This document shows, in pieces, positions 1 through 55,879 of a stretch of 55,879 nucleotides of DNA. The DNA is taken from the IMG/VR virus record IMGVR_UViG_3300018079_000013, positions 1 to 55,879 of that record. One strand, written 5' to 3'. The DNA is from a virus (Duplodnaviria; Caudoviricetes). A program made the position numbers and the translations under genes. The notes beneath the pieces were generated by a model. That model did not search any database. It saw only the letters and a program-made list of their open reading frames with translations, and was not told where the DNA came from. Position 1 is the first letter of the stretch. The number at the start of each line of letters is the position of its first letter.

Positions 1-82
1 AAGCCGGTATGACGAACCCGACTGAGTCCCCGTCTGAGGACTCAATGATTATTCCTACAGTTTCATTTACGATAATAGTCAA
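1..82 (-). CDS. 5' part of a 50-aa hypothetical protein that continues across the window end (55879 to 55812)
   Basis: TTG at 82 after GGGAGGTAAC RBS; frame stays open across the junction to TGA at 55812-55814, overlapping the next GTG. Confidence 0.6.
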   Translation of the reverse strand, partial: MTIIVNETVGIIIESSDGDSVGFVIPA

Positions 83-88
83 GAAACG

Positions 89-154
89 TTACCTCCCTAT
101 CGCTAACAGAATTCCGATTGCTAACATTACTGCAACCACAATGAGTAATTCCAC
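89..154 (-). CDS. 21-aa membrane peptide
   Basis: AGGAG RBS, GTG start, VELLIVVAVMLAIGILLAIGR, almost entirely hydrophobic. Confidence 0.45.
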   Translation of the reverse strand: MELLIVVAVMLAIGILLAIGR

Positions 155-173
155 TGTGCTCCTAACTGCTGAT

Positions 174-304
174 TACCTAAATGGAGCCTAGAGTCCGGCA
201 TGGTTCCGCTTGCCCATACGCGCGTTCGCTCTAGATAGGGTATCGGTTGACTTGAAGCGATTTCACACCGCCTACCGGGTTGCTCCCTAGGCTCCATTCA
301 AGTA
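174..304 (-). ncRNA. Structured RNA cassette (closing-stem family)
   Basis: 18-bp inverted repeat 174-191/287-304, fully paired on the minus strand with two G-U wobbles; intergenic. Confidence 0.6.
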
Positions 305-364
305 TGGGGTAGCGTTGCCGACTGCCTGCGGCGTGCGCCATGATCGTCACGTGGAATTTTACGC

Positions 365-447
365 TACCTCAATGAGCTACACAGGTGCGCCTTATCCGAA
401 GAGTTTGCGCTTATGATTCTTACAGACCTGTGTAGCTCATTCAAGTA
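365..447 (-). ncRNA. Structured RNA cassette (closing-stem family)
   Basis: 22-bp stem 365-386/426-447: UACUUGAAUGAGCUACACAGGU/ACCUGUGUAGCUCAUUGAGGUA with G-G mismatch. Confidence 0.65.
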
Positions 448-448
448 T

Positions 449-590
449 GGAATCAGGGACACAGCCACTTACCTTTCAACCCTGATCCCGAATGCCGTTT
501 CACCTTATGCCGCTTGCCAAAGCGGATCACCTGGATTTACACGCATCCGGTTACCAGGAGTTAGGCTCATAGGTAGCTGTGTCGCATTCC
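449..590 (-). ncRNA. Structured RNA cassette (related stem)
   Basis: 11-bp stem 458-468/573-583 (GACACAGCUAC/GUGGCUGUGUC on minus) enclosing several hairpins. Confidence 0.45.
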
Positions 591-746
591 TATAAATTGT
601 TGACCGCTTTGTTTTGGGCAGGCGGTCAGTCTGCCAGGAGGTTGCTATTTCGCTCCTGACTCGGCCTCCCGAATCGTCAGGTTAACGCTATCCGATTTCC
701 CGTCGGTAGTCGGGCGAAGCGCCACAGATACGCGGAGCAGTGGACG

Positions 747-848
747 CTAAGCTATATAATCTGTGATTGCAAGATACCAAGCCAGCGGGACAATAACTAG
801 CCAGATAATTGCGGCCATTATCCAAAACACTTTCATTTCGAATTTCAT
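747..848 (-). CDS. Small single-TM membrane protein
   Basis: ATG overlaps stop of the DUF932 gene (ATGA); MKFEMKVFWIMAAIIWLVIVPLAWYLAITDYIA. Confidence 0.6.
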   Translation of the reverse strand: MKFEMKVFWIMAAIIWLVIVPLAWYLAITDYIA

Positions 849-1867
849 GCAATCACCGCCTGAAGTGCTGTCAGAACCTCGTTGTCTTTGTTTGCCATCT
901 TGCCGGTGACGACGTTCTCCATGTTGCGAATGTACCTCGTGGTATCTCCGCGCACGATTGCGAAGTGGTGATTCCACGTATTGTACGCTTGCAACACGCC
1001 GTATGCCGTGCCATTCCACGGTGCAACACGCGGATCTGAATTGTACAGCTTGATCAAGTCAGTCCGCTTGTTGTCGGCCATCGTCTTGCCACGTCCCTCG
1101 ACTTTGTTGCCTTTGTTGTCTTCGAGGGGAACCATGACATCGAGCAGCTTATTCCACTCGAAATCACTAACGGACTGTGCCGTTAGCTTTGCAACTTCGG
1201 CGGCGAAATCGTCTGCCATCGTATACACGATTTGCAGTGCATCGCGGGCATCCTTGATTCGCACGTCGCTGTACTTCGAGTGTTTGATCTTTAGCTCCTG
1301 ACCTTCCTCGCCGAGTGCAGCATCCTTCGTGTTGTCACAGACCACATCGGTCACGACTCTTTTGTAAGTCGTTGCGAGTGAGCCGTCGAATGATGTACAG
1401 GCGAGTAGGTTCGGGCGGAAGATGACACCCTCTGGCGTCGTGATTGAATCAGGCACTTCAACTGTTACGAATGCCTGACCACGTAGCTTGAGGAGTCCTG
1501 CCGCACCGATACCAAGGTTGCCTCCGTTACCGAGGATGGTTGCAACGTTGTCGAGCAACCACTCCTGGTATTGGTGCCCACGGTATCCAGCCTTGAACAC
1601 GCCCAACACGAATTCATCGTCAGACGTGACCATTGCCTTACGACCTGGAACCTCAGTGTAACCATGATCGGTGAGGATGTACAACTCCTGCTCACGTACC
1701 TCGAAATTGAACAGGCGACGAAGTACATCGTCAACCGGGATTGCACCGGGGTAGTGATTCGACTCGTCACCCTGATCCTCGTCACGGTAGTGCCAAGCGT
1801 TTCCGCGCTTGTCCGTGAATCCAACAAGGATCATACGGTTGAGCCATTCTGAAGTCTCGCGGGACAT
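845..1867 (-). CDS. DUF932 family phage/plasmid-like protein (TIGR03299-like)
   Basis: Motifs AWHY, LLACTSFDGS, VVCDNT, IKHS, GTAYGVLQAYNTWNHH; start reset to ATG 1867 after AAAGGAGGTAAC. Confidence 0.85.
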   Translation of the reverse strand: MSRETSEWLNRMILVGFTDKRGNAWHYRDEDQGDESNHYPGAIPVDDVLRRLFNFEVREQELYILTDHGYTEVPGRKAMVTSDDEFVLGVFKAGYRGHQYQEWLLDNVATILGNGGNLGIGAAGLLKLRGQAFVTVEVPDSITTPEGVIFRPNLLACTSFDGSLATTYKRVVTDVVCDNTKDAALGEEGQELKIKHSKYSDVRIKDARDALQIVYTMADDFAAEVAKLTAQSVSDFEWNKLLDVMVPLEDNKGNKVEGRGKTMADNKRTDLIKLYNSDPRVAPWNGTAYGVLQAYNTWNHHFAIVRGDTTRYIRNMENVVTGKMANKDNEVLTALQAVIA

Positions 1868-1915
1868 ACTGTTACCTCCTTTCGAGCAGTCCACACTGTT
1901 TTGACTTGGAGCACA

Positions 1916-2056
1916 AGGCTCCACGAGCTACCCGCCGGAGCGAAGGCGCAGCCTTCGCCACGTCACGCCGGTACGTTGGACGATTTGTACGTTTCGGGGT
2001 ATCCGGTTCCCGAACCTTTGTCGCCCCAGTATAACGACGGGTAGCTCGTGCAGCCT
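1916..2056 (-). ncRNA. Structured RNA cassette (closing-stem family)
   Basis: Stem 1916-1934/2038-2056: AGGCUG-CAC-GAGCUACCCG/CGGGUAGCUC-GUG-GAGCCU with G-G mismatch; multi-hairpin interior. Confidence 0.65.
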
Positions 2057-2075
2057 GCGCTAGCTCTGCACTAAT

Positions 2076-2258
2076 TCACGAGAGTTTCTTGAGTAGGACT
2101 GTTGCTCTTAGGATATTCGCGCTGTGGCCTCGTCGCAACGCTGACTCGATACTCGAATCCGCCGCCGCTGATTTCTCCTCGCGCTCGAATACGCTAAGTG
2201 CTAGTCGAAGCGTATCGAGTTCGCTCACGGTCATCTTGAGTGTGACCGACGCGTCCAT
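2076..2258 (-). CDS. Hypothetical protein
   Basis: ORF with GGGAGGTAAC RBS and upstream promoter motif. Confidence 0.7.
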   Translation of the reverse strand: MDASVTLKMTVSELDTLRLALSVFEREEKSAAADSSIESALRRGHSANILRATVLLKKLS

Positions 2259-2270
2259 GTTACCTCCCTT

Positions 2271-2462
2271 CTATCTACAGTGTAGCACACGTGTCAAGTG
2301 CTGGCGGATAACCTCACGGTCTACGCCGTGAACCTCTGCGGCTGCGATAGCCGCGTTCTCAAGCGTATAGCCTGCCTTGAAAGTCGCAGGGTCATCTTGT
2401 ATTAAGCCCTTTGCCAAGATGATTGCGTTGCGCGTTCTACAGAATGTGCAGTCACACTCCAT
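2271..2462 (-). CDS. Hypothetical protein with N-terminal CxCxxC
   Basis: GAGGAGGTAAC RBS; MECDCTFC; TAATG coupling. Confidence 0.6.
   Translation of the reverse strand: MECDCTFCRTRNAIILAKGLIQDDPATFKAGYTLENAAIAAAEVHGVDREVIRQHLTRVLHCR
2279..2297 (-). promoter_or_regulatory. Short-spacer promoter motif TTGACA-N4-TGC-TACACT
   Basis: One of 4 copies; the -10 lies just upstream of the RBS/ATG at 2258. Confidence 0.65.
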
Positions 2463-2683
2463 TACGCTGTTACCTCCTCTTCGACTGGGATTTGTCGCAC
2501 GTTCAGGTATCCGGCGCTGTATGCGTAGGGATGACGGAACATGTCCATTGCTTCGCGTCCGTCGTTTGGATACAGTACCCAAGCGCCGTCTTTGTCTGTC
2601 ACTTCAACGGTTAGGCTTTCGTCCTCGAAGTCGCACACAATTGCGACCGTTAGGTTACCTGCGGCACGATCGTGGAGGATCAT
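2462..2683 (-). CDS. Hypothetical protein
   Basis: Coupled ORF in the early operon. Confidence 0.65.
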   Translation of the reverse strand: MILHDRAAGNLTVAIVCDFEDESLTVEVTDKDGAWVLYPNDGREAMDMFRHPYAYSAGYLNVRQIPVEEEVTA

Positions 2684-2862
2684 AGCTCGACGTCCAAGAA
2701 TTTCGCGGACGTTTCTACTCCACGTCCGGTCAGACTGTACGTGATTCCGCGTGCCAATGCCTGCAAGTCCTGACTTGTTTGCGAATGGGGATTGTACGCA
2801 TTCGCCATTTTTCTCAGTTCGTCCTTCATAGCGCGGAGTTTGTCTCCGTCTTTCTTGGTCAT
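2680..2862 (-). CDS. Hypothetical protein
   Basis: ATG 2862 after GGGAGGTAAC. Confidence 0.65.
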   Translation of the reverse strand: MTKKDGDKLRAMKDELRKMANAYNPHSQTSQDLQALARGITYSLTGRGVETSAKFLDVEL

Positions 2863-2881
2863 TGTTACCTCCCTGTTTGTA

Positions 2882-3076
2882 CTATAGTACACACTCTCTG
2901 ATTTGAGAATTCAGGTCTTGTACTTCGTCCAGACCTGATTCGTCTGAAAGTGCTAAGTCCGAAGCTAGCTCACTGATACGGATATCCTCGGACGGTTGAT
3001 CTCCCGCGTACCGGACATATCGGTACAACAGGCGAAGTAGCTCCAACGCCTCTTCGTCCGTCATGTACGTTTCCAT
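2882..3076 (-). CDS. Hypothetical acidic protein
   Basis: GGGAGGTAAC RBS. Confidence 0.65.
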   Translation of the reverse strand: METYMTDEEALELLRLLYRYVRYAGDQPSEDIRISELASDLALSDESGLDEVQDLNSQIRECVL

Positions 3077-3077
3077 G

Positions 3078-3278
3078 TTACCTCCCTGTTGTGCAGAGTC
3101 TTAGTGCATTCTCTAGCTCTGCAAACTTATCTGGCTGAGGGTTCTGATAGCTCATTTCAGCTACGCAGTTAGCAAGCCCATTTACGTCCGTCGCTGGACG
3201 CTCAGGCCGTTGCGACACGACGTAAAGCCCGGCGGCCGTTAGCACCGCTGTTACGTAAATGATTAGGGCGGTTTTCAC
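3078..3278 (-). CDS. Small membrane-anchored protein
   Basis: GTGA overlap start; N-terminal hydrophobic helix. Confidence 0.55.
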   Translation of the reverse strand: MKTALIIYVTAVLTAAGLYVVSQRPERPATDVNGLANCVAEMSYQNPQPDKFAELENALRLCTTGR

Positions 3279-3460
3279 GGTATTCCTAGTTCTCTCTTTG
3301 CTACGACTAGCGCGACCTCGAACGTCTTTCGGCACGTTACCATTGTTCGTCCGTCACGCTGAGTTTCGATTAGCCACACGTACTCGGGATCGGGACGAAG
3401 GCTCGCGTCCTCGATGTATGAGATTTGCAGCGTCTTGCTGCAACCCTCCGGCATTTCCAT
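3275..3460 (-). CDS. Hypothetical protein
   Basis: GGGAGGTAAA RBS. Confidence 0.6.
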   Translation of the reverse strand: MEMPEGCSKTLQISYIEDASLRPDPEYVWLIETQRDGRTMVTCRKTFEVALVVAKRELGIP

Positions 3461-3465
3461 TTCGT

Positions 3466-3816
3466 TTACCTCCCTATCTCGTGGTATTCCACTGTTCGCA
3501 CTGTCTCGTCTTTGTCGATCAGCGTAACCCAGGTTTCATGTAGGAAGTATTCGTTCACGTCTTCGTACTTTTCACGCTTTACGAATACCCACCCGATTGC
3601 CTTCGGTGGATCGCTATGGAGGAAGCGATCTACGAACACCTTCCCGATGCACCGACCGTGCTCACGTTGGCAGGCACGGAAGATTTCGCCGATGGTTGCA
3701 TCCTCGCCCATGTACGTGTCAGCTAGGTCGATGGTGTCTTCGCCAGCGCCGTAACGCTCGGCGTCACCTTCTGAATCGTCGCCGATAACTTGCACGTATT
3801 CGGTGTGGATTTTCAT
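3466..3816 (-). CDS. Hypothetical protein
   Basis: Coupled ORF, 116 aa. Confidence 0.7.
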   Translation of the reverse strand: MKIHTEYVQVIGDDSEGDAERYGAGEDTIDLADTYMGEDATIGEIFRACQREHGRCIGKVFVDRFLHSDPPKAIGWVFVKREKYEDVNEYFLHETWVTLIDKDETVRTVEYHEIGR

Positions 3817-3995
3817 TCGTGATCCCTTTCGAGTCTGATGATTTCGTGGTGCTTACGCCATCCGTCGCCGTGCCAGACCTGATCGAGTTGTCTGATCGTT
3901 CTACGCTCGGCATCGGCGAACGAAGACGCATACCACGTCATCGTCCAGTAGTCGCCTGTTGCTTTGCCTAGGAGGGTTACTGTGTAACTTTTCAC
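3813..3995 (-). CDS. Hypothetical protein
   Basis: GGGAGGTAAC RBS, coupled at both ends. Confidence 0.65.
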   Translation of the reverse strand: MKSYTVTLLGKATGDYWTMTWYASSFADAERRTIRQLDQVWHGDGWRKHHEIIRLERDHE

Positions 3996-4591
3996 GCTGT
4001 TACCTCCCGTTTGAAGTCGCTTTCACTGTAACCCCATTCGCGGATCATTCTCGCTTGCTCGGTCGGGTCGTCACACTTGCACGAACCGTCCGCGCGGTAA
4101 TGCGACACGTCGAATATCACGTGCGGGCAGGCTTGGATCGTACTCTGCTTTACGTTGTACGATTGCAAGCCTGCTCGGTTCGACAAGTCCACGAGCCAGC
4201 TACCCGTGTGGCACTTGCAAACCGAGTCAGCCTGCATCGGGTACATCCTGCTCCCGACGTTTAGCCTCGCGGTTGCCTCGAACGTATCCGCGAAGTTCTT
4301 CGCACCCTTGTAGTCCGCCCACGTTGTCTTGATCCGGGCATCGGGGCGCAACTTGAACACACGCGACATAAAGTCACGGTGTCCGTGCCAACACACTGCG
4401 AACACGCGGCGTTCCGGGCGGAAGCCACTTGAACTAGTGCGTTGGTATTTGTAGTCGCCGTCGATCCTCATGCCACAAGGCCGAAGCTGGAATCGCAACG
4501 CGCGCCCATCTTTCCGCACGTCTTTGAGTTCCACGCCTACCTCGTTGGCAACATCCTGTAGTTCGTCGGCACTAACGTGCCAAACCTTCAT
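3992..4591 (-). CDS. Hypothetical Cys/His-containing protein
   Basis: AAGGAGGTAAC RBS; CWHGH and two CKC motifs. Confidence 0.75.
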   Translation of the reverse strand: MKVWHVSADELQDVANEVGVELKDVRKDGRALRFQLRPCGMRIDGDYKYQRTSSSGFRPERRVFAVCWHGHRDFMSRVFKLRPDARIKTTWADYKGAKNFADTFEATARLNVGSRMYPMQADSVCKCHTGSWLVDLSNRAGLQSYNVKQSTIQACPHVIFDVSHYRADGSCKCDDPTEQARMIREWGYSESDFKREVTA

Positions 4592-4605
4592 GTGTTACCT
4601 CCTTG

Positions 4606-4797
4606 TTAGTTTTCGTACGTACGGAGTTTTCCGTCAGGCAGGATTCCGATGCTGTGCCAGTTTCTACCGGCATCGTAGAATCCGAACCGCACGTCTGACG
4701 GATTGTCGTTCGCCTTCCACTCGATTCGGCGCAAGTCGATGGAGATTTCATCTTCAAAGACTTTCCGCACGATCGCCATGCGCTGAACGTCGGTCAT
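4606..4797 (-). CDS. Hypothetical protein
   Basis: GGGAGGTAAC RBS. Confidence 0.65.
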   Translation of the reverse strand: MTDVQRMAIVRKVFEDEISIDLRRIEWKANDNPSDVRFGFYDAGRNWHSIGILPDGKLRTYEN

Positions 4798-4812
4798 TTT
4801 TGTTACCTCCCT

Positions 4813-4948
4813 GTAGATTCCGTGAGCTAGTAGTGATTGACCTCGTGCAACCTCCCACGTCTGTGTCCGGCGTTCGACTCGGTGTGTTCACGAGTCCCGG
4901 TGTCCAGGCCGATTGTGTAGGTGTGACTACTAAGCTCACGCAACCTAC
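4813..4948 (-). ncRNA. Structured RNA cassette (closing-stem family)
   Basis: Stem 4813-4834/4926-4948: GUAGGUUG-CGU-GAGC/GCUC-ACG-GAAUCUAC with G-G mismatch and G-U on minus. Confidence 0.65.
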
Positions 4949-5060
4949 CAATGGCTGCGCTTATTAGTTTCGGTGCCACGAGTGAACACTCTTAGCTCTG
5001 GCGCTCTGCATTGCGCGGTGTTCACTAACAGAAATCGTCGTGGCACACTCCTGTATAGCA

Positions 5061-5363
5061 CTACTCGTCGTCTGTGTCGAAAGTCTTTGCGTATTCCGCG
5101 TCGTACCGCGCGAAGCACGCAATAGCTTCCGCTTCGGTGTCGCACGTGTCTACGTCGTGGAAGCCTTGTGAATCTGTCCAGACTATCCAGCGGTTCACGC
5201 GGTAGAAGTGCCCGAAGGTTTCCGCGTCGCCGGACGTTTCGTCGGCGCTACCGTTCATGGCGAACGATTCGAGCGCGTCTAGCAGTGCGAAAGGTGCTTC
5301 GTTTTCTGCACCGAAAGCCTTACGCGCTTGCGCGATGATTTCCGCTTCACTTAGTGCGTTCAC
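5061..5363 (-). CDS. Hypothetical acidic protein
   Basis: GTG 5363 directly after GGGAGGTAAAC. Confidence 0.6.
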   Translation of the reverse strand: MNALSEAEIIAQARKAFGAENEAPFALLDALESFAMNGSADETSGDAETFGHFYRVNRWIVWTDSQGFHDVDTCDTEAEAIACFARYDAEYAKTFDTDDE

Positions 5364-5373
5364 GTTTACCTCC

Positions 5374-5631
5374 CTAGTAGTATTCGATTCGGGTTTCGTC
5401 GTACTCCGCACGTGTCCATCCGTTGTCTTGCAGAATCGGACGCGGTGGATCGAGGTAGCGAAATCCGAAGTATGCGTTGTCTCGTGCGAGCACGGACTCC
5501 GCAAAGTTTCGGATCGCGTGGATACGGATTCTGTTGTCATCCTCGTTCACACGCGAGGGATCGCTAAGATACGCGATTACCCCGTTGGCAGTGTCGCGGA
5601 TGGTTTCGCGGTCTACTGTCTTTCGTCGCAC
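5374..5631 (-). CDS. Hypothetical protein
   Basis: GGGAGGTAAAC RBS and upstream promoter motif. Confidence 0.65.
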   Translation of the reverse strand: MRRKTVDRETIRDTANGVIAYLSDPSRVNEDDNRIRIHAIRNFAESVLARDNAYFGFRYLDPPRPILQDNGWTRAEYDETRIEYY

Positions 5632-5661
5632 GTTTACCTCCCTGTTTGCCTGCCTGTTTTC

Positions 5662-5680
5662 AGTGTAGCAGGGCTGTCAA
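5662..5680 (-). promoter_or_regulatory. Short-spacer promoter motif TTGACA-N4-TGC-TACACT
   Basis: Same arrangement as 2279-2297; ~30 nt upstream of a start codon. Confidence 0.65.
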
Positions 5681-5731
5681 GTAGCACCCTACATCTAGCC
5701 TATTTCTAGGTAGGATAGGGTGCTACTTCAC
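5676..5731 (-). ncRNA. Short cassette/hairpin of the closing-stem family
   Basis: GUG-AAG-UAGCACCCUA/UAGGGUGCUA-CUU-GAC with G-G mismatch. Confidence 0.5.
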
Positions 5732-5738
5732 GTTCCTT

Positions 5739-5883
5739 TCTGTCACATGAGCCTAGCCTTATTACGGATTTATCCAGCCAGTGTGATTGATTAGCTGGTA
5801 CCGCGCCCGATATTCTATCCGCGCTCCGTCTTTCCTAGATTACGGGATGGCGTCGGGCATTCGTGCTAGGCTCATGTCACAAA
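5739..5883 (-). ncRNA. Structured RNA cassette (closing-stem family)
   Basis: Stem 5739-5757/5865-5883: UUUGUG-ACAU-GAGCCUAGC/GCUAGGCUC-AUGU-GACAGA with G-G mismatch. Confidence 0.6.
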
Positions 5884-6185
5884 GTCGGTTGACAAAGTGA
5901 CAATCCACCGCTTTTCAGTGAAATTGTAATACTTAGTCGTTTCTGTCACGAGAAGGTGTAAATTCCCACCTCTATTACGAGGGAGTAGTAGTTACTTACT
6001 AGTAAAGAGGATAGATTCCTAGGAAACTACCCTAGATTACCAGCTAGTTACTTCACCTTCCCTCAAGACAAAGGTGAGGATTTATACAACGAAGGCAACA
6101 CGCTACGCAATCGCGCAATCGTGAATCCGCGTTGTCACAAACTCGGGGTTACGTTAGCTAAGCTAACGCATCCCTGAATCTGTCA

Positions 6186-6317
6186 CTACGGAAGAGACGC
6201 GCCGTAGCGCGCACGAAGTTGCATGAGTCGCCATGCTGTAGCGTAGTAACCCGCGAAACCGTGCAGGTACGCGCTGAGCACGCTGGCACACTCGTCGCAA
6301 TACTGTTGGTAGGTCAT
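6186..6317 (-). CDS. Small hypothetical protein
   Basis: ATGA-coupled start MTYQQYCDEC. Confidence 0.5.
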   Translation of the reverse strand: MTYQQYCDECASVLSAYLHGFAGYYATAWRLMQLRARYGASLP

Positions 6318-6523
6318 GCTGCCTGCCCCGTTCGGCGGATCAGCTTGTCCCGTTCCTCCGCCAGCCGATCGTCTAGGCGCGTGGTCGTCTCGCACGCGGT
6401 GACGTACTCGTCAAGCGCGAATGGCGTCCAGGGCATCGAGCCCAATTCGTTGCGCCGGTCGCGCCAGTATTGCACGCCACTTTCGTAATAGCGCACGGTC
6501 GCACGTTGCTCGTCCGTGGTCAT
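6314..6523 (-). CDS. Hypothetical protein
   Basis: AGGAAGGA RBS before ATG 6523. Confidence 0.55.
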   Translation of the reverse strand: MTTDEQRATVRYYESGVQYWRDRRNELGSMPWTPFALDEYVTACETTTRLDDRLAEERDKLIRRTGQAA

Positions 6524-6594
6524 TACTCGTCCTTCCTGTGGTCGATTGCACAGTAGAGCGCCCACCGTTAGTAGGCGCTCCGTTCTGCAATCCG

Positions 6595-7161
6595 TCAGTC
6601 GTAATCGGCTTGCGATCCACCGACGATTGCGAGCATCCGAGCATTGTGCTCATCGTGCGTCGTGGTCGCTGTTGCGCGTCTCCTGCGCGGAACATCCTCG
6701 CCGGTGGTTGGCTCGAATGCTTCCCTGTGGCCGTCGATGATGCTGTAGCAAGTGCCATCCCACTTCGTGGGCCACTCGATCTTTGAAGGTCGATCGAGTG
6801 TCCAGCGAGGTAGCACCCTTACCTCGGTCGCGTTGACCGTCTCTGCGAGGGACAGGTTGGTAGGTCGAACCATTGCAGCGCGACTACCATTGTGTCCTTC
6901 GTGCGCCATCGTGGCGACCACTTCGAGCCGGTCGTGCTGTAGAGCGTTGAAGGTGTCGTGCATGTCTACCGTCCAGTAGCGTGGATGTCGCCGTAGGAAG
7001 CGAACGTTAGGGGTAGGAGTATCAAACAGTCCTACCGTGTCCTTACGTGCGCTTATAACGGCGCAGCGTCGTGCCAGGCGATGCGCTTGCATCGTGCGCT
7101 GTCGCCTGCCGTGCTGTCGCGCGTCGAATCGAGCGCGACAAAGGTACTCGTCAAGGGTCAT
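6595..7161 (-). CDS. Hypothetical protein (first gene of the leftward block)
   Basis: AAGGAGGCAAC RBS before ATG 7161. Confidence 0.55.
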   Translation of the reverse strand: MTLDEYLCRARFDARQHGRRQRTMQAHRLARRCAVISARKDTVGLFDTPTPNVRFLRRHPRYWTVDMHDTFNALQHDRLEVVATMAHEGHNGSRAAMVRPTNLSLAETVNATEVRVLPRWTLDRPSKIEWPTKWDGTCYSIIDGHREAFEPTTGEDVPRRRRATATTTHDEHNARMLAIVGGSQADYD

Positions 7162-7455
7162 GTTGCCTCCTTGGTCGATTGCCATAGTCGAAGCATAGGG
7201 GTAGCGCATGGTTGCAGGGATTGAGCGACACACTTTGTGTGATTCCACTGTTACAAGGAATTAGAGATCGTGGCGGAATGTGCCCTTTTGCAGGGGTTTT
7301 CTCTTGCAAGGGACTGTATACCAGGGAGACAACAAAGGACATGACCGTTAACCTGTATCTCCATTTCAAAATGTACAACCTAGCTTCGTTTGCGAAATTG
7401 TAATCCAACTTGTAATCATCCGCACAAGCCCTGAGCACACTGTACTATCCCGCGC

Positions 7456-7851
7456 ATGAGCGATCAGCCTTTGTTTGAGCCAGTCGATCCCGATTCGGAC
7501 GAAGCGAAGCTTATCAGTCAGAGCAATGAAGTAGACGAGCAGACTCTTGCAGAGATTCAATCGTGGAAAACTGCGTTTGAGCAAGAATTTCACGAAGCCG
7601 AAAGCGCTGCGAAATCAACACCGCTAACCATTCGCGCACAATTGAAGGAGCTTGTACCTGAAGCTCTTACGCGCATGGCGAAGACGATCAAGTATTCGCG
7701 CGATGAGAAACTTGCATTCGCTGCATCGAAATGGTTGCTCGATGCGATGCTTGAGAATAAAGGAAGCTTGTCACCGGATGACCCGCTCGTTGCCTTCCTC
7801 GAAGAGATGCGGGCTAAGGAAACTACAGAATCGCCGACGGGCGGTTCGTAA
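7456..7851 (+). CDS. Hypothetical helical protein, possible terminase small subunit
   Basis: First gene of the late operon; helical ALTRM...AASKWLLD pattern; TACTAT 7 nt before ATG suggests leaderless mRNA. Confidence 0.45.
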   Translation: MSDQPLFEPVDPDSDEAKLISQSNEVDEQTLAEIQSWKTAFEQEFHEAESAAKSTPLTIRAQLKELVPEALTRMAKTIKYSRDEKLAFAASKWLLDAMLENKGSLSPDDPLVAFLEEMRAKETTESPTGGS

Positions 7852-7857
7852 GGCACC

Positions 7858-8292
7858 TTGGCTCGCATCCCTGCCACAGCGAGAAAGCCACGACTGTTCA
7901 TAACAACGAACGTCGTTGGACTAGGCATCGAGGACAACTTCGAATTCTTACACGATAGGCCGTATCGGTTCTGTTGCATTTGCGGGCGCGTGTTTCAGTC
8001 AACACATGACCGTGTTTCTGTAAAGCGATACGATTCCGCTCATGTCGTGGATGGAGCTTTTGAACGGGTGCTATGGGCGCAGAGACATGCGTATTCACAT
8101 GCGCAGTGGCAACACGAGGACTTCAAGCGCAGTGGTTTATTTGTAACACCGGCTGCGGCGGAACGTCTCGTGCCTTTTGGGATCATTCCGGTACAGGACA
8201 TCGTAGAGAACGAAGAGTCGCGCCATGCCGGTTTGGTTGCACCACGTGCGCCTATCGATGACGCCGAAACTAGTTTGAAAGGATACAGATGA
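7858..8292 (+). CDS. Hypothetical protein, possible Zn-binding
   Basis: CCICG ... HAYSH. Confidence 0.6.
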   Translation: MARIPATARKPRLFITTNVVGLGIEDNFEFLHDRPYRFCCICGRVFQSTHDRVSVKRYDSAHVVDGAFERVLWAQRHAYSHAQWQHEDFKRSGLFVTPAAAERLVPFGIIPVQDIVENEESRHAGLVAPRAPIDDAETSLKGYR

Positions 8293-8432
8293 TCCTTCAA
8301 GTGGTAGGACAACTACCAAAAGGCGTTGAGCCCGCCATTATCAAAGTTGAGCCAGAGATGGGCACGTTCGAGATACAAGCCAAAGATGGGACTGTCCTTA
8401 CACAGGGACAATTTCGCATCATCTGTGGGTAG
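8289..8432 (+). CDS. 47-aa hypothetical protein
   Basis: ATGA-coupled ORF MILQVVGQLPKG... Confidence 0.5.
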   Translation: MILQVVGQLPKGVEPAIIKVEPEMGTFEIQAKDGTVLTQGQFRIICG

Positions 8433-8479
8433 TTAGTTTGAAAGCACGTTTGTAACAATTCGCACAAGGAAGGAGTGGG

Positions 8480-8926
8480 ATGCCATTTTATGAAGTAACG
8501 TTCGAAACCGGCCGAAGCTCGGTAGCGTTTTACGAAGATGACGCTGAAGCATTGTCGGCGTGTGGCGAACAGCATAAACGAGCTGCAAATGGTTTGCCTG
8601 GAGGCCCGGTTGCGGGCCATCCGCCTGGTCAGGAAGGAAATCCCAATTGGACGGCAGAAAGAATCAAGACTGTACGCGTGTATAAGGAACATCCGAACGA
8701 GTACAATCCTGAGCAGACGATGAGTGCGGATGTTGCAGCGAAAGAAATTGGTGCGCTCATCAAAAGCCTGGCAGATGAGAACGGCGTTATACTCTTGCCG
8801 ATCCTTGCGCTTCACGTTCAGGGGCTTTCGCACCCGATGGTAGCATCGAAGGAAAGCTCGTTCGACTCCAATTTCAAAATGGTGGAAGATCGAGAACTAA
8901 CACTTGCTTTCGAGGGCAACTCGTAA
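8480..8926 (+). CDS. Hypothetical protein
   Basis: AAGGAG RBS, 148 aa. Confidence 0.7.
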   Translation: MPFYEVTFETGRSSVAFYEDDAEALSACGEQHKRAANGLPGGPVAGHPPGQEGNPNWTAERIKTVRVYKEHPNEYNPEQTMSADVAAKEIGALIKSLADENGVILLPILALHVQGLSHPMVASKESSFDSNFKMVEDRELTLAFEGNS

Positions 8927-9489
8927 TGTACGAGCATCTTCATCATAGCGACGAGTTCGATATCGATGGGCCTATGGAGGTTCATCATGCAACTATCGTT
9001 TTTCAACGTATGTCGCAGATGGTTACGGATTATGTTCTTGGTAACCATGCAACGATTATTCCTCCGGCGTCGTGGACGATGGGCCTGGCAACTACGAACG
9101 TTGGTTCAGGTGGGGCTAACGATTATGCACGGAACAGTGTATGGTCAGTAACAGTCTCGCTTACGAACATTAACGAGATTGGTAGTACCACCGCTGCCGG
9201 TTATGCGCGACAGACGATCGCGCGAACTATCGCGCAGGGTGGAATCGACTGGAACACGTCAACCTTCGATAACACGTTTTCTACAGGTGGTCAGTCAACC
9301 GCTGCCGATCAGGTTACGTTCGGAGCATTTTCAGGAGCGCCTGATCCTAACGGTGCAAACTCGTGGGTCATTACTGAAGGTGCTACGTTGAATGCTGGCT
9401 TCCCACACGTAGCAGCGGATACTGCTGCAACACGAACGTTCGCAAATGGAGACACTGAAAAGGTAACGGCCACAATTAAGGCGGGTTAA
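8926..9489 (+). CDS. Virion structural protein (tail-fibre-associated type)
   Basis: EI...GYARQTI, TF...GD motifs; Gly/Thr/Ala rich. Confidence 0.6.
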   Translation: MYEHLHHSDEFDIDGPMEVHHATIVFQRMSQMVTDYVLGNHATIIPPASWTMGLATTNVGSGGANDYARNSVWSVTVSLTNINEIGSTTAAGYARQTIARTIAQGGIDWNTSTFDNTFSTGGQSTAADQVTFGAFSGAPDPNGANSWVITEGATLNAGFPHVAADTAATRTFANGDTEKVTATIKAG

Positions 9490-10014
9490 GTGGCAACGCA
9501 TCGAATCCCAATATTGGGGTTCGCTACTCGCCCCGACGATACAGGCGAGTGCTTTTTTGAGCCCGCCGATCTAAACTTTGGTTCGAGTGATCTTGCTCGT
9601 CAGTTCGTGCTCGCGTTGGGAAGTGCGCTTGCTGCGGCACCTACTGTGAAGCACGGTGTATACGGCGCATTCCGTGTACCTAAGAACTACGTGGGTTCGC
9701 CGGTAATCGTTATCGAGTGGTCAGCAACGCTTACAACGGGCGACGTAGTGTTCGATTTCGATTATAACGCCGTTGGTGGAAATGATGCAGAATCGCTTGA
9801 TCCAGCCGGGTGGCAACAAAGCGTAACTGTTACCGATACTGCACCATCAACGGCTCGTTTCAAACTGACTCCTACAGTGGCGCTTACGGCAGGAAACTTT
9901 GCGGTAGATGATATCGTGGAATTCTTCTTTGGACGTGACGGTGTTGACGCTGCCGATACGATGGTAGGACGCGCATACGTCATAGAGACAACCTTCGAAT
10001 ATGCTGACGTATGA
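9490..10014 (+). CDS. Putative virion structural beta-rich protein
   Basis: Operon context, beta-strand pattern. Confidence 0.55.
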   Translation: MATHRIPILGFATRPDDTGECFFEPADLNFGSSDLARQFVLALGSALAAAPTVKHGVYGAFRVPKNYVGSPVIVIEWSATLTTGDVVFDFDYNAVGGNDAESLDPAGWQQSVTVTDTAPSTARFKLTPTVALTAGNFAVDDIVEFFFGRDGVDAADTMVGRAYVIETTFEYADV

Positions 10015-11099
10015 GTAGAGACTTTCCAGGCACTAATAGTAATTACTTAGATGCTGGCGATGTTGCCGCAATCGATATTACTGGCACGGCGTTAACAGTT
10101 CATGCCTGGATAAGACCGGACGCATTAAGTGGCGTTCCTAGAATAGTAGGGAAGTGGGGAGCGACTTTAGGAGTACGACAATATCTCTTGGATATTCAGA
10201 CAGGAGGACAAGTCAGAGCATTTGTCGCTGATGCAGGTGGTAACGATCCAGCAAACGGCGTAACCGTTCTAAGCATTGGAGTATGGCAGGCCGTTGCGTT
10301 GCGTAAGAACGGTACAGGCGGAGATGCTTTACAAGCTTTTTTAAATGGGGTTTTAGATGGTACTGTTACGTCGAACCGTTCAATTCAGAATACGACTTCG
10401 GGCCTGAGATTTGGTAACGATGTCGGAAATGCTAATCCCTTCGATGGGTTAATAGCGGAAGTGGGAATATGGGACGTCGCGCTAACGGATGCTGAGATCG
10501 CTTCACTTGCTAAGGGGTTTAGTCCTCTTCTCGTTAGACCACAGAATCTTAAAGGGTATTGGCCGTTGTGGGGAACCGGATCACCCGAACGAGACTATTC
10601 AGGACTTGGTAGCCATGCAACAGTAACGGGTACTGTGAATGCAGGAAATAAGCACCCTCCTGTAATGCCGTTTGTCCTTCCTACGAGAATCGCACCTGCT
10701 GCTCCGGGGGTTTTATTTGTTGAATCGATACCAACGTTTCAGCAACAACCTTATGCACCGCCTATCACAAAAATTCCTGCGGGGCTGCGAAGACGGAAAC
10801 TTCCTAAGCCCGCAGATGATTTCGAAACGGGACAAGTTCCTGAAACTATCGATGCCGCAACGATCTACGTTGATATAGAAGCAAGTGGCGTTGACATAAA
10901 GGAAATGACCGATGCTGCCACTGTGTACATCGATATCACGAACACGGGCGGTGAATGCTACTCGGGGTTCTCCGGTGAAATGCTAGGCGAGGGCGAAGCT
11001 ACTTCTCGCTGGCGAACAGGGGCGTATCAGACTCGATGGTCAGGAGAGGTACAGGAACGATGGGTTCTTAGTGGACTATCAACTGAAAGTGGGTGCTAA
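10011..11099 (+). CDS. LamG/concanavalin A-like lectin domain minor structural protein
   Basis: TVHAWIRP, FLNGVL, FDGLIAEVGIWDVALTDAEI, LKGYWPL. Confidence 0.8.
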   Translation: MSRDFPGTNSNYLDAGDVAAIDITGTALTVHAWIRPDALSGVPRIVGKWGATLGVRQYLLDIQTGGQVRAFVADAGGNDPANGVTVLSIGVWQAVALRKNGTGGDALQAFLNGVLDGTVTSNRSIQNTTSGLRFGNDVGNANPFDGLIAEVGIWDVALTDAEIASLAKGFSPLLVRPQNLKGYWPLWGTGSPERDYSGLGSHATVTGTVNAGNKHPPVMPFVLPTRIAPAAPGVLFVESIPTFQQQPYAPPITKIPAGLRRRKLPKPADDFETGQVPETIDAATIYVDIEASGVDIKEMTDAATVYIDITNTGGECYSGFSGEMLGEGEATSRWRTGAYQTRWSGEVQERWVLSGLSTESGC

Positions 11100-11398
11100 T
11101 GCCAATTGGCCCGCTTGCGAAAGGGACAGATGAAACAATTCACGCGGACTACGTTGACCGTTCAGGAACTGTTACTGATCTTTCAGGTTCAGGCCCAACG
11201 TTTGATGTAATCGATTTCGCCGATGTATTCAAGGTTACCGCAGGGTCAGCTACGGCAAGCGGCTTGCGAATCTCGGTTCCGTTAGATACTAACTTTGGGG
11301 GTACATGGGTTGTAGGAGAGTACCGCCTGTTTGTGAAGTTTACAGTAGGTGCGGATGTAATTCGCAAAGGGCCATACTACTTTCAAATCGTACAGTAA
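11099..11398 (+). CDS. Small beta-sandwich adaptor-like virion protein
   Basis: TAATG coupling; similar to 16277..16603. Confidence 0.5.
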   Translation: MPIGPLAKGTDETIHADYVDRSGTVTDLSGSGPTFDVIDFADVFKVTAGSATASGLRISVPLDTNFGGTWVVGEYRLFVKFTVGADVIRKGPYYFQIVQ

Positions 11399-11408
11399 GG
11401 AGGAAAAG

Positions 11409-12194
11409 GTGAAGTGGATTAATCCGAAAACAGGCGAACTTGAGCGTCGTCCGCCTGGTCTATTGTATTCGCATCTTGACGAATACAATCCGTTCGATCA
11501 GCCAGTACAGGAGCACGGACGCGCTTTGATGGATCGTGTTCGTAGCCGCATGCCTGCGAGCGTTCGTGAATTGCTCGATAAGAGTGCGAAGACTCCGTGG
11601 GATGGAGAAGCAGTAAAGGCATCGAGTGTTGGTTGGCGCGACATGCTTACGCCTCGTCGTGTGCTGGTTGCTGACGGTGCAATTATCTCCAACATCACGA
11701 CCGAGACGATCATGGTGCCCGACTTCACGTTTGCTGCCGATTATCTCGAAGTGGGCGACGTGCTCAAGTATACGTTGTTCTTCGGTTGGTCAACCGTGAT
11801 TACAACGCCTGGTACTCTCACGCTTCGTTTGCGTTGGGGTGGCGTTGGTGGAGCCATACTAGCAGTGTCAGGTGCGTTCGCACCCGATCCTACGGCGGGT
11901 TCTACGTCGGTCACAGGTAAAGTCGAGTATGTCATGGTGTGTCGTTCGACTGGTACGGCAGGATCGGCAGTCACGATCGGTCACATGATTCCTGGCGGAG
12001 ACTTCGATGACGCATCTGCAACTACGCTCAAGGGCAACCTTGACATGTTGATGATTCCAACATCGGCGCCTGGCACGCCGGTTGCAATCGATACAACGAT
12101 CGCAAAGGCATTGTCGCCTACGGCACAGTTCTCAGTTGCAACGTCACCGACGAACCTCACAAACTATATCGCGTTGCTTGAGAGCCTGAACTAG
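11409..12194 (+). CDS. Putative virion structural protein
   Basis: AGGAGGA RBS; Thr/Gly-rich beta pattern. Confidence 0.6.
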   Translation: MKWINPKTGELERRPPGLLYSHLDEYNPFDQPVQEHGRALMDRVRSRMPASVRELLDKSAKTPWDGEAVKASSVGWRDMLTPRRVLVADGAIISNITTETIMVPDFTFAADYLEVGDVLKYTLFFGWSTVITTPGTLTLRLRWGGVGGAILAVSGAFAPDPTAGSTSVTGKVEYVMVCRSTGTAGSAVTIGHMIPGGDFDDASATTLKGNLDMLMIPTSAPGTPVAIDTTIAKALSPTAQFSVATSPTNLTNYIALLESLN

Positions 12195-13262
12195 ATGAAA
12201 CGCATTACTGTAATTGCCGTCACGATAGGTATTGCGCTTGGGCTTACAGGGTTTGCCCTAGCTACTCATACTACTGAGATCGAAAAAATCGTTTTGCCTT
12301 GGACGCTTGTTATTGGGGATGAAACTGTAACGGGTGAAACGACGATTACGGACACTGACGTTCTACCGCATGAAACAATCACAGGCCCGACAACGACCAT
12401 TACGGACACAACCATAACTACGGTGACTGTCACGGAACCGCCACCTACTACAACCACGGAGCCTACGCCTCCCGGCGATCTCGTCTGCACCACGGAGAAC
12501 TATTGGAACGAGGTTGAAAACAAGCAGGCATGGACGTGGGATGAGTGCAAAGTGGGAACCGTGATCGAGGTCACGAATGAGGAGTGGGCTTGCCGCGAGC
12601 CGATCGCAAACTACGGCCCGCTTCCGATCAAGGTCGTATCGCGTTGGAGTATTCCGAATCCTAGTGGCTCACCAAACATCGCAATTTCGATCAACTCGGG
12701 TTGCACCGCTTCCGCAGGTACGGCCATTAATCTGATCCCGGACGTGCAGGGTGTAAGCGGTGGGCAAATCTCGGATGCCTTCAAAACGCGTCAGGTTCCA
12801 GGGCCACAGAACATTCGCTTGACCGGAAGGCTCGGGTGTGGCGATCGGCTTGCCGCTGACCATCAGGACGGTGTGCAATTGCAAGGTGGCCGCGAAATCG
12901 CCTTCGTGAACATGGACGTTGGAGGGGATTACGAGGCTGGCGAGGCGAACTGCCAAGGAGCGGGCGGCGCATTTTTCTGGTCGATCAATGAGACGCTTGC
13001 GGTTATTCTCGGCGGGACGTACATCGGATGCAATCACGCACTTGACGTGCATTCCGGCGAGGCAGCACTTGGCTCAGGGGTTCGTAACGCGAAATTCCGC
13101 TCTGGGCGCAACTCAGGAAATGGTGGCCCGGCGGGTCTGTGTGAAAGAGCAGATGGGACGCCTTTCTTTACTTCGCCGCCGTGTCTTAATACGGGCAATC
13201 TTAATTTCTTCGATAACAATGTCTGTCAGCGCTGGAATGGTACGGCTTGGATAAATCAATAG
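12195..13262 (+). CDS. Signal-peptide protein with Thr/Pro linker and probable pectin-lyase-like beta-helix
   Basis: MKRITVIAVTIGIALGLTGFALA signal; TTTT/PPP linker; HQDGVQLQGG motif; many Cys. Confidence 0.55.
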   Translation: MKRITVIAVTIGIALGLTGFALATHTTEIEKIVLPWTLVIGDETVTGETTITDTDVLPHETITGPTTTITDTTITTVTVTEPPPTTTTEPTPPGDLVCTTENYWNEVENKQAWTWDECKVGTVIEVTNEEWACREPIANYGPLPIKVVSRWSIPNPSGSPNIAISINSGCTASAGTAINLIPDVQGVSGGQISDAFKTRQVPGPQNIRLTGRLGCGDRLAADHQDGVQLQGGREIAFVNMDVGGDYEAGEANCQGAGGAFFWSINETLAVILGGTYIGCNHALDVHSGEAALGSGVRNAKFRSGRNSGNGGPAGLCERADGTPFFTSPPCLNTGNLNFFDNNVCQRWNGTAWINQ

Positions 13263-13403
13263 ATGACACTTGCACTTCCAGTCGTTTCGAACGCCGTTCA
13301 CGAAAGTAACTTCGAGGCAACCCCGTCTCTGAGTCCCGGTACGCTCATTACGGCGAGCGCTACGCCACACACCAAGGGCGCGTGGATTGACGTGGTGCCA
13401 TAG
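13263..13403 (+). pseudogene. 46-aa truncated paralog of the downstream gene
   Basis: MTLALPV...LITASATPHTKGAW matches the N-terminus MTLALPV...LITAAGTAHVKGAW of 13404..14243. Confidence 0.65.
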
Positions 13404-14243
13404 ATGACGCTCGCGCTTCCCGTTCCTGCGTGGCTTGCGTTCGAGACGAACCTTACGGCTACGCCTGTCGCAGGGGCAGGAAACCTCATCACGGCCGCTG
13501 GTACTGCTCACGTCAAGGGTGCGTGGACGTCGTGTATCGATCCCGTGGACTATGACTCCTACGGTTTATGGATAGGACTCAACGATAGCGCGGTTGCGAA
13601 TACGCGCACGGATCAGTTGCTCGACATCGCTATCGGGCCGTCCGGAGGCGGCTCGGAACAGGTCATCGTCTCTAACCTGATCTGTGGTTGGAGTGCCACC
13701 GGAGCGGCGAGCGCAACCTACATGGGACGCAGATTCTTCCTGCCGATCTTCATTCCAAAGGGTGTTCGCGTCTCGGCACGCATCCAGGCGCTCATCGTCT
13801 CGGATACGATGCATTTACAGATCGGACTGCTCGGAGGGGAGTCGAATCTCGGCTGGCCTATCTGTATGGGAATGGACGATTATGGCGTCGATACGGCCAC
13901 ATCGGGCGGAACCTCGCATACCCCCGGAAACTCCGGTGCGTACTCGGCCTACACCAACTTGGGCTCGACTCTCTCCCGGAACTATAAGGGTGTCCTCATG
14001 CTCCCGCAGGGAACGATGAGTGACACGGTGATGGGGAGCCTCGCCTACTACTGGCAGGCAGCTATCTCTTCCGGCACGATTGCCTCGTGGCAATACGAGA
14101 CGACTACTGGAGAGAATGTGACCGGCCCGTGGCCGGGGCAGCCCTTCATGGCCGAGTTGCCATCGGGTACGCAAATGCAAGTGCGAGCGACCTGCTCGGG
14201 CACGGCCGAGGCACAAGATGTCGGGATGTATTGTCTCTACTGA
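13404..14243 (+). CDS. Putative virion/receptor-binding protein with internal duplication
   Basis: Two similar halves (...IPKGVRVSARIQ / LPSGTQMQVRAT). Confidence 0.6.
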   Translation: MTLALPVPAWLAFETNLTATPVAGAGNLITAAGTAHVKGAWTSCIDPVDYDSYGLWIGLNDSAVANTRTDQLLDIAIGPSGGGSEQVIVSNLICGWSATGAASATYMGRRFFLPIFIPKGVRVSARIQALIVSDTMHLQIGLLGGESNLGWPICMGMDDYGVDTATSGGTSHTPGNSGAYSAYTNLGSTLSRNYKGVLMLPQGTMSDTVMGSLAYYWQAAISSGTIASWQYETTTGENVTGPWPGQPFMAELPSGTQMQVRATCSGTAEAQDVGMYCLY

Positions 14244-14431
14244 TGGCGATCACGGCGACATACGTGGTATCTGACACGAAAAAGGTGGCTCATGTTCATC
14301 TACGCGAGAACGGAATTGATCTCGGTTCCTTCGTCGTGACCTTTACGAATCGTGCAAACCTACGAACGAAACTACAAGCCATACTTACCGAGTTGTCGGC
14401 TGAGTTAACTCGTATAAGAGGAGAGGTTTAG
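14243..14431 (+). CDS. Small hypothetical protein
   Basis: TGATG coupling, MAITATYVV. Confidence 0.55.
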   Translation: MAITATYVVSDTKKVAHVHLRENGIDLGSFVVTFTNRANLRTKLQAILTELSAELTRIRGEV

Positions 14432-14433
14432 CT

Positions 14434-14700
14434 ATGGGATGGCATGCAGGAGAGAAAACGACAACTGCGGAGAACGCAGTGCAAGTTGCACGAGAGTCAT
14501 TTGCTGAAAACCACGCAGAAGCTACAGAGGAAGAGAGAGCACAGTTTGATGCCGCTATTCTAGCTCTTGAATCCTTTGTTTTGCATGTAGATCCCGACCG
14601 AGTGATTAAAGCACGCTGTCAGGGTCATGTACGTGAATCTGATAGTGATAGAACCGGAACGTACATTTCAGTTACCGTAGCAGAACATATAACGAGCTGA
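14434..14700 (+). CDS. Hypothetical protein
   Basis: GAGAGG RBS. Confidence 0.6.
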   Translation: MGWHAGEKTTTAENAVQVARESFAENHAEATEEERAQFDAAILALESFVLHVDPDRVIKARCQGHVRESDSDRTGTYISVTVAEHITS

Positions 14701-14701
14701 A

Positions 14702-15052
14702 ATGGCAATCTCGGAACCATTTGCAGGTACGGAGGCAGTTGCAACAACTGAGTGGTCGATCACGACGGATACGTCCTATGATACCGCCGACGCGCAAACC
14801 GACGACGGAATCTACCAGGTTTGGCTCGACGTGAATGACATGGTTGCAGGCGATCAACTTCAAATTCGTCTTTATGAGAAAGTTGGCTCGGCCTCTACGC
14901 AACGCATCACGGATGAATTCATTCTCGTCGGAGCGCAGGCGACTCCAGCATGGGTATCAGTCACACTGATTCTGTTACACGGGTGGGATATAACGCTCGA
15001 CGCGCTAGCGGGCACGATTACGGTCGATTGGTCGATTCGTAAGGTCGCATAA
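14702..15052 (+). CDS. Putative virion structural protein
   Basis: Operon context; beta-rich. Confidence 0.6.
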   Translation: MAISEPFAGTEAVATTEWSITTDTSYDTADAQTDDGIYQVWLDVNDMVAGDQLQIRLYEKVGSASTQRITDEFILVGAQATPAWVSVTLILLHGWDITLDALAGTITVDWSIRKVA

Positions 15053-16276
15053 ATGTCGCACCCGCTTTACGGGCCTCTTCTACCTGGCGGAGCGCAGCTT
15101 CAGTCCGCTGGAGTAGAAGCTTCTCCTACATTCGTACAATCATCGAATGCTCCGGCATTCAATGTATTGCCTCATCTTTGGGCGAGGCGACGACCGGCAC
15201 AAGCTGCGGCTGATCCAGCGATCTTTGTATCCGTTGATTATGACGATCAGGATACGATCTATGTAGATATCCAAGTTAGTTCGGTTGAGCTAGCTGAGTT
15301 TGTTGATAGTAATGAAATCTACGTTGATATTCAAACATCGAGCGTTGAATTCGCTGAGTTTGTCGATATCGCTGAAGTCTATGTAGATGTTCAAACTAGC
15401 AGTGTTGAAGTAGCCGATTTTGTAGACAGTACCGAGGTCTATGTAGATATTCAGTCTTCGAGTACGGATATCCTTGATGCTGTTGATCAGGCTGAAACGT
15501 ATGTTGACATTCAACCTAGTGGTGTCGATGTTGCTGAATTTGTTGATAGTGATACTAGTTACGTCGATATTCAAGTTGACAGCGTTGATGTAGCTGATCT
15601 AGTCGAAAGTGCCGAAGTCTATGTAGATATCCAAGTTAGTTCGGAGGAAGTTTTTGTTTCAGCCGAGCCAACTTTTATACAATCGTCAATAGTTCCAGCA
15701 TTCTTAAAACTACCTCATCTATGGCAAAGAAGGCGACTCGCACGACCGGCAGCCGATCCTGGTATCGCCGTCGGTGTTGTTTATACCGAGGCAGATACCA
15801 TTTATGTCAATATCGATGTAAGTAGTGTAGAGCTTGCTGAGTTTGTTGACAGTGATCTAGTCTACATTGATCTCCAAGTCCAGTCAGACGATGTTGCACA
15901 ATTCACTGACGCCTCTGTGGTAGTTGTAAACCTAAGTCCATCGGCGGCAGAAATTGCTGACTTGGTTGATCTAGCGACGATCCTTGTTGATCTAGATGTC
16001 TTCTCTGTCGAATTCGCTGAGTTCGTTGATAGCAATACTGTAACAGTTTCCTTCTCTGTCCTTAGTGCAGAGGAGTTTTCTTACAGTGATGCAGCACAGG
16101 TCTATGTTGATATTCAACCAGGCTCAATTGTTATCCAGGTTGACTTTCTACTTGAAATCGTAGGCTGTGTAACTCGTTGGACAATCGAAGTACCGATTGC
16201 AAGTAGATGGGCACTTGTAGAAGCCATCGCAAGATGGGGAATCCTTGAGACAAGGAGTATCGTGTGGAGGACTTAA
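15053..16276 (+). CDS. Acidic 20-aa-repeat fibre-like protein
   Basis: About 13 repeats of YVDIQxSSVExAEFVDSxEV in two blocks. Confidence 0.75.
   Translation: MSHPLYGPLLPGGAQLQSAGVEASPTFVQSSNAPAFNVLPHLWARRRPAQAAADPAIFVSVDYDDQDTIYVDIQVSSVELAEFVDSNEIYVDIQTSSVEFAEFVDIAEVYVDVQTSSVEVADFVDSTEVYVDIQSSSTDILDAVDQAETYVDIQPSGVDVAEFVDSDTSYVDIQVDSVDVADLVESAEVYVDIQVSSEEVFVSAEPTFIQSSIVPAFLKLPHLWQRRRLARPAADPGIAVGVVYTEADTIYVNIDVSSVELAEFVDSDLVYIDLQVQSDDVAQFTDASVVVVNLSPSAAEIADLVDLATILVDLDVFSVEFAEFVDSNTVTVSFSVLSAEEFSYSDAAQVYVDIQPGSIVIQVDFLLEIVGCVTRWTIEVPIASRWALVEAIARWGILETRSIVWRT
15258..15660 (+). repeat. 60-bp degenerate coding tandem repeat (about 7 units)
   Basis: Identical 27-mer at 15258 and 15618, exactly 6x60 bp apart. 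Confidence 0.85.
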
Positions 16277-16603
16277 ATGGAAGTGCTTAAGAAGGGAACC
16301 GTCGAATCACTCCTAGTCCCTCTGCGCGACAGACTAGGAAACATTCTCACGCTTGCTAGTGTGACGAATCTCAAGTTCGATACGAAGAAGAAGGATGATG
16401 GTACTGCTTGCGAAACCAATAAGACAGCGACGTTTGACGTTGATCAACCAATGACGGCTATCTGCGAAATTGACACAACTCTGGCAGCGTATGTTATCGA
16501 AACCGATGATGACCACGAAGAGTTCAAGCTGTATCTCAAATACACGGCTGGCTCTGAAAGCCCCATTCTCGGGCCTGTCTTCTTTCGCGTAGAGGACGAT
16601 TAA
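16277..16603 (+). CDS. Small adaptor-like virion protein
   Basis: Paralog-like to 11099..11398 (KGT.E ... EY/FxLxxKxT.G ... GP.xF.). Confidence 0.55.
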   Translation: MEVLKKGTVESLLVPLRDRLGNILTLASVTNLKFDTKKKDDGTACETNKTATFDVDQPMTAICEIDTTLAAYVIETDDDHEEFKLYLKYTAGSESPILGPVFFRVEDD

Positions 16604-16863
16604 TGGCTGACGCAAGGGTAAATATAAAAATTGAAGGAAAGGTTAACATGCCCAGGGTGCTAACTGATATTGATTTGGATGAAGTTGAAATTGGCCTAGA
16701 GGATCAAAGGGTAATCGAGTGGCATTTGCAATGGTTGCGTCACGGAGGATATTCGAAGAAGAACGCAAAGTTGATTGCTTCCTCGAAGATCGATTGGCGT
16801 TTTGCAAATCAACTACTTAAGCGTTGCTCCGATGAAAAGCTAGCGATGAGAATCCTATTTTGA
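16603..16863 (+). CDS. Hypothetical protein
   Basis: Coupled ORF. Confidence 0.55.
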   Translation: MADARVNIKIEGKVNMPRVLTDIDLDEVEIGLEDQRVIEWHLQWLRHGGYSKKNAKLIASSKIDWRFANQLLKRCSDEKLAMRILF

Positions 16864-17084
16864 TAAAAGAAACTCCTCTAGGAAATTTCAAGAGGGTATC
16901 TAACGATCCCTTTACGGAGTTTTCGGACACATGGAAATTCGAATGTCCTAATTGTAAGCGATGGGACTATCTTGACAACGATCAATGGAATGGTCAAGTA
17001 TCTGTAGATCATTCTCCCGATTGTACTTACCACGAGACTCATAATTATAAGGCCGCTCTGCTAGAAAGTTTTAGGCATGATTGA
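16860..17084 (+). CDS. Small Zn-binding hypothetical protein
   Basis: CPNC ... H..DC. Confidence 0.5.
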   Translation: MIKETPLGNFKRVSNDPFTEFSDTWKFECPNCKRWDYLDNDQWNGQVSVDHSPDCTYHETHNYKAALLESFRHD

Positions 17085-18477
17085 TCCTGAACGCAAAAAG
17101 TTCATTTTCGGAAAGCTTGATTACAAGCCGCATTCTCGTGGGCAGCAGGAGATTCACGATTCGGACAAGCGATTTCGTACTCTTTGCTGTGGGCGTCGTT
17201 GGGGTAAGACGACGTTTGGTGCGAACGAGATGACGGCTGCTATCTGTGATCCTTCTCAAGAGGGATACTACTGGATCGTCGGCCCGAACTACGTTCAGGG
17301 TGAGAAAGAGTTTCGCATCGTTGTGAAGAATCTGACCAAGTTGAATTTGCGTAGCAAGGTCAAAATTCAGTACAACATCCCACAGGGACTAATGACAATT
17401 AGAATGCCATGGGATACTGTGCTGGAAGTAAAGTCGGCCGAACGCCAGGAATCATTGCTCGGGGAGGGTCTAAAGGGGGTAATTATGGCGGAGGCTGCAC
17501 GACATTCTCGTGATACATGGGAACAGTACGTGCGCCCTGCTTTGTCGGACAAAGGCGTTGATGGTGAAAGAGGATGGGCTATCTTTACATCGACGCCACG
17601 TGGATTTAACTGGTTCCAGGGATTGTGGTTGATGGGTCAGCTTAGATCGAAGCATCCAAACTATGAGTCTTGGCGACTGCCTAGTTGGGGCAATCCGATT
17701 ATTTATCCCGGTGGTCGAAATGATGCAGAAATCGAGGAAATCGAGGATGAAGTTTCTAAGCAGTTTTTCTCACAGGAGATTGCTGCCGAGTTTACATCGT
17801 TCGTTGGGGAAATTTACGACGAGTTTGATCCGTCCGTACACGTCATTCCGATAGAGTATAATCCTAACTGGCGCAACTTTTGGGCACTCGATTACGGTTG
17901 GACTAACGAATTCGTATGCTTGGATATCATGGTTGATCCTGACGACAACGTGTACGTATGGCGCGAGTACCATGAGAGTTACAAATCGACTTTCGATCAT
18001 GGGTTGATTCTGAAGCATCAACCAAATCCTCCAAATTTCCATGTCGATTCAATATTCGGTGATCCTCGTGGCCCTGATCAAGCGGCTACCTTCGCGATTC
18101 ATCATGGGCCTGTCTTTAGTATGGCTCCGAAAACCAATGATCAATTCTCAGAGTGGTTTATCGGAATTGAACAGGTTAAACGATGGATGAAGATACGTCC
18201 CGATGGTAAGCCGAAGCTCTATATCTCAGATGCGTGTCCTAACCTGATCCGTCAGATGTCACAGTTGCGTCCACCCGAGGGCAAGGAAGGTAAGAATGCA
18301 CCGGAAGGCCAGCACAAACATGATGATCATGGCCCCGATGCGCTTCGTTACTTCTTTACACAGTACTTCCTCATGGGCGCTGGCTCGTCCCTAAGCGACG
18401 TGTACGCTCCCTCGCAGATGCAAAGCGAGGCCGCCGGGTTTTTCCGTCAGCATTCTCCGTTTGTGAGACAACTATAA
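17077..18477 (+). CDS. terL: Terminase large subunit
   Basis: YKPH..Q, Walker A GRRWGKT, TSTPRG, nuclease LDYG and DDHGPDALRY. Confidence 0.95.
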   Translation: MIDPERKKFIFGKLDYKPHSRGQQEIHDSDKRFRTLCCGRRWGKTTFGANEMTAAICDPSQEGYYWIVGPNYVQGEKEFRIVVKNLTKLNLRSKVKIQYNIPQGLMTIRMPWDTVLEVKSAERQESLLGEGLKGVIMAEAARHSRDTWEQYVRPALSDKGVDGERGWAIFTSTPRGFNWFQGLWLMGQLRSKHPNYESWRLPSWGNPIIYPGGRNDAEIEEIEDEVSKQFFSQEIAAEFTSFVGEIYDEFDPSVHVIPIEYNPNWRNFWALDYGWTNEFVCLDIMVDPDDNVYVWREYHESYKSTFDHGLILKHQPNPPNFHVDSIFGDPRGPDQAATFAIHHGPVFSMAPKTNDQFSEWFIGIEQVKRWMKIRPDGKPKLYISDACPNLIRQMSQLRPPEGKEGKNAPEGQHKHDDHGPDALRYFFTQYFLMGAGSSLSDVYAPSQMQSEAAGFFRQHSPFVRQL

Positions 18478-19878
18478 ATGTCGATCCTTGATCGATTCAA
18501 AGTAACGCAACAAACTCCTGATCCTCGCCGTCGCGTTACGGGCACATCTTATAGCGCGAAGGGATCAATTCCTACTGATGGTTCGGCCTTGAAAGAGCAA
18601 GGCTCGTCTCGCGGTGGATTGATTCGAGACATCGTTCCCGAACTTGGGAACCGCACTCAGGCTACTCGCGTATATGAGCAGATGACCAACGGCGATGCAG
18701 CCGTTGATGTTTCACTTCGCGCTTCGAAGATGCCAATTCTCGGCGCTATGTACTTTGTGGAGCCTTTCGATGATACAGATGAAGCGCTCGATATTGCAGA
18801 GTTCGTTGAGTATAATCTATTGCAAGGTGCTGGCGCACCATTGCTCAATGTTCTTGAAGATATCCTTCGCATGTACGAATATGGATTCTCGGTTATTCAA
18901 AAAGTCTATGAGACTCGTGAGTGGGCACCGAAGCGAACGGGTGCGAACCGTCGTAACTATACGATGCTCAAGAAGCTAGCACCGCGTCCGACTCCGACAA
19001 TCAAGACGATCAACTACGATGACAATGGTGGCCCACTCTCGATAACGCAAAGTGCTCTGGACGCAAAGAACAAAGTTAAGGACGTTGATATCGAGATCAA
19101 GGACTTGATCATCTTTACAAACAATCGTAAGGGCGGCAACCTAGAAGGTAAGTCATTGCTTCGTACTTCGAGAACGCATTGGTACTTCAAATCGAATCTT
19201 TACAACATCGATGGAATTCAGAAAGAACGTCATGGCATGGGGTTCCCTGTGGTCGATCTTCCTCCTGGTTATACCGATCTAGATAAGGCAGCCGCTTACG
19301 AACTTGTTACGAACATTCGAACGAATGAACGTGGCGGAGCGGTTCTTCCACCAAACTGGATTCTCCGATTCCTAGATATTCCGGGTAATCCAGTCAATGT
19401 GATGGAGTCGGTCGAACATCACAACGGAATGATCATGCTGAACACCATGACGCAATTTCTTCTGCTTGGACTTGAAGGAACTGGTGGCGGTAGAGCAACG
19501 TCAGGATCACATCAGGACATGTTTACGAAGTCACTTCGTCATGTAGGCAATCTGATTTGTGATTCGATCAATCTGTACTGTGTGCCCTATCTTGTCGGTT
19601 ACAACTTCGATACCGATAAATTCCCGAAGCTTCAGGTGCGCAACATTGGTGAAACGAAGGACATGCAGCAATGGGCATCGGGAATCGCGAATCTCATAAC
19701 GGCCGACGCAATCACACCTGATATCGAAACTGAGAATTGGGTACGTTCGATCATCGATGCTCCTACGAAGAGGGGTGGCGTTCAAACGCCGTTGGAAAAG
19801 AAGACAAGCTCACAGAAGGGAACGGTAACAGAACGAGAGGGCAACACAGGAGCCGCTACCGATAGCGCGGAGGGCTAA
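18478..19878 (+). CDS. Portal protein (DUF935/Mu gp29-like)
   Basis: Follows terL; YGFSV..KVY, G.SLLR, ERHGMGFPV. Confidence 0.9.
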   Translation: MSILDRFKVTQQTPDPRRRVTGTSYSAKGSIPTDGSALKEQGSSRGGLIRDIVPELGNRTQATRVYEQMTNGDAAVDVSLRASKMPILGAMYFVEPFDDTDEALDIAEFVEYNLLQGAGAPLLNVLEDILRMYEYGFSVIQKVYETREWAPKRTGANRRNYTMLKKLAPRPTPTIKTINYDDNGGPLSITQSALDAKNKVKDVDIEIKDLIIFTNNRKGGNLEGKSLLRTSRTHWYFKSNLYNIDGIQKERHGMGFPVVDLPPGYTDLDKAAAYELVTNIRTNERGGAVLPPNWILRFLDIPGNPVNVMESVEHHNGMIMLNTMTQFLLLGLEGTGGGRATSGSHQDMFTKSLRHVGNLICDSINLYCVPYLVGYNFDTDKFPKLQVRNIGETKDMQQWASGIANLITADAITPDIETENWVRSIIDAPTKRGGVQTPLEKKTSSQKGTVTEREGNTGAATDSAEG

Positions 19879-21519
19879 ATGCGCGACTATTCACACATCA
19901 TTACCGGAATGACATCCTCACCGTGGATGATTACGGAACCCGCGATGAAGATGATTTGTGAGATTGTTGAATCTCATATCACAGGGAAACTGTCTCAAGA
20001 AGACATTCGTATTCGTTACCAGGAGGCTCGTCAGGAGCGCAACGGCCGTGCAACGAATCATCAAAACGTTCGTGGTGTCGGTGTACTTCAAATCGCCGGG
20101 CCAATCTTCCCCAAAGCGAATTTGATGACTGAAATGAGTGGTGCTACATCTGTGGAGCAGTTTCGCCAGGACTTCCGTGCAATGATGGCGGACAAGTCAG
20201 TTGATGCGATTCTACTCGATATCGATAGTCCTGGTGGTCATTCTGCTCAGATTGCAGAAATGGCCGCAGAGATTCGTGCTGCTCGTGACGTTAAACCAAT
20301 TTGGTCTATCGCAAATACGACGGCTACATCAGCGGCATACTATCTTGCTTCCGCAGCAGATAAGGTGTTTGCATCGCCATCGGCACTAGTAGCGAACGTT
20401 GGCACTATCATGGTGTATCGCGATGATAGTAAAAAACAGGAAATGTTTGGAATCGTAGAAACACCAATCGCATCTAGCGACTTGAAGAAGGTTGGTTACG
20501 GCCCGCTCGATGACGAAAAGTACAACTATCTTCAGGGAATCGTAGACGATATCAACGCTGACTTCATTTCAGGAGTTGCTCTTGGACGAGGAATGAGTGA
20601 AGAGGAGGTTCATACAAATCTTGGAGACGCGGCCGTTCTAACTCCACGTCAGGCAATGGAAAAAGGCGCTATCGATGGTATTGCTACCTTCGATGAAGTC
20701 GTGAGCGAAATGGTTACACCTACGGGCCAGTTTGCTCTATCGAACACGAACTACCCACGGCAGGAGGATGGGCTTGACAAAGCGCATGGAGAACCTGGCC
20801 CGACGGGTGAACCTATTCCTCGTGATCCACCGGAAAAAGATGACAAAGCAATCAAGGGAGGTTGGAGGCGTGACACACCGCCACCGCAGCCGGAACAGAC
20901 TACAAAGGAAGGGAGTGCAATGAGTAGGGAACAGTTGGAAACTCTCGCTACCGCACTCGGTGTGGAGTTCGATGGCGAGCTAAGTGATGCAGACCTTTCT
21001 ACAAAGGTTCTAGAAGCATCGCAGGAGGCACTGTCGCCAATTCTCGAAGTCACACAGGATGCACGAGACTTTGCGAAGGACTACCCCGACAAGGCTCGCG
21101 AGCTTGCCGAGCTTAAGCAGTCAGACCGTGAAAGTGCTGCAAATCGTTTTGCGGCTAAGTTCAATCGTTTCGAATCCGACGAGGATTTGCTCAAGGGGCG
21201 TGGTTACTCATCTCTTATGGTGAGTAAGATCGAAGAGGCTCATATCAAGATCGCAGCGCGCACGTTCACGCATGAGAATCTTGGAGAACTACTCAGCACT
21301 GCCGCGAAGTCGGTAGTGAACTACAAGGAAGATGGTTCGTCTCGTGATAAGGAGCGAACGCCAATTAGTGCGAACGCTACCGTTCGTGAAGTTCGTACTC
21401 AGATGGCGGCGCTTGTTAAGGAAATCATGGAGCAGGACGGTTTGGATCGCAAAGCTGCAATGGCGGAGGCCGGCAAGCGTGAGCCGGAACTTGCCGAAGC
21501 ATATCTCAGCAAGAGGTAG
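19879..21519 (+). CDS. S49-family capsid maturation protease fused to scaffold
   Basis: LDIDSPGG, ATSAAYYLASAAD; Pro-rich linker then helical C-terminus. Confidence 0.9.
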   Translation: MRDYSHIITGMTSSPWMITEPAMKMICEIVESHITGKLSQEDIRIRYQEARQERNGRATNHQNVRGVGVLQIAGPIFPKANLMTEMSGATSVEQFRQDFRAMMADKSVDAILLDIDSPGGHSAQIAEMAAEIRAARDVKPIWSIANTTATSAAYYLASAADKVFASPSALVANVGTIMVYRDDSKKQEMFGIVETPIASSDLKKVGYGPLDDEKYNYLQGIVDDINADFISGVALGRGMSEEEVHTNLGDAAVLTPRQAMEKGAIDGIATFDEVVSEMVTPTGQFALSNTNYPRQEDGLDKAHGEPGPTGEPIPRDPPEKDDKAIKGGWRRDTPPPQPEQTTKEGSAMSREQLETLATALGVEFDGELSDADLSTKVLEASQEALSPILEVTQDARDFAKDYPDKARELAELKQSDRESAANRFAAKFNRFESDEDLLKGRGYSSLMVSKIEEAHIKIAARTFTHENLGELLSTAAKSVVNYKEDGSSRDKERTPISANATVREVRTQMAALVKEIMEQDGLDRKAAMAEAGKREPELAEAYLSKR

Positions 21520-21532
21520 GAAGGAGGAATAA

Positions 21533-21925
21533 ATGCCTAGTGCTACCAGTAATCAGGTTCTAAGTAAGGGTTTTATCGCGGCTGTCGCACTCACGAAGGG
21601 TCGTGCAGTTAAGTACAGTGGAAACCCCGAAGAGGTTACACCCGTTACGGCTGCAACAGATAAGGTTGCAGGAATTACCGTATTCGATGTTTCAGCGGCA
21701 GAGATCACAAAGGGCAAGGGTGCATCTCTTGTGATGGAGGGTCATGCCGTAATGGAAGCTGCTGCTGCAATTAACGAGGGTGATTTGATTGCACCTTCTA
21801 CGACCGGAACGGGTCAGGTTGCTGTTGCTACCAACCGCGTCATCGGTATTGCGATGGAAGCTGCTTCGGGTGCTGGCAAATATTTCAAGGTTCAGCTTGA
21901 CCTACCTGGTTCGATTCTCGTTTAA
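21533..21925 (+). CDS. Capsid decoration/cement protein (DUF2190-like)
   Basis: Position before MCP; AAI.EGD.I, IGIAMEAASGAG. Confidence 0.8.
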   Translation: MPSATSNQVLSKGFIAAVALTKGRAVKYSGNPEEVTPVTAATDKVAGITVFDVSAAEITKGKGASLVMEGHAVMEAAAAINEGDLIAPSTTGTGQVAVATNRVIGIAMEAASGAGKYFKVQLDLPGSILV

Positions 21926-21943
21926 GAAAGGAGGAATACTTAG

Positions 21944-22951
21944 ATGCCGATGTACGATCCGAGCCTGCTTTACACCGATCCAATTCTTACAGAATTCTCG
22001 GTGGGATATCAGCCGCAAGACCTAGTGGCCTTGAGGTTGTTGCCTGAAGTACCCGTCGATACACCGTCGGGACGATATCGCGTGTGGGATCGATCGAGTC
22101 GCGTGTACTTCCTTTCACGTCGTGAGCCTGGTACTGTGGCGAACGAAGTTCGTGGTGGGAAGTGGGCCGAGGATACGTTCAAAACTGTGCAGCATGCACT
22201 TCAGGGTGCAGTTGCGGATGAGGAAACTCGTGAACTTACTTCACAGGGCGGATACGCCGATGCAACATTCGGCGGAGTCTTCGGACTTGATCCGCATGAG
22301 AAGGCTGCCGCACTCGTTTTCGATAGTCTTGCACTCGAACACGAGCTAGCCTCTTCGGTGTTGCTTCGCAATACTGCATCGTATCCGGCTGGTCATAGCA
22401 TAACGCTTGTTACGGCAGACCAGTGGGATAACTATGCAGGAGCTACGTCTAATCCGATCGATGTTATTCGAGCCGCGATGATCAAGATTAACTCGAAGAT
22501 CGGAACGCCGCCGAATAGAATTGCAATGGGGCGTCTTGGTCAGACGTGGCTTGAAAACCATCCTGACGTTGTTGCTCGATTCACGAACTTCACACTTGCT
22601 GATCCTGGCGCGTTCCGAACGCTAACAGGATTCGAAGGTGAGTTTATTCTGATCGGTGACGACAACTACAATACGAACGATATCCTCGAAGCGACTGAAA
22701 CTCTTGTCTCGGTATGGGGTAAGGATGTCATTCTCGCATACGTGAAGGAGGATCTTACTACGGACGATCTTTCGTTCGGTAAGACGTTCGCACAGCTTTA
22801 TCCTGACGGCTCGACTCGCCCGACGGATAGATGGCGCGAAGATGGTCGTATGTCTGACATGGTTCGTACACACTGGAAATGGGACATCAAACTAACGTCC
22901 TCGATTGCTGGATACTTGATCAAGGACGCATTCTCGGCAACTGCCTGGTAA
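21944..22951 (+). CDS. Major capsid protein
   Basis: DP.LT..S.GY, W......S.PI..I, VWGKD, SFG.T, GYLIKDA; strong RBS. Confidence 0.9.
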   Translation: MPMYDPSLLYTDPILTEFSVGYQPQDLVALRLLPEVPVDTPSGRYRVWDRSSRVYFLSRREPGTVANEVRGGKWAEDTFKTVQHALQGAVADEETRELTSQGGYADATFGGVFGLDPHEKAAALVFDSLALEHELASSVLLRNTASYPAGHSITLVTADQWDNYAGATSNPIDVIRAAMIKINSKIGTPPNRIAMGRLGQTWLENHPDVVARFTNFTLADPGAFRTLTGFEGEFILIGDDNYNTNDILEATETLVSVWGKDVILAYVKEDLTTDDLSFGKTFAQLYPDGSTRPTDRWREDGRMSDMVRTHWKWDIKLTSSIAGYLIKDAFSATAW

Positions 22952-22966
22952 TAGGAGAGAATTGCT

Positions 22967-23335
22967 ATGGCTAAAGTGTACTACGCATGGAGTGATATCT
23001 ATAACGGTGGTAAAGTGCGGGAAGTTCGTCCCGGTCGTAATGTTGTAGTTGACCGTAATTGGGCAGAACGTGGTTCCAAGGTCACACAGAAAGGACTAGG
23101 ACTTTCAAACGAGGAATGGGATAACCTGGTCGAAAACGGGTCGATTCGTGACTATTCTGTTCCAAAGGGAATTAGAGACGATGAATCTCCTCACTCGTTT
23201 GTGCTTCGTGAGCTATCTGAAGGTGGAGAACTTCCGGCTGATCTCTTGCTGAAGATGTCCGCCCAAGGTTCCGCAGTAGGAGCACAACCACTGCCGGAAG
23301 AAAATGAGGAAGCCTCAGAACTAGCTGAGGCATGA
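22967..23335 (+). CDS. Hypothetical head-associated protein
   Basis: Synteny after MCP. Confidence 0.55.
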   Translation: MAKVYYAWSDIYNGGKVREVRPGRNVVVDRNWAERGSKVTQKGLGLSNEEWDNLVENGSIRDYSVPKGIRDDESPHSFVLRELSEGGELPADLLLKMSAQGSAVGAQPLPEENEEASELAEA

Positions 23336-23336
23336 C

Positions 23337-23774
23337 ATGCCGTTTGTCGATGATGCAGATATTCAGATTCATCTGCCAGTCGATAAACTCGATGTAGCGG
23401 AAATCCCTGACGATCTAGCTAACGCAAAACAAGACGTAGAGCGGATCGTCAGGGGCTACCTCGCGGGGCATTTTGAGGCAGCTACGCTAGCAGCGTGGAC
23501 TAGCCCTGCGCAAACACCCTCGCAGATTCGCGCTATTGGTGGACGATTTGGCGCAGCCAAAATCTACCGAAATCGATACTCCGAAGATTCACTTGACGAT
23601 CCTGAGTTCGCGCAGTTTCTCTACAACGAAGCGATGATGATGCTCAATAAGGTAATCAACGGCCAGATCATTCTGGATGGTGTAATAGACACAGGTTCTC
23701 AGTTCGACAACACATACTTTAATCCGAACGATACCACAGATGATCCTAAGTTTGCGATGGATGCGGTGTTCTAA
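23337..23774 (+). CDS. Head-to-tail adaptor (Mu gp36/DUF1320-like)
   Basis: GYL...F, TP..I, Y.EA...L..V..G.I.L. Confidence 0.7.
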   Translation: MPFVDDADIQIHLPVDKLDVAEIPDDLANAKQDVERIVRGYLAGHFEAATLAAWTSPAQTPSQIRAIGGRFGAAKIYRNRYSEDSLDDPEFAQFLYNEAMMMLNKVINGQIILDGVIDTGSQFDNTYFNPNDTTDDPKFAMDAVF

Positions 23775-24370
23775 TGCCAGGTTCTCGCCGTCTAAGCTCT
23801 GCCGCACTCGTTGAATTCGAGTGGGTTCCCGATCCTGTGGTGTTTCAGCAAAAAATCTTTGCTGTCGCAGAAGCACTTGAAGATAGAACTGTGCCGATTC
23901 TGTACGCGCGCCAGAAAGTACAAGCAGACATTCGAGAGCGTTTCCAAACTGAAACGGCTCCCGATGGTACTCCGTGGGATGAATGGGCAGAGTCCTATGA
24001 GCCATTCGCCGAAGCATTTCCTAATGAGGGAATTCTCCGGCAGACGGATGAACTTTACGAAATGGCGACTGCATCGAGTGCGTTCATCGTTTCGAATGAT
24101 ACACTCTTCTATGATTCGGGTCATATGCCTGAACGGGGGATTTGGCATCAAGAAGGTCGGCCTGCTCGTGCAACGGCGGCAGGTAAGCATAATCCTCTTC
24201 CGGCTCGTCCGTTCCTTGGTCTATCTGACGATGCTGAAATCGCGATTTATGCTTTCTTTCAGGACTGGTTCGATCGTGCACTCGACTTGTACGTTACGAC
24301 ACGCGGTCGCATAGGTGGTCGTCATGCACGTAGAAGCGAAGTCAGTGGACAGTTCATTCCTAATTTCTAA
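23774..24370 (+). CDS. Virion morphogenesis / tail completion protein (Mu gpG-like)
   Basis: RFQTETAPDGTPW, ILRQT, HQEG, LPARPFLGLS. Confidence 0.85.
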   Translation: MPGSRRLSSAALVEFEWVPDPVVFQQKIFAVAEALEDRTVPILYARQKVQADIRERFQTETAPDGTPWDEWAESYEPFAEAFPNEGILRQTDELYEMATASSAFIVSNDTLFYDSGHMPERGIWHQEGRPARATAAGKHNPLPARPFLGLSDDAEIAIYAFFQDWFDRALDLYVTTRGRIGGRHARRSEVSGQFIPNF

Positions 24371-24831
24371 TGGCAGTTCAAGATTATAAAGACTCACTGG
24401 AAATCTTCGATTATCTTTACAAACTCATCGACGATAACAAAGGAACCCTAGGAGTAAAGTATGTTGCACAGCTTGACGAGGAATTGCTACCGCAGTATCC
24501 CGCAGTCCTTATCACACTGGAAGGGCCGACTCAACGTGAGCAACATGCGACTCGTATGTTCAGAGTCGAATGGCATTGTGATCTGTGGGTCTTTCATGCC
24601 GAACTTACAGTCGGTAAAGCTATCCGTAGTCGTCAAGATGTGGAGTTGGCAACGCGTGTCAGAAAACTTGTACACACTAAGTTCACATTCGATGATCATA
24701 TCATCTTTGGATTCATCGATGGTGAGTTTCCGGGTCGTGCCCTACGAAGAATCGGTGCTAAACAAACAACCATCGTGGCAACGAGATTGACATGGATGGG
24801 AGAAAACCGTGTTCTATACCAGGATAGCTAG
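24370..24831 (+). CDS. Tail terminator-like protein
   Basis: Synteny; YPAVLI motif. Confidence 0.6.
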   Translation: MAVQDYKDSLEIFDYLYKLIDDNKGTLGVKYVAQLDEELLPQYPAVLITLEGPTQREQHATRMFRVEWHCDLWVFHAELTVGKAIRSRQDVELATRVRKLVHTKFTFDDHIIFGFIDGEFPGRALRRIGAKQTTIVATRLTWMGENRVLYQDS

Positions 24832-24840
24832 GAGGCAATC

Positions 24841-25074
24841 GTGGGATACAAACTTTCCATGAACCACCCGGACTATCCGAAAGGAACCGAGTTTGATGTT
24901 GGCGGTCTTCTCGTTCCTAACGGTGGTTCGGTCAGTGTAGACGAAGAAACGGAGCAGGCACTTGTTTCTCGTCATGGTGCTCCTGTGAAGGAAGCCCTTG
25001 GTGCAAATCCGCATCTGAAAGTAGAGGGCACTACTGAACTTTCAAAGTCGAAGACGGAAGGGGGTGAGGTCTAA
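24841..25074 (+). CDS. Small hypothetical virion-region protein
   Basis: AGGAGG RBS. Confidence 0.6.
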   Translation: MGYKLSMNHPDYPKGTEFDVGGLLVPNGGSVSVDEETEQALVSRHGAPVKEALGANPHLKVEGTTELSKSKTEGGEV

Positions 25075-26061
25075 ATGCCAGCGGGTCTTGGTGGCGGCGG
25101 TTCTGTTGGAGTTGCTTTCGAAACGGTGATGGGTACGTATGTTGCTCCGACCGTGTTCGTGCCCGTACTGAATGAGGGCTTGAAATACACGGAGGCGAAA
25201 TACTACTCCGAGCAGATTCGTCAGGAGAGTATCGTTAGTGATGTGAAGTCTGGCTATTACCATGCTGAAGGTGATGTTCAGCTTGAAGTCGATCCGAACA
25301 ATATCGTGTACTTCCTGTATGCGTCTAGACACATCATTGCTAAAACAGGTGCAGGCCCATTCACATATACATTCACGCCTGGCAATCAAGCGTCAGCCGC
25401 TACGGGCGCAGGCCCTACTACTGCAAAGACACTCTCAATCACCGTCGTTCGAAACGAAATAGTTTTCGGGTATGCTGGTTGTACTGTCGGTGGTTGGGAA
25501 TTCATGGTCGAGGACGGTGTACTAAAGTGTACGATGAACGTGCTTGGGCTTTCTGAAGCAGTACAGGCCAATCCTACGGAAACGTGGCTTGCCCCCGAAC
25601 TCTATGGTGCCGATGCTCACTTGGTCGCTCTCGGTGCGGCCGCGGCGGTTCCAACATTCGCTGCGGATGTCAACTTCAACGGATTCACCTTCCGTGCAAA
25701 CTACAACGCCGAGGCACAGAATCGTCTTGTGCAAGCTCGTTCTGCGAGCTACATTAGTTATGGGATTACCGATGCTGAGATCGAATCGGAACTCGATTTC
25801 CTTACGAGGGCCGATTACGACAACATGGTTGCTAACACTACTCGTGCAATCAGGCTATCTTCGCTTAATGGTGGTGCGACTCTTGCAGCGGCAACTAGTG
25901 GTATTGAGCTTCAAGGTAACCGTGTATCTTACGATGCCTATGACATTGGCCTCGAAGGTATGCCCGATTTGATCATGGCCGGATTTACCGGCAAGTGTGT
26001 AGGTATTGCAGGTGGCAAGGCGTATCAGATCAATCTCAAGAGTGCAGTCAGCATTACGTAA
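25075..26061 (+). CDS. Major tail tube protein
   Basis: G.AFET..GTY.AP, FTYTFTP, Y.GC.V; position before chaperone. Confidence 0.85.
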   Translation: MPAGLGGGGSVGVAFETVMGTYVAPTVFVPVLNEGLKYTEAKYYSEQIRQESIVSDVKSGYYHAEGDVQLEVDPNNIVYFLYASRHIIAKTGAGPFTYTFTPGNQASAATGAGPTTAKTLSITVVRNEIVFGYAGCTVGGWEFMVEDGVLKCTMNVLGLSEAVQANPTETWLAPELYGADAHLVALGAAAAVPTFAADVNFNGFTFRANYNAEAQNRLVQARSASYISYGITDAEIESELDFLTRADYDNMVANTTRAIRLSSLNGGATLAAATSGIELQGNRVSYDAYDIGLEGMPDLIMAGFTGKCVGIAGGKAYQINLKSAVSIT

Positions 26062-26195
26062 TGCCCGTTCGTAGAACTAAAGGTGGTGGTTACAAGTTTG
26101 GCACGAAAGGTAAGACGTACAAAGGAAAGGGGGCTAAGGCAAAAGCTGCAAAGCAAGGGCGTGCAATTAAGGCATCAAGGAGAGGAAAGAAGTAA
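26061..26195 (+). CDS. 44-aa highly basic peptide
   Basis: MPVRRTKGGGYKFGTKGKTY...KQGRAIKAS; TAATG coupling at both ends. Confidence 0.65.
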   Translation: MPVRRTKGGGYKFGTKGKTYKGKGAKAKAAKQGRAIKASRRGKK

Positions 26196-26683
26196 TGCCG
26201 AAAGCAACTGTAAGCACTGAACACGAAAAGTTCGATCTTCGAACCTGCCCTGGCGGGTTCGTTGTTCTACGCCAGCTATCATACTCGGAAATGATGCATC
26301 GCCGGGATATCGCAGGTAGGCTCTACTATGAGCAGAAGGCGCCTGCGAGAAATCGTGCGGAACGGCGTGCACGGCAGAAGGATGGAGCGGACGAAACTCG
26401 TCGTGCTGAACTAGAAGTATTGAATGTGAAGCTGATGGAGTGGGAATTTGCCAAGTGCATCGTTTCTCACAATCTTGAAGACGATAATGGCAATCCTCTC
26501 GATTTCACTAATTCCATGTCATACGATGTTCTCGATCCGAAGATTGGTGCGGAGATCAACGAGTACATCGATGACATGAACCAGGAAGATGAGGAGTCCG
26601 TAGTCCCTTTGGCGAAATCGCCTACCTCATCCTCGCCGGATGGAACGACAAGGCCGAGTCCGATTATGGACGAAGCGCTGTAG
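26195..26683 (+). CDS. Tail assembly chaperone (short form)
   Basis: Between tail tube and tape measure; slippery site near the 3' end. Confidence 0.8.
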   Translation: MPKATVSTEHEKFDLRTCPGGFVVLRQLSYSEMMHRRDIAGRLYYEQKAPARNRAERRARQKDGADETRRAELEVLNVKLMEWEFAKCIVSHNLEDDNGNPLDFTNSMSYDVLDPKIGAEINEYIDDMNQEDEESVVPLAKSPTSSSPDGTTRPSPIMDEAL

Positions 26684-26883
26684 ATGAAGCTGTAAAGTGG
26701 CTTCGCTATGGCGCAATATGTAAAGCACTCCACGTCCTCCCAAGGGGAGGGGGAGTGCTAGATCAGCCGTCCGGAGAAATGCTAAGGCTCGAAAGAGTCC
26801 TAGATGCGTTTGCTCAATACGAAGAACTTCAGAACGAAAAAGCACGTGTTCGTGCCCTCAATCGCGATCGACACAAAAGGTAG
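26195..26883 (+). CDS. Tail assembly chaperone, -1 frameshift form
   Basis: C CCT TTG at 26605-26611; the -1 frame is open to TAG 26883 and encodes LPRGGGVLDQP. Confidence 0.75.
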
Positions 26884-26891
26884 TTAGAGCT

Positions 26892-29800
26892 ATGGCAATG
26901 CGTATGGGCGAACTGATGGTCGTGGTTCGCGCTCAGGACTTCGCCTCACGTACTCTTAGACGTGTAGGTGCGGAAATGGGCCAGCTATCACGCGCCCAAC
27001 GCATTGCCGCTGCTCAAACGAATATCGCGTTTCAGAAGTCGGCTGCACTGGCGCGAGTAGCCGAAGCCGAATCGATGATGCGCAGAGTGCGCTACATCGA
27101 AACCGGCCGGGCGATGAAGCAACAATTATCTGTTGCGAAACAATTACAAGAGTCCGAAAGTAAGATCCGTGGGCCTGGTGGGAGATTCAAAGCAGGCATA
27201 AAACAAACGGACATTCGAAACTGGCAGAACGCTACCGCCGCAGCAAACGCCTATGGTATCACAAACAAGAATCTTGCATCGACGGTACGTGATCTCGACC
27301 CCTTAGTCACCAAGTTCGATCAACGTATTGCGAACATGCCCGTAGGTTTGCAACGGGCCGCACAGAGTACAGGCGCATTTGGTAATGCCTTGTATAAAGC
27401 GAGGCGAAACCTCGATCTTGCCTACGCGGGTTTAAGTAGGGCGCAACAGGCAGAGCTAGCCTTTAATCAGGCTATGCGCGCCATGCCGATTCAGCGCTTA
27501 CATGAAGTCGGTCATGCTTTGTCGGGTATCGGGCGAACCTTGCAGTTGTTCGGTGCTATTGGTACAGCCGCATTTGGCCTTGCAGCCGTTCAAGCTGCCA
27601 ACTTCAGTAAGAATGTTTCCCTTGCAGCCACGCAGATGACGCGAATCGGCGCAGGCACGAATGAAGCTGTAGCAAACGCGGCAGAGCTAAGTGATGAGCT
27701 TCTTAAGCTATCTAAGGACTTTCCGTTTGCTGCCTCAGAAATGGCCGATGCAGTTTATGAGATTTTCTCGGGAACTAACGTTCAGCGTATTGATCAGGGA
27801 GTTAGTTTGCTAGAAGCCTTCGCCCGTGTGGCGGTTGCTGGTCAGGTCGATATTCAGACTGCTACTAAAGCTGGCATCATCGTTCTGAATAACTTCCGTG
27901 GTGCAGGCGAGGATGTAAGCGGGACGCTCAATCGGATGTTCGCGATCGTGCGATTTGGCTTTATGCGTTTCAGCGACTTCGCAACAATGCTGCCAAAGGT
28001 AGCTGCTGCGGCTTATGGTTCCGGTCAGTCCCTCGACGATATGGCCGGAATCATGGCCTTCCTTACGCGGCGAACGGGCGACGCAAGTATAGCAGCTACG
28101 CAGATTTCACGAGTTTTTGATCTGTTCGCTCGGAAAGAGTTCGAAACTGGATTGCATAAGATCAATTCGGAGTTCAAAGGCATGCGTGACGTGGAAGGCA
28201 AGTTGCTTCCTCTGCCGGAATTACTTGGGAACATTATGAAGGCATTTCCTGAACTTGCGAAAGGCGGGAAATCTCTGGAGCGGTTCATTCAGACCGTTAC
28301 TCGTGCTACCGATCCAAAAACGAAGGGACTTCTCTCTACGGCAGAGGCACGTAGATTCTTCCGTTTCGTATTTCGTAATTTTAAAGAGTATGCGATGTTG
28401 CAGAGAAAAGCCGTTGCGGATAACGGGGAATTCCAGCGTTCTTTTGAAACTATGATGAAGACCCCTGGAGTTCAATGGGACATCTTCGTTAATCGAATAA
28501 AGGTCGGTATTGTCGTTATTGGTAATGCTGCTATTCCCGTGTTTGCGAACATGGGTAGAGCTATTGCGCGATTTCTTGACTGGTGGGAGCAGCTCGATAA
28601 GGGTACAAGAAATACGATAGTTAAATGGGGAGTGCTCATTTCTGTGGGAGCACTTGTCACAGGTGTTCTAGCTAGTATAATCGGTGCTCTTATATCATTG
28701 GCACTGATGTTTGGAGGAGCCGCATTTAATATAGGAAAGTTTATTGCCGGTTTGTTCGGAATAAATAAAGCTCTGTTCGCAATGAGAGGTGGATTACCCG
28801 CTCTCTTACTGCTTACTCGACTTGTTGGCTTTCTTTCAGCCATCGGTGTCATAACTCTCGCTCTCAAAGTCGCTTGGACGGGTCAGGCTACGGCGATCGA
28901 TTTCATTATGGGTGCGATTGCAGGAGCCGGTGCCGGATTCTTACTCGGTGGGCCTCCTGGTGCAATCGTAGGAGCCATTACCGTTCCTGTCCTACTTAAG
29001 TGGATAGCCGATGAGAGAGGAAAAAGCGCCGCTGATGTAGCTTTCGATAAATTGCAGGAGAGCCAAGGGGGCAATCCCTCTTTCTTCGAGGCGCTGATGG
29101 GGAGTCCTAGTGATTTTTTGAAATGGTCACAAGACGCCGGAAAAACTATGGTTGTAGGACGGCAGGAGTTCGAGCGACAATGGAATGAGTTGGTGAAGTT
29201 TACGAAGAGTAAGTCTCCTATAGCGGGTCTGGATCGTGACGTAATGAAATTCCATCCGAAAATTGTTAAACTATTCAATGCTTATCAGGCTGGTATCGAT
29301 AAATCTGACAAAAGTGCTAAGAACAACGTCGAAACGTGGGATCAAGCTATGAAGCGTATAGACAAACTAATCAAAATGGGAAAGGGTGGCATTGTAGGTA
29401 AGTTGGTTCAGGATTTGCTTGCTGATGCTGATGAAAGTTTTGACGCCCTTGAAGATACCACTGTGCAAAGAGCACAGCAGTTGCAAGATGTTATAAAGCA
29501 GACAACGCAACAGGCTATGGATTCGTTGCGCAGCTTGTACTCGCAATTGCTTTCTGAAAACGAGCAGGCATTTGGTGCACTATTCCAAGGGCCGTGGCTT
29601 ACATCGCAGACGTTCGATCTTGCAAAGGAATGGGGTATCACTCCACGCATCCAGGACATTATTCGCGATCTAGATGAACAGATCGAGCAATTCCGTCAGC
29701 GACGTAAAATGATCGACACGCTATTCAAGCGTGGTTTGCCACAAGGATTCCTCGATGAGTTGCGCACAATGGACGCTGAACAGGCCATGCCGCTGTTGAA

Positions 29801-30293
29801 AGAACTTGTTAGTGCAACTCCGAAGCAGACACGCAATCTTGTTGCGAAACTTAATCGAGCAGAGAAGGATATCAAAGCTGCTACTCAGCTAGATTTTACT
29901 CGTGAGATTGAAAGCTTCCGCAAGGCAGGAACGAACATGGGCGAAGCAATCATCAACGGTTTCCAGAGTGCCGGTGTCGGTGCATGGTTCGACGGATGGA
30001 TCAAAGCGACCTTCCCCGACCTCATTAATGCCGCCGTAGCACAAGCTGTGAAAGACTGGAAAACGCAGAATCCTAAGACGGTTGCCCCACCACTTGCGCC
30101 TCCACCACCTCCAATACAACCACCGATACAGCCACGGGGAAATACCACAACTACCACAACCCATACCGATAACTCCAAGACAGCGAACATTCATGTTGGC
30201 GGAGGTTATGAGCCTTACTCACCTAGAAACCCAACAGATGAACTACGTAGGGCAGCTTTTATTGCTCGTAACATTCCTTGGTGGAGTAGATGA
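26892..30293 (+). CDS. Tape measure protein
   Basis: 1133 aa, Ala/Gly-rich helical, TP901-like core and hydrophobic segment. Confidence 0.92.
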   Translation: MAMRMGELMVVVRAQDFASRTLRRVGAEMGQLSRAQRIAAAQTNIAFQKSAALARVAEAESMMRRVRYIETGRAMKQQLSVAKQLQESESKIRGPGGRFKAGIKQTDIRNWQNATAAANAYGITNKNLASTVRDLDPLVTKFDQRIANMPVGLQRAAQSTGAFGNALYKARRNLDLAYAGLSRAQQAELAFNQAMRAMPIQRLHEVGHALSGIGRTLQLFGAIGTAAFGLAAVQAANFSKNVSLAATQMTRIGAGTNEAVANAAELSDELLKLSKDFPFAASEMADAVYEIFSGTNVQRIDQGVSLLEAFARVAVAGQVDIQTATKAGIIVLNNFRGAGEDVSGTLNRMFAIVRFGFMRFSDFATMLPKVAAAAYGSGQSLDDMAGIMAFLTRRTGDASIAATQISRVFDLFARKEFETGLHKINSEFKGMRDVEGKLLPLPELLGNIMKAFPELAKGGKSLERFIQTVTRATDPKTKGLLSTAEARRFFRFVFRNFKEYAMLQRKAVADNGEFQRSFETMMKTPGVQWDIFVNRIKVGIVVIGNAAIPVFANMGRAIARFLDWWEQLDKGTRNTIVKWGVLISVGALVTGVLASIIGALISLALMFGGAAFNIGKFIAGLFGINKALFAMRGGLPALLLLTRLVGFLSAIGVITLALKVAWTGQATAIDFIMGAIAGAGAGFLLGGPPGAIVGAITVPVLLKWIADERGKSAADVAFDKLQESQGGNPSFFEALMGSPSDFLKWSQDAGKTMVVGRQEFERQWNELVKFTKSKSPIAGLDRDVMKFHPKIVKLFNAYQAGIDKSDKSAKNNVETWDQAMKRIDKLIKMGKGGIVGKLVQDLLADADESFDALEDTTVQRAQQLQDVIKQTTQQAMDSLRSLYSQLLSENEQAFGALFQGPWLTSQTFDLAKEWGITPRIQDIIRDLDEQIEQFRQRRKMIDTLFKRGLPQGFLDELRTMDAEQAMPLLKELVSATPKQTRNLVAKLNRAEKDIKAATQLDFTREIESFRKAGTNMGEAIINGFQSAGVGAWFDGWIKATFPDLINAAVAQAVKDWKTQNPKTVAPPLAPPPPPIQPPIQPRGNTTTTTTHTDNSKTANIHVGGGYEPYSPRNPTDELRRAAFIARNIPWWSR

Positions 30294-30793
30294 TAACGAA
30301 ATTCGAAATACGTCCTGTGTCGGGATCACCTGTCGAACTGAACCTTATGACAGGTGGAATCCCTATCTATCCATTGAACGTGTGCGACATCTTTACGAAC
30401 ATGGATACGAAAGAGTTTAAGCGCATGGCTGCGGCAGGCGAGTGGCCGTCGTTCAGCTACCCCGGTGCGTTAACTGCCCACGTAGAGGGGAAAATTGTCG
30501 GTGCGGGAGCAACCGACGCGCTAGCTTCAGCCGACTACGTAACGAAACGCCTTGCATTACTCGATGCTGTTCTTCCACCAATTCAAGCACTCACGTCCAG
30601 AAAGCATGCTGTACTTAGGTGTCGGCTAGACGGTATGACCGAGGATGCAGATACCGATGTAATTGTGACACAGGTTCAGATTCCAATGGTAGCTCTTTTT
30701 CCCGCAATCAGTGAATTTATGATTACGTGGAAGGGTTTCAACCCGTATTTTACTGGCGTAACGACTCCAACCAATAAGTACCAACTTGGCTAG
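30290..30793 (+). CDS. Distal tail-like minor tail protein
   Basis: Directly after TMP; ends with NPYF. Confidence 0.6.
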   Translation: MITKFEIRPVSGSPVELNLMTGGIPIYPLNVCDIFTNMDTKEFKRMAAAGEWPSFSYPGALTAHVEGKIVGAGATDALASADYVTKRLALLDAVLPPIQALTSRKHAVLRCRLDGMTEDADTDVIVTQVQIPMVALFPAISEFMITWKGFNPYFTGVTTPTNKYQLG

Positions 30794-32084
30794 TTGGGAA
30801 GTCCGATTCCTCGATGCGGATACACCGAACAAGGTGTACACCGGACGCTTCATGGCTGAGAATCTGACCTATGAAATCATCAATAGCGACGATGGTGGTA
30901 TCACTTGTGAGTTGCCATTGAGCGCCACACGCACTGATCTTCCCACTGTGGGCATTACTCGTGATTCCTTCGCGCCTAAACGCTCTCATTGGGAACTGTG
31001 GCGAACTGGGTCAAGTGGCGTTGCGAAGGAACTAGGTAGCGGTATAGTCACGTCCGTCAACTTAAACAAGGATCGAGATACCATCCTAATGTCGGGACGC
31101 GACTGGCTATGGTATCTCAAACAACGTATCTATCCGTTCAATCCCGAAGCATATGTGACTTTTGATCCCAATGAAGCACATCATTATTGGGACAAATGGC
31201 CGAAACAATGGCCTGAAGGAACACCTGGAAATACAGCTCCCGTGGATCTAACAATTATCGTGCGCGATCTAATTCGCGCTATGCGGGTTGCAAGGCCAGT
31301 CGATCCTCAAACAGGTTGGCCGCTTTCTGGTATCCCCAATCCTGCACCGGGTGTTCCTGATATCACATTCAATGCACCCAACACAGGAGTAACGTCAAAG
31401 TACCAGATATTTCCTGGCGATCAGACTACGATCTACGATCACATCAATACACTTTCAGAGCGTTTCGATGGTTTCGAGTTCGACATTGATCCAATATCTC
31501 TTGAGTTCAAGATGTGGTCGCCTCGACGTGACAATTCATCGGGATTCCCGGAATATATCATCAAAGTGGAAGACCTTGCGACGTTTGATCCCAACATTCC
31601 TGCTCAACAGCAAATCCTCGAAGGCTATGGGCAAATCATAGAGTTCGACTGGACTAACGACGGGCCTGACGGTACATACCTTCTAGGACTTGCTACACGA
31701 GATCATAGAGTTGGTCGCGTCTGGACAGACATTGATAACGTGAATGAGTTCGGTCGTCTCGATCTTGTTTATGACTATGGATCAATTAAGGATACCACGA
31801 GTATCTTGCAAATGCTCAAGGATCAGAACGACCTGCATCCACAGAAGAAACTAGGAATCACATTTCTAAACCCTGAATTCCTTGTACCAAGCATGTACAC
31901 AGGTGGAAGACCGCGTTCACTAATGGGCGCTATGATCTTTGTGCTACACGACTTCACTCCTTATCACAAAGTGAACGCATACTTCCGTATCAATCAGATC
32001 GGATGGGTAGTCGATAGTTCATCGAACGAGAAAGTTACTTGGGGACTTGAAATGATTTACGAACCTACTCTGCCTGGATCATAG
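30786..32084 (+). CDS. Minor tail / baseplate hub protein
   Basis: Synteny; G.VTS, GRDWLWYL..R, GFEFDI. Confidence 0.7.
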   Translation: MASWEVRFLDADTPNKVYTGRFMAENLTYEIINSDDGGITCELPLSATRTDLPTVGITRDSFAPKRSHWELWRTGSSGVAKELGSGIVTSVNLNKDRDTILMSGRDWLWYLKQRIYPFNPEAYVTFDPNEAHHYWDKWPKQWPEGTPGNTAPVDLTIIVRDLIRAMRVARPVDPQTGWPLSGIPNPAPGVPDITFNAPNTGVTSKYQIFPGDQTTIYDHINTLSERFDGFEFDIDPISLEFKMWSPRRDNSSGFPEYIIKVEDLATFDPNIPAQQQILEGYGQIIEFDWTNDGPDGTYLLGLATRDHRVGRVWTDIDNVNEFGRLDLVYDYGSIKDTTSILQMLKDQNDLHPQKKLGITFLNPEFLVPSMYTGGRPRSLMGAMIFVLHDFTPYHKVNAYFRINQIGWVVDSSSNEKVTWGLEMIYEPTLPGS

Positions 32085-32951
32085 ATGCCACTTCGTCGTA
32101 AAACAGTTGCTCCTCAAACCGAAAATGCGGTACTTGCTGAACGTGTATCTAAACTTGAAAAAGAACTACGCACGATAAGACAAGCTGGCCCTACAACAAT
32201 CCAAACGGTTGATACGGCAAAATATCTTGATCCCGCTCAAGGTGAAGTGTTTCTCAACTGGCCCGGTACACATAAAACAGCCGAGCCTACCGATCCAATT
32301 CAATACCTGCATGATGGAGCATTAAAAGGAATCGGTGGTGCTACTCCTCAAGTTTGGGCATTCTGTTCAACTGAAAACTCTGGTTGGGAATCTGCTGATA
32401 ATTCCGCTGAAACCGAAGTAGACTACTATCGGATTTTTCTTTCGGATACCGCAATTTCAGCAGACTTTTTTGGGTTCGATGTTGAAACTGCTGGTGGGCA
32501 GTTTGGTGATGATCGAGGCTTTCTTGTTATGAAGCAATCTGGAATCTACACGTTTACTCAACAATTGCTCACTAGTGATCTGATAGACGAAACCGACTGG
32601 ACTTATCAAACGCGTCTTGCATGTATAACTGGAAATGCGATTGGTAACTTCGGGGCAATTGCAGGCGTTACAGGTGCATTTCCCGGACAGATAGGTACGA
32701 TCCCTTATATACAGAACCGCGAGCAATTTCGCATTTCTGAAGCAGGTGGAGATGACGTGTGGCTAACTCACTCGTGGACTTTACCAATTCGACATCCTAG
32801 CCCCGGAAATGGTCGGCACTGTGCTCGTATGAGGATGTTTCATACCACCCCTAGTGCCTTCTGGACAATACGTGTTTGGGTGACTAGAAATGGTGATCTA
32901 GATTGGGATGGCGATGCTTTTTCAGGGGCGAACGCCACGTGGAGCGTCTAA
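32085..32951 (+). CDS. Minor tail protein (possible receptor-binding)
   Basis: N-terminal coiled coil and beta-rich C-terminus with SGIY. Confidence 0.6.
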   Translation: MPLRRKTVAPQTENAVLAERVSKLEKELRTIRQAGPTTIQTVDTAKYLDPAQGEVFLNWPGTHKTAEPTDPIQYLHDGALKGIGGATPQVWAFCSTENSGWESADNSAETEVDYYRIFLSDTAISADFFGFDVETAGGQFGDDRGFLVMKQSGIYTFTQQLLTSDLIDETDWTYQTRLACITGNAIGNFGAIAGVTGAFPGQIGTIPYIQNREQFRISEAGGDDVWLTHSWTLPIRHPSPGNGRHCARMRMFHTTPSAFWTIRVWVTRNGDLDWDGDAFSGANATWSV

Positions 32952-32957
32952 CGAATA

Positions 32958-33359
32958 ATGAGAACTCCTGAAATTATCCTCATAACGGCGGCGATCCTTT
33001 TGGGCGTCTTCTACGGGCTACCTGCGATAATGGAGCGTAGAGGTTCACTCTGGAAAGATATGGCAGAAGAACGAGAAGCCGCTTTGAAGGAAGCACAGCA
33101 ACGAGAGAAGGAAGCACTTCAGCGCGTGCGCGAGCTAGAAATTCTTACCGATTTAAGTGCCTTGCAGAAAGATGTCTCGGAAGGCCGTGAACAAGCAGTT
33201 CTAGTTGTAAAAGCCGAGATTGCAAGCATTCAGAGATCAATCGTGGAAACAGAAGAGCGCATAGTGTCAAGCCATGAAGCTCACGAGCAACGAGCACAGG
33301 AGCGACATGAAAAAATCCTTAAAGCGTTCGATGCAGTAACAAAGAGGCTAGAGACATGA
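32958..33359 (+). CDS. Membrane-anchored coiled-coil protein (lysis-associated)
   Basis: N-terminal TM plus coiled coil, before the lysis genes. Confidence 0.6.
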   Translation: MRTPEIILITAAILLGVFYGLPAIMERRGSLWKDMAEEREAALKEAQQREKEALQRVRELEILTDLSALQKDVSEGREQAVLVVKAEIASIQRSIVETEERIVSSHEAHEQRAQERHEKILKAFDAVTKRLET

Positions 33360-33474
33360 CAGCTTTTAATCAATGTTTCCTATTTCTAGGCAATCCTAAC
33401 GGGGGTGTTGAGGATTTTTCTTACCTTAAGGGAGAAATGTCCTTGGAAGCCGAGAATAAGGAAGGAAAGACTGT

Positions 33475-34104
33475 ATGAAAAATTTATGGGTAGATGCAGG
33501 TAACGATCCAGATTTCAATAAAGGTGACCAGCATAAAATTGATGGTTACTTCCTAGCAATGTTCGACTCACGCACGACACTCACTCAACTCCAAGCTATC
33601 AAGGCTAAGGGACATACCTGTGGAATCTATATGGTAACGAACTGGCCGCAGTTCGTTGGAAAAAGCCCCACTGAGATTGCAGCGATCGTGAATAGCGAAT
33701 TTCAGCGCGTTCTCCTCTCAGGACTCCGCGTGCAGTTTGATATGGAGGAGCATGATCCAGAGAAGATAGCTACTGTTCTTGAGGAGTGGCGAAAACTACA
33801 ACCAAAAATCAACACATCTTGGACGATGGAAAGTTTTCAGGGGGGGTGGATGTCACCTAGTTTCGTGTCTCGTATGCTAGCATGTAAGGTAAGAATCGTA
33901 CCTCAGTTCTATAAGGGCAACATGGGCGCTGTCGATGACCCCTGGGGATTGCTAGCCGAACAGGTGGCTCAGGACATGGCACTCCGCGATCTCACTCGAC
34001 GAGGCTTTCCTGAGTCTCTTGTTACCGGGTTCTATGATGCAGCTACGTTGCCTCAAGGAACGCCCTGGGATGGATTTGCATTTACCCAAGGTAGACTGCC
34101 ATAA
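33475..34104 (+). CDS. Putative glycoside-hydrolase-like protein
   Basis: G...GIY, VQFDMEEH, IVPQFY beta/alpha pattern. Confidence 0.45.
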   Translation: MKNLWVDAGNDPDFNKGDQHKIDGYFLAMFDSRTTLTQLQAIKAKGHTCGIYMVTNWPQFVGKSPTEIAAIVNSEFQRVLLSGLRVQFDMEEHDPEKIATVLEEWRKLQPKINTSWTMESFQGGWMSPSFVSRMLACKVRIVPQFYKGNMGAVDDPWGLLAEQVAQDMALRDLTRRGFPESLVTGFYDAATLPQGTPWDGFAFTQGRLP

Positions 34105-34118
34105 CGACAGGAGGGAAT

Positions 34119-34931
34119 GTGCCACTAACACCCGAGCAGGTTCCATACACCGGCCCGTATGGATTATCAACAAGCTCCTTCAAATCGAAAGGCCCAACAG
34201 CGGAAGCTATCAAGCGGGCAATGGGGCATCTTAAGTTGCTTCCGTGGGGAGACTACGATCAACATTGGAATCTCTCTCTGTGGGAAGCCTTTGCGGACTG
34301 GAAGCAATCGGTCGGACTAGTTCACGATGGTAGTTATGGCCCGAAGGCGTGGGAAAAGCTACGTGCCGCAACATACAAAAAGGATGGCAAGACGCTTTAT
34401 GCACTCGACCCTTATGCACGTAGACTGATCCAGAATGAAGCCGGAGTAGTTGCACAGTCGAAGGAGGAGGAGAAAGTACAAGCTGCGCTAGCAGAATGGG
34501 GCTACGCGATTATCGCTAATGAGCCTGACATCAGCTATTCAATGGATAGGCCGGTAGATGTAAATGTCGATCCCAATAGCAAATTTACTTCTGATTGTTC
34601 GGGCACAGTCATTCAAGCATACGCATATGCGAAGCGAAAGACCAATCTCAAAGTGCCCGATCCGTCAAAACAAAACTACAGCGGAGCAGGCAATACCGAT
34701 TGGTTCGAAGACGATCACCCGAAGGTAACCGGACAGTATCGCGTCGGTGATCTAGCTCACTTCGAAAGTTCACGTCACGTAATTATGTGCATCAAGCACG
34801 GCGATTACAAAACCGCGGAATGGGTTTCACATGGTTGGGATGGTGGGCCTAATCCGGTGATACTCGCAAAGTACCCTAGATACCCAAGCGAGTTCTTGTT
34901 TGTAGTTCGTCCACCACTATTGGAGGTTTAA
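34119..34931 (+). CDS. Endolysin: peptidoglycan-binding domain + NlpC/P60-type peptidase
   Basis: GL..DG.YGP..W..L; SDCSG ... GDL..F...HV...SHG. Confidence 0.8.
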   Translation: MPLTPEQVPYTGPYGLSTSSFKSKGPTAEAIKRAMGHLKLLPWGDYDQHWNLSLWEAFADWKQSVGLVHDGSYGPKAWEKLRAATYKKDGKTLYALDPYARRLIQNEAGVVAQSKEEEKVQAALAEWGYAIIANEPDISYSMDRPVDVNVDPNSKFTSDCSGTVIQAYAYAKRKTNLKVPDPSKQNYSGAGNTDWFEDDHPKVTGQYRVGDLAHFESSRHVIMCIKHGDYKTAEWVSHGWDGGPNPVILAKYPRYPSEFLFVVRPPLLEV

Positions 34932-35126
34932 GTGCTTTCACCATACATTAAGGCTACTTCAGCCGGAGTTGCTGCTGCAATCGCAGCCCTAATCGCCGGT
35001 ACAATGGACAACTCAAGTATCTCACTGTATGAAGGTCTTGTTGCTCTTGGTGCTTTCGTTGGAATTTGGAATACAACGTTCTTCGTTCCGTACTCTCCAC
35101 TTAACAACAACCTGGAGGGGCCATGA
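34932..35126 (+). CDS. Holin
   Basis: Two TM helices, after the endolysin. Confidence 0.7.
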   Translation: MLSPYIKATSAGVAAAIAALIAGTMDNSSISLYEGLVALGAFVGIWNTTFFVPYSPLNNNLEGP

Positions 35127-35209
35127 ACGTTGATGTCACCACCGTGCTAATTGCAGCTATCGCGGTTATGCTGTTTGTCGCAATGATTTCTGACTCGATC
35201 ACGTTCTAG
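35123..35209 (+). CDS. 28-aa membrane peptide
   Basis: GGAGGGG RBS, ATGA overlap, hydrophobic. Confidence 0.5.
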   Translation: MNVDVTTVLIAAIAVMLFVAMISDSITF

Positions 35210-35224
35210 ATAGCACAGAAGTGT

Positions 35225-35295
35225 CGGTGCCTTTCGTCCGCTTTCGGGCACCGCGCCGAAGGGGGTACGGTGTTTTCTCTCCTGCACCGTACCCC
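35225..35295. terminator. Twin hairpins between convergent operons
   Basis: CGGTGCC/GGCACCG and GGGGTACGGTG/CACCGTACCCC stems at the convergence point. Confidence 0.6.
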
Positions 35296-35484
35296 CTATC
35301 CACAGCCTTCGATTTCTCTGCCAAGTTTATCGATATCACCATTTCGATTTGCTTGATTGTCGATCCGCTGTTGAATTTTATAACGACGCTTCTGCTCCAC
35401 ACTAATCCGTCGTTTAAGTTCTTCTCTATAGCCAGAAACAGTTGCGAGCCATTCGCGCGCAAGGAAATATTCTTCGCGTGTCAC
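35296..35484 (-). CDS. Hypothetical coiled-coil protein
   Basis: Coupled ORF. Confidence 0.55.
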   Translation of the reverse strand: MTREEYFLAREWLATVSGYREELKRRISVEQKRRYKIQQRIDNQANRNGDIDKLGREIEGCG

Positions 35485-35948
35485 ACCAATTTGAACGTTA
35501 GATCATTGATATCCGCGTACTGCGATCCCTCTTTGAACGCCAACCAGTGCAGCAAATGACGTTGCGCATCACGGCCATGTGGCGTTCCTCTTTGATACAC
35601 GCCTATTTCTCTTAGTGCTTCATCAGACCAGTATCCTTTGCCTGTTGAAGCGCTTTGCTTGTAAAACCCCACAGATGGGTACTTCTCCTGAACGAGTTCT
35701 ATCACGCCAATTAACTTCACCGGGTACAGATTAAGACCCGTCCTTGAAACATTGCGGTACTGGAAATCTTCGTACACGATGTGTAGATCATCCGCCAAGC
35801 GTAGTTCTATGGTGCGTTCAAGATAATTCTCCATTTCCAGCATCGATAGCTTACTCTGCTGTATCGATATTGCGAGCTGACGCTCATGGAAAATCGCCGT
35901 GCATAGCCCCGTTGTGACGCCTGGATCGATTGCAAGTATTGAAATCAC
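35481..35948 (-). CDS. ruvC: RuvC-like Holliday junction resolvase
   Basis: ILAIDPGVTTG, VYEDF, HGRDA. Confidence 0.8.
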   Translation of the reverse strand: MISILAIDPGVTTGLCTAIFHERQLAISIQQSKLSMLEMENYLERTIELRLADDLHIVYEDFQYRNVSRTGLNLYPVKLIGVIELVQEKYPSVGFYKQSASTGKGYWSDEALREIGVYQRGTPHGRDAQRHLLHWLAFKEGSQYADINDLTFKLV

Positions 35949-36259
35949 GTCGGCTCATCCGTGTCGCCTGAGTAGCGCTCATCGGGACTTTGAGCGCCGC
36001 TCTGCTCGGGCGATCCGGCAGCCGCGCTCGTGGCTCCGAGGCCCGGAGAACGCTCGGACGACTGCCCGTTCTCGCGCATATCCGCGTAAACGCGATCGGC
36101 TGCTTGCACGATCGAACACGAAAACTTGTCACGTGTTGCCAGAATAGCCAACCCTAGTTCTTCTGGATCGTTTTTGTCTCGTGTGTCCATCGACCGGATC
36201 ATAGCACGATATGCCTCCCGTAGTTCTTTCATGTATCTATCGAAAACGAAGCTAGCCAT
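35945..36259 (-). CDS. Hypothetical protein
   Basis: Coupled ORF. Confidence 0.55.
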   Translation of the reverse strand: MASFVFDRYMKELREAYRAMIRSMDTRDKNDPEELGLAILATRDKFSCSIVQAADRVYADMRENGQSSERSPGLGATSAAAGSPEQSGAQSPDERYSGDTDEPT

Positions 36260-36528
36260 TATTTTCCCCATACCGCCTCAACCATGTTGAGGAGTCGATC
36301 ACGTACTTGACGAGTATCCTTTAGAGCATCGTCATCGGAAGTACGAGAACCGCATGCTTCTCTCATAACTGCATCCCATATCGATACATCGAAAGTCATA
36401 TAGGAATCCGGTCGCGTACCAGGTTCGTATGGAATCCACTGATCAGGAGGAATCAGGAATCGATCTTGTTGCGTAATGTATACACGTACAAGACGTGCAG
36501 GTGGATCATGCTCAATATACACTTTCAT
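36259..36528 (-). CDS. Hypothetical protein
   Basis: AAGGTGG RBS. Confidence 0.6.
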   Translation of the reverse strand: MKVYIEHDPPARLVRVYITQQDRFLIPPDQWIPYEPGTRPDSYMTFDVSIWDAVMREACGSRTSDDDALKDTRQVRDRLLNMVEAVWGK

Positions 36529-36682
36529 GGTGTCACCACCTTTCTATATGATGTCCAGGTGATTTGGAAACCGACAACTCTTACTATGTGCCGTTCGTAC
36601 TTTCGCTTAACGTCGAAGTAACGATGAGCATGCGGCCCTGAAAGCGGGAAGGCAATGCCTACAGAGAGAAGATATGGCTTAC

Positions 36683-36871
36683 TCATTGCGCCTTGGCAGC
36701 TTGAACGGCAGTTTTCAATCCTTCCAAAAGTACCTTGGCCGCAACGGGTGCGTTACCATTGTGGATGATTAACCATTCAATTCCCTCTTCTGCTCTTTCC
36801 ATACTGAGCGTCTTTTTGTAAATTCTAGGCCCATATTCATTAGCATCCACGGTTACGATAAGATTTCTCAT
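36683..36871 (-). CDS. Hypothetical protein
   Basis: ATGA overlap with the polymerase stop. Confidence 0.55.
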   Translation of the reverse strand: MRNLIVTVDANEYGPRIYKKTLSMERAEEGIEWLIIHNGNAPVAAKVLLEGLKTAVQAAKAQ

Positions 36872-39321
36872 GTGCAATCCCCCCATGTTGGGCCGCTAGT
36901 AATATCAGCGATGAATGGAAGAGTCCAGCCAAGTTCGTCCCTGGCGCAGGATTCCATAATCTGTTTGCAAATCGTACTGTACTCATCCACGTAAGAATCC
37001 TCTACCTCAGCAACGATGGAGTCATGTACGAGATTGACAATAGCGCATCGGGATCGATCTGTTTGAGCTTCGACTCCAATAGCAGAACAGAGCGTGAGAT
37101 CGCTCGCACATGATTGCGGATAAAAATTAATTCCTTCTCGGAAAGCGGCCTGCACGTTCTCGCGTGTAAGCAAGTGGAATCGGCGCTTTCTACCGAAAGG
37201 ACTGATAAGAACTCCGCGCTTACGTATTTCCTGCTCGATTCCAAGTTCCCACTCTCCTACTCCTATGAAGGTTGTCCATACCCAATCGATGTAGGCTTGT
37301 GCACGTACTGCGTCGATACCATGCTTCTGCTGAAATGTATCAGCACCCTGACGATAGAAAACTCCGAAGTTCACATTCTTACAGGTTGACCGTTGTTCCT
37401 TGGTGAAGTCTTCTCCAAAGAATCGTCGAGCGGTTTCGTCGTGAAGGTCGAGGCCATCAGTGTAAATTTTCGAAAGTAACGAATCCCCAGAAAAAGCAGC
37501 GATACATCGTAACTCTGCCTGTGAAAAGTCAGCTTGTACAATGGTAAATCCTGGGGGCGCATGGAACAGCTTCCGAATATGAGGTAGATCCTCTTTCTCC
37601 CTCGTGATATTTTGTAGGTTCGGCTTCGAACTACTAAGGCGTCCGGAGTTGGTTCCGTGTAGATTGAGTTGAGTGTAAATCCGAGAATCTTCATCTAGCT
37701 CCGCTCGTTCGATGAGTGAAAGTATGTAAGTAGATGCCTGTTTCTGAACTTTCTGGAAACGATGGTATCGCTTAATGAATGACTTGATATGTTCCTTGCG
37801 TTCGGCATAGTCAGGTGCTTCAACTTGGCTGACCATGTTACCCTTGCGCTGTGTTACCATCGCGCCTTTGAAAGTAAATCGATCCTGCAAAATTTCCTCG
37901 CGAGCAGCATCATCCACAGAGCGCTTTGGGTTCCGCATCGTTGGAGTTGCCGGACGATTCTGCATCGCGTGCTTGATACCCCAATCATCATAGAACACTT
38001 TTGAAAGTTGCGTAGGCGATCGAGGATTCAGTAACGCATTATCGATCTGGCGTTGCATTTCTAACGTAAGCGTGTCCATTTCAGGTTTAACGACGAACTC
38101 ATAGATGTCGGCAGCACCAGGAACATCGTAGACCATACCATGAAGTTCTACACCGATGAGAAACTCATTGGCTCGAAGTAAAAGTTGGTATGTGTCCAGT
38201 ACATTGTCAGCCTTAGCACGTTCCAACTGAAGTTGGAGCAGTTGATATGTGCCCCCAACATCCATACCGGCGTATCTGTAGAATTCATCATAGTCTGTTA
38301 CGATTCCTGTCTTTTTAGTTTTCTCGATTGCAGAGCTAGAGTATTTCGGCCAGCCGAATTCATCCATGAGCAAGTAATCCAAACCGTGCACCCCGATACG
38401 TTCGTCAGTACCACTGCGCTCGTCAAGTGTGTAGCTGAGTAACATTGTGTCATGGTCTACTCGGGCTTGGATTCCATAGCTGTGGCGCAAAATCTTAGAG
38501 TCGAATTTCCCTCCGTGCCATACAAAGCTATGTCGTGGGGATTCGAGATAGGGCTTGATGTAATGGCTAAGAAAATCTCCATCTTCCCAAAGTCTCGACC
38601 GCTCTCCGAATACATACGAAGTAATTCCGTCAATACTGAATTGCACGCTGATAAGAGTGGCTTTATGGGTGATTCCTCCCCTTGTTTCAATATCCCCTGC
38701 AACTCTACCTTCGTTGGCGCTAAGAAAGTCAATTGCGTCTCTTGCTTCTTTCCCATCTTCAATTACCTCAACTATCGGCAGGGTAGGTGGTGGGTCAGGA
38801 TGGAAGGCTCGTCGGAAGTCACGTTTGAGATTCGGGAACGTTGAATCATCTCGGAGTACGAGCGCAGGGTTATTTGCAGCAACAACGGTTCGTCCACTCT
38901 GCTCGATACGGTAGCCTCGATAATTGTCAATGCTTCCGCGTCCAATAAGCTCATTAACTGCTTCACGGCCGCAGGCGATAACGAGATCGATCCCGGATAG
39001 CTCTTTACGTAGGCGCGGAGCGCACGCTTTAATCGCTTCCGGTGGAACCACCGCATCGTCCGGTGCACATAGAACAGTGTTAGTAACGAGAACTTCTCCA
39101 CGCGATACTCCATTCATCTTGAGTAGATGATCTAGCACTTTACCTGACGGGCCTGAAAACGGTTTTCCTGCAATTGCCTCGTGGTAGCCCGGTGAACGCG
39201 AAACGATAGCCGCCTTTGGCTTCTGTGGGCTTTGCGTAGGTGCACATGGACGCGAGTACAGTGGGCACTCTTCGCACAGAGCGTCAGGATGTTTTCTTAC
39301 AACAGATGTAACAGCAGCCAT
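36868..39321 (-). CDS. polA: Family A DNA polymerase with N-terminal family-4 UDG-like domain and 3'-5' exonuclease
   Basis: CEECPL, PFSGPSG; exo DIET, KFD, YAGMD; pol GRLSSSKPNLQNI, ADFSQAELR, KNVNFG, VHDS. Confidence 0.95.
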   Translation of the reverse strand: MAAVTSVVRKHPDALCEECPLYSRPCAPTQSPQKPKAAIVSRSPGYHEAIAGKPFSGPSGKVLDHLLKMNGVSRGEVLVTNTVLCAPDDAVVPPEAIKACAPRLRKELSGIDLVIACGREAVNELIGRGSIDNYRGYRIEQSGRTVVAANNPALVLRDDSTFPNLKRDFRRAFHPDPPPTLPIVEVIEDGKEARDAIDFLSANEGRVAGDIETRGGITHKATLISVQFSIDGITSYVFGERSRLWEDGDFLSHYIKPYLESPRHSFVWHGGKFDSKILRHSYGIQARVDHDTMLLSYTLDERSGTDERIGVHGLDYLLMDEFGWPKYSSSAIEKTKKTGIVTDYDEFYRYAGMDVGGTYQLLQLQLERAKADNVLDTYQLLLRANEFLIGVELHGMVYDVPGAADIYEFVVKPEMDTLTLEMQRQIDNALLNPRSPTQLSKVFYDDWGIKHAMQNRPATPTMRNPKRSVDDAAREEILQDRFTFKGAMVTQRKGNMVSQVEAPDYAERKEHIKSFIKRYHRFQKVQKQASTYILSLIERAELDEDSRIYTQLNLHGTNSGRLSSSKPNLQNITREKEDLPHIRKLFHAPPGFTIVQADFSQAELRCIAAFSGDSLLSKIYTDGLDLHDETARRFFGEDFTKEQRSTCKNVNFGVFYRQGADTFQQKHGIDAVRAQAYIDWVWTTFIGVGEWELGIEQEIRKRGVLISPFGRKRRFHLLTRENVQAAFREGINFYPQSCASDLTLCSAIGVEAQTDRSRCAIVNLVHDSIVAEVEDSYVDEYSTICKQIMESCARDELGWTLPFIADITSGPTWGDCT

Positions 39322-39323
39322 AG

Positions 39324-39506
39324 TTAATCGTTACGAACTAGTACCTCGATATTTACAGGCCAGTCGTTTTGGATATCGTATGCTGCACGTAGCGCATTAG
39401 CTTTGCTATCGTAGTTCTCACTGTGCATCAAAATTTCACTGTTGCCTTCTGCTATCAACTGGATATGCCATTCATCACTCTCACCCTGTGAAACTCTAAT
39501 GTACAT
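39324..39506 (-). CDS. YegP/DUF1508-like protein
   Basis: W...L.A.GNSEILMHSENYDSKANA. Confidence 0.65.
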   Translation of the reverse strand: MYIRVSQGESDEWHIQLIAEGNSEILMHSENYDSKANALRAAYDIQNDWPVNIEVLVRND

Positions 39507-39975
39507 AGATGATTCCCCTTAAATCGGGTGGAGTATAGTCTGGCCCTTTAAGTATCTTACCGTCATCACGAACGATAGGATTACCGTCATAACCAAGCTT
39601 ACTCATGTTCGAACGCTGTACTTCTGCAAAGCACTCATCAAGTGGGATGCCGAATGATACCGCAGTACCACATAGGACATAGATCAGGTCGCAGATGGCA
39701 TCGGCAACCTCAACTAGATCATATCTTCTCATAGCATCCTTAAGTTCAATCCATTCTTCTCTATGTAGATTTCTACGTAGATCCCATACTCCACTTCCCG
39801 TTGCTTCAGCTTGATTCAATGGATGATCGCTAATCATAAGTCCATACGTCTCATGGAAATGCTTTACCATCTGAAAGTAGCTCGGACTCTTTTCGTAGTA
39901 TTCATGTTCACGTTGACGCTGCAATTGTTCTAGTTGCTGTCGCAGTGCTAGAACTTCATCTGTTCTATCCTCCAT
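39496..39975 (-). CDS. MazG-like nucleotide pyrophosphohydrolase
   Basis: EE..E, EVADAICDLIYV, EV.RSNMSK, DGKILKGP. Confidence 0.9.
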   Translation of the reverse strand: MEDRTDEVLALRQQLEQLQRQREHEYYEKSPSYFQMVKHFHETYGLMISDHPLNQAEATGSGVWDLRRNLHREEWIELKDAMRRYDLVEVADAICDLIYVLCGTAVSFGIPLDECFAEVQRSNMSKLGYDGNPIVRDDGKILKGPDYTPPDLRGIIYVH

Positions 39976-40543
39976 GCGGTAGTCCCTTCATTAGCTCGTC
40001 TACGTCTTCGTACAGACCGTCTAAATCTCTATCATTGGTGATTAGTACATCAATCAAATCGCGCTGTAGAGGTTCCTCTGATACATGACCATCGGATTCA
40101 TAACCAGGTCGAGTAACTTCTACGATCGTTCCACCTAGATGCAAAATTCTGTAAGCCTCGTTTGAGAAACGAACATCGGTTGCGACGACGTTACCAGTCT
40201 GATAACTGTTGCGGTACATTTCCTCTTCCCACTGCTGCACCCAAAAATCTTTTCCAAAAGTGTTACGGCCCATTTCGGTTCCGAACCGTTGTAGAAAGTA
40301 TCGCCAGTCCATTGACTTGATAATTGCGTCAGGTCTACTATGTGTTGGGCCAACGAGTCGCACAGCGCACCACTTCGAATTCTTAAGATCATCGACTCGC
40401 TCTGTGGTTAGGTCGAATAGGTTCCCTACCGCTTCTTTCAATTTGTCTGCGAATGCAAGGCGAGTGAATTCGTAGTTGTCAACGAGGTACTGGCCCACTG
40501 TATCTTTGCCTACGCCTTTACAACCAGTGATTCCAATGATCAT
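39965..40543 (-). CDS. Deoxynucleoside monophosphate kinase
   Basis: IGITGCKGVGKDT, FADKLK, LQRFGTE, TDVRF.NE, H.SE. Confidence 0.9.
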   Translation of the reverse strand: MIIGITGCKGVGKDTVGQYLVDNYEFTRLAFADKLKEAVGNLFDLTTERVDDLKNSKWCAVRLVGPTHSRPDAIIKSMDWRYFLQRFGTEMGRNTFGKDFWVQQWEEEMYRNSYQTGNVVATDVRFSNEAYRILHLGGTIVEVTRPGYESDGHVSEEPLQRDLIDVLITNDRDLDGLYEDVDELMKGLPHGG

Positions 40544-40662
40544 AGTGACTTCGCTTTCTTTGCAGCAAACCAAAACAAAACCATACATAGGGCGAATCCC
40601 GAAATCAAGCCGATTACGAATCCAATCAGAGAATCGGGGATAGTAAACGTTGTAGCAAACAT
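40540..40662 (-). CDS. Small membrane protein
   Basis: Hydrophobic 40-aa ORF coupled to neighbours. Confidence 0.45.
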   Translation of the reverse strand: MFATTFTIPDSLIGFVIGLISGFALCMVLFWFAAKKAKSL

Positions 40663-41004
40663 CTAAATCTCCGGCTCTATAGGAGGTAGAAGCGGAACGC
40701 CTCTAACGATGTCATTGCGTAGTGCTTGCTTACGCATTTCAGCAGCAGCCTGACGCAAAGTCCTCATCTCACCTAGCACTACCTCTCTATACGTGAGGTT
40801 CATTTGATCCTCGTCAATCCCAATTACATCTTTTAGCAACCGCGTTATCGTCTCTACGTGACAATGATGCTGGAATTCACCATCTCCCATGCGAAACATT
40901 TGCGACGAATCAGGAAGACGTGCCTGTGCCCACAACTTAGATTCCTCTTCAAGCTCTTTTGTCACTTTATCAAGTCGTGCCTTTATCGTGCCACCTTCAG
41001 CCAT
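40663..41004 (-). CDS. Hypothetical protein
   Basis: AGGAG RBS. Confidence 0.6.
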   Translation of the reverse strand: MAEGGTIKARLDKVTKELEEESKLWAQARLPDSSQMFRMGDGEFQHHCHVETITRLLKDVIGIDEDQMNLTYREVVLGEMRTLRQAAAEMRKQALRNDIVRGVPLLPPIEPEI

Positions 41005-41272
41005 TTATGACTCCTATTTCGGTTAATAGTTCTACAGCAAATCTATCCCATGCTTCCTGCATATCCTCTTTCCACAGATTAAGCCATTCGTTCACGCTAA
41101 TATATTGGCTCAAAGTGTTTTTGATATCGGTTTGACACAACGTACAACTGTCGGGACGTTCCAATATAGACCTATTCATGTGGGAAACACAGTTGACAAT
41201 CGTTGTTACAGGATGGTACTTGCTTTTCAGAATCTCTTTGATATCTGATAACGCTATATCGGCTTTTGTCAT
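40997..41272 (-). CDS. Hypothetical protein
   Basis: GGGAGGTAAA RBS before ATG 41272. Confidence 0.55.
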   Translation of the reverse strand: MTKADIALSDIKEILKSKYHPVTTIVNCVSHMNRSILERPDSCTLCQTDIKNTLSQYISVNEWLNLWKEDMQEAWDRFAVELLTEIGVING

Positions 41273-41274
41273 CT

Positions 41275-43494
41275 TTACCTCCCTATCGGCCATAGTTGAA
41301 TCCCTCTTCCTTTCTTGGATACTTGAATCATCAAGCGTTGTTCCAATGTGTCTTGAATGTCGGTCATCATACGTGCATTCAAGTGGTGGTAGGACATCAC
41401 GTCGCCACGCATGATTCCGGGCTTACGTTCGATCAATCGATACACAGCCTGCATAAGTGTTTCGTCTTTCGACTGTCCAGAGTTCTTGACCAAATGCACA
41501 AAGTGTACTCCCCAACGTTGAATGTAAAAGGCCGCGCTTAACAAATCAGTTAGCTCCACAGTCAGTGCGTACTCTTCTGTGGGTTCTTTGCGCGCTGCGG
41601 CTAAAAGTGCAGCTAGCTTCAACATGGAGAAATACATGCGTGTGAACGATGGAAGTGCGGCGGTTTCCTCGGCAGTGCCTAGAGCAGCGCTCGTCATGGT
41701 TTGCTCCATGACATTCGCACGCTCCCATGCTTCATCCGTCAACTCGACATCGACGGTCTGCGGCAATGTCACCATAGAAGGGTTTGAAGGATCACCGACC
41801 TGTATGGTGATTTCATCCTTCGTATACATCTGATGAAGTGCTCCAAACGTTTGGCGCAGTTCGTCGCGACGTAGCGTGGACAATTCTACGCGTGGGCCAG
41901 TCAAGCGAACGCGTGTCAAATCTGTCTCTCCCCGCACGACTAAAAAACGCGGCATAAACCCCGATAGGAAATACGACTCGGGGATTAAACTGTAAGCTCT
42001 TTCAGTGACACCGCCACCGAAGAAAATAAAGATCGGTTCGACAAGCGATACTGAGCCTTTTTTCAAACGCTTTGCATAATGTTTCGGTACATCATACATG
42101 TGTGTTAGAATCTCTGGCACTCCACTCATGTAATCTTTGCGCTGAAAAGCATCGAGCAACCCAGTAATCTCGTCACGCATAAAGATGGAAACCATCTTTG
42201 GTCGGCTCGAAAGTGCATCGAGCAATCCTTCGGCAGAGGCATCCGACGCGACGACGAGAGAACGATCGATCTCATGTATGAAGTCCATCGCCATATTCAT
42301 CGCAGTCGTTTTTCTCGTCAGCGTAGAATCACCAAGAATCAATCCGAATAGATTAGTGTTAATTGGTGCGGGCAATGATGAGTGCACGCGAAGTGAAGTT
42401 GACATGAGAGCGGATAGGAGAATCGCACAGGACAACTCGTGAAACTCAGGAACGGCATCGGTGACTGTTTCTGCCCATCCTTTATATGAATCCATGATCG
42501 TGTCATCGAGCACATCAATCTCTGAAGCGGTTAGGAGTTGTGGCATTATAAGTTCCTGACGATATTCATTGATGAGTGCTTCGATGGACTTGTGCTGAAG
42601 CTCTGCCTTTAGAACTTCTCGCCACAGATGCGATTCAGGTCTACCGTCACGTTCGTACTTGTTGCATTTCGAAGTACGAGCAACTGCGAACGTTTCGTTT
42701 CGATTCATACCAACTTCGAAGCACGTGTTAATCAATCTCCACAAAGACTTCGACCAATCCTCGTTAGGTTCATCTCCATAGTAGCGAGCGAAAGCGGTCT
42801 GCTTAAGGTGATCCTTGTACATTTCAATAGTGATCATTACATCGGGTAAATCGCTAGCTTCAGGAAGGGGAATGCCAGTCCACTCTTCGAGTGGGGCGTC
42901 CTCGGTTCGCGCAAGTGTCTCGAAGACTTGTGGAGGCAGTAGTTTCTCTGATTTGAGAAGCACCTGAACCTCGGGAACGTCGTCCAGTTCATACTTGAAA
43001 TTGTACGTTCCAGGTACGCGAAGCAACTGTGTAAGATCGTGGCCCGACTTATCTACTCCAAGGTCAGCATGAGCGTATGCGACACGCTTGGAGTACATCT
43101 GTGCGTCAAGCGGATCAAGCTTGCGATCGAGACGCCACACAGCTTGGTAACGGCCAGGCGAAGATTCGATTACACACTGTGGCGGAATGTCAAGCTTGTC
43201 CGGCGTACATGTATCAAGGTCGGCCCACACAAGATTCTGCGGGATCGCGTTCTCTTTTCTACGTTTAGGTACGGATAATACGTTCACGCAATAGTAGATG
43301 TTCGAATTAGAAGATGCACGTCCGATATGGTCAACGATGTCGTCACGTTGTTTCGGCCACTCAAAAAACTCTTCGTTGAATTTCTCTCGTTGATACGGAC
43401 GAGGAATAGTGGCAATGCAGACGTATCCCTCGTCGTTTGAAAAGAGGTAGTCAAAGAAGTCGAGTTGAATCGACTGTTGTTCAAATACAGCCAC
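41275..43494 (-). CDS. RepB-type primase fused to DUF3987-like helicase
   Basis: WADLD, ESSPGRYQAVW, LLRVPGTYN.K; C-terminal GDSTLTRKTT, RDE, SGFMPRF. Confidence 0.85.
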   Translation of the reverse strand: MAVFEQQSIQLDFFDYLFSNDEGYVCIATIPRPYQREKFNEEFFEWPKQRDDIVDHIGRASSNSNIYYCVNVLSVPKRRKENAIPQNLVWADLDTCTPDKLDIPPQCVIESSPGRYQAVWRLDRKLDPLDAQMYSKRVAYAHADLGVDKSGHDLTQLLRVPGTYNFKYELDDVPEVQVLLKSEKLLPPQVFETLARTEDAPLEEWTGIPLPEASDLPDVMITIEMYKDHLKQTAFARYYGDEPNEDWSKSLWRLINTCFEVGMNRNETFAVARTSKCNKYERDGRPESHLWREVLKAELQHKSIEALINEYRQELIMPQLLTASEIDVLDDTIMDSYKGWAETVTDAVPEFHELSCAILLSALMSTSLRVHSSLPAPINTNLFGLILGDSTLTRKTTAMNMAMDFIHEIDRSLVVASDASAEGLLDALSSRPKMVSIFMRDEITGLLDAFQRKDYMSGVPEILTHMYDVPKHYAKRLKKGSVSLVEPIFIFFGGGVTERAYSLIPESYFLSGFMPRFLVVRGETDLTRVRLTGPRVELSTLRRDELRQTFGALHQMYTKDEITIQVGDPSNPSMVTLPQTVDVELTDEAWERANVMEQTMTSAALGTAEETAALPSFTRMYFSMLKLAALLAAARKEPTEEYALTVELTDLLSAAFYIQRWGVHFVHLVKNSGQSKDETLMQAVYRLIERKPGIMRGDVMSYHHLNARMMTDIQDTLEQRLMIQVSKKGRGIQLWPIGR

Positions 43495-43928
43495 TATAAA
43501 GTGACTACGGTGAACCTGTTGTCAAGAAGAGGCTCGATTGCGGCATGTACTACGCCCCATTCTAATCTACCGTTACCACAACCAGGACGAGGCATAGCTA
43601 CCGTCTTAAACTGCCATGCGTTAACGAATTTAACTAACTCGTGGACGCTTCTGACGATCAATATAATGTCTGCCTTTTCGTACCAAGCATGCTTAACAGG
43701 AAATGTTATCAAATGATAAACGGTGCCCAACCTAAATCCATATACGTGATTTCCACTAGTTCGTATCGCAATGCCTAAAAGCTCAGGCAAGTTAGGCCAC
43801 TTGTTTGCAGCTTCAAGTGCGCAACCTTTCCCCATAACGGCCTTACCGTTAGTCTTGACGGTACCATTAGTTGTAATGACAATTGCATCCGCGTCAGTAG
43901 ACCACAGATCAACCGTTTTTTCTAACAT
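43494..43928 (-). CDS. Macro domain (ADP-ribose binding/hydrolase) protein
   Basis: ITTNG, VMGKGCA, FPVK..W, PRPGCGNGRL.W. Confidence 0.88.
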   Translation of the reverse strand: MLEKTVDLWSTDADAIVITTNGTVKTNGKAVMGKGCALEAANKWPNLPELLGIAIRTSGNHVYGFRLGTVYHLITFPVKHAWYEKADIILIVRSVHELVKFVNAWQFKTVAMPRPGCGNGRLEWGVVHAAIEPLLDNRFTVVTL

Positions 43929-43954
43929 GCCAATCCTCCTCTAATAAGGACGCG

Positions 43955-43982
43955 AAGGGGGGCACCGCAGCACCCCCCTTTT
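43955..43982. terminator. GC-rich hairpin after the SSB gene
   Basis: AAGGGGGG.../...CCCCCCTT inverted repeat. Confidence 0.45.
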
Positions 43983-43998
43983 CTCTCCTGGCGCGTTG

Positions 43999-44523
43999 TT
44001 AGATTGGCTGTCCTGCGCCTGCCGCAACCGCTGTACCGGCAGGCTTGTAACCCTTCACGTCGTTGTCGAAGTCGTTGGTCAGACTGTTGATTGATCGACC
44101 AACGGTGACAACAAGTTCGCGGCCTGCGAGTGCATCGGTATCCAGACGGAAACCCTTCTTGGAGATTTCCTCACGAGTGTAACCAGCCGCGAGCAGGAAG
44201 TTAAGCATCGTTCCTCTGTGATACGCCTGCTTGTCCGCAGGAATTTTACCATCGGCCGGAACGAAAATCTTGCCGAACACGCGACGGTTCTTGACCTTCT
44301 CACCGTTCTTTTCGTCGTCGGTGATAGCAAGCTGAATGTTTAGGTATGGTGTTTGATCGGGCAATTTCTTTGATCCGTCGGGATTCGACGTTGCTCGCCA
44401 TTCCGGCGGAACCGGAATCTGCACATTGTACGACCCGGCGGGCACTGCTTCGAACTTACCTGCGCTTTCGTCCGCGCCTGTTAGATCGAGTACACCATCG
44501 AACACTGATTCTGCTTCGCTCAT
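43999..44523 (-). CDS. DUF669-like single-stranded DNA-binding protein
   Basis: F..VP.G.Y, NRRVF, L.GR, NDVKGY; next to a Sak4-like ATPase. Confidence 0.7.
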   Translation of the reverse strand: MSEAESVFDGVLDLTGADESAGKFEAVPAGSYNVQIPVPPEWRATSNPDGSKKLPDQTPYLNIQLAITDDEKNGEKVKNRRVFGKIFVPADGKIPADKQAYHRGTMLNFLLAAGYTREEISKKGFRLDTDALAGRELVVTVGRSINSLTNDFDNDVKGYKPAGTAVAAGAGQPI

Positions 44524-45311
44524 TTCTTACTCTCCTTCGTTGGCATATCAGCTCTGAACTTATCCCACAAACCACTGAACGTTGGTGCTTCCTCGACACC
44601 ATCGAAAACATTGAGACGATCTTTCACGCGCAACGTCTCAGTTTTCATGGTCTGCAAGTACCTTACGGGTTTGCCATTCGTTACCTCCACGCGTAGATGA
44701 CCAACAACGTCTACGAAACCAGGAACAGAAATATTCATCTGCCCGGCGAATTGCGCGAATTTAACCTTGCGTTTAAAGTTGTCTTCCTCCGATCCTTCGT
44801 GAGCCGTGAAAATCACGTTGCAGGGCAAGTCCTTGTACGCACGTATGATCTTCGTGATATGGTTTCCCGTTTTGTAGTAGGAGCGCTGATCCGGTACGCC
44901 TTCCTCGATTTTCGGATTCTCCTTAGCATACGCATCGTTCACTTGCATGAGGTCGATTTTGTACAACTCGGAAGTAGAATCGATCGCGACTGTTTTATAT
45001 GGTAGTTGATCTTTTCCGTCCTTATCCTTCGTTATGGCATTAAACAGATCGAGAAATATTCCACGTACTGCTTCATACGATCGAGCCTGTTTACGATCGA
45101 TGTTCTTTACCTTCCTGATTGTTTTCCATCCCCCATCGATGTCGATGAGAAGTACGGGTGACGTATCAGGGTGCTCGGCGGCAGTTCCAATGAAGTGCGT
45201 CTTACCCGAGCCAGGTTCCCCAAAGAGAAGCAAGCTGATCCAATCAACTTCCTCGTCAGGAGCATACGCGCCAATTTTGACACGTAGCTCATCAAGCGCT
45301 GTTGTGGCTAT
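44520..45311 (-). CDS. AAA_24 / Sak4-like ATPase (recombinase)
   Basis: GEPGSGKT, IDIDGG, VAIDS, FTAHE, KDR; frame open to 45314, probable ATA start at 45311. Confidence 0.85.
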   Translation of the reverse strand: MATTALDELRVKIGAYAPDEEVDWISLLLFGEPGSGKTHFIGTAAEHPDTSPVLLIDIDGGWKTIRKVKNIDRKQARSYEAVRGIFLDLFNAITKDKDGKDQLPYKTVAIDSTSELYKIDLMQVNDAYAKENPKIEEGVPDQRSYYKTGNHITKIIRAYKDLPCNVIFTAHEGSEEDNFKRKVKFAQFAGQMNISVPGFVDVVGHLRVEVTNGKPVRYLQTMKTETLRVKDRLNVFDGVEEAPTFSGLWDKFRADMPTKESKK

Positions 45312-45314
45312 GAT

Positions 45315-45548
45315 TCACTCCCCCTCTCTTATTACTTGTATCGCTTCAAGATAAGGGGCGACGAAGTTGTCAAGTCCTTCGATGATTATGCATGTTCGTC
45401 CAGTACGCGATGTCTTAAGTGCAATAGGCATTTCAGGATCAGGGAATGACATCTCTAGGTATTCAACTGATACCGTTAGCTCGCCTTTCCTATTATCATT
45501 GGGATCGTTCCTGTACGGGATTACTCTAGGATACACTACGCTGTCCAT
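45315..45548 (-). CDS. Hypothetical protein
   Basis: ORF in operon; start uncertain. Confidence 0.5.
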   Translation of the reverse strand: MDSVVYPRVIPYRNDPNDNRKGELTVSVEYLEMSFPDPEMPIALKTSRTGRTCIIIEGLDNFVAPYLEAIQVIREGE

Positions 45549-45886
45549 CTTTCTGCATGCAAGCCAGATATTCCACCTGTAGGAGTTTTGCAGGATGTAT
45601 TGAAACCAATCTTGCCTGCTGGCGCTCCACATTTAGGACATTCATGTGCCCACGCACAATCGTTCGGCGTTTCGCAATGCCCACAGTAGTTACATGGGAT
45701 AGTTGTGACGGTAGGGTCGGGCACGACTCCGACATGCGTATCGCCGCTCTCTACCGTCACGTGAGCGCTCGCGGCATTCTTGTACTCGCCCCCGGTGACG
45801 CGAGTAGGCAGGCTATTATAGTCTACCTCCGGGGGCGAGTTCTTTAGAAACTCGGTTTCGTCTATGATTTCGAAAAGATCACTCAT
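45536..45886 (-). CDS. Zn-finger hypothetical protein
   Basis: CNYC, CPKCGA...C...H..R. Confidence 0.6.
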   Translation of the reverse strand: MSDLFEIIDETEFLKNSPPEVDYNSLPTRVTGGEYKNAASAHVTVESGDTHVGVVPDPTVTTIPCNYCGHCETPNDCAWAHECPKCGAPAGKIGFNTSCKTPTGGISGLHAERWTA

Positions 45887-45972
45887 CGACCGAACAACTC
45901 CACGATTAGCCAGATAACACAGAATAGGAACAGACCACCAAAGACGGCTGCAAATGAGATCACCCTATGAAC

Positions 45973-46143
45973 CTAATTATGGTCATCACATTCCTTGTGG
46001 CACCATTCGCCGTCGATCAGTACGATGGTATCACCTTCGTAGATTTTCTCATCGCAAACTCCACATCGACTATTACGACTTGCAACAGTTTCGGGTTTAT
46101 CCTCTTGTGAAAGAAACTCTTGGAGATCAGGAGGTTCAATCAT
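45973..46143 (-). CDS. Small Zn-finger protein
   Basis: CGVC..KI.EG...W.H.EC. Confidence 0.6.
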   Translation of the reverse strand: MIEPPDLQEFLSQEDKPETVASRNSRCGVCDEKIYEGDTIVLIDGEWCHKECDDHN

Positions 46144-46261
46144 GTTCTTGGTTTGTAGGCGCACGCGCCACAGATGATTGTACGTCCATTATTGATTACG
46201 AAACCATGTGACTTCTTACCACAAAGAGCACCCTTGCACCAACCACAAACGCGACGTAGTT

Positions 46262-46462
46262 TCATTGATTAATCACATGTGACCTATCTCCCCGCCAGAG
46301 TATCACAACTTTATCTGCCGTGCCATCTAGCAAGTTTTCATATACCGAGATTTCAACAACGTTGCCGAAGCAATCACATCCCTCCGATATAACTCGGAGT
46401 TCTGGATCAAACTGATCTAGCCGCTCGCGCAACTGTGATACCGTCATTGAGTTATCTATCAC
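46262..46462 (-). CDS. Hypothetical protein
   Basis: MTVSQLRERL..FDP pattern common in small phage proteins. Confidence 0.6.
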   Translation of the reverse strand: MIDNSMTVSQLRERLDQFDPELRVISEGCDCFGNVVEISVYENLLDGTADKVVILWRGDRSHVINQ

Positions 46463-46599
46463 GGTTAACCTCGTACTTCATGGTGTAAGGGTCAAGTTCC
46501 TTTGGCATTTCGATGTTATAGAAATGACGATGCCACCACGACAGATAGCTAGGCCAATCAAAAAATCCTAGCAATCTCGCTATCTCGTCCATTCCAGCT

Positions 46600-47862
46600 T
46601 TATCTATCACGATTAGCCTCGTAACCATCGGAGAGAATCCCCTGCCAGTCCGAACCGTCGTCCGCAGCGATGCACGGTGTACGGAACGCGCACGTTAGGC
46701 AACGGTATTCGCCTGTGGGGTTTGGGTACACGCGCGGCATATCGAGCATTTCAAGTGCTATCATCTTTAGGTGACGACCCGTAGCTGCGATTTCGTACTT
46801 GTTTCTCGTAACGATATCGCGCTGTACAAACAAGCTGTCGCCCTGCTCCACGAGGTACGTGTAATATTGTTGCGCTTTCTCGTTCGTTCGGAACCAATGA
46901 TCATAGTTTTCGTTGCCAACGATCAATGCCTGAAATAGATCGGCAGTAGTTCCCTCTTCGGCACGATTGATTGACGGGAAGCCATGCTTTGTTATCGTTG
47001 GTAGCTTTGGGAAGTTCTTTCGCATCGCGTTGTAGATAACGCGATCAACTACCTTATCTTTCCAGGGAAGATCATAGATAGCAGCTTCTTGAATCGTCGC
47101 CCAAAGGTAATTACTGCACTGCTCATCCTTATTAAGCTTCTCGAAGTAGGCATCATCGATTCGTGCAGCCGTCTTGTCTTCGTAGATACCGCACTTGTCG
47201 ATTTCAGGCCACCATACAACGGCGTCTCGTTTTCCTCTCGCGTGTACTTGGAGTCTCTTACCATAATTAGGAGACTCTAAACGTTGGTCTTTCCAGTCGA
47301 ATTCGAGCGGGATTGAATATGTAGACTCGGCAGCGAGCACAATAAAGTCATCATTCTTTTCTGCATAGCTCTTGTAGAATTCCATCATGCCGATGCCGAG
47401 TTCACGATGCAATTGCCACTCGTCTTCGATTTGCTCAGGCGCAGGCAGAAGATCACGTAGACCTTTAATTTCGAAAAGTCGTGGAGTACCTTCCTTGTCT
47501 ATGTGGCGATTACGCGGTGTTACACGAGGATGAATGTCGTAAACGCGATCAAGCCAATCCTCGGTAACAACGCCACCTTCCCATTGATACGTCCAGTAGG
47601 TCAGGAAGGATTCAACAGGATCGTGGCTAAGGATCGGATCGTAGAACTTTTCGAGCGCGTAGTGAATCGCTGATCCGAATGCCAGTGGGAAGTTGATTCC
47701 GTAGATTGACACCTTGCGCCGTAGGTTCGTGCGTGTCGGTGAAGTCCAATCCCAATAGCGCCGACACCGTTTGAAGTTTGCGATGTCAGATGAGTGAATG
47801 GGAATGATATCCCACTTGGACGGTATCTCCGGGGGCTTCGTAACTACTTCTGTGGAACCCAC
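46600..47862 (-). CDS. PD-(D/E)xK Cas4/RecB-like exonuclease
   Basis: CRRYW, FGSAIH.ALE, GKRD, EDKT, Q...Y, C..C.F..PC. Confidence 0.85.
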   Translation of the reverse strand: MGSTEVVTKPPEIPSKWDIIPIHSSDIANFKRCRRYWDWTSPTRTNLRRKVSIYGINFPLAFGSAIHYALEKFYDPILSHDPVESFLTYWTYQWEGGVVTEDWLDRVYDIHPRVTPRNRHIDKEGTPRLFEIKGLRDLLPAPEQIEDEWQLHRELGIGMMEFYKSYAEKNDDFIVLAAESTYSIPLEFDWKDQRLESPNYGKRLQVHARGKRDAVVWWPEIDKCGIYEDKTAARIDDAYFEKLNKDEQCSNYLWATIQEAAIYDLPWKDKVVDRVIYNAMRKNFPKLPTITKHGFPSINRAEEGTTADLFQALIVGNENYDHWFRTNEKAQQYYTYLVEQGDSLFVQRDIVTRNKYEIAATGRHLKMIALEMLDMPRVYPNPTGEYRCLTCAFRTPCIAADDGSDWQGILSDGYEANRDR

Positions 47863-47913
47863 GTTTACCGCTTTCCCGCGTGTGCATGCACGCGTGTCTA
47901 AAAAGGAAGATGG

Positions 47914-47942
47914 AGCTTAGCAGGTTTCATGCCCTTTGTCAA
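47914..47942 (-). promoter_or_regulatory. Canonical sigma70-type promoter
   Basis: TTGACA-17-TAAGCT with TGn, intergenic before the exonuclease. Confidence 0.75.
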
Positions 47943-47955
47943 GGGGTTCGTTGCG

Positions 47956-48408
47956 TTATTTCAAACCATCGTTTCCTGGTTGATTGTCTCGATCAAACTT
48001 CTTTCCCGCATAGAAAATACTTGCCTTCCCTCCCTGAGTGAACAGCGGAGGAGTCTCGTCGCAGGGGCCGGGGATGTCAGCGGCGAGGGCAAGTGTGGCA
48101 AGCTCACGGGCGTGTCCGGGGTCGGCCGTGTGTGTGACATTCCGCAGCGCCCCCTCCAGCTCCTTCATGCGGGCTTCGGCTGCTTCGGCATGACGCTTTG
48201 AAATCTCGCGCGTTGCGAGCCATCCTCGTTCAGACTCTTGGCGTTGATAGACAGCTTCATCCCGCTCCCGCTCAGCCTCTGCGATGCGGGCTTCGAGGCG
48301 GGCGAGGGCGGCGTCGGCATCGCGGTAAGCATGACGCCGTTGTATGGTGGCCGGGGTTACCAGCGCCTCCCGCACGATCCGCACGTCTTCAAGAATTGAA
48401 GATTTCAT
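47956..48408 (-). CDS. Hypothetical coiled-coil protein
   Basis: ORF with a visibly GC-richer core. Confidence 0.55.
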   Translation of the reverse strand: MKSSILEDVRIVREALVTPATIQRRHAYRDADAALARLEARIAEAERERDEAVYQRQESERGWLATREISKRHAEAAEARMKELEGALRNVTHTADPGHARELATLALAADIPGPCDETPPLFTQGGKASIFYAGKKFDRDNQPGNDGLK

Positions 48409-49969
48409 CAAACCACTTTTTCTTTCTGTCAAGTTTACCCTTGACGTATTGATCGACTGTGTTCTTGGCATTAATGTAGATGATTTCGGGGATAGCTTTC
48501 TGCCCAGGACGATATACCCGGCCAACTCCCTGCATCATGTTCTTTGGCGACCAGTCTCTATCGAGGAAGATGAGATATTGTGCACTAGCGAGACTGATTG
48601 ATTCCCCACCTAGTGCCAACGTGGACATGAATACCTTATGCTCTTTCCGTGGGAACACATCATGCCATAGATGATAACGTTCACTATCCGAGTGCTTCTG
48701 CTTCATGTGCAAGTATGGTATGTCCTTAGTACCAAGTCGATTCGCAAGTAACTCAAGTGGATCGCGGAAACACGAGAAGACTACCACCTGCGGCTTGTGT
48801 CCGTTTTCCCACTCGACTTCGCTCAAGATGTCCATGACTTCATCTAGTTTCGAAGACGGCTCGACCAACGAGATATCAGTGATTGTTCGTCCCTGATTTA
48901 CGTTGAATTGACGATCATTCACTTGTGGAGTCGCAACGCAGATTTGTCGCAATCGACTCAGCATCGAAATCACGTTCGGTGAAGTAATCGGTTCGCCTGC
49001 TTGATCGAGCGTTCGAAGTGCATTTTTGATTTCGTTGTACATTGTCCGCTGTATACGTGACAATTCAACTTCGCGCGCCGATTCAATAGGATGACCGATA
49101 TCTTTGTGAACTTCAGCCATCATACGACGTGGCCCGACTGATTTGCGTAGCGCACGAAACTCATCGACTCTGTACTTTCGGATTCCAACTATTACACGGA
49201 AGTTCTGGGGAGTCAATACTTCCTCACAGAAATGAGTACGAAACGGCCAGTACGCTTTCCTACTACCCATCGGCCATACGCCGCTCGATCCATCATGGTC
49301 AAGAAAGTCTAGGATGCTCCATATCTCGGCGGGGTTGTTTACGAATCCTGTACCTGTCATTGCATGACGATACTTTGCACGTGGACTGAACGACTTGATG
49401 TTCTTTGTCCATTGCGTATCGCGGTTCTTCATCCTGTGTGCTTCGTCAGCAAGGATAAACGTCCAATCGATCTTGCCAAGCCTTTCCCATAGTGCAGGGG
49501 CACCATCGGGATCGCTTTTCTTTAATCCTGCTTTATTGGTAAAGCAGTCATAGTGTGCGAGCACAATTGTTGGATCGTTGAAATAGCCTAGTCGCAAGTC
49601 CTGAAACACATCGTTGCGATCAGCCTGAAATTCAACGTCGCCAACGCGTTCTACAAGATCACTTACGTACAGATTGTACAATCTCCACTTCGGAATGCAC
49701 TTTGGAATCGCATCGAAGTATGTTCCTTTACCACCCTTCGATGTTATGATGAGCGCTTTCGGAACATCGCCCGTTTCACGTTTGTCCATCGTGCACAAAT
49801 GGTCGAGGAGCCACAATCCTGTGGAGGTTTTATACGCTCCCATTTCCGACCAATTTGCCGACGCTTGTTTTTCGGCAAGGAGTTTCAAGTCCTCGACTTG
49901 CCACGGCGTCATTACGTAACGGGTGCCATCTGTTAATGGCTGAAACAGATCGATGAGTTGGTCAGTCAT
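48389..49969 (-). CDS. SNF2-family helicase
   Basis: EMGAYKT, ADEAH, MTGT, RLRQI, SSK, QGVGRVYRPGQ. Confidence 0.9.
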   Translation of the reverse strand: MTDQLIDLFQPLTDGTRYVMTPWQVEDLKLLAEKQASANWSEMGAYKTSTGLWLLDHLCTMDKRETGDVPKALIITSKGGKGTYFDAIPKCIPKWRLYNLYVSDLVERVGDVEFQADRNDVFQDLRLGYFNDPTIVLAHYDCFTNKAGLKKSDPDGAPALWERLGKIDWTFILADEAHRMKNRDTQWTKNIKSFSPRAKYRHAMTGTGFVNNPAEIWSILDFLDHDGSSGVWPMGSRKAYWPFRTHFCEEVLTPQNFRVIVGIRKYRVDEFRALRKSVGPRRMMAEVHKDIGHPIESAREVELSRIQRTMYNEIKNALRTLDQAGEPITSPNVISMLSRLRQICVATPQVNDRQFNVNQGRTITDISLVEPSSKLDEVMDILSEVEWENGHKPQVVVFSCFRDPLELLANRLGTKDIPYLHMKQKHSDSERYHLWHDVFPRKEHKVFMSTLALGGESISLASAQYLIFLDRDWSPKNMMQGVGRVYRPGQKAIPEIIYINAKNTVDQYVKGKLDRKKKWFDEIFNS

Positions 49970-50169
49970 CGCCGATTCTTCTCCCACTCATCGCGTGTGA
50001 TCGTTCTGACACGAATCGTAGGTGGCGTTAACCGTGACGCAGCCCATGACACTCTAAGTTGGGCAGCGTTTCGCACGGCTACTTCTCTATCCGAGTATAG
50101 CCCGCAGAAGAGAATAGGCTCGTTACGGTGCTTAACTGCTACCGTATGATACTGCGATGAACCTTCCAC
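49966..50169 (-). CDS. Hypothetical protein
   Basis: GGAAGGTAAC RBS. Confidence 0.5.
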   Translation of the reverse strand: MEGSSQYHTVAVKHRNEPILFCGLYSDREVAVRNAAQLRVSWAASRLTPPTIRVRTITRDEWEKNRR

Positions 50170-50632
50170 TGTATGTTACCTTCCTTTCTTTCGTGCCACG
50201 TGTCTGAGCTAATGCCTCTGAGGGCGTGGCCCCTTTTGAAATTAAACGATTATATCTATTGCGAGCGCTATGACAACGTTTGTTTGATTTACAGAACAGT
50301 GTCTCGCCTGGCGTACCCCATCTTATCACACTATCGCAACAATTGCAAATCGGACGAACCATCTTCTGAATCGTCTGACGTGCCTGAGCTACGGTGTAGC
50401 CCTTCGTTACGACAAGGTACTCTACCTCGTCGCCGTGCTTTTCGTACCATGCCTCTTGACTGCACGGCTTGCACATCGTCCTTTGATGTACAGGCCCACC
50501 GCATCGAGTACAGCCTTGTACCAACGAGCACGCTAGACAGAATCCCTCGTTGTAATTAAACTCGGACGCACTAACCCAATCGCCACAACGGGGGCAAAAT
50601 TCCTCCTGGCTAAGAGGAAGTGTGGCTTCCAA
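50132..50632 (-). CDS. Multi-Zn-finger hypothetical protein
   Basis: Several CxxC pairs. Confidence 0.6.
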   Translation of the reverse strand: MEATLPLSQEEFCPRCGDWVSASEFNYNEGFCLACSLVQGCTRCGGPVHQRTMCKPCSQEAWYEKHGDEVEYLVVTKGYTVAQARQTIQKMVRPICNCCDSVIRWGTPGETLFCKSNKRCHSARNRYNRLISKGATPSEALAQTRGTKERKVTYSGRFIAVSYGSS

Positions 50633-50801
50633 CGCTCTTTAGCTCCAACCATTCAAAAGGTGTATACCATCGGACGTTCGTTCCGATTGGGCGAAACTCG
50701 ACAATGGTAAGTTGACCTTTGTAAAGCGTGCGTCGATACTCGAATCCATCCCTAACCCACGTTTCGTAGGTCACCAGGGTTTGCACGACCACGGACTCCA
50801 A
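50610..50801 (-). CDS. Hypothetical protein
   Basis: ORF in operon. Confidence 0.45.
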   Translation of the reverse strand: MESVVVQTLVTYETWVRDGFEYRRTLYKGQLTIVEFRPIGTNVRWYTPFEWLELKSVGSHTSS

Positions 50802-51310
50802 TCCTTGCCTGATTCTACAAAGTAGTTATGTGCGGCTATTGCTTGTTCTAATGGCGTTTCGCCGTGTCCATATTTCTCACGTTCTGAACTACCCATTTGA
50901 AACATTCCGAGGTATTGTCCATTGTGGGCACGTACACTAAAACTGTGCCCGGACTCACAATGAGCAACTGCAAGTGCCTCAGTGCAGTAAGTTCCGAATA
51001 CATGACAGATCGCGTTCTTGGGTTCCTGTAAGTCCACATAGAATCGAAATGATTCATCGGCTCGACTTTCCCATAAATGCGCAATCCACTTTAGATACGA
51101 ACAGCCGTTGGTTCGACGATCAGCATACGAACTTCGTGTCCGTGGCACTAAAACTGCGTCTTGCCATTTCCATGTTGCCTTCCGCTTGGTTGTAATGTAC
51201 GGCTTTGTGCTTCCACACGGTGCGATGCTTCTCTTCTGCTCTCCTGTTTGTCCGGTGCTGTTCGTTGGTACTAATGACAGCACTGTTAGTATCAGGGCTA
51301 CGAAAAGAAT
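50771..51310 (-). CDS. Secreted lytic transglycosylase / Rpf-like lysozyme-fold protein
   Basis: VAHCESG, NGQYLGMFQM, EQAIAA, WSPWSC; hydrophobic N-terminus if started at ATT 51310. Confidence 0.75.
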   Translation of the reverse strand: MLFVALILTVLSLVPTNSTGQTGEQKRSIAPCGSTKPYITTKRKATWKWQDAVLVPRTRSSYADRRTNGCSYLKWIAHLWESRADESFRFYVDLQEPKNAICHVFGTYCTEALAVAHCESGHSFSVRAHNGQYLGMFQMGSSEREKYGHGETPLEQAIAAHNYFVESGKDWSPWSCKPW

Positions 51311-51482
51311 ACAAGCCTCCTATGTAGGGGACAAGAAAAGGCAGTAGGGCATCAATCATTGCGACTCAGGGAGCCACTAACTTCCTTAGGGGAGATAGAG
51401 GAAGTAATGACTACTGCCCTTACTACCTTACGAGTGGAGGAACCACTCGTTCCTGTTACGTTTGGGAGGTAACAGAAGATAA

Positions 51483-51511
51483 GTGTTACCATAAAAAGTG
51501 GCGGTTGTCAA
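51483..51511 (-). promoter_or_regulatory. Probable sigma70-type promoter
   Basis: TTGACA-17-TAACAC with TGn, intergenic. Confidence 0.45.
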
Positions 51512-51576
51512 GGTATCGGATTCAATCTGAAATCTCACAACAACTGAGTTTTCAGTGTTGCCTAGTCCGACAACGA

Positions 51577-52542
51577 TTATCGTCGGAAGTTGAAGACTCG
51601 TCGTTCGGTAATAATGAGCGGTTTGTCTTCCGGGCCTTTGATGTGTTCGTAGATGTATACCCAACTATGGGTTTTCGTTTTCGAGTAGTATTGCCTGCGC
51701 CAGTGTCCACTGACAACCCAACGTCGTGACCATTCAATCTTCTGTGGTTCCTCGTCATCCTTCTTAACTGACTTGCGACGAAGAGTGATCAGCGTGATAA
51801 AACGTTGAGGTTCGTTAGGAAACTCACGAGCAAATCGCTTTCGACTAGCACGATCAGGGTCTAACCTGATGGGAGCACCGATTTTCTGTTGCGCGAGCAG
51901 TTGCATTGCAACAAACAACTTCACTATTCCAACCACTAGCTCTGACCCTTGTACTGTGTAATCTGGCATGGGCTCGCCTATCCTGCACGGATACAAGTGC
52001 GCCAACACAAGTGGCGGCACAGGGACTCCATCGCGCGCACAGTTGGCAATGTACTGCTCATTGAACTCATCATTGAAATCGGTCGGATCGGTAAAGTAGT
52101 AGATGATAATAGTTTCCAACGGATTGCTTTCGTCCGCATCGTTACGAACGCGATCAAGTACCCACGCCATTGCGTGCATAGTTACTTTGCGTCCATTTCG
52201 ATCTATGCCATCTATCGGTTCCTCGAATAGAACAAATCCTCTTGGTGAGAGCATTGATTCTTTTTCGAATACGACATTCTGCGGAAGATCATGCGCGGCC
52301 TGTAGTAGTAGGTGCATCATGTCCGTCGTAATGAACACGGTGTCAGCTTGCCACAATGTTGAGCACAGATTTGAAACGAAATTGAGTAGGTCGAAGTCTT
52401 TGGTCACTCGGTTAAGATCGGCACCAATCAACCCATTAAAGAAGTTGTATGAATAACTGACCCCGTAATCCTGCTTTAGCCATTTTAACGTATCCATCTG
52501 CACGTCAAGCGCACGGTGCCAGCCTGTGTGTACGCTATTCAT
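51577..52542 (-). CDS. Hypothetical phage protein
   Basis: C-terminal WVVSGHWRRQ...HIKGP motif. Confidence 0.75.
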   Translation of the reverse strand: MNSVHTGWHRALDVQMDTLKWLKQDYGVSYSYNFFNGLIGADLNRVTKDFDLLNFVSNLCSTLWQADTVFITTDMMHLLLQAAHDLPQNVVFEKESMLSPRGFVLFEEPIDGIDRNGRKVTMHAMAWVLDRVRNDADESNPLETIIIYYFTDPTDFNDEFNEQYIANCARDGVPVPPLVLAHLYPCRIGEPMPDYTVQGSELVVGIVKLFVAMQLLAQQKIGAPIRLDPDRASRKRFAREFPNEPQRFITLITLRRKSVKKDDEEPQKIEWSRRWVVSGHWRRQYYSKTKTHSWVYIYEHIKGPEDKPLIITERRVFNFRR

Positions 52543-52559
52543 CGTATGTCAATATTACT

Positions 52560-53009
52560 TCACTCACGTTCCACCGTCCCGTCTGCGTATATGATCACGC
52601 GCGGGATACCTTTCCTTTCCGCTTTGCGTACAGTTGACCATGTGCCGCTTCGATAAAATGGCCTTGGGTTGAGCGGCCACTGCTGCGGACATGCTATCAG
52701 CATAGCACATGTGTCAACTATTGCCTGATTGCGAACCGTGTACGATGCAGGTAGCTCGACTCGATCAGTCGCGTCACGTGGGCAGTCTGCACGATACTTT
52801 GAACTCGCGGGCGGATGCACATGTACATTGTAACCTATTGCTTTGGCACTGGTATGTGCTTGTTCGTCGGCTCCGATGCAGTCACCATGATGAAACCAAA
52901 TGGCACCACTATTGCGTAGCTCCGCGAGCACAGTTCGCAGGGCATGCCGTTGCTTGCTAGACAAGCCCAATCGCGTGCCTGTGAAGCCAACGTGTACGAC
53001 TTCACTCAT
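52560..53009 (-). CDS. SLOG/DprA-like nucleotide-binding protein
   Basis: GFTGTR, HHGDCIGAD, RNQAIV, SGTWSTVR.A. Confidence 0.75.
   Translation of the reverse strand: MSEVVHVGFTGTRLGLSSKQRHALRTVLAELRNSGAIWFHHGDCIGADEQAHTSAKAIGYNVHVHPPASSKYRADCPRDATDRVELPASYTVRNQAIVDTCAMLIACPQQWPLNPRPFYRSGTWSTVRKAERKGIPRVIIYADGTVERE
52699..52717 (-). promoter_or_regulatory. Short-spacer promoter motif TTGACA-N4-TGC-TATGCT
   Basis: Third copy; intragenic, ~160 nt upstream of 52542. Confidence 0.5.
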
Positions 53010-53030
53010 GTTTGTTACCTCCCTTGGTTT

Positions 53031-53680
53031 ATTGAGCTACGTAGGGCGATTCTAACCTTAGCCCTTCGCATATTTTTGCGACTCGTCGTGGCATAGCCGC
53101 TAAACTATACCGCGTGCGATGCTACCCGCAATTTCTCTACCTAACTCCACTGATACAGTCGGCTCTATATGCACTTTACCATTCTTCAACAGCTCCATGC
53201 AGAAACTAGGCTCGACTGCATCTATGGGCAGTCCTACGTAGCTCACGGAGCGGGCGCAATGAATTGCTGATTCCCGATTTACCGTCGAGCGGGATAAAGC
53301 CCAAACGGACTCACGGTTTGATCAGAGAGTCAACGAACTATCCTGGATCGTTGAGCTTCTTCCTCCATTGCGTTTATCCCGCTCCGTCAACTACGTAGCT
53401 CAATGAGTGAGGCTCCCGCATGGCTTGCCACCTAACAAGTTGCGGTCGGGGAGCAGGTGTTTTGTGTTCGATCCCCACGTCCTCACTCATTCAACTACGT
53501 AGAGGTTTATTGCCCGTCGCGTAGTTGCATCTACCACGGGCCGTGTGCACCGAATGATACAGACATGCACACCTAGCACGGAAGACCTACCAGTGCGATG
53601 CAACGAACGGTAGGTAGCATCGTGAGAGTGACTACGCTGCAACGGTCACTCTCGTTATGAGCGTGGCTTGCAGGCAACAC
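53031..53680 (-). ncRNA. Tandem array of structured RNA cassettes joined by TGAGCTACGTAGTTGA-type linkers
   Basis: Stems 53033-45/53233-45, 53234-54/53378-98, 53391-412/53481-502; further hairpins to 53680. Confidence 0.65.
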
Positions 53681-53682
53681 AC

Positions 53683-53799
53683 TCATACCTTTATGAGTAG
53701 ATTTTCAGGTTCTACCCAAACACCATAATTCGCCATTATGATCAGGACAAACATGGCATCGATGTATTCCTGCTCGGTTTCAAACCAAGCAAGGAACAC
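53683..53799 (-). CDS. Small hypothetical protein
   Basis: 38-aa ORF abutting the upstream gene. Confidence 0.4.
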   Translation of the reverse strand: MFLAWFETEQEYIDAMFVLIIMANYGVWVEPENLLIKV

Positions 53800-53800
53800 T

Positions 53801-53986
53801 TCAGGCATGTGATAATTCGTGTGCCAGTTCATCGTGATCACCATGAAGGATACGACCTAGGTTTTCGGCTACTCCCCAATACGTTTTAACGGAGATCGGG
53901 TCGAAACCCAAACCCTGATCGTATTGTGTCTCTAAGAGACTAGTTTCGCCTATCGCATCCTTCATGCTGATCACGAAGATCAGCAT
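53801..53986 (-). CDS. Hypothetical protein
   Basis: ORF in operon. Confidence 0.5.
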   Translation of the reverse strand: MLIFVISMKDAIGETSLLETQYDQGLGFDPISVKTYWGVAENLGRILHGDHDELAHELSHA

Positions 53987-53993
53987 TGTTGCC

Positions 53994-54374
53994 TTACGCG
54001 GCGTTCGGGTTTTCAAGGTAAACCGTGCCGACCTTCGATTCCTTGTCGGTGCGGCTCGAAACCTTGACGTGCTGCACGCCTTCGGGCGCGTTCTTACCGT
54101 CGCGTGCGTTCTTGAGCGCCGTCGAGATCGAAGACGCTTGCTTACCTGCGAACTGACCCGTCTGAGTCGAGATTCGCGCGAAGCGCTGACCCGACTGCGC
54201 GAACGCGGTCAGAACCTTACCGTAGATGCCCTTCTCGGCTGAAGCGGCTGCGCCAGCCTCGGCCCACTCCTCTTCGGACATCGACTCGAAAATGTTCTCA
54301 ACTTCACTTGCACTCATGTCGCTGTTCCCTTCCTCTTGTGTTTGAACTTCAGTGTCTCTTCGTTGTCTCGCCAT
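53994..54374 (-). CDS. Hypothetical protein
   Basis: GAGGAAGG RBS; downstream of a canonical promoter. Confidence 0.7.
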   Translation of the reverse strand: MARQRRDTEVQTQEEGNSDMSASEVENIFESMSEEEWAEAGAAASAEKGIYGKVLTAFAQSGQRFARISTQTGQFAGKQASSISTALKNARDGKNAPEGVQHVKVSSRTDKESKVGTVYLENPNAA

Positions 54375-54807
54375 TCGCCTTCCTCTTTTCGAGAACCGTC
54401 AATCTCTCTTCGAAATTGACCAACGTACCTGCTAGATCGATTCCTTTTAACCTCCCTTCCAGTAGTTCAACTCGTGTCTCTAGTGTACTGGACGCTCCCT
54501 CATTTGTCAAGGGGCGTCTGTACGCGGCACGAAACTCGTCCAGTACAGGCGAACGGTACAGGGCCATCACGCTAGGTTGCCCTGCCCTACCTCTGTACAG
54601 TAGTTGAATGCAGCCCATTTCCTCAAGGACTGCATACAGTTGTGTGTAGTACGCTTGTGACACATGTAAAGAGCGAAACGTTTCAACGCGTGACCCGGTG
54701 AAAACCTTACGGCTTTTATCCGCTTTATCTATTGTAGCAGTCTTGTCAAGCGCCTCGTACAACGCGAGACAGTGCTCGAACATGCGTGGCACAGGAAGTT
54801 CTGTCAC
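54349..54807 (-). CDS. Putative winged-helix DNA-binding protein
   Basis: Helix-turn-helix-like segment followed by LEEMGCIQLLYRG wing; C-terminal coiled coil. Confidence 0.45.
   Translation of the reverse strand: MTELPVPRMFEHCLALYEALDKTATIDKADKSRKVFTGSRVETFRSLHVSQAYYTQLYAVLEEMGCIQLLYRGRAGQPSVMALYRSPVLDEFRAAYRRPLTNEGASSTLETRVELLEGRLKGIDLAGTLVNFEERLTVLEKRKANGETTKRH
54482..54510 (-). promoter_or_regulatory. Canonical sigma70-type promoter
   Basis: CCCCTTGACAAA, 17-bp spacer, TACACT; same flank as the 47942 promoter. Confidence 0.65.
54731..54749 (-). promoter_or_regulatory. Short-spacer promoter motif TTGACA-N4-TGC-TACAAT
   Basis: Fourth copy, inside the putative wHTH gene. Confidence 0.5.
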
Positions 54808-54956
54808 GTCAGTTTGAAGTCTACTCGAATGAGATTCGAGCCGACGTAGTAAACGCTCCAATTCTCGCCGTCGATTCGATTTATTCCTGTGTTGGTTGTA
54901 ATCGTTTCGATGGCCTTTGTTACTTCGGCTATACTCGCTTTTTCAATTTGTGCCAT
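54804..54956 (-). CDS. 50-aa hypothetical protein
   Basis: MAQIEKAS...; fills the gap with GTGA coupling. Confidence 0.5.
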   Translation of the reverse strand: MAQIEKASIAEVTKAIETITTNTGINRIDGENWSVYYVGSNLIRVDFKLT

Positions 54957-55284
54957 GATCGTCTGTCACGCTTTCTTTGTCGGCTTCAACTAGGAAGCAG
55001 TCTCTACAAACGTCGAATTCGTCAATGGTGAATACCATGCGAGACGGATACTGTTGACGGTATTCTCTCGCTTCCCCATAGATGGCCCGTTGCACTTCAG
55101 CGTGCATTGGCACAGTGCAGAAACCCATGTGCGTCGGAAACTTGAACCAGTTCGTTTGTGTTCGAATGTCCGTGTTCCACTTCGATTTTGTTTCTTTCGT
55201 TTTGTCTGTTGGTTGGGAAGTTTCTTGCGCCTTTGCGTACTCGTCGTCACTTATGACTTCGAAAAGTGGTTCCTGACTATTCAT
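54943..55284 (-). CDS. Hypothetical protein, possible Zn-binding
   Basis: C...H and CRDC. Confidence 0.55.
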   Translation of the reverse strand: MNSQEPLFEVISDDEYAKAQETSQPTDKTKETKSKWNTDIRTQTNWFKFPTHMGFCTVPMHAEVQRAIYGEAREYRQQYPSRMVFTIDEFDVCRDCFLVEADKESVTDDHGTN

Positions 55285-55480
55285 AGCTACTTTCGAAGGG
55301 TTCAGTTTTCTTACGTGCATCAATTACAGCGAGATTGAGGTTTATAGATAGTTCCTCTGCCGCGTTAGCCGTTAGCTCGAACTCAATCGTCTCTCCAGCG
55401 CTTTTAGGAATTAATACGAATACGACACCCTCCTCACCGTATGTATACTCACGTTTGATCTCTCTTTTTATGAGGATCAT
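55277..55480 (-). CDS. Hypothetical protein
   Basis: GAGGA RBS, coupled. Confidence 0.6.
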   Translation of the reverse strand: MILIKREIKREYTYGEEGVVFVLIPKSAGETIEFELTANAAEELSINLNLAVIDARKKTEPFESSYE

Positions 55481-55815
55481 TTTTCGTCCTCTTCGAATTT
55501 AAAGCTCCTAATCCTCCTCATTGAAATGTACCCGAACGGTACTAGTTCGCCATCAGTGCGTTCAAGACGAACACACTCGAAGTCAGGAAGCAAATTTGAA
55601 TGCCACATGATGTACGTGATTGCAAACATTACTTCATTTAGAGCCACGCGCTCGCTTCGTCCTTTTATTGCGCGTTGCAGTGCGCTCATTGTCATGGGGT
55701 TCAACCAGTCGCGCTCTCTTGTGCGTTCGTCTAGAAAGATCGCGTGCTCATGCGACAACGTTTGAACAGGAGCAGTCGCACGTTGGCTGTCTTTCAATTG
55801 CGTTGGTCTACTCAC
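55477..55815 (-). CDS. Hypothetical protein
   Basis: GTG 55815 overlaps the stop of the junction-spanning ORF. Confidence 0.55.
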   Translation of the reverse strand: MSRPTQLKDSQRATAPVQTLSHEHAIFLDERTRERDWLNPMTMSALQRAIKGRSERVALNEVMFAITYIMWHSNLLPDFECVRLERTDGELVPFGYISMRRIRSFKFEEDEK

Positions 55816-55879
55816 GCCGTCTCTTTCAGTAGCGGATCGGTACAAACCCATTCGACTTCCTCTTCGGTGCGTCCTGGAA

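Follow-up and report, generated by a model that had tools for sequence, protein, structure and literature searches.

The DNA analysed here, hereafter the window, is one whole viral record of 55,879 bp, classed as linear without end repeats and with an estimated completeness of 94%. Minus-strand genes occupy the left end, leading leftward from about 7.25 kb to base 1, and a second tract that leads leftward from 55.85 kb to 35 kb; between the two, the plus strand carries the structural genes. The minus-strand block includes a replication module that encodes a Pol A with an N-terminal UDG-like domain, a RepB-primase/DUF3987 protein, an AAA_24 protein, a DUF669 protein, a PD-(D/E)XK nuclease and an SNF2 helicase. 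The sequence is present in two DNA runs from freshwater sediment, belonging to two studies, and bases 1-3000 are identical in both, with no differences and no joints; a 708-nt contig from the second study extends 282 nt beyond base 1. The closest cultured phages reach a helicase identity of at most 25%, and a nucleotide search of cultured phages gave no DNA-level match to either of the two arrays described below. The gene order of one relative (L088) fits a permuted circle.

At the left end of the window, the leftward genes give way to a stretch (174-746) occupied by inverted repeats. Its features are listed here, with folding z-scores that compare each strand with 200 dinucleotide shuffles.

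89-154, minus strand: possible 21-codon hydrophobic ORF (VELLIVVAVMLAIGILLAIGR), with a GTG start 19 nt past U2 and AGGAG ahead of it
174-304, minus strand: type-A module U2; inverted repeat with 18-nt arms, 89%; z -4.75 on the minus strand (0/200 shuffles as good) and -0.83 on the plus strand (43/200)
295-307, plus strand: 13-mer CATTCAAGTATGG, first of two copies (direct repeat D3, 100% identical); on the minus strand, the U2 5' arm plus 3 nt
305-371, minus strand: small hairpin; inverted repeat of 11 nt, 91%; z -1.17 minus and -1.70 plus, which is chance level
365-447, minus strand: type-A module U1; inverted repeat of 22 nt, 91%; z -6.61 minus (0/200 shuffles as good) and -5.82 plus
438-450, plus strand: second copy of the 13-mer CATTCAAGTATGG (direct repeat D3); on the minus strand, the U1 5' arm plus 3 nt
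449-590, minus strand: 142-nt domain, closed by a 14-nt inverted repeat (86%) and lacking the family motif; z -4.27 minus and -4.04 plus; no match to R1
600-745, minus strand: region just downstream of the small membrane-protein ORF; hairpins with z -0.80 minus and -1.06 plus, which is chance level
747-848, minus strand: 33-codon membrane-like ORF (MKFEMKVFWIMAAIIWLVIVPLAWYLAITDYIA) and last gene ahead of the array; start codon overlapping the stop of a DUF932 gene (ATGA)

The DUF932 gene was assigned by a family match at E 4.6e-34; a DUF932 neighbour was found in one relative at 48% identity, and as it was not syntenic it was dropped as an anchor. Within 174-746 there is no convincing ORF, in line with the preliminary description of this locus. 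The longest ORFs touching the stretch encode 60 aa (413-595, plus), 56 aa (127-297, minus) and 54 aa (688-852, minus), and a PHROGs search with seven small ORFs returned 0/7 matches at E<=0.01, the best single E being 0.061.

The same description had tiled the stretch with five closed domains. Real structure above the shuffle level was observed in three of them (174-304, 365-447 and 449-590), and the other two, 305-371 and 600-745, fold at chance level. One domain, 174-304, strongly prefers the minus strand, and the whole of 150-780 also folds better on that strand (z -4.83 minus vs -2.27 plus), so that the minus-strand preference claimed earlier is borne out; the single G.T reported to favour the plus strand in the 305-371 stem is present as well. 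The 5' arm of 305-371 (UGAGGUAGCGU) overlaps the 3' arm of U1, and the two structures are mutually exclusive. The flank said to be common to two units is real, although its first copy lies one base away from where it had been placed, at 295-307. Across the window, 19 exact inverted repeats of at least 10 bp were counted, compared with 9.1 ± 3.0 in shuffles (maximum 18).

U1 and U2 are built on the same plan as two units of a second array near 53 kb, whose features are as follows.

53032-53045, minus strand: orphan element CCUACGUAGCUCAA, a perfect complement of the U4 3' arm, about 20 nt ahead of the SD and ATG of a 149-aa gene
53234-53398, minus strand: type-A module U4; inverted repeat of 21 nt, 90%; local R1 match at 53242-53390 (20.9 bits, E 0.0011)
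53391-53502, minus strand: type-A module U3; inverted repeat of 22 nt, 91%; R1 78.5 bits, E 8.4e-20 on the minus strand vs 28.5 bits on the plus strand

In each module an outer stem of 3-10 bp leads through a fixed quartet into an inner stem of 9-17 bp, which encloses a variable interior. Read on the minus (gene-sense) strand, the quartet is U.G, U-A, a G.G mismatch and A-U, with 5' UUGA facing 3' UGAG; for most units the search pattern itself prescribed these letters. The inner stem mostly reads AUGAG/CUCAU. All four window units, two in 174-746 and two in the 53-kb array, share this base, with inner stems of 9-15 bp and mutually unrelated interiors of 39-123 nt. In U1 the outer stem UAC/GUA and UUGA/UGAG with its G.G mismatch are followed by a 15-bp inner stem and a 39-nt interior with a C(UUCG)G loop. 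U2 reads UAC-UUGA..UUAG-GUA, its 13-bp inner stem enclosing a branched interior of 91 nt, and is the sole unit among the 24 tabulated in which G.U replaces the G.G mismatch. The outer stem of the 53-kb units is CUACGUAG/CUACGUAG, a palindrome common to U3 and U4, and U4 carries CG/GC in place of the AU/UA pairs after UUGA (UUGA-CGGAG..CUCCG-UGAG). The stem bases reported earlier, UAC-UUGA..UGAG-GUA and UAC-UUGA..UUAG-GUA here and CUACGUAG-UUGA..UGAG-CUACGUAG at 53 kb, were thus recovered on the minus strand, and the compensatory C-G/G-C exchange between the two arrays can be read directly from them. The suggestion that 174-746 is a second array of the same kind likewise holds, the common part being the base of the closing stem and the interiors being unrelated.

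When R1, a covariance model trained on units of the family, was run over the window, only U1-U4 matched and the next best hit had an E of 0.15. U2 scored 49.5 bits (E 1.1e-11); U1, which belonged to the R1 training set, scored 56 bits (E 1.7e-13) on the minus strand vs 20.1 bits on the plus strand. Membership of the family therefore applies to two of the five domains (174-304 and 365-447); 449-590, 305-371 and 600-745 lie outside the R1 matches in the window and were rejected as members. Other long hairpins, at 1922-2050, 5679-5728 and 5745-5877, were also rejected for want of an R1 match. K-turn and box C/D-like readings of UUGA/UGAG were dismissed by hand, as they would break the register of the inner stem.

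Beyond the window, the same helix recurs in five viral records, in nine contigs from metagenomes and in two additional viral contigs. A first pattern scan of viral contigs returned 73 stretches, about the estimated chance number; seven of these have extended stems with the signature and are real by R1, and the remaining 66 have no R1 match. The pattern occurred at seven places in the five other viral records vs none for a reversed-pattern control, and a relaxed scan of the six records gave 16 places vs 0-3 in ten shuffles and two in reversed sequence. A stricter pattern retrieved ten metagenome contigs, nine of them with one to three units, and a second viral scan added ten new loci, two of them real. 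R1 matches outside the training set include CUGA..UGAG variants that keep the G.G mismatch, in L093 (683-764, 48.9 bits) and L089 (870-979, 42.9 bits). In 185,579 species genomes, two pattern scans gave first 0 and then 9 matches with no true member among them, and identification of the host thereby failed; one of these matches (L122) reached 22.4 bits with R1 but folded with a z of -0.63 and was rejected.

Records with the module span 38-55% G+C and form three groups. The first is the window lineage (G001, G002, L088, L093, L094, L096 and L097), which has helicase, nuclease or early genes in common with the window; the second is a low-GC pair (G003 and G004) and the third is G005. A BLAST search for a partner protein across the six records found only terminase, Pol A and SNF2 helicase common to four of the six, and Pfam and PHROGs searches of the neighbouring genes found nothing RNA-related. 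A description of the motif was absent from Rfam 15 and from the main texts of the literature searched. Very probably these are structured RNA elements of an early transcript that form a family not found described.

The stems of 23 units were aligned (A1), the 24th, of 244 nt, being left out for its length. Standard pairs fill 91.1% of the cells of A1, a percentage inflated by the picking of units for pairing (inner stem at least 9, outer at least 2), compared with 68.9% in shuffles and 32-41% with the partners slid. Both sides change in 19 of the 23 pairs (118 cells), and none of 500 shuffles reached any of four measures. All 24 units keep an A-U pair two positions outward from the quartet, although the search did not require it. 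The two arms differ from each other at the same two positions in every lineage.

It is highly improbable that the locus holds nothing specific, that is, chance palindromes or a cryptic coding region. That two of the five proposed domains fold at shuffle level, and that inverted repeats across the window are only about twice as frequent as in shuffles, would fit such a reading, but the motif recurs with compensatory changes in many independent contigs, ORF and family matches are lacking, and the sequence is identical in the run of the second study.

Several observations bear on the strand. At stem positions unused for selection, a hand tally gave 26 G.U/U.G cells vs 11 A.C/C.A cells. The sense-like strand gave the better fold in six of seven units, and the next downstream gene lies on the strand of the unit in 6/6 records. 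T-arm-like hairpins, found in two G005 units, are both sense (0 antisense). In L115, two units begin about 6 nt past a tmRNA gene on the same strand (tmRNA score 79 bits vs 47 needed). The wobble excess, the folding of the sense strand, the strand of the downstream genes, the T-arm-like hairpins and the tmRNA neighbour together argue that the units act as RNA on the gene strand. The stretch 174-746 probably belongs, as a part that codes for no protein, to the leftward (minus-strand) early RNA of an uncultivated phage. The sequence was found in no run recorded as RNA, and promoter and terminator scans gave counts at or under the shuffle level.

In gene context, the 53-kb array is syntenic: it follows a homologue of the window gene 53994-54374 in G002, L088, L094, L096 and L097, with one to three units at that site. 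The array at 174-746 has no counterpart among the relatives examined. The preliminary description had placed it at the distal end of the early operon, and this is doubtful, as an SD and GTG lie 19 nt past the last unit and the small early genes of L088 run on to a 53-kb-type array. In six cases, including 174-304 in the window, 11-21 nt separate the end of an array's final unit from an SD and start codon, and the downstream genes are not homologous to each other. Some units have no gene directly after them. Tandem units without an intervening gene occur in the window (U3-U4) and in G005 (three consecutive units).

Comparison with related genomes had been suggested as a way of detecting gain, loss or swapping of interiors between conserved stems. 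It revealed differing interiors within one conserved stem and, at the syntenic 53-kb locus, one to three units; a swap of interiors, however, is not demonstrated. In one pair (53234-53398 in the window and 2275-2423 in L094), the stems are identical (21 + 19 nt) and the interiors unalignable (z 1.1), and the flanking proteins are only about 40% identical, so that divergence of an unconstrained interior explains the pair equally well. Orthologous interiors are conserved in two other pairs, G001a/L089a (z 16.4) and L094b/G002b (z 9.6).

Each of the nine arrays of the GUAG/CUAC subtype has one sense-strand orphan, CGUAGCUCAA, which complements the 3' arm perfectly and follows downstream of a unit at a distance of 30-330 nt. 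The window contains two matches to it vs 0.08 expected, one being the sense-strand orphan and the other the U3 3' arm on the plus strand. In the window and in L115 the orphan sits about 20-25 nt ahead of an SD. Judged from its letters and position, this orphan anti-arm suggests a possible switch. The modules could then be cis-acting riboregulators, in which the 3' arm of the last unit pairs either with its imperfect 5' arm or with the perfect downstream complement, and the choice controls translation or stability of the next gene, possibly through a mismatch-binding protein. Besides the presence of the orphan in 9/9 arrays and its distance from the SD, the end of the last units 11-21 nt before an SD and start and, in the array at 174-746, the overlap of the U1 3' arm with the 5' arm of hairpin 305-371 are consistent with such a role. 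We nevertheless consider it unlikely: the alternative helix of that array is at chance level, units are also present without a gene directly following, the non-homologous downstream genes reveal no common regulatory logic, no ligand or protein is known, and the orphan could be what is left of a decayed unit or a tRNA D arm, its letters being those of the YrlA/tRNA D-arm consensus.

We also weighed functions at the level of DNA. In arrays of integron attC sites, the imperfect inverted repeats are conserved only at their ends, and unpaired bases mark one strand; REP and REPIN elements are extragenic palindromes in operons, clustered and with GTAG ahead; and in retrons the a1/a2 inverted repeats lie at both ends of a structured RNA (msr-msd). 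The units could accordingly be single-stranded DNA hairpins serving as recombination sites, mobile palindromes of the REP or MITE type, or priming or origin signals near the replication module. As arrayed imperfect inverted repeats that keep one mismatch and vary in their interiors, they resemble attC, and the GTAG ahead of the stem resembles REP. The 53-kb array lies upstream of the SNF2 helicase, the PD-(D/E)XK nuclease, the primase-helicase and Pol A, the number of units at the syntenic site varies from one to three, and G.T wobbles are also tolerated in one strand of DNA.

Against this, the window lacks a tyrosine or serine recombinase (no Phage_integrase or Resolvase match), a Y1 HUH transposase (no Y1_Tnp match) and a reverse transcriptase (no RVT_1 match). 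Unlike attC, the arms are not RYYYAAC...GTTRRRY, there is no IntI-type integrase, and the interiors of 32-123 nt have no credible ORF of the kind that integron cassettes carry; the evidence, moreover, favours RNA. Unlike REP or REPIN elements with their RAYT, the units have no Y1 transposase beside them, copies in the same genome have unrelated interiors (unlike MITEs as well), and the two pattern scans of the 185,579 species genomes, with no true member, give no sign of spread into host chromosomes. Unlike a retron, the module has no reverse transcriptase, and its unpaired G lies inside a continuous helix and not at the inner end. The difference between the arms at the same two positions in every lineage is not predicted for terminal repeats bound as duplex, and the sense-strand T-arm cargo and the tmRNA neighbour favour RNA. 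A role in DNA is therefore very unlikely.

Known classes of RNA were searched for with Rfam 15, which gave no match at the gathering score over the whole window. Region 100-800 returned only snoR118 (13.3 bits vs 44 needed), region 52990-53760 returned nothing, and the relatives L083, L084, L085 and L087 had no match at E<=1. A tRNA array was rejected, ARAGORN and Rfam finding no tRNA gene in the window and the arrays having no Rfam tRNA match at E<=10. The hammerhead, twister, pistol, hatchet and HDV ribozymes all have Rfam models, and none of these self-cleaving classes matched either array region at E<=10.

Y RNAs offer a closer parallel. They are described, in 10.1101/312249, as modular, with a long stem of the 5' and 3' ends that carries the Ro60 site and with a variable effector module. 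Bacterial YrlA has GNCGAAN0-1G near its 5' end, and the published YrlA genes lie at most 4 kb from rsr (PMC4201824). By analogy, the stem of the modules could be a handle for one protein (host Ro60/Rsr or an analogue) and the interior an effector that tethers or decoys a second factor. The modular definition of Y RNAs parallels the stem and variable interior seen here. The modules share with YrlA (Rfam RF02553) and YrlB a terminal stem whose 5' strand carries a short conserved motif, a variable module that is tRNA-like in some cases, copies side by side and occurrence in phages, and the sizes overlap (80-130 nt for Y RNAs; 58-165 nt for the modules, with one of 244 nt). The 5' strand of the module is GUUGAAUG in 16 of 24 units, comparable with GNCGAAN0-1G, and the Rfam YrlA consensus (5' cggCgaAUGC, 3' cUuGucGccg) has GAAUG and UUG in the same order relative to the basal helix. 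Units in tandem, as in bacterial Y RNAs, the two G005 units with T-arm-like hairpins and one weak match to the tRNA-like mascRNA (15.8 bits, E 1.9) point the same way.

None of the testable defining features of YrlA is present in the modules, however. The corresponding letters are (G/A/C/U)UUGAAUG in 24/24 units, with U for the conserved C of the YrlA motif and with UUGA preset by the search pattern, and the YrlA letters lie in an internal loop whereas those of the module are paired except for G.G. No YrlA match was found on the window arrays at E<=10; the top YrlA score anywhere (19 bits vs 69 needed, in L115) rests on the T arm of the tmRNA. Instead of the T or D stem-loop of YrlA, the window arrays show no T-loop hairpin, the units there having neither T nor D arms, and the 8,273 nt of arrays searched yielded T-arm-like hairpins in just two units, both in G005. 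A same-strand TROVE (Ro60) gene within about 4 kb is likewise missing, as all six phage records are without TROVE, and the search controls detected TROVE in Deinococcus and Bacteroides. A Y-RNA-like function through Ro60 or an analogue is accordingly unlikely. Rather unlikely, though somewhat less so, is a Ro-independent counterpart: phage-specific modular RNA cassettes whose handle helix (UUGA/UGAG, G.G) would be read by a single putative protein and would serve to display or set free exchangeable cargo RNAs (tRNA-like decoys and other small folds, for example), the arrays gaining and losing units and an orphan anti-arm letting the last unit switch partners.

The reading that we favour, tentatively and with somewhat less than even confidence, is one of RNA processing. 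From the observed family, its structure, its strand and its positions, we infer co-transcribed RNA modules whose conserved base a double-strand-specific factor would recognise or cleave and whose interior would be an optional cargo. The site could be provided by the base itself, a helix of about two turns that has a single mismatch and nearly two-fold symmetric surroundings; host RNase III would be the default candidate for the factor. A cut at the conserved base would divide the polycistronic early RNA, leaving the upstream piece with a stable hairpin and the downstream message beginning a few bases ahead of its ribosome-binding site; the interior would then be cargo or ballast.

Such a processing-type signal fits a two-turn helix with one mismatch that lies just before ribosome-binding sites and beside a stable-RNA gene, and stems that stay identical while interiors diverge, together with last units close to the SD, also count for it. 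Hairpins of the T7 R1.1 type in early transcripts and the stalks flanking rRNA are RNase III processing sites. Like these, the modules are helices of about two turns in polycistronic transcripts, on the gene strand and near the next ribosome-binding site, with a mismatch or internal loop near the base and with the helix formed from sequences that flank a structured RNA. Unlike them, the modules have a fixed UUGA/UGAG quartet with G.G, which is not known as an RNase III determinant, and branched, variable interiors of up to 123 nt, and they stand in tandem without genes between. No requirement of RNase III for a fixed sequence such as UUGA/UGAG is known, and a motif so conserved suggests a more specific reader than RNase III.

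An ideal RNase III substrate has about 22 bp and two-fold symmetry, and mismatches at the target permit single-strand cleavage that leaves protective 3' hairpins (PMC3867540). The basal helix of the modules (outer stem, quartet and inner stem) measures 18-30 bp, in agreement with a helix of about 20 bp or more in which an internal mismatch is possible. By geometric reasoning, the dyad of a cut with 2-nt overhangs would fall between base pairs and not on one, which would speak against RNase III, and the window has no phage RNase III gene. Tandem units without a gene between them would be unneeded for simple separation of mRNAs and argue against the processing reading, and the conservation of some interiors between relatives, together with two tRNA-like interiors, argues against it in that the cargo may matter. 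A dedicated binding protein and a modular role like that of Y RNAs would also be compatible with the strict sequence conservation, the units in tandem and the tRNA-like cargo seen occasionally.

Should the stem prove to be a processing or binding signal, it would offer a sequence-defined handle for finding small RNAs in uncultivated phages, where RNA biology is nearly unknown, and it would mean that phages put small RNAs of diverse kinds, including tRNA-like ones, into one common frame. The G.G mismatch in its two-fold symmetric context offers a mutable target for identifying the nuclease or protein that reads it, and the motif is short and specific enough for RNA family catalogues and genome annotation. 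One unit, L115 8832-8889, has almost no interior, which suggests that the stem itself carries the function.

The 3′ arm of the type-A units (hairpins with a variable interior, or cargo) has a perfectly complementary counterpart, the orphan element CGUAGCUCAA, in the following position of the window:

53032-53045, minus strand, orphan CGUAGCUCAA

The same orphan was found at equivalent places in eight further loci (L083, L084, L088, L089, L094, L096, L097 and L115). Its letters are those of the 5′ half of the D-arm consensus of tRNA and of the bacterial Y RNA YrlA, and a tRNA fragment may have been the origin of the type-A unit arms.

T-arm-like hairpins, ggggTTCGAGTccct and gggTTCAAATccc, were seen in two type-A units of another viral record, G005:

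L087:8249-8377, plus strand, type-A unit
L087:8385-8494, plus strand, type-A unit

One of the two gave a below-threshold match to the tRNA-like mascRNA (15.8 bits, E 1.9), and ARAGORN called no tRNA at either unit. In L115, type-A units come directly after a tmRNA gene carried by the phage. This gene scores 79 bits against its Rfam model, where 47 are needed; its predicted tag is unusual, and its CCA is not encoded:

L115:7825-8121, plus strand, tmRNA gene
L115:8128-8358, plus strand, two type-A units directly 3′ of the tmRNA gene
L115:8832-8889, plus strand, minimal type-A unit without cargo, after a 118-aa ORF

The arrays of two further records, G001 and G002, also share two additional, perfectly conserved 18-nt blocks, CGGCAAACUCGUAGCUA.. 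and CGUAGGCCGCGCACACUA, with a hairpin between them:

L083:8240-8870, minus strand, G001 array
L084:11420-12180, plus strand, G002 array

The blocks and enclosed hairpin form a second conserved element, which is absent from the window. Neighbouring units of the window's 53-kb array have in common the 8-base palindrome CTACGTAG, with four of its six copies there (53037, 53234, 53391 and 53495; the others at 30243 and 39773).

Gaps in the same operon of the window hold three further hairpins with perfect 13-bp stems:

1922-2050, hairpin
5679-5728, hairpin
5745-5877, hairpin

These were ruled out as family members by R1, the covariance model built from type-A units (E 0.15-0.27). GAGCUAC or GAGCCUAG occurs in several of their stems, as it does in family stems. 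Another stretch of ~520 nt (5640-6160) lacks any ORF >40 aa, and TGTCACR occurs four times inside 400 nt (5741-6139), its genome-wide count being at chance level.

Array 1 (174-746) is flanked by two very short hydrophobic ORFs, the second of which overlaps the DUF932 gene stop codon through ATGA; the window also encodes a DNA polymerase:

89-154, minus strand, hydrophobic ORF, 21 codons
747-848, minus strand, hydrophobic ORF, 33 codons
36868-39321, minus strand, family A DNA polymerase with an N-terminal uracil-DNA-glycosylase-like domain (domain E 2.4e-18)

Follow-up and report, generated by a model that had tools for sequence, protein, structure and literature searches.

The locus and its non-coding array

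The stretch of DNA analyzed here (55,879 nucleotides, IMG/VR record IMGVR_UViG_3300018079_000013, hereafter the window) comes from a Caudoviricetes phage (G000), in which a non-coding region between two minus-strand genes, encoding proteins of 53 and 149 amino acids, carries an array of hairpin-framed units (Table 1). No credible open reading frame was found in 53010-53682. The array lies between co-oriented genes without a promoter-like or terminator-like site, a consensus scan of the minus strand over 52900-54500 having returned none of either kind. TTGA was considered as a promoter element and rejected: by eye, no -10-like hexamer stands at the appropriate spacing, and the consensus scan contained none. 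The array appears to belong to the non-coding part of an early operon on the minus strand, with which it would be transcribed.

Table 1. Features of the array locus and mismatch-bearing helices elsewhere in the window
Feature	Position	Strand	Remarks
149-aa gene	52560..53009	-	directly downstream of array; PHROG 289, E 5e-8
Terminal unit 3	53033..53245	-	perfect 13-bp helix without G.G
Cassette unit 2	53234..53398	-	21-bp helix: 10 + G.G + 10
Cassette unit 1	53391..53502	-	22-bp helix: 10 outer + G.G + 11 inner
Conserved upstream non-coding block	53503..53613	-	outside cassette array
53-aa ORF	53683..53844	-	directly upstream; syntenic marker of the locus in relatives
Helix upstream of array	53832..53976	-	25-bp helix with G.G; 3' arm over 53-aa ORF start codon; R1 11.6 bits, E 0.036
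Near-member	174..304	-	UUGA/UUAG, G.U replaces G.G; R1 11.8 bits, E 0.1
Solitary cassette	364..448	-	5 outer + G.G + 16 inner = 22 bp; outer stem changed by compensation
Long-range helix	1916..2056	-	22 bp (5 + 16), G.G in different sequence context; R1 9.8 bits, E 0.35
Long-range helix	4813..4948	-	G.G, other sequence context; 7 + 8 then bulge; R1 10.7 bits, E 0.2
Long-range helix	5739..5883	-	UGA/UGA G.G core; 5 outer + 13 inner pairs; 5' of gene start

The initial annotation had described a tandem array over 53031-53680, read on the minus strand. The minus-strand sequence that it gave and three hairpin-closed units at 53031-53502 were confirmed, whereas 53503-53680 turned out to be a separate upstream block that is only partly conserved. 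The conserved part is 82% identical to its counterpart in the relative L157 (57% for shuffled sequences) and contains, at 53513-53540, a hairpin with a stem that covaries in L140. The non-coding sequence just upstream (53611-53682) is unalignable with L157, which indicates that fast turnover extends beyond the cassette interiors. Contigs from two DNA read sets are identical to the window throughout the array and reveal no population variation. Elsewhere, DNA set X1 has one extra A behind position 53845, and a 69-base skip at 53846-53916 appears in one low-depth X2 contig.

In an inverted-repeat search, unit 1 has 22-nt arms (53481-53502 and 53391-53412; 91% complementary) around a 68-nt interior (53413-53480), and unit 2 has 21-nt arms (53378-53398 and 53234-53254; 90% complementary) around a 123-nt interior (53255-53377). 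As the initial annotation stated, each helix contains one U.G wobble and one G.G mismatch on the minus strand; read on the plus strand, these flaws become C.A and C.C. The arms of unit 3 are 13 nt long and 100% complementary (53233-53245 and 53033-53045), enclosing a 187-nt interior. The 5' arm of unit 3 doubles as the 3' arm of unit 2, and the opposite arm stops about 10 nt 5' of the ribosome-binding site of the 149-aa gene. Because neighboring arms overlap (units 1 and 2 at 53391-53398) or coincide (units 2 and 3 both use 53234-53245), the outer helices are mutually exclusive, as had been proposed. The chaining runs through palindromic linkers, CUACGUAG, that are common to neighboring units, for example to the 5' arm of unit 2 and the 3' arm of unit 1. 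Four copies of this near-palindrome fall within 470 bp, at linker-to-linker spacings of 104, 157, and 197 nt. The string CTACGTAG occurs six times in the window versus 0.60 expected (0 of 100 shuffles reach six), and four of the six copies fall within 53037-53502.

A conserved closing helix in related phages

That the stems would covary in homologous phages was borne out: a common closing helix was identified in 18 instances from 10 phage lineages. From offset -5 to +10 around the mismatch, each position is paired in 17 or 18 of 18; compensatory changes are numerous, and each variable position shows two to five pair types. In total 311 of 324 cells pair, compared with 104-144 when the partner is slid by one to three positions, a figure to be read with the fact that the family was defined partly by a scan rule (TG..GA with paired flanks) that pre-selects paired cells. 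Pairs were counted by a script from the mismatch outward, because MAFFT placed the 3' arms wrongly in units whose outer stems had changed. The core, U-A / G.G / A-U, is invariant in all 18 instances and places UUGAR on both strands; GUUGAAUG, or a close variant of it, occupies the 5' strand in 18 of 18. Helix lengths in these instances run from 18 to 24 bp, with a median of 22. Judged from sequence comparison, the closing helix is a new conserved RNA motif.

The initial annotation recognized no described RNA family in this layout, and Rfam agrees: searched at gathering score, the whole window gave no match. At E ≤ 10, Rfam likewise gave nothing in 52900-53800 (YrlA included), and at E ≤ 1 the whole window yielded one chance-level snoRNA match (13727-13799). 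ARAGORN detected no tRNA or tmRNA in the window, and blastn of 52500-54400 against a phage collection matched no cultured phage. No description of the helix motif was found in the literature searched; the supplementary tables of PMC4201824, in which phage Y RNAs are catalogued, may bear on earlier sightings of such units.

A covariance model, R1, was built from six units of similar length. With default filters it recovers seven further units and misses five of the 18 instances. Unit 1 scores 90 bits but is a training sequence; unit 2 reaches 8.7 bits only (E 0.21, filters off). Outside the relatives, R1 gave just three weak matches in 655,207 bases searched (E 0.073-0.51). The claim that the helix belongs to the gene-sense strand fits these data, as far as pairing patterns indicate. 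The U.G at offset -2 is present in 15 of 18 instances, six further G.U cells and no A.C cells occur within -5 to +10, and R1 scores far higher in sense than in antisense (83.8 vs 28.2, 67.5 vs 32, 62.4 vs 27.2, and 45.2 vs 24 bits). A strict scan of the window placed all four matches on the gene strand. Folding energy favors neither strand (z of -6.36 for minus and -7.06 for plus).

This phage group favors G.G as its mismatch. Among long helices with one mismatch (at least 18 bp), 16 of 30 in eight related records carry it, compared with 6 of 30 in 36 control loci, where one of the six proved to be a relative. Chance matches crowd the at least 117 stretches listed by a 14-mer scan, among which L081 alone was both new and real. 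Three gapped two-arm scans added 10 new loci, two of them real (L162 and L168); the other eight are not cassettes and fall into three sequence types (L159; L160, L161, L163, and L167; L164, L165, and L166). An 18-mer scan of bacterial genomes returned one lone match, without a hairpin.

Mismatch-bearing helices elsewhere in the window

Six further sites (174-304, 365-447, 1916-2056, 4813-4948, 5676-5731, and 5739-5883) had been listed as bearing the same signature and as evidence of covariation within one genome. This view was partly right. The site at 365-447 is a true family member, which R1 detects with 31.6 bits (E 5.7e-5 in one search and 5.6e-7 in another); the remaining sites are heterogeneous, and the six do not constitute one family. 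The site at 5676-5731 has the core and just one outer pair, and the helix at 4813..4948 ends about 10 nt ahead of a ribosome-binding site. One more G.G helix, located over the start of the 53-aa ORF, is conserved in L140, where it covaries, and also occurs in L156.

RNA-gene islands and the relationship to Y RNAs

In related phages, cassettes sit in RNA-gene islands together with Y-RNA arrays and a Ro60 gene, a tmRNA (79 bits), or a manA RNA (57.4 bits; gathering score 55.2). The number of units varies between lineages. The layout in which a cassette shares an arm with a perfect terminal helix recurs in seven lineages, and a terminal unit like unit 3 was also seen in G001, G002, L156, L157, L162, and L168. 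What follows the array varies as well: the 149-aa gene, a 321-aa homologue, an SNF2 helicase gene, or another RNA. The 149-aa gene stands behind the same array in L157.

These islands make it conceivable that the cassettes are non-canonical Y RNAs, whose helix would bind the Ro60 (Rsr) ring of host or phage and whose interior would tether or gate Ro60, like the YrlB type. We consider this unlikely, and it is nonetheless the alternative with the most in its favor. In G002, two cassettes are located between about eight Y-RNA-like units and a TROVE/Ro60 gene (L081:863-2413; Pfam TROVE domain, 3.3e-16). Two of these Y-like units match Rfam YrlA with E values of 8e-8 and 1.4e-4, below the gathering score; the YrlA model also hits canonical units in L143 and L146 below that score. 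A cassette lies inside the Y-RNA array in L143-L147, and in L146 a cassette hairpin is found just upstream of such an array. The architecture is also that described for Y RNAs: several different small RNAs (YrlA, RF02553, and YrlB-type) side by side, cut from one precursor, each with a long stem formed by its ends that contains a conserved, distorted protein site and encloses a variable interior of an 80-130 nt RNA, every species studied having a second Y RNA that resembles a hairpin (PMC4201824). The cassette helix (18-24 bp) matches this description, and GUUGAAUG is one letter off the Rsr motif reported there, GNCGAAN0-1G (PMC4201824). In 3 of 10 lineages, cassettes adjoin Y-RNA arrays together with a TROVE gene.

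On the other hand, only in G002, the L143 group, and L146 does a cassette lie within about 2 kb of a Ro60/TROVE gene. A profile search and tblastn identified no such gene in G000 (94% complete) or G001, and none is present across the syntenic interval examined in L156 and L168. CGAA occurs in 0 of 18 instances, and there is no tRNA-like domain. The canonical phage Y units bear another motif (GAUGCGNAG..GGUUACUUC), the exact form of which is absent from the window, and in Streptomyces phages BRock and GiJojo a Ro gene and four canonical units occur without a cassette. In the available description the Ro ring mainly contacts one strand of a bulged helix (PMC4201824), which leaves unexplained a core that is two-fold symmetric around G.G, and cassette interiors are not conserved. 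Were the partner nevertheless Ro60, the definition of Y RNAs would have to be widened.

Turnover of the interiors

The interiors of units 1 and 2 were initially described as unrelated multi-hairpin domains. They are indeed unrelated, whereas their being structured is only weakly borne out: folding z scores are -0.85 for unit 1, -1.82 for unit 2, and -2.65 for unit 3, and 8 of the 14 interiors tested lie above -1. Between G000 and L157, where 49 of 75 four-fold synonymous sites are identical (65%), the unit 1 interiors (68 and 107 nt) are 0.47 identical against 0.45±0.02 for shuffles, and the unit 2 interiors (123 and 96 nt) 0.54 against 0.52±0.02; in the L157 homologue of unit 2, the arms are kept and the interior is not. 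Across the 18 instances, interiors range from 3 to 123 nt and whole units from roughly 45 to 170 nt. An all-against-all comparison of 22 interiors produced one related pair, unit 3 of G000 and L157. Because this interior is conserved in L157 (80% identity; shuffles 60%), unit 3 is a conserved 5' leader of the downstream gene; its consensus fold has 57 pairs, three of them compensatory.

A cargo-centered explanation, which we rate as more doubtful than a Y-RNA identity, takes each interior as a distinct small RNA (decoy, aptamer, antisense, or anti-defense) that the helix merely stabilizes or releases, with turnover reflecting an arms race. Wholly different interiors in a kept frame, between units as well as between phages, are what it predicts. 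Some interiors fold moderately above shuffles (units 2 and 3, and G001 c2 with z -2.76), and cassettes are placed among bona fide RNA genes. However, interior conservation is confined to unit 3, and two of the instances amount to plain hairpins, their loops being 3 and 10 nt long. Searches with the interiors gave nothing beyond 10-11-mers in the phage's own genome (E ≥ 0.36), so that the antisense idea is unsupported, and no match in cultured phages. The repertoire of distinct functional small RNAs proposed in the initial annotation is not upheld by interiors with shuffle-level identity, folds barely above shuffles, and no own-genome match. The comparisons instead point to selection acting on the closing helix, not on its contents.

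A candidate site for a dimeric double-strand-RNA factor

In T7-type phages, RNase III cuts hairpins that separate early genes. These hairpins and the processing stems flanking rRNA are intercistronic, recur along an early polycistronic transcript with helix features in common, span about two helical turns, and leave hairpin-capped ends. The cassettes resemble them in their intercistronic position and in a helix of about two turns (~22 bp). They differ in their unrelated interiors of 3-123 nt, an invariant G.G within the UUGAR core, and units chained by palindromes. With UUGAR on both strands around the G.G, the site is nearly two-fold symmetric, and such a sharp signature, an invariant mismatch at the middle of five symmetric pairs within some two turns of helix, predicts a specific and probably dimeric partner. 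The dimer valley of RNase III accommodates ~22 bp (PMC6212723), and since a helix of 18-24 bp would fit it, recognition by a double-strand-RNA nuclease or another protein is plausible.

Our preferred reading, held tentatively and at rather less than even confidence, is that a dimeric double-strand-RNA factor, possibly host RNase III, recognizes or processes the RNA at this helix. From the pairing, covariation, strand bias, and interior turnover observed, we infer transcription, a protein partner, cleavage, and a recombination route along the following lines. RNA of the array would fold into three hairpin-framed modules, whose closing helices would serve as docking or cutting sites for the factor, host RNase III being the likeliest candidate. 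The factor would cut the early polycistronic RNA into segments with hairpin-capped ends and free what the helices enclose. Units 1 and 2 have interiors that are free to vary and are replaced between related phages, probably via recombination at the 15-17-nt conserved arms, and the perfect helix of unit 3 competes with unit 2 for their common 12 nt.

Several points count against this reading. By our reckoning, a dyad on a base pair misfits the usual RNase III geometry, in which 2-nt overhangs put the dyad between pairs. Simple processing needs no two or three sites in tandem. No RNase III or dsRBD domain was found in G000, G001, or G002. If the partner is RNase III, the cassettes would represent a sequence-defined family of RNase III sites outside model phages. 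Whatever the partner, the motif marks a hypervariable RNA-gene island and offers a handle on the purpose of such islands, and its frozen frame around replaced contents is a testable case of modular evolution in RNA.

A broader version, to which we give somewhat less credence than to the cargo explanation, is an exchangeable-cargo system. Here the symmetric helix would be where a dimeric host or phage protein docks and the RNA is released, the interiors would be fast-turning decoy or antisense RNAs against defenses or rival phages, and the arms would be DNA joints by which cassettes pass from phage to phage, making an integron-like pool of small RNAs in the RNA-gene islands. Integron attC sites conserve structure over sequence, as imperfect hairpins of about 20 bp with fixed unpaired bases and a variable terminal part in tandem units. 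The cassettes, unlike attC, have no integrase, no ORF cargo, and no AAC/GTT core, and their wobble pattern fits a transcribed strand. TIGR-Tas and CRISPR arrays also occur in tandem in phages, with repeats alternating with variable segments in one transcript (PMC12045711). TIGR arrays, as presented in that work, have 36-nt units with 9-nt spacers and require a Nop-domain protein (PMC12045711), whereas the variable parts here are irregular (3-187 nt) and closed by their own stems, and G000, G001, and G002 contain no Nop domain.

Possible roles in DNA and in gene control

More doubtful again is that the arms act mainly in DNA, as repeat joints for modular exchange or by offering a dimeric DNA-binding protein a site in the near-palindromic linker of 16-22 bp. 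Interiors that are replaced despite 65% synonymous-site identity, varying unit numbers, and the recurrent linker would suit such a role. So would L140, the closest relative at the locus, which lacks the cassettes and, at the corresponding place, the 149-aa gene. An AAA_24 protein and a PD-(D/E)XK nuclease make up a recombination module in the phage, and recombination between short repeated regulatory cassettes is documented in T4-type phages (PMC2839356). The PeSL cassettes of those phages are alike in that short conserved stem-loop repeats bracket variable segments of plastic early regions, and recombination swaps the contents (PMC2839356), and the contents of units 1 and 2 are likewise replaced in the close relative L157. 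As characterized in that source, however, PeSLs combine a promoter and a terminator and bracket protein genes (PMC2839356), the promoter being of a strong sigma-70-like type; in our array neither signal was found, the contents are non-coding, and a unit's own arms pair. Pairing also extends 10-16 bp past the linker into unit-specific, covarying sequence, needless for a DNA site or joint; wobbles are confined to one strand, and 10 lineages preserve the two fixed asymmetries. Searches of G000, G001, and G002 detected no Phage_integrase, no RVT_1 reverse transcriptase, which would adjoin a retron non-coding RNA, and no Y1_Tnp, the HUH transposase that IS200/IS605-type or REP hairpin elements would call for. 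A DNA role may add to the RNA role rather than replace it.

Just as doubtful is a cis-acting switch, in which competing pairings of the unit 2 3' arm, with its own 5' arm or with the 3' arm of unit 3, would set translation, stability, or read-through of the downstream gene, perhaps with the participation of a 126-aa protein starting MARxR: the shared-arm layout is recurrent, the last arm stops 10-16 nt before a ribosome-binding site in four of the seven arrays examined, the sister G.G helix over the 53-aa ORF start codon covaries, and the protein is conserved across the phage group, always just upstream; yet the downstream gene is not constant, solitary cassettes have no competing partner, and the protein also occurs in relatives without cassettes (L129, L131, and L140) and received no RNA-binding annotation in the searches run. 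Together with a double zinc-ribbon protein, the MARxR protein belongs to core genes that cassette-less relatives also possess, and no gene co-occurring specifically with cassettes was found among the relatives compared. A profile search with the MARxR protein retrieved two loci, and an Atlas search matched unnamed clusters only (0.84-0.85), which is a lead at most. The phages that bear the motif belong to a little-known group from freshwater and soil.

The cassette array

The minus-strand sequence of 53031-53502 reads exactly as the initial annotation had laid it out, with closing helices around variable interiors; a repeat finder recovers the arms as three long-range inverted repeats (see table). 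The sequence CTACGTAG has six copies in the window against 0.60 expected, a count that none of 100 shuffles reached, and four of them lie within 53037-53502. Units 1 and 2 have 53391-53398 in common, and units 2 and 3 have 53234-53245 in common; because these arms overlap, the outer helices of neighboring units are mutually exclusive, as had been proposed. No credible ORF was found in 53010-53682, which has a same-strand gene on either side (53 aa and 149 aa), and a consensus scan of 52900-54500 gave no minus-strand promoter-like or terminator-like site. The viral contig (55,879 bases) is rated 94% complete; its minus strand encodes a family-A DNA polymerase, a primase, an SNF2 helicase, and a PD-(D/E)XK nuclease, and no tRNA or tmRNA was found in it. 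No Rfam family matches the window or the array, in keeping with the earlier impression that the cassette belongs to no described family.

Folding energy does not decide the strand of action: z was -6.36 for the minus strand and -7.06 for the plus strand, each against 20 shuffles. The strand is decided by pair chemistry, both in the window and across the family. Each helix of units 1 and 2 contains a single U.G and a single G.G when read on the minus strand, the plus-strand equivalents being C.A and C.C, and the 18 units of the family contain six G.U cells and no A.C cell at offsets -5 to +10 from the G.G mismatch (offset 0), leaving out offset -2.

Coordinates of features in the window and in related records
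Feature	Location	Description
Unit 1 inverted repeat		22-nt arms, 91%; 68 nt enclosed
Unit 2 inverted repeat		21-nt arms, 90%; 123 nt enclosed
Unit 3 inverted repeat		13-nt arms, 100%; 187 nt enclosed
Other site	365-447	full cassette member
Other site	174-304	G.U replaces G.G
Other site	5739-5883	UGA/UGA core
Other site	1916-2056	G.G helix, other sequence
Other site	4813-4948	G.G helix, other sequence
Other site	5676-5731	core present, single outer pair
Start-codon helix	53832-53976 (minus)	25-bp G.G helix; 3' arm contains start codon of 53-aa ORF
Stretch with hairpins	448-745 (minus)	~300 nt without listed ORF of at least 90 aa, between the operon's last gene and the solitary cassettes 174-447; several hairpins evident by eye
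Polymerase ORF	36868-39321 (minus)	817 aa; uracil-DNA-glycosylase-superfamily domain, 3'-5' exonuclease, family-A DNA polymerase
tmRNA of G001	L007:7825-8118 (= L135:15383-15676)	Rfam 79 bits; also found by ARAGORN
Y-like units of G002	L134:760-1600	in tandem, upstream of TROVE/Ro60; motif GAUGCGNAG..GGGUUACUUC..AGUUCUC
TROVE/Ro60 gene of G002	L081:863-2413	
manA RNA	L146:3180-3356	Rfam 57.4 bits (gathering, 55.2); in Y-RNA island, upstream of Ro60 gene
Structured RNA	L162:~540-700 (minus); L168:~4360-4490	closing stem GUAGUGUGUG/..GCACACUA; conserved blocks GGCAAACUCGUAGCUA and CGUAGGCCGCGCACACUA; no Rfam match at E<=0.1
tRNA-like element	L129:~3150-3228	T-arm-like GGUUCGAUUCC, 7-bp acceptor-like stem; ARAGORN silent
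tRNA-like element	L006:8670-8735 (minus)	similar to that of L129

Covariation of the closing helix

A 16-mer scan of viral contigs yielded one true relative, L007 (phage record G001), and a 14-mer scan yielded L081 (phage record G002) among at least 117 matches that were mostly due to chance. The G002 Ro60 protein, used as a query, brought in loci L143-L147, L152/L157 and L156 came from an 18-mer scan of metagenome contigs, and L006 was recognized through a helix census. Gapped two-arm scans added L162 and L168; eight further loci from these scans are not cassettes. The motif is absent from L129-L133. The resulting family comprises 18 units from 10 lineages.

With pairs counted from the mismatch outward, 17-18 of the 18 units pair at offsets -5 to +10, a percentage inflated by construction, because the search rule had pairing as a condition and the scan thus selects helices. 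The informative part of this sample of 18 is the variety of pair types (two to five at variable positions) and the slid controls: at offsets -8 to +10, 311 of 324 cells are paired, whereas sliding the 3' partner by 1-3 leaves 104-144 paired. No unit departs from U-A at -1, G.G at 0, or A-U at +1, and offset -2 is U.G in 15 units and U-A or C-G in the remaining three. Compensatory changes are seen in the outer stem (ACGUAG/CUACGU, ACAAA/UUUGU, CAUAA/UUAUG, AUAC/GUA) and also in the inner stem past AAUGAG/CUCAUU; the helix covaries across homologous phages. A covariance model, R1, trained on six units of similar length, gave 23 matches at E<=1 in 655,207 bases: the training units, seven further sense-strand units (47.3 down to 29 bits), seven antisense echoes with far lower scores, and three weak matches outside the relatives (E 0.073-0.51). 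With default filters, R1 missed 5 of the 18 units.

Helix anatomy and a candidate role

The total helix is 18-24 bp long (median, 22), and the mismatch lies 4-10 pairs above its base. Across the mismatch each strand reads 5'-UUGAR-3', which gives the core a nearly two-fold symmetry whose dyad lies on G.G; symmetry is exact (UUGAA/UUGAA) in L006 and L168 c2. G.G is the preferred mismatch of long helices (at least 18 bp, single mismatch) in this phage group: it occurs in 16 of 30 such helices from eight related records, which also have four C.C helices, most of them antisense images of G.G ones, versus 6 of 30 in a control set of 36 loci, where one of the six is L006. Under a strict definition of the UGA/UGA helix (no fewer than 9 inner and 4 outer pairs), the 55.9-kb window has four, each of them on the gene strand, and 1.10 Mb of loci treated as unrelated, among them L006, have nine.

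Early transcripts of T7-type phages are known to contain RNase III hairpins between their cistrons. The conservation and symmetry of a two-turn helix around contents that are free to vary point to a factor reading the helix itself, and the symmetry of the core suggests a homodimeric one. An excerpt of PMC6212723 describes RNase III as a homodimer whose valley takes ~22 bp. We place first, at somewhat less than even confidence, the possibility that a dimeric double-strand-RNA factor docks on the closing helix or processes it. Host RNase III would be the leading candidate, with RNase III itself at somewhat lower confidence than the class. Among the weak points, the dyad falls on a base pair, a poor fit to the usual 2-nt stagger, and the chaining of units is left unexplained. 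The literature searches listed no description of the motif, which is probably a processing helix or structured RNA of phages outside the Rfam families, with a function that we deduce from sequence.

Genomic context and the Ro60 neighborhood

All these phages have replication proteins in common (30-60% identical). In a syntenic early segment, a 126-aa protein with a MARxR start is followed by a small ORF and a non-coding RNA, with a double zinc-ribbon protein and the SNF2 helicase downstream; the content of the non-coding slot differs among relatives. In G001, the first cassette lies 3-10 nt after the tmRNA. L162 and L168 have in common another conserved RNA between their cassettes. L140, the closest record here at the protein level, has only ~190 nt in the slot and lacks both the cassette and the 149-aa gene. 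Clear TTGACA-N17/18-TAGNNT promoters stand ahead of the RNA islands of L129, L131, L140, L143, L146, and G002; none was found ahead of the window's array.

The order in G002 is ~8 Y-RNA-like units, two cassettes, and the gene for TROVE/Ro60 (Rsr), the ring protein bound to Y RNAs. The Rfam family YrlA matches two of the Y-like units, with E 8e-8 and 1.4e-4 and scores that fall short of gathering. This Y-RNA array is far larger than that of Streptomyces phage BRock; in BRock and GiJojo, the Ro gene is accompanied by four canonical Y-like units, and the cassette is absent. Y-like arrays with a cassette or a cassette hairpin are also found in L143-L147, including L146. Among cultured phages, the Ro60 protein and the helicase find their nearest relatives in those of actinobacteria, which include BRock and GiJojo. 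The cassettes might be RNAs of the Ro60/Y-RNA type, a reading made attractive by this neighborhood in three lineages and by the close resemblance of GUUGAAUG to GNCGAAN0-1G, given as the Rsr motif in an excerpt of PMC4201824. However, three of four testable membership features are absent from the window, and cassettes persist in phages without Ro60, which makes this assignment improbable. No TROVE gene was found in the window phage or in G001.

Turnover of the cassette contents

L157 is a close relative with the same 53-aa ORF, 149-aa gene, and three-unit array; it agrees with the window phage at 4-fold degenerate sites in 39 of 60 cases and in 10 of 15. Identity reaches 82% for the upstream block 53503-53610 and 80% for the unit 3 interior, versus 57-60% for shuffles. 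The unit 1 interiors (68 versus 107 nt) score 0.47 against 0.45+-0.02 for shuffles, and the unit 2 interiors (123 versus 96 nt) 0.54 against 0.52+-0.02. The unit 3 interiors of these two phages are the only related pair among 22 interiors from all lineages, and interiors have no match beyond 11-mers in their own phage genome. Because units 1 and 2 have interiors at shuffle level and the closing helix is conserved, the frame, not the contents, is under selection; the contents have been replaced or evolve much faster than synonymous sites. Non-coding 53611-53682 is likewise unalignable with L157, and fast turnover is therefore a trait of the locus, not of the cassette interiors only.

Folding z is -0.85, -1.82, and -2.65 for the interiors of units 1, 2, and 3, and above -1 in 8 of 14 tested, mostly near shuffles; interior length spans 3 to 123 nt in the 18 units. 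That the cassettes exist for their cargo is a reading somewhat less probable than the Ro60 one, weakened because no interior was found to be conserved or strongly structured. Recombination at the arms would be the simplest account of the swapped contents and may coexist with an RNA role; a purely DNA-level role is very unlikely, since it leaves the unit-specific covarying stems and the strand-specific wobbles unexplained.

Unit 3, unlike units 1 and 2, is a putative conserved leader of the next gene. It ends ~10 nt ahead of that gene's ribosome-binding site, and 3 of its 57 predicted pairs are compensatory between the window phage and L157. A terminal unit whose 5' arm is the last cassette's 3' arm closes the array in the window phage, L157, L156, G001, G002, L162, and L168; that of L156 has one additional base pair, matched in both arms. 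A cis switch from competing pairings is conceivable for the terminal unit, at the same slim probability as the DNA-level role.

Other sites in the window

Six other sites had been read as carrying the same signature; one of them is a full member and the rest are heterogeneous (see table). With filters off, R1 ranks 171-307, 4812-4949, and 1913-2058 right after the true member (E 0.1-0.35). The start-codon helix, likely a translational control element, is kept in L140 with a covarying inner stem, and L156 has a similar helix. Among contigs matching the window from two DNA runs, the X1 contig carries a single additional A behind 53845, just ahead of the 53-aa ORF's start codon, and 53846-53916 is missing from one X2 contig of low depth. 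The stretch at 448-745 may be another RNA island. GTGACA is not above chance in the window (31 copies versus 32.6 expected); 6 of the 31 cluster in 5741-6186, a 446-nt intergenic stretch, two of them forming the base of the 5739-5883 helix. The ribosome-binding site is unusually uniform, GGGAGGUAAC standing 5-8 nt ahead of the start codon in many window genes on both strands.
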